Positions 1 through 10,198 of a stretch of 10,198 bases of DNA are shown piece after piece. This stretch comes from Candidatus Methylomirabilota bacterium (GTDB taxonomy: Bacteria > Methylomirabilota > Methylomirabilia > Rokubacteriales > CSP1-6). The position numbers were made by a program, and so were the translations under genes. The first letter of the stretch is position 1, and each line of letters begins with the position of its first letter. The DNA lies in NCBI GenBank assembly GCA_046726415.1, contig JBKPAK010000255.1, positions 1 through 10,198 of the forward strand. The letters are read 5' to 3'. Under the pieces are notes generated by a model that was not told the DNA's origin, ran no database searches, and saw only the letters and a list, made by a program, of their open reading frames with translations.

Positions 1-994
1 TGGGACCTGGTCCCCCCCGGCACTGACGATGGACGTCTACTTCCCAGCAATGCTTTGTCTAGCCTGGCGACTCTGGATTCGCCGACTCGCTCCGCCGAGC
101 GTTACATTGCGTGCAGCGAAACTACCTCGGCGCGCCTCTTCTTGAACATTCATCGAAAGGTAAGTTTTACACTATCGTTCGATAGAGACGCGGCCTGCCG
201 AAGCTGCCAGGCGAAGAGCGGTCCGACAAGCCGATCATTCCTCGGGCATTTTGACATCCACGCCCTCAGTGACTAGATTCTGGTCAATGGAAGAGTGGTC
301 TGACCTTCAGATCGGCGGGAACGGTCATTTCACAGAGCACTACCGATGTGCTGATCAGAACTGAGGAGGGTTACCCTGCGATGGCCCGGGCAGTCCTACT
401 CACGCGCTCGCGACCAGCCCGGGCTGTCGTTCTCCCCTTGGACTGCCCCAGGATGTGCCGGATCCTCGTCCATTCAGAATCACTTCTGTGTGCACGCCCC
501 GATGACCGCCGAGGACAGCTGGCGAGTCGAGTGGCTAGAATCCGGGCGGCAGCTCCTACCCGGCTCATCGCTCCTATGCAGCCGCACGAGGCCAGTCTCC
601 GGATCGGTCTCCATCCCCCAGGACAGCGGACACGCCGGATTCGGGAAGGCATCGCTACGCCACACTCAGTTCGGGAAAACGACCGGCACGCGGTAACATC
701 GCGTGAATAGGTAGAAATTTTGACCCCACTCCCCCTTTGGTTTTTTCGATCGGCCCGCGGACATAGCTGCTGGCCAACGTCGCGCAGGATCTAACACCGC
801 ACCAAGAGCGTCCGATTTTGGGAGATGAGAAATCAAACCGCGGGAGTCCACGGTCATGCCCGGGCGTGATGGAAAAAAAGGACTCATCGCGGCACCACAC
901 GGTGGGGGCTCATCCCCGAAGCGCTCTCCTCCGCGCGCACCGCAGGCACAGCGCCTCGGGATCGCCCTGTCCGGTCTGTCCGCCCCACCCTCGC

Positions 995-1098
995 ATGACG
1001 CGAATGACGGAATGACGGGATATTCCGGAAAGTCCCTCATGCGCGCGCGCGTATAGAAAAGTCCTCACGTTGCCTGTCATCGCGTCAATCCCGTCATT
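995..1098. repeat. Nested inverted repeats of ATGACG/CGTCAT around an A-rich core
   Basis: ATGACGCGA-ATGACGGA-ATGACGGGAT on the left and TGTCAT-CGCGTCA-ATCCCGTCATT on the right, flanking GCGCGCGCGCGTATAGAAAAGT. Confidence 0.7.
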
Positions 1099-1160
1099 CA
1101 CCGCGGCGGGTCGTCCTCCCCGGGCGTGCGAGAATCTCCGCCTCCGCGCGCGCGCGGAGC

Positions 1161-2555
1161 GTGAAGCGGCCTGACCGTCGTCCCCCGAAGAAGTCGATGT
1201 CCCGCCCCTCGGGCCTCACCCGCCTGAACCCGAACGCCGCCGGTATCGATTGCGGGTCCGAGGAGCATTACGTTGCCGTCCCCGCCGACCGAGACGCCAC
1301 CCCCGTGCGTTCGTTCAAGACCTTCACGGCGGACCTCCACCGTCTCGCCGATTGGCTCATCGCCTGTGGCGTGACCAGCGTGGCCATGGAATCGACCGGA
1401 GTCTATTGGATCCCGCTGTACGAGATCCTCGAGGCCCGGGGCCTCGACGTCGTCCTCGTCAACGCACGTCACGTGAAGAACGTCCCGGGCCGCAAGACCG
1501 ACGTCGTGGACTGTCAGTGGCTCCAGGAGTTGCACAGCGTCGGGTTGCTGCGCGGCAGTTTCCGACCCACCGCTGCCGTCGCGACCCTGCGCGCCTATCT
1601 GCGTCACCGGGAGACCCTTGTACAGAGCGCCGCCACGCACGTCCAGCGCATGCAGAAGGCCCTGGTCCAGATGAACCTCCAGCTGCGACGGTGATCAGCG
1701 ACATCACCGGCGTCACCGGACTCCGCATTCTCCGCGACATCGTCGCCGGGCACACCGATCCCCACGTCCTCGCGCAGCATCGGGACCGCCGGTGTCAGGC
1801 CTCGGCGGCGGAAATCACGGCGGCCCTCACCGGGCATTACCGTCCCGAGCACGTTTTCGTGCTGCAGCAGAACCTTGAGCTCTTCGACGCCTTTCAGCGT
1901 CAGCTGGCCGCCTGCGATGCGGCGATCGAGACCCATCTCGACACGCTCGTCGCCCAGGCGCCAGCCCCGCCGCTGCGTTGCCTGCGCCGCGAACACGGAG
2001 GAAGCCGCGCGACAATGAGCCGCAGTTCGAGATTCGCACCCCACTCCACCAGCTGACCGGCGCCGACCTCACCCAACTTGACGCCATCGGCCCCTACAAT
2101 GCCCTCCGTCTGCTCGCCGAGATTGGCACGGACATGAGCCGCTGGCCACCGAGAAGCACTTCACCTCCTGGCTAACCCTGGCCCCTCACAACAAGATCTC
2201 CGGGGGGCGACTCCTCAGCTCCAAGACGCAGCCTTCCGCCAACCGGGCTGCCGGGATCCTGCGCATGGCGGCCATGAGCCTCGGCCGCACGGAGACCGCG
2301 CTCGGCGCCTTCTATCGCCGCTTGGCCTATCGGGTGGGCAAGGCCAAAGCGATCACGGCGACGGCCCGCAAGCTCGCCATCCTTGTCTACCGCACGCTCA
2401 AAGATGGCTTGGTCTATCACGATCCCGGAGCGACCGCCTACGACACCCTGCACCGCCAGCGTCTCATCCGGCGGTTGCGTCAACGTGCGACCGATCTTGG
2501 TTTGGCCCTCGTCAATCGCGCAACCGGCGAACTGCTCGAAGGCAAAGTTTCTTAG
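1161..2555 (+). pseudogene. IS110-family DEDD transposase/recombinase, split by three frameshifts (~1690, ~1970, ~2150)
   Basis: ORF pieces 1161-1694, the end of 1250-2056, 1978-2175 and 2265-2555 join into one protein. Motifs: AAGIDCG, VAMESTGVYW, VKNVPGRKTDVVD (DEDD), LDAIGP, W(P)TEKHFTSWLTLAP-NKISGG (catalytic Ser loop), KAITATARKLA. The ~2150 shift is a lost C in a C run, so sequencing error is possible. Confidence 0.93.
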
Positions 2556-2559
2556 GAGA

Positions 2560-2658
2560 AGGCGCGACAAAGGCCCGGGTGACGGAACACCCGTTCTCAG
2601 CACCCCGCCCTCCGCGCCGGTCCTCGCCGATCCTCGCGTCCGCCCCCCCACGGACAGC
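2560..2658 (-). repeat. oriIS-like repeat copy 1 (IS91/ISCR-type end), terminus altered where it abuts the IS110 right end
   Basis: Matches 6620-6717 with 3 substitutions and 1 indel. The minus strand ends GCCTTTGTCGCGCCT and then runs into TCTCCTAAG of the IS110. Confidence 0.8.
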
Positions 2659-2970
2659 ACCGTGCTCGCCGGCACCGACTGTCCGAATGTCGCGATCGTC
2701 TCCGGCTTCTCACTGCACCGGGAGCTCGAGCTGCTGGTGCGCGCCGGCCTCTCGCCGATGGGCGCGCTGCTGGCCGCGACCAGCCGTCCGGCCACGCGGC
2801 TCGATCGCGGTGGCGAGTTCGGCACGATCGCCCCTGGCCTCGCCGCCGACCTCGTCCTGCTCGACGCCGATCCCCTGGCCGACATCAGGAACGTCCGGCG
2901 CATCGACCGCGTCATCGCCCGGGGCCGGGTTCACGACCCGCGGGCCCTCGTTGGCGCGGCGCGCCCATAG
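2659..2970 (+). pseudogene. Amidohydrolase-family protein, C-terminal fragment only
   Basis: TVLAGTD...GFSLHRELELLVRAGLSPMGALLAAT...GTIAPGLAADLVLLDADPLADIRN...VIARGR is the typical amidohydrolase C-terminus. The 5' part is replaced by repeat copy 1. Confidence 0.88.
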
Positions 2971-3097
2971 CGCTGCGCGCCGGCCATTCCCCGGCGCGGT
3001 TCCGCACGGCACCGCCACCGGCGCGTTCACCCACGCCGCCGAGCCGGTGCGCATCGGCTCGGCGATATCCAGCGTCACATCGCCTTCGCAGAGCGTA

Positions 3098-3408
3098 GCC
3101 GCCCTGGAAGATGAAGCGCCCGTTCCAGTCCACCGGCAGGCGCACCTCGAAGCGCGTGCCGTAAGGTATGCCGCGCACCCCGGTGCGCTCCTCATGATGC
3201 CCTCCACCCGGCAGGGCGCCGACAGCGTCGCCGTGGCGTCGTTGAACTGCGTGAGCGTGATGCGCGTCGGCTCGCTCGGGAATTTCTGCAGGTTCGCGAG
3301 CGCGGTGCACTCCGCCGGGCCCGGCGCGGCGTGCGCGAGCGCCGGAAATGCGAGCGCGCAGGCAAGGCTTGGCCGCCCGCTCCCTGAAGGTTTCCATCGT
3401 TTGCCCAT
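3098..3408 (-). pseudogene. Tannase/feruloyl-esterase-family alpha/beta hydrolase, N-terminal fragment with one frameshift
   Basis: Signal-peptide-like LACALAFPALAHA, then CTALAN...CRVEGI, and in the shifted frame ERTGVRGIPYGTRFEVRLPVDWNGRFIFQGG. Similarity stops abruptly after FQGG. Confidence 0.8.
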
Positions 3409-3419
3409 TCTTCGACTGC

Positions 3420-5501
3420 TCAATCATCGTCATCATCGTCGTCGTCGTGCCTGCCCCCGGCTTTGCACAGGCGATCAGCGACCGCGTTCGCCGTGCGGTC
3501 GGAGCTCGTCGCGGGAAGGATATTGCGCGCCGCGGCCTCGGCGATGACCGTGTCCGCGTCCTCCTGAAGGAGATGGCGCTTCTTGACCGCCTTGATCGCC
3601 GCAGTCCTGACCGCGCACACGTAGCCGCGCTGCGTGCCGTAGCGCTCCTCGAGCGACAGGCGCGGATCGCCGGAAGCGAGCCGCTCGGCTTCTGTCGTCG
3701 CGAAGGGTATGTTCTGGCCGATCAGCGCGCAGTCCTCGTTTTCCGCGTACGGTGCGCGCCGCAGCGCCCAGCCGGTATGGGTAGCGATCGGCGCCTGCAG
3801 GAACGGATGGCGGAGTCCGGCGACGTCGTTCCCGTCGGCATCGGTCTTCGCGACGAGTACGGCGTAGAACTTGCCGGGGATTTCCATATTGGGCAGGCTC
3901 GTGGTGTCCTTCACCGCGACCGGGTTGTACCAGCCGGTGTAGTTCACGCCGGGAATCTCGGGGAAGCCCTGCACCGATTGCGGCAGCGAGGGCACCGCCG
4001 TGCCGTCCTTCACCCTCGGGTACTGGCTCTTCGGCGGCTTCTTGCCGCGCGTCGCCCAGTCGTCGAGCGCAAGGTAGAGCGCGCGCACCGCCATGTTGTG
4101 CGGCAGCGGGTTCGAGAGCTGCTGGCAGGTCGGGCTCGGTTGATTCGAAGGCCCGTGCTGGGTGCTGGAGACTAGGTACACGCGCACGCCCTTCGGCAAC
4201 CTGATGTCGAGTCCCTGCCCGTCGCTGGTGACCAGGAACAGGGGCTTGAGGTAGACCTCGTTGCCGCTGTCGGTGTGCATCACGTTCGGGCAGGTGTGCG
4301 TGCGCCGGCAGCGGGCGAAGATGCCGTCGGTAAGGCCGCTGATCGGGTCGAAGCGCACCTCGTAGGTGAACGGGAACTCCATCTTGGCGCTGAGATGGCG
4401 CTGGTAGCTGCGGCCGGTGGCGTTGGTGTCGCCGAAGCGGTCGTTGCTCGCGATGGCGTGCGCGCCGGAGATCTTCGGCATGATGCCCTCGAACAGCTGC
4501 CGCCCGTCCTCGTCCTCGTTGAATCCCCAGTACGTGAAGCCCTTGAGGTAGCGGCCGCTCTGCGACGAGCCGTGGGCGATCACGTACTTGATGCCGTTCC
4601 CGAGCGGGTTGTCCGCCGAGTTGCTGTGGCGCAGGAACGAGATCACGTCGCGCGTGGCGGCGAGGCCGAGACCGAGGATCTGCGGGTCCTTCGCCGGGTA
4701 GACGAACTCGAACGCCGCGCCGGCGTCGTAGGGCGCGAGGAAGGGGTGCGTGCGATCGATCCGCACCGTGGTGTCGTTGACGTACGACCACACGTCCGTC
4801 GGCACGAGCACGCGCTCGACCAGCGGCCCGCCCACGAACTGCGTATGGTTGTGCACCAGCATCTTCGCCTGGCCCTGGTCGAGGTTGGCCGCGCGGTAGG
4901 TCAGACTGAACGTATTTCCCGGCGAAGTATCGAAGATCTGCTCGGTGATCGTGTGCTCGACCACCGAACTCCCATCGGGGTTGCGCGCGATCGGCAGCCG
5001 GGCGAGCGCGCGGTCGTCCCCCGGCGGCACCAGCCCCTCGTCCTCCCAGCCGGAGAACACCATCGTGTAGCCGCGGCGCATCAGCAGGCCGTTGCCGGCG
5101 TCGGCCGCCGTGGTCGGGTTGTTGCCGCCGACGTCGTTGAACGCGCCATGCCCCTTGTTGCCGCGGTTAACGACGTCGTAAAACATCCTGCGGTTGCCCT
5201 TCGCGAGGTCGATGGGCTTCAGGATGTGCACGTCGACCGAGTACTCGACCATGCCGCTCGCGTTGCGCGGCGCGAGGTTGATGTCGGTGATGAGCGCGTT
5301 GCGCCGGTCGGCCGGATCGACCTCGCCGTAGGCGCGCGCGAAGATCTTCTCGTACTGGCCGACGTCGCCGAACGCGAGGCCCCCGAACGTCGGCGACTGC
5401 ACGCTCACGATCTCGAGCCGCGTGATGCCAGCTTGCGCCAGCGACGCGGACAGTGCGAATACCGTGGCGACGGCCGCGCAGGTGAATTGCCAGCATTTCA
5501 T
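3420..5501 (-). CDS. Secreted alpha/beta-hydrolase-domain protein (693 aa)
   Basis: Long intact ORF. Likely start is ATG 5501, after AAGGGGG. Signal peptide ending AQA. Motifs GEVDP, YDVVNRG, GYTMVFSGW, GLGLAATRD, nucleophile-like GSSQSGR, DADGNDVAG, DPRLSLEERY. C-terminal poly-Asp tail. Confidence 0.88.
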   Translation of the reverse strand: MKCWQFTCAAVATVFALSASLAQAGITRLEIVSVQSPTFGGLAFGDVGQYEKIFARAYGEVDPADRRNALITDINLAPRNASGMVEYSVDVHILKPIDLAKGNRRMFYDVVNRGNKGHGAFNDVGGNNPTTAADAGNGLLMRRGYTMVFSGWEDEGLVPPGDDRALARLPIARNPDGSSVVEHTITEQIFDTSPGNTFSLTYRAANLDQGQAKMLVHNHTQFVGGPLVERVLVPTDVWSYVNDTTVRIDRTHPFLAPYDAGAAFEFVYPAKDPQILGLGLAATRDVISFLRHSNSADNPLGNGIKYVIAHGSSQSGRYLKGFTYWGFNEDEDGRQLFEGIMPKISGAHAIASNDRFGDTNATGRSYQRHLSAKMEFPFTYEVRFDPISGLTDGIFARCRRTHTCPNVMHTDSGNEVYLKPLFLVTSDGQGLDIRLPKGVRVYLVSSTQHGPSNQPSPTCQQLSNPLPHNMAVRALYLALDDWATRGKKPPKSQYPRVKDGTAVPSLPQSVQGFPEIPGVNYTGWYNPVAVKDTTSLPNMEIPGKFYAVLVAKTDADGNDVAGLRHPFLQAPIATHTGWALRRAPYAENEDCALIGQNIPFATTEAERLASGDPRLSLEERYGTQRGYVCAVRTAAIKAVKKRHLLQEDADTVIAEAAARNILPATSSDRTANAVADRLCKAGGRHDDDDDDDD

Positions 5502-5527
5502 GTCGTATCCCCCTTGTCTCTGGTCCC

Positions 5528-5642
5528 GAGCGTAGGCGCGACAAAGGCCCGGTTGACGGAACACCCGTTCTCAGCACCTCCCTCCCGCGCGGATGCGAAC
5601 CCCGGCAGCGACCGGTTCTCGCGGTCCGCCCCCCGATACAGC
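5528..5642 (-). repeat. oriIS-like repeat copy 2 (diverged), still attached downstream of the IS91 transposase remnant
   Basis: GAGCGTAGGCGCGACAAAGGCCCGGTTGACGGAACACCCGTTCTCAGCACC is near-identical to copies 1 and 3, with weaker similarity out to ACAGC (5638-5642). It ends about 230 nt after the transposase stop, where oriIS is expected. Confidence 0.8.
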
Positions 5643-5662
5643 GCGGACACCCAGCCTGTCAA
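5633..5662 (-). promoter_or_regulatory. Possible outward-facing sigma70-type promoter in the oriIS end
   Basis: Perfect TTGACA at 5662-5657, 18-nt spacer, weak -10 TATCGG at 5638-5633. It points toward the hydrolase gene. Confidence 0.3.
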
Positions 5663-5759
5663 GGGATTTTCTGCCGGCCAACGGAGCGCTGGACCAGGCG
5701 ATGGACCCGCCCCAAGACACGAGGGAGCAGGGGGCAGCGAACGCGATGTCAGGGTGTGC

Positions 5760-5982
5760 TCAGACGCCGATCGCCGCAACGTGGCGGGTGTTCAGCGCTG
5801 GCGCGAACGGCGGCGCCCGACCCGCTAGCTCTCGCGACTCGGCGAGAGCGGCCAGGATCGCGCGAATCGCGTCGGGGTCTTCGACCGTGGCAATCAACCG
5901 CAGGTGTCCACCGAAGCGCGGGGATGCCATCACGTCGATGTCGAACGCGCCGCATCAGATCCGCCCACGCCCAGTGGCGAGG
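5760..5982 (-). pseudogene. IS91/ISCR-family (Y2 rolling-circle) transposase, degenerate C-terminal remnant
   Basis: Manual translation with one frameshift: PRHWAWADLMRR/FDIDVMASPRFGGHLRLIATVEDPDAIRAILAALAESRELAGRAPP...GV*. This fits the W-x-x-L-x-RVF-x-D...CPxCGG...LIA...DP...RAPP tail of the family, with CxxC decayed to SPRF. Confidence 0.85.
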
Positions 5983-6106
5983 GACCTGTGCCTACGGGCT
6001 CCAGCATGGCTCCAGCGTGCGGGGCTGGGGGCTGACGTCATGGGCTGACGTCATGGGGACGGGGGCCAGCAGCGGGGAGCGGGGGCGGAGGGCGTTGATG
6101 TTGCCC
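5983..6106 (+). mobile_element. Second-type oriIS-like end in the opposite orientation, interrupted at its terminus by the IS1111-type element
   Basis: Ends in GCGTTGATGTTGCC, which aligns with GCCTTTGTCGCGCC(TAYG) of the other copies and with the ISCR-type oriIS pattern. G-rich, with short tandem repeats. Confidence 0.55.
6029..6054. repeat. 13-bp perfect tandem repeat GGGCTGACGTCAT x2
   Basis: Seen directly. Each unit contains the palindrome TGACGTCA. GGCTCCAGC is also repeated at about 5997-6016. Confidence 0.9.
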
Positions 6107-6319
6107 TCTATAAAGCGGCCGCCCTAGTCAAGCGCAAACTTCGGATGGCACACGTCCCTTGGTGTTTTCCGTTCGATGCCAAGCCGGGGCCGTCGACAGT
6201 CTGGGTCTCGAAGTGGCACGTCTCCCGGCCCCGGATTCCGCCAACCAGCGACTGGCCTCCTGCGTGACCAGGCGAGTTGGTGATGGTCATCACGCGCACT
6301 CCGCACGTCGGTGGCCTCG

Positions 6320-6520
6320 CGAGTTTCGTCATCCTTCTATTCGCGCTCTTCAGTGACGAGACGTTTCTCGTCGGCGCATGAGGGGAGTCGCGGACGTGGT
6401 GGGGCGCCATCTACGCTACGGCCTCGTAGTGCGGCCAAGGCAACATACGCGCTCCCGCCACATCGCCGTGAACTCCGCGAGCCCTCTGACGTGATCATCG
6501 CCGCGCTGGTGATCCCCTCG
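6320..6520 (-). ncRNA. Bridge RNA / seekRNA of the IS1111-type element (boundaries approximate)
   Basis: 5' hairpin GATCA...TGATC. Target loop: GTGGCGGGAGCGCGT[ATGTTGCCT]TGGCC-loop-GGCCGT[AGCGTAG]ATGGCGCCCCACCAC. Donor loop: CGTCCGC[GACTCCCCT]CATGCGC-GACGAGA/TCTCGTC hairpin-GCGCGA[ATAGAAG]GATGACG. The guides match the element junction. Confidence 0.8.
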
Positions 6521-6523
6521 TCA

Positions 6524-6616
6524 TTAGGCCGGGGCCGACGTCGAGGCGGCCGGGCGGGGGTGCCCACTCGTCTGTCGCGGCGCGAAGCTCGTGCCGTCGC
6601 GCAGCATCGCGTAGAG
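6524..6616 (-). pseudogene. IS110-family transposase, last 30 codons
   Basis: LYAMLRDGTSFAPRQTSGHPRPAASTSAPA*. LYAMLRDGT is a typical IS110/IS1111 C-terminal motif. Truncated by repeat copy 3. Confidence 0.75.
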
Positions 6617-6717
6617 CATAGGCGCGACAAAGGCTGGGGTGACGGAACACCCGTTCTCAGCACCCCGCCCTCCGCGCCGGTCCTCGCCGATCCTCGCGTC
6701 CGCCCCCCACGTACAGC
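6614..6717 (-). repeat. oriIS-like repeat copy 3
   Basis: Near-identical to 2560-2658. The minus strand ends GCCTTTGTCGCGCCTATG-CTC. Confidence 0.82.
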
Positions 6718-6743
6718 TCCGCGATCACCGCGGCCGCGACCCG

Positions 6744-7249
6744 TCACTTCACGTGCACGCCGACCGCGCCGACGAAGATAGTGCCCGAATTCGACGAACT
6801 GAAATGGGTCTCCAGCCACAGGTTCACTGCGCCGGCCGGCATGAACTCCGCGACGGGCGAGAAGTAACACGTGTCAGTCGGGCTTTTCAGGTCCGTACGG
6901 TCGATGTGCCGGATTTTGCCCGGTGCTGTCCCTCACGCCGAGAAACTCCACGAGTCCAATGGCGGTGATCCACGTCCCCGGGTCGGCGCGGTAGCAGACG
7001 GCCATGGCATCGATGACATCATCGCCTAGGGCGATGGGGACCCCCCTGGTGGACAAGAAACCGGTCGCCGCTCTGATCGGTTCTGATCCACAGCCCACCG
7101 AGCGTGTGAATCAGACGGGTATGGAGTGGGTCGGCGACAAACCCGGTCGCGGGAAGCACTCGCCATCCAGCGACCGCGAGGCCCGGCATTATGAAAAGCA
7201 GCAGGAGTGCGACAAGCGAGACCAACCTCAAGCGCCACACATCACTCAT
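6744..7249 (-). pseudogene. Secreted hypothetical protein (~165 aa) with two frameshifts
   Basis: Strong RBS AAAGGAGG and a signal peptide (MSDVWRLRLVSLVALLLLFIMPGLAVA). The frames join as ...FLVHQG/VPIALGDDVIDAMAVCYRADPGTWITAIGLVEF.../GKIRHIDRTDLKSPTDTCYFSPVAEFMPAGAVNLWLETHF...AVGVHVK*. Confidence 0.65.
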
Positions 7250-7276
7250 GACCTGTCCTCCTTTGGTGGAGTGCGA

Positions 7277-7648
7277 CTAGTGTCCTGAATTAGAGATTCG
7301 ATGACAAAAGCGGGCGACGCGGGCCAGGATCTCATCCGCCGTCTTCGTCCACACGAACGGCTTGGGGCGCTCATTCGTAATGTCGATGTAGCGACGGATG
7401 GCCGCCTCCAGTTCCCGGGTGCTGCGGTGGACGCCGCGCCGAAGTTGTTTCTCAGTGAGGGCCGCGAACCAGCGCTCCACGAGGTTCATCCAGAAGCCGC
7501 TGGTGGGCGTGAAGTGGACATGGAACCGCGGATGGCGCACTAGCCAGCGGTGAATCAACGGGGTCTTATGCGTGCTGGCGTTATCAACGACCAGGTGAAT
7601 GTCCAGCTCGGCCGGGACGGCGGCGTCGATCGTCACCAGGAACTTCCG
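7277..7648 (-). mobile_element. IS630-family transposase C-terminal fragment with right end
   Basis: RKFLVTIDAAVPAELDIHLVVDNASTHK...HFTPTSGFWMNLVERWF...PKPFVWTKTADEIL. The stop codon overlaps the terminal GGACAC-TA; TA is the IS630 target. Confidence 0.93.
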
Positions 7649-7896
7649 AGAGGCAAATCCAGAGGATGCGGTCCTGGCGGCGGAGCCGCGGGCGCGAGAG
7701 CGACCGCTGCAGGACCATCAATTGATGGCGCAGAGCAACGTTCTCGGAGCGTAACGGCGGTGGAGCGGCCGAGAAGGGCGCGGAGGAAGGTCCAGACGCC
7801 CAGGACGAGGATCATTGCAGCTCCCAACGGTGAGGGATGAAGGGCTGGCCGAAATTCTACATCAGGCTTTTGAACGTCGAGTTTTTGACCGGGACA
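7647..7896 (-). mobile_element. Left end and N-terminal fragment of an integrase-core-domain (IS481/IS3-like) transposase
   Basis: Starts TGTCCCGGTCAAAAACTCG at 7896. GGAG RBS and ATG at 7815. With one frameshift it reads MILVLGVWTFLRALLGRSTAVTL/ENVALRHQLMVLQRSLSRPRLRRQDRILWICLS, the characteristic ENxALRHQLxVLxR N-terminus. Confidence 0.78.
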
Positions 7897-8093
7897 ACAT
7901 CCTCAAGGCGCTGGCCATGGGCGCGCAGGGCGTGTGCGTCGGCCGGGCCTACATCTGGGGACTCGGCGCGTTCGGCAAGCCCGGCGTCGAGCGCGTGCTC
8001 GAGCTGCTGCGCTTCGAGCTGCGCGTCGCCATGCAGCAGGTCGGCGCGCCGACGATCAAGCACCTCGTGCCGGCGCTGGTGCGCCGGGGTTAG
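7897..8093 (+). pseudogene. FMN-dependent alpha-hydroxy-acid dehydrogenase/oxidase, C-terminal fragment
   Basis: ILKALAMGAQGVCVGRAYIWGLGAFGKPGVERVLELLRFELRVAMQQVG. It begins exactly at the TGT end of the adjacent IS. Confidence 0.88.
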
Positions 8094-9535
8094 CCGCCGA
8101 CCGCCTTGAGGCCCGCGAGCTCCCTGGCCAGGGCGACGCACGCGCTCGTGTCGTAGGTGCTCGCGAGCCGCTGCTTGTTGGTCGCGAGACCGCCCACGTT
8201 GTACATCTCGAAGAGGAGCTGGCGGGAGCCGAAAGAGTCACAGGCGTACTCCCAGGCCAGCTTGAGCAGACGAAAGCGTTCAAGGGCCCCCTCATCGCGG
8301 GCGACAAAATAGCGGTGCAAGTGCACGCCGATGTCGGGATTGAGAAGATCGGCCTGGCCCGGGGCCATCAGGATGCCAGGGCCGCAGATTTCCCGGATAT
8401 GTTGCAGCACGGACGGATAGCGCTCGATCGCGAAGATGCGAGCCGCCAGGGCCGTGGTCGGGTTGGGCAGGGCCAGGCCGGATGGTGAGCGGACCGGATT
8501 CGCCTCGGCGGCCTGGATGAACGCCCGCAGGGTTTCCAGATAGACCATGGCATCGGCCAGGGCCGTCTGGACAGCCGGCTGTGTGGTGGTACCCAGCGAG
8601 TCGGCAATGGCGGCGCAGATGCCGAGCAGCACCTCGGCCTTGACGGCCATGCGCACCAGCACGTACCAGGGACCAAGACCGATCGCACCCTGAAAGAGTC
8701 GCGTCTCGAAAGCGAGATCGAGAGCCGGGGAGCGCCGCAGATAGAAGACCCGTTCCCACGGGATGAACACGTCGTCGAACACCACGATGGAGTCCATCTC
8801 ATCCCAGGACGGGCTGACCGGATGGTCCGCGGGGTTGGTGGACGCCAGCGACTCGCGGCAGATGACGTGGATGCCATCGGCGTTCACCGGCGCGGCAAAG
8901 TACACACTTTCTTCGGGCGTGAGGTCGGGCCGTGGCGCCGTCATGCAGAAGAGCTCGTTGGCATAGGGAGCCTGCGTCCCCACGCCTTTGGCCCCTCGCA
9001 CGATGATGCCGTCGGGACGCCGGGCCACGACCCGCAATGGCTCCTGCTTGGCCACCGGGTGATTCCGGTGATGCAAGGGATTGCTGAACACGGTTGCGAT
9101 GCTGCGATCATTCTCGCGGCAGTACTCGAAATAGTGGGCGGCGCGTTCGGCAAAGGCCGGGTCCTCGCGGCCCAGGAGCTCGCGCACGTCGTAGAGCCCG
9201 AGCACCACCGTCGCCAGGTGCTGGGGCAACCGAGCCGCCACGCCGCCCGCCCGGCGCACGAGACACTCGTACATCGACCGCTGTCGCGCGAGATCTTCCA
9301 CCGACCGCGGCAGGAGATAGGCCCGGCTCACTGGCTGGCCCGTGCTGGGCGATGGGACGGTCAGCAGTTCCTGGTGCGCCACGTCGTGCTGCAGGTCGTA
9401 GACGGCGGCCACGCTGCGCGCGCAACCGGCCAGCGCGGGGTGGGTGGTGACGTCCTCCACCCGCTGGCCCATCAGCCACAATCGGCGCCCGTCCCGGAGG
9501 CTCTCCAGATACTCCGCTCCCCGACGTATGGGCAT
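8090..9535 (-). CDS. 4-hydroxyphenylacetate 3-hydroxylase-family (HpaB-like) flavin-dependent monooxygenase, oxygenase component
   Basis: 481 aa with RBS AGGAGGT. Motifs GAEYLESLRDGR, VEDVTTHP, DGIIVRGAK, DEMDSIVVFDDVFIPWERVF, RFRLLKLAWE, FGSRQLLFEMY. Confidence 0.93.
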   Translation of the reverse strand: MPIRRGAEYLESLRDGRRLWLMGQRVEDVTTHPALAGCARSVAAVYDLQHDVAHQELLTVPSPSTGQPVSRAYLLPRSVEDLARQRSMYECLVRRAGGVAARLPQHLATVVLGLYDVRELLGREDPAFAERAAHYFEYCRENDRSIATVFSNPLHHRNHPVAKQEPLRVVARRPDGIIVRGAKGVGTQAPYANELFCMTAPRPDLTPEESVYFAAPVNADGIHVICRESLASTNPADHPVSPSWDEMDSIVVFDDVFIPWERVFYLRRSPALDLAFETRLFQGAIGLGPWYVLVRMAVKAEVLLGICAAIADSLGTTTQPAVQTALADAMVYLETLRAFIQAAEANPVRSPSGLALPNPTTALAARIFAIERYPSVLQHIREICGPGILMAPGQADLLNPDIGVHLHRYFVARDEGALERFRLLKLAWEYACDSFGSRQLLFEMYNVGGLATNKQRLASTYDTSACVALARELAGLKAVGG

Positions 9536-9576
9536 GGTTCACCTCCTCGACGAGCGAGACGCAGCGGTACTGAGCC

Positions 9577-9960
9577 TCAGGCGCTTGGGAGCAGCTCGGC
9601 GCGGTAACTTCGCCGCAACGTGTTGAGCTTCAGCGGCACCGGCGAGCCGAGCCACATCGCGTAGATGCTGTGGTCATCGCCCGAGTCGTTGGTCAACGGG
9701 TGGACCAGCACGTCAAGGCCGTCGCGGTGCAGCATCAGCCACTCGACGACGGGCCCGAACTGCTCGGGCTTGAAGATGACCTGCACGTTGGCGACGGGAT
9801 GCGGTCCGATCGGCTCGTCACGGAAGCCGCCGAACTCGACCTTGAACTTCTCGCCGATGACGGCGCACAGCCGCTCGGCGGTCGGACGCGTCTTCTGCGG
9901 ATCGTAGTAGATGTGCGCGTGATAGCCCCGGTTCGCGATGGTGTCGGCAGCGTCGGTCAT
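9577..9960 (-). CDS. DOPA 4,5-dioxygenase-family protein (127 aa)
   Basis: YHAHIYYD, PIGPHP, WLMLHRDGLDVLVHPLT, DHSIYAMWLG. AGGAGG RBS before ATG 9960; alternative start at 10005. Confidence 0.92.
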   Translation of the reverse strand: MTDAADTIANRGYHAHIYYDPQKTRPTAERLCAVIGEKFKVEFGGFRDEPIGPHPVANVQVIFKPEQFGPVVEWLMLHRDGLDVLVHPLTNDSGDDHSIYAMWLGSPVPLKLNTLRRSYRAELLPSA

Positions 9961-10021
9961 CGTGCGTCCTCCTGGAGCGTTCGGGTCGTTTGCATCATAA
10001 GACATCTCGGAGGGTCTAGGC

Positions 10022-10198
10022 TGTCCGGACTCGGAAAGGTGTTGACACTCGTGCGCGCCCAGAGTGGGGCATGGAGTTAGCTCGCCACCGCCGCGGCGCC
10101 CCAGAAGAGGTCGGCGGGCATGTGGCCGAGGAGCCGGTAGCCTTGGTGCGGCCGCTGCTCGTTATAGAACTTCAGGAACCCGTCGAGGGGCCGCTGCA
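10022..10198 (-). mobile_element. IS481-family element: transposase C-terminus (stop 10077-10079) and right end; runs off the window
   Basis: QRPLDGFLKFYNEQRPHQGYRLLGHMPADLFWGAAAVAS* contains the YN-x-x-RPH motif. The end reads TGTCAACACCTTTCCGAGTCCGGACA, an ACA terminus. Confidence 0.88.

Follow-up and report, generated by a model that had tools for sequence, protein, structure and literature searches.

A dead 3′ remnant of an IS1111-group insertion sequence, at positions 6105-6616 on the minus strand of the 10,198-nucleotide stretch that we analyzed (the window), carries a guide RNA that is probably programmed for the very site the remnant occupies, the right-end tip of an ISCR/IS91-like element. 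We put the probability of this reading at roughly 0.8. IS1111-group elements excise as circles and re-insert by means of a DEDD recombinase bound to a bridge RNA, or seekRNA, whose template lies 3′ of the transposase gene. What is left in the window is the remnant of such an element rather than a functional one; as a dead copy, it has no functional consequence of its own.

The limits of the relic were set by alignment, which matched it to the 3′ parts of full copies on contigs C326, C27, C2, and C79, and by its junctions with the flanking repeats. Its ~512 nt comprise the last 31 transposase codons, the conserved noncoding RNA region, and the right end; all of its gene upstream of these codons is missing. 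The IS110-type transposase tail reported in the initial annotation is real. Read from 6616 to 6524 on the minus strand, it gives MLYAMLRDGTSF... up to a TAA TGA double stop, and the 31 C-terminal codons (translation MLYAMLRDGTSFAPRQ...) align to ...ILYALLRDGSVFEPQ... of C326 and, more generally, to the C termini of the full DEDD transposases on C326, C27, and C2. All three of these homologues contain both the DEDD_Tnp_IS110 and Transposase_20 domains, of which the window copy keeps only the 31 codons. Between the stop (6524) and the right end (6105) lie ~420 nt of noncoding DNA, as expected of the IS1111 group. The right end (6105-6124, minus strand) consists of a subterminal inverted repeat, GGGCGGCCGCTTT, and the tip ATAGAGG. 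It aligns to GGCCAGCCGCTTTCATAGAAG in C27 and C326, the inverse of ATGAAGCGGCTGGCC at the left ends of the same two copies; the subterminal inverted repeat pair of the homologues is ATGAAGCGGCTGGCC / GGCCAGCCGCTTTCAT. This end has decayed, as the homologue tip is ATAGAAG. The junction, ATGTTGCCCTCTAT at 6098-6111 on the plus strand, is one base off the sequence predicted for it, ATGTTGC-CT-TCTAT, the core being mutated to CC from CT. As the left junction in the window has been lost, half of the predicted target is not readable in place.

Homology, a consensus fold, and covariation between guides and flanks all support the proposal that the relic encodes a bridge/seekRNA that can still be read. 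The RNA scaffold, a conserved noncoding region 3′ of the transposase gene (6312-6479, minus strand), was delimited by homology and the consensus fold. It is 73-86% identical to its counterparts at seven other loci of the same genome and in 29 of 60 related genomes (30 of 61 when its own genome is counted). The RNAalifold consensus of the eight copies from this genome contains 38 pairs, 14 of which are changed on both sides and are thus compensatory. Both of the stem-bounded internal loops that had been proposed are recovered in this consensus, with all four guides unpaired and with the second loop closed by an outer stem rather than forming a separate hairpin. Folded alone, the window sequence is unexceptional (MFE −66.5 kcal/mol, z = −1.12, with 26 of 200 shuffles folding as well); its MFE fold pairs the two target guides with each other, while its centroid fold does not. 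Scanning the window with Rfam 15 yielded no relevant family, the one match (E = 0.98) being due to chance.

The four guide strings lie on the minus strand where they had been placed: ATGTTGCCT at 6446-6438 (one match against 0.03 expected), AGCGTAG at 6417-6411, GACTCCCCT at 6389-6381, and ATAGAAG at 6340-6334. As in a seekRNA, segments match both strands of the target in the IS1111 order, with the complement of the top strand first, and covary with the flanks. The 5′ target guide, ATGTTGC plus the core CT (6438-6446), was assigned from the right flank, which the reverse complement of the 8 nt preceding the core matches at 7 of 8 positions; on the plus strand, flank ATGTTGCC (6098-6105) is identical to the first eight letters of the guide. 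The 3′ target guide, (C)GT AGCGT-AG, is followed by ATGG (together 6407-6420), the first bases of the left end in homologues. Left junctions in the homologues repeat this guide, reading GCGTAGATGG in C326 and CGCATAG, ACGTAG, GACCCAG, or GGATAG in others. Covariation of guides with targets, anticipated in the initial annotation, was seen on both sides. On the right side (n = 20 homologues), 5′ target guides matched their own flanks at a mean of 5.85/8 positions and those of mismatched partners at 2.96/8, with 0 of 20,000 permutations reaching the observed sum, and on the left side (n = 10), comparison of 3′ target guides with their own and permuted junctions gave p = 0.0001, permutation values that are optimistic because the relatives are not independent.

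The second loop gave a divided result. The right donor guide ATAGA-AG (6334-6340) is the same as the homologues' right-end tip, and guide and tip vary together, in four forms (ATAGAAG, AGAGAAG, ATAAAAG, and ATACAAG). The putative left donor guide GACTCCC-CT (6381-6389) is conserved as GA(C/A)TCCCCT. The left ends of homologues read AG|ATGGGATGAAGCGG, not AG|GGGAGTC, and 10 left ends showed no covariation with this guide; the best register, two bases out of frame, matches at 6/8 positions for the window's type and 7/8 for the GAATCCC type. Of the proposed donor GACTCCC-CT-TCTAT, the right half is supported and the left half is only putative. In a sister subfamily (C230), the guides GGCTTTT-CT and GACCC-AG match 14 of 14 bases of a conserved stretch in the transposase gene of another IS, and therefore the rule by which we read guides works.

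The predicted target, ATGTTGC-CT-ACGCT, was found in the genome. Its reverse complement, AGCGTAGGCAACAT, occurs intact three times in the 7.6 Mb, each time in an uninterrupted copy of the repeat that bears the relic. Written out for the guides, the predicted target sequence is ATGTTGCCTACGCT. In the window, this repeat forms the terminal ~115 nt of an ISCR/IS91-like right end (the A-type oriIS region; 5990-6104, plus strand), cut at ...GTTGATGTTGC|C by insertion of the IS. That 5990-6104 is an end at an element boundary rests on homology to the C12 end (88.9% identity over 54 nt). The C12 end finishes ...GGGCGTTCATGTGGCCTACGCTC and is located 378 nt beyond a CPHCGG tail motif of the same strand. 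The flank in the window is also matched, end-anchored, by a profile built from tips linked to transposases (E = 0.027).

The initial annotation had found the right half of the target in a different repeat copy of the window, its oriIS copy 2. The sequence GCGC-CT-ACGCTC is indeed the reverse complement of 5528-5539, and the feature is a B-type right-end tip (5528-5590, minus strand; ...GGGCCTTTGTCGCGCCTACGCTC, ending at 5528), located 374 nt after a tail motif on the same strand, with similarity to its C18 sister copy stopping exactly after GCTC. It belongs to another subfamily, however, with only the CCTACGCTC tip in common, and its subterminal GTCGCGC matches the guide at 3 of 7 positions. 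The end that matches both halves of the target is the A-type end at 5990-6104, the one that hosts the relic.

Several lines of evidence support the identification of the targeted repeat as the right-end tip of ISCR/IS91-like elements, on the side of oriIS, where it may function as the origin. First, the window contains the decayed C-terminal tail of an ISCR/IS91-type transposase (5763-5954, minus strand), in which CPxCGG has mutated to SPRFGG and a stop lies just upstream. Read from 5954 to 5763, this tail matches positions 454-489 of the 509 in the NCBIfam profile ISCR_clade_Ia (E = 4.9e-6), and tblastn detects the same tail on C298, contiguous with Pfam Y2_Tnp matches. Second, the tip is linked to transposase genes, which supports the oriIS target named in the initial annotation: of 12 transposase tails, 9 are followed by the tip, in the same strand and 364-399 nt after CxxCGG, eight identified with the regular expression ...GGGC.TT...CCTAY and one (L089) by eye. 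Of the remaining three, C298 is cut by the contig end, and C172 and C59 are without the tip. The tips of the plasmid elements ISCR2 and ISCR1 are placed similarly, 383 and 408 nt after the same motif; the ISCR2 tip shares 14 of 22 bases with the tips of C12 and L098, and ISCR1 has the TTTAT....CCTAT core in common with them. The oriIS region of ISCR1 is described as the 232 bp after its transposase gene (PMC6218425).

The proteins are also related. Relative G046 encodes a transposase that, over 96-99% of its length, is 41-44% identical to those of ISCR1 and ISVsa3. This protein matches the IS91 model at E = 1e-26 and ISCR_clade_Ia at E = 5e-112, the latter with 375 bits against a curated cut-off of 925; Pfam Y2_Tnp is present in 36 of the 61 genomes. 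Similarity between copies ends just past the tip, indicating that the tip marks the element boundary. Among 13 loci scanned, the six full-length loci with the motif contain it once per element, only downstream of the gene, and no inverted copy was found at the left end in these six loci or at the left boundaries of two G046 copies. Folded as single-stranded DNA, B-type tips are not significant (z = +1.29), and the A-type value (z = −2.19) includes bases of the inserted IS. IS91 has subterminal palindromes and an adjacent tetranucleotide of the GTTC/CTTG type (PMC13181058); the bases beside the tips described here are YGCT(C), not GTTC/CTTG.

Three other identities for the repeat were considered and rejected. 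Some copies have an abundant rve-type (IS481-like) IS next to them, but the repeat does not represent its terminal repeats, as this IS has its own ends (CTGTCC...GGACAG) and the repeat is outside them. A Tn3-family inverted repeat was excluded, since we found no Tn3 transposase and similarity breaks on the wrong side. An attC site was dismissed because neither an R′/R″ consensus, by eye, nor a long hairpin was apparent.

We infer that the RNA was made, bound the recombinase, and directed insertion at a tip that served as an origin. In the first loop, the 5′ guide ATGTTGC-CT is complementary to the right flank, and the 3′ guide AGCGT-AG (with ATGG) repeats the left flank and the bases with which the left end begins; the right-end guide ATAGA-AG comes from the second loop. 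Read jointly, the guides would direct the element to ATGTTGC-CT|ACGCT. This site is the outermost tip of the ISCR/IS91-like right end, on the oriIS side, downstream of the transposase gene. The relic is located exactly there, at the ISCR-like end 5990-6104 and antiparallel to the ISCR-like element.

Insertions in relatives bear on how general this targeting is. In G046:C3, the sequence ...GGGGCCTTATGTCTC-CT|TCTATGAAGCGG comes after a full-length gene for an ISCR-like transposase, and its second part is the right end of an IS1111-type element; no insertion interrupts the sister copy, G046:C12. Only one further insertion, L043 (1 of 26 oriented loci), shows an ISCR-like gene or tail that is close to the right-end junction and has the expected strand, with tblastn placing the end of the transposase tail 275 nt from the junction on the opposite strand. 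The remaining insertions are in solitary ends, as most targeted ends have no transposase gene nearby. A regular expression for the transposase tail found none on the expected strand in the right flanks of 20 homologues. When these flanks were compared with the profile of transposase-linked tips, a weak search, 8 of 20 beat all 100 shuffled controls and 5 of 20 reached E<0.05.

These mixed flanks leave some room for a lineage that is not specialized at all, whose copies simply carry the guides of their last successful insertion and in which ISCR-like tips are over-represented because they are repeated. Five of the 20 homologues lie in an rve-type transposase gene, C326, C2, and L036 have unrelated flanks, and PMC11187229 stresses that each IS or IS group has its own target. 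We nonetheless consider an unspecialized lineage unlikely. The 3′ target guide is GC(G/A)TAG in 13 of 26 aligned copies, from 11 genomes, and fits the conserved CTAYGC tip. Across the order, related IS1111-type elements mostly have the guides ATGTYGNC-CT / GCRT-AG, which track the subterminal variation of ISCR-like tips (...GGGC.TTATGTC.CCTAYGC); therefore, the lineage appears to home to these tips.

A second lineage, of the IS110 group, also argues against a lack of specialization, as it is inserted at exactly this phosphodiester in tips of the same type. Its representative in the window (1162-2559, plus strand), recognized by Pfam and NCBIfam IS110 matches, is frameshifted and has lost its 5′ noncoding region. 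The right end of this pseudogene adjoins copy 1 of the repeat, a solitary B-type right-end body without the last tip bases (2560-2662, minus strand), at ...GGAGA-AG|GCGCGAC. Homologues in relatives cover window positions 1162-2561 and include the upstream noncoding region. Of four such copies aligned, three keep the right end, and two of these three right flanks look like ISCR-type tips. It is conceivable, and we propose it only tentatively, that the IS1111-type lineage and, independently, this IS110-group lineage are specialized hyperparasites of ISCR/IS91-like elements across an order of uncultured soil bacteria, with guides that track variation in the tip on the oriIS side. Insertion, which severs the last tip bases and adjacent conserved bases, would then either disable rolling-circle initiation or let the IS ride along.

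Another reading accepts RNA-guided insertion and disputes the nature of the target: the repeat would be a dispersed repeat of the host (a REP/REPIN- or MITE-like sequence headed by GTAG, comparable to the REPs that IS621 and ISPa11 target) that only by chance also follows some IS91-like genes, making the IS REP-homing rather than oriIS-homing. The genome does contain ~30 copies of the repeat, mostly solitary and beside ordinary genes, with inverted doublets of 178-580 bp on C303, on C18, and in the window, and ...GC-CT-ACGC is similar to ATCAGGCCTAC, the sequence that IS621 targets in REPs of E. coli (PMC11208160). Yet the 98%-complete assembly has no Y1/RAYT transposase (no PF01797 match), the single-stranded hairpins are not significant, and five relatives have 0-3 matches each, no more than a reversed-pattern control in two of the three genomes with matches. 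Moreover, a host REP would not be expected to keep one strand and a fixed distance with respect to transposase tails of the ISCR type, nor to resemble the ISCR1 and ISCR2 tips. On these grounds we rejected a REP/REPIN (MITE-like) identity for the repeat, and REP-homing is in our estimate highly improbable.

That the guide-flank matches reflect chance or shared flank ancestry, the region being no more than a terminator or structured 3′ UTR belonging to the transposase gene, is barely credible even given the nonsignificant single-sequence fold, the lack of a match to Rfam models, and the nonindependence of the relatives, since distinct guides fit their own distinct flanks (GAACGATT, GAAGTCC, GCGACATG, GCAAATCC, and TCGACATA), four right-end variants covary with the donor guide, and the layout and order of strand matches are as published for IS1111 seekRNAs (PMC11187229).

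With homing to the ISCR/IS91-like tip as the preferred reading, the relic can be compared with characterized systems. IS1111-group elements with a right-end seekRNA or bridge RNA include ISEc11, ISKpn4, ISPst6, and ISPa11 (Siddiquee et al., 2024, PMC11187229; Durrant et al., 2024, PMC11208160). Features in common with these are a DEDD transposase (in the homologues), a long noncoding region after the gene, subterminal inverted repeats, no target duplication beyond the shared dinucleotide, natural reprogramming between relatives, and an RNA that presents the top-strand complement of the target and then the bottom-strand match. The differences are the target itself, the lack of a transposase gene in the window copy, a left donor guide without a match, and the closure of the second loop by an outer stem instead of a separate hairpin. 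Targets described for the IS110 family include attC sites, REPs, Tn21-type inverted repeats, and short linear sites. The relic resembles those IS1111-type elements whose homing site, entered in one orientation, is the end of another mobile element or its recombination site; unlike in those cases, the element invaded is of the rolling-circle (HUH, Y2) type and has no inverted repeats, and insertion is at its oriIS-side tip.

IS621 likewise has a two-loop RNA, a CT core, a ...GC-CT-AC... target, and a 3′ target guide that runs into donor-matching bases, but it belongs to the IS110 group, encodes its RNA upstream of the gene, has the reverse order of strand matches, and targets host REPs (PMC11208160). 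The targeted ends are like the right ends of ISCR1 and ISCR2 (ISVsa3) on resistance plasmids (L114, L115; PMC6218425) in their distance from the CxxCGG tail, and the stretch ...GGGCGTT.AT....CCTA... is common to them and the ISCR2 tip. In contrast to ISCR1 and ISCR2, they represent a distant clade in an uncultured soil lineage, are mostly solitary, and are without resistance genes. The mechanism is therefore a known one, and we found no counterpart of the target in print: literature searched in full text for IS1111 or IS110 together with IS91, ISCR, or oriIS contained no IS110-family element homing to an IS91/ISCR end, although the supplementary target tables of PMC11187229 and PMC11208160 might list similar cases.

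The ISCR/IS91-like elements described here are relatives of those that move resistance genes on clinical plasmids. RNA-guided IS110/IS1111 recombinases are under development as programmable tools for genome insertion. Natural guide families show how guides are rewritten, and here the rewriting can be read against an evolving target, the ISCR/IS91-like tip. If homing is true, such insertions would provide a natural marker of the ends of ISCR-like elements, which are otherwise hard to define, and an instance in which one mobile element polices another or exploits it.

The window also contains what may be the reverse event, in which an ISCR-like tip adjoins a truncated IS transposase gene. This tip belongs to copy 3 of the repeat, a solitary B-type right-end tip (6614-6720, minus strand) that is 98% identical to copy 1 over 89 nt and abuts the truncated transposase gene of the relic, with its terminal ATGCTC overlapping Met-Leu codons of the transposase tail.

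Contig C255, which makes up the entire 10.2-kb window in an assembly of 7.6 Mb and 352 contigs, is a graveyard of mobile-element fragments. On the minus strand, 6616 to 6524 translates as MLYAMLRDGTSFAPRQ..., ends in a double stop, and can be aligned to the C-terminal ends of complete DEDD (IS110-family) transposases from C326, C27, and C2, three other contigs of this genome. The segment 3′ of this transposase tail (6479-6312) is 73-77% identical to the stretch directly 3′ of those transposase genes and likewise to three gene-less copies. The right end at 6105, GGGCGGCCGCTTT-ATAGAGG, is the counterpart of the right end of full copies (GGCCAGCCGCTTTCATAGAAG), whose left ends bear the inverse of this repeat, ATGAAGCGGCTGGCC. 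Inverted repeats in subterminal position and an extended non-coding stretch 3′ of the gene are features of the IS1111 group (PMC11187229, PMC11208160), and the architecture is therefore of this type. Only ~512 nt of the 3′ portion survive in the window (6105-6616), and the missing 5′ part is absent from C255. Thus, the IS named in the initial annotation is present as an IS1111-type remnant, with the correction that this copy is dead.

That annotation had read two stem-bounded internal loops with four guides from the non-coding region. We found the four guide strings in place and the junction, ATGTTGCCCTCTAT, at 6098-6111. RNAalifold recovered both loops from eight own-genome copies, giving a consensus of 38 pairs, 14 of them preserved via two-sided changes, with all four guides unpaired. 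Folded singly, the window RNA was unexceptional (z = -1.12; 26/200 shuffles fold equally well); the two target guides pair with each other in the single-sequence MFE fold, and both are open in the centroid. An Rfam 15 scan of the window gave no matching family for the RNA region.

To compare guides with insertion sites, we used DNA searches, which detected the RNA region in 29 of 60 relatives (30 of 61 genomes counting our own), and aligned 26 copies; right ends could be placed in 20 and left ends in 10. For the right side, we took the reverse complement of the 8 nt that precede CT in the 5′ guide and scored it against flanks: agreement with the right flank of the same copy averaged 5.85 of 8 positions (n = 20), compared to 2.96 of 8 for mismatched guide/flank pairs, and none of 20,000 permutations attained the observed sum. 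Differing 5′ guides (GAACGATT, GAAGTCC, GCGACATG, GCAAATCC, and TCGACATA) pair with differing flanks of their own. The right-side misses are L037 and L042, whose right ends are broken, and C326, C230, and C253, whose guides match their right flanks poorly. One of the 20 right-flank rows (L038) comes from a genome, G025, flagged as unpublished, and our conclusions are independent of it. The left junction carries the 3′ guide sequence again, spread over the left flank and the first left-end bases, as on C326, where guide and junction both read GCGTAGATGG (permutation p = 0.0001, n = 10); the permutation p-values for both sides are optimistic because the copies are related to each other. [quoted passage not shown] The C230 copy serves as a positive control for the way guides were read: its guides GGCTTTT-CT and GACCC-AG together spell 14 of 14 bases of a stretch of an rve-type transposase gene; this stretch is conserved (codons DRLFWVG), and the C230 subfamily sits there.

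In the second loop, the donor guide (G)AATAGAAGG is identical to the right-end tip, and the two covary in four variants (ATAGAAG, AGAGAAG, ATAAAAG, and ATACAAG). The putative left donor guide, GACTCCC-CT, is the weak point of the bridge-RNA reading: in homologues, the left-end sequence is AG|ATGGGATGAAGCGG, at the most favourable register 6/8 positions agree for the window guide type and 7/8 for the GAATCCC type, and for either type this register is two bases out of frame. The variable left-end base did not covary with the RNA among the 10 left ends.

A sister subfamily in this genome (L004-L007; C79:2198-3440, C260:10007-10346, C253:316-700, and C230:20103-20500) sits inside abundant rve-type (IS481-like) transposase genes, of which its guides spell a conserved stretch. 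Three of these four copies consist of a guide RNA and right end without their own transposase gene.

The target predicted from the window guides is ATGTTGC-CT-ACGCT. Its left half and core are present at the relic junction, and the right half was lost along with the IS left end. The genome contains exactly three instances of the target's reverse complement, AGCGTAGGCAACAT (on C270, C303, and C345), where ~0.06 occurrences would be expected by chance for a random 14-mer on both strands (an arithmetic estimate). All three lie in uninterrupted copies of the repeat that flanks the relic, a family with two end types, A and B, both terminating in ...CCTAYGCTC.

One explanation is that this sequence is a GTAG-headed, MITE- or REP-like repeat of the host rather than part of an IS91-like element, as Pfam Y2_Tnp matches are confined to three other contigs, copies adjoin ordinary genes, and inverted doublets occur. 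However, this reading failed its own tests: no RAYT was found in this genome, ssDNA folds of the repeat were non-significant, and copies are scarce in relatives. We therefore dropped it, and our initial dismissal of IS91 was overturned by an ISCR-type tail on the minus strand at 5954 to 5763. This translation, CGAFDIDVMASPRFGGHLRLIATVEDPDAIRAILAAL..., is a decayed C-terminal tail matching positions 454-489 of 509 of NCBIfam ISCR_clade_Ia (E = 4.9e-6), and on C298 the same tail is contiguous with Y2_Tnp matches.

Downstream of nine of 12 such tails from this genome and relatives, the same strand carries ...GGGC.TT...CCTAY (eight found by regular expression at 364-399 nt, L089 by eye), and similarity between copies ends directly past this tip. 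Among the remaining three, C298 runs into the end of its contig, and no tip was seen for C172 or C59. One of the 12 (L088) is from G011, a genome flagged as unpublished, on which our conclusions do not depend. A B-type end follows the window's own tail, with its tip at 5528, and an A-type end follows the tail on C12 (...GGGCGTTCATGTGGCCTACGCTC). The end hosting the relic (5990-6104) is A-type, with 88.9% identity to the C12 end over 54 nt.

The full-length protein from relative G046 is ISCR_clade_Ia-like (E = 5e-112, below the curated cut-off) as well as IS91-like; it is 41-44% identical to the plasmid ISCR1 and ISVsa3 (ISCR2) transposases over 96-99% of its length. In plasmid ISCR1 and ISCR2, the tip lies 408 and 383 nt, respectively, after the same CxxCGG motif, and the ISCR2 tip is identical to the C12 and L098 tips at 14 of 22 positions. 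The oriIS-containing region of ISCR1 is given as the 232 bp after its gene (PMC6218425). Each of the six full-length loci in which the tip motif was found has a single occurrence, located 3′ of the gene, so the motif is not an inverted terminal repeat. The tip is a putative origin, the "oriIS" label being an assignment by position and homology.

Back-to-back, outward-pointing ISCR-like tips of different subtypes, 178-580 bp apart, occur at window 5528-6113, C18:7327-7889, and C303:11129-11306 (L017), forming a repeated MITE-like unit. At C160:449-601, also in this genome, three tandem ~64-nt units carry GGTTGACGGAACGTCCGTTCTCGGCACC, the subterminal motif of the B-type end.

Direct cases of insertion at ISCR-like ends were seen as well. 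On G046:C3, the sequence ...GGGGCCTTATGTCTC-CT|TCTATGAAGCGG, an antiparallel IS1111-type right end, comes after a full-length ISCR-like gene, and the sister element on G046:C12 is uninterrupted (...GGGCATTATGTCGACTATCAGC). The L043 junction has, on the opposite strand, a transposase tail whose end is 275 nt away. Other targeted ends are solitary, and a regular expression for the tail on the expected strand found none in the 20 right flanks. With a profile of eight transposase-linked tips, 8 of 20 right flanks outscored every one of 100 shuffled controls; each of these matches is junction-anchored, and E was <0.05 in 5 of 20 flanks.

The central proposal, a readable bridge RNA programmed against the oriIS-side tip of IS91-like (more precisely, ISCR-like) elements, is therefore upheld. 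The guide match to an oriIS-type tip stands, but the matching end is the occupied A-type end and not the nearby B-type copy at 5528-5590 originally named, which has only CCTACGCTC in common and, in its subterminal GTCGCGC, agrees with the guide in 3 of 7 positions. IS1111-type guide RNAs are already known; a full-text literature search covering main article text yielded no description of an IS110-family element that homes to the ends of IS91/ISCR elements.

By analogy with the published family, the ancestor would excise as a circle joining ...CATAGA-AG-ATGGGAT.... In the recombinase-RNA complex, both strands of the ISCR-like tip would be paired by the first loop, and the joined IS ends by the second. 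Strand exchange at the CT/AG core would then put the IS between ...GC-CT and ACGCTC, parting the terminal bases of this ISCR-like end, together with the conserved bases beside it, from the element body.

A second element, a frameshifted IS110-group transposase pseudogene (1162-2559, plus strand), has lost its 5′ non-coding region, which in relatives spans ~140 nt with a TTAGGAGAA segment echoing the right-end tip. At 2559/2560 (...GGAGA-AG|GCGCGAC), the pseudogene's right end (...GTTTCTTAGGAGA-AG) meets an ISCR-like tip, at the tip position equivalent to that of the IS1111-type relic junction. Among four aligned copies from relatives, three keep the right end, and two of these have flanks resembling ISCR-type tips. 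IS110-group copies on G001:C34, G018:C171, and G060:C79 start ~210-380 nt past the matched RNA-region end of a same-strand IS1111-type copy, at or beside its right-end junction, a placement suggesting that one ISCR-like tip received successive insertions.

Another B-type tip (6614-6720) adjoins the truncated transposase gene of the relic; at 6608-6620, this tip (GAGCAT, plus strand) overlaps the gene's Met-Leu codons. The junction could reflect ISCR-like insertion into the IS or deletion at microhomology. The 3′ end of an rve-type transposase gene (10024-10198, minus strand; ...FYNEQRPHQGYRLLGHMPADLFWG..., IS end ...TCCGGACAG) reaches the contig terminus and recurs on C260 ahead of a truncated IS1111-type copy. 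Fragments between the mobile pieces encode an amidohydrolase C-terminus (2662-2931, plus strand), part of a DDE_3 transposase (7277-7636, minus strand), and an FMN-dependent dehydrogenase C-terminus (7815-8093, plus strand). Three minus-strand genes are intact, encoding an Abhydrolase_10 protein (within ORF 3420-5564, start codon read at 5499-5501), an HpaB-type hydroxylase (8090-9535), and a DOPA-dioxygenase-family protein (9577-10005).
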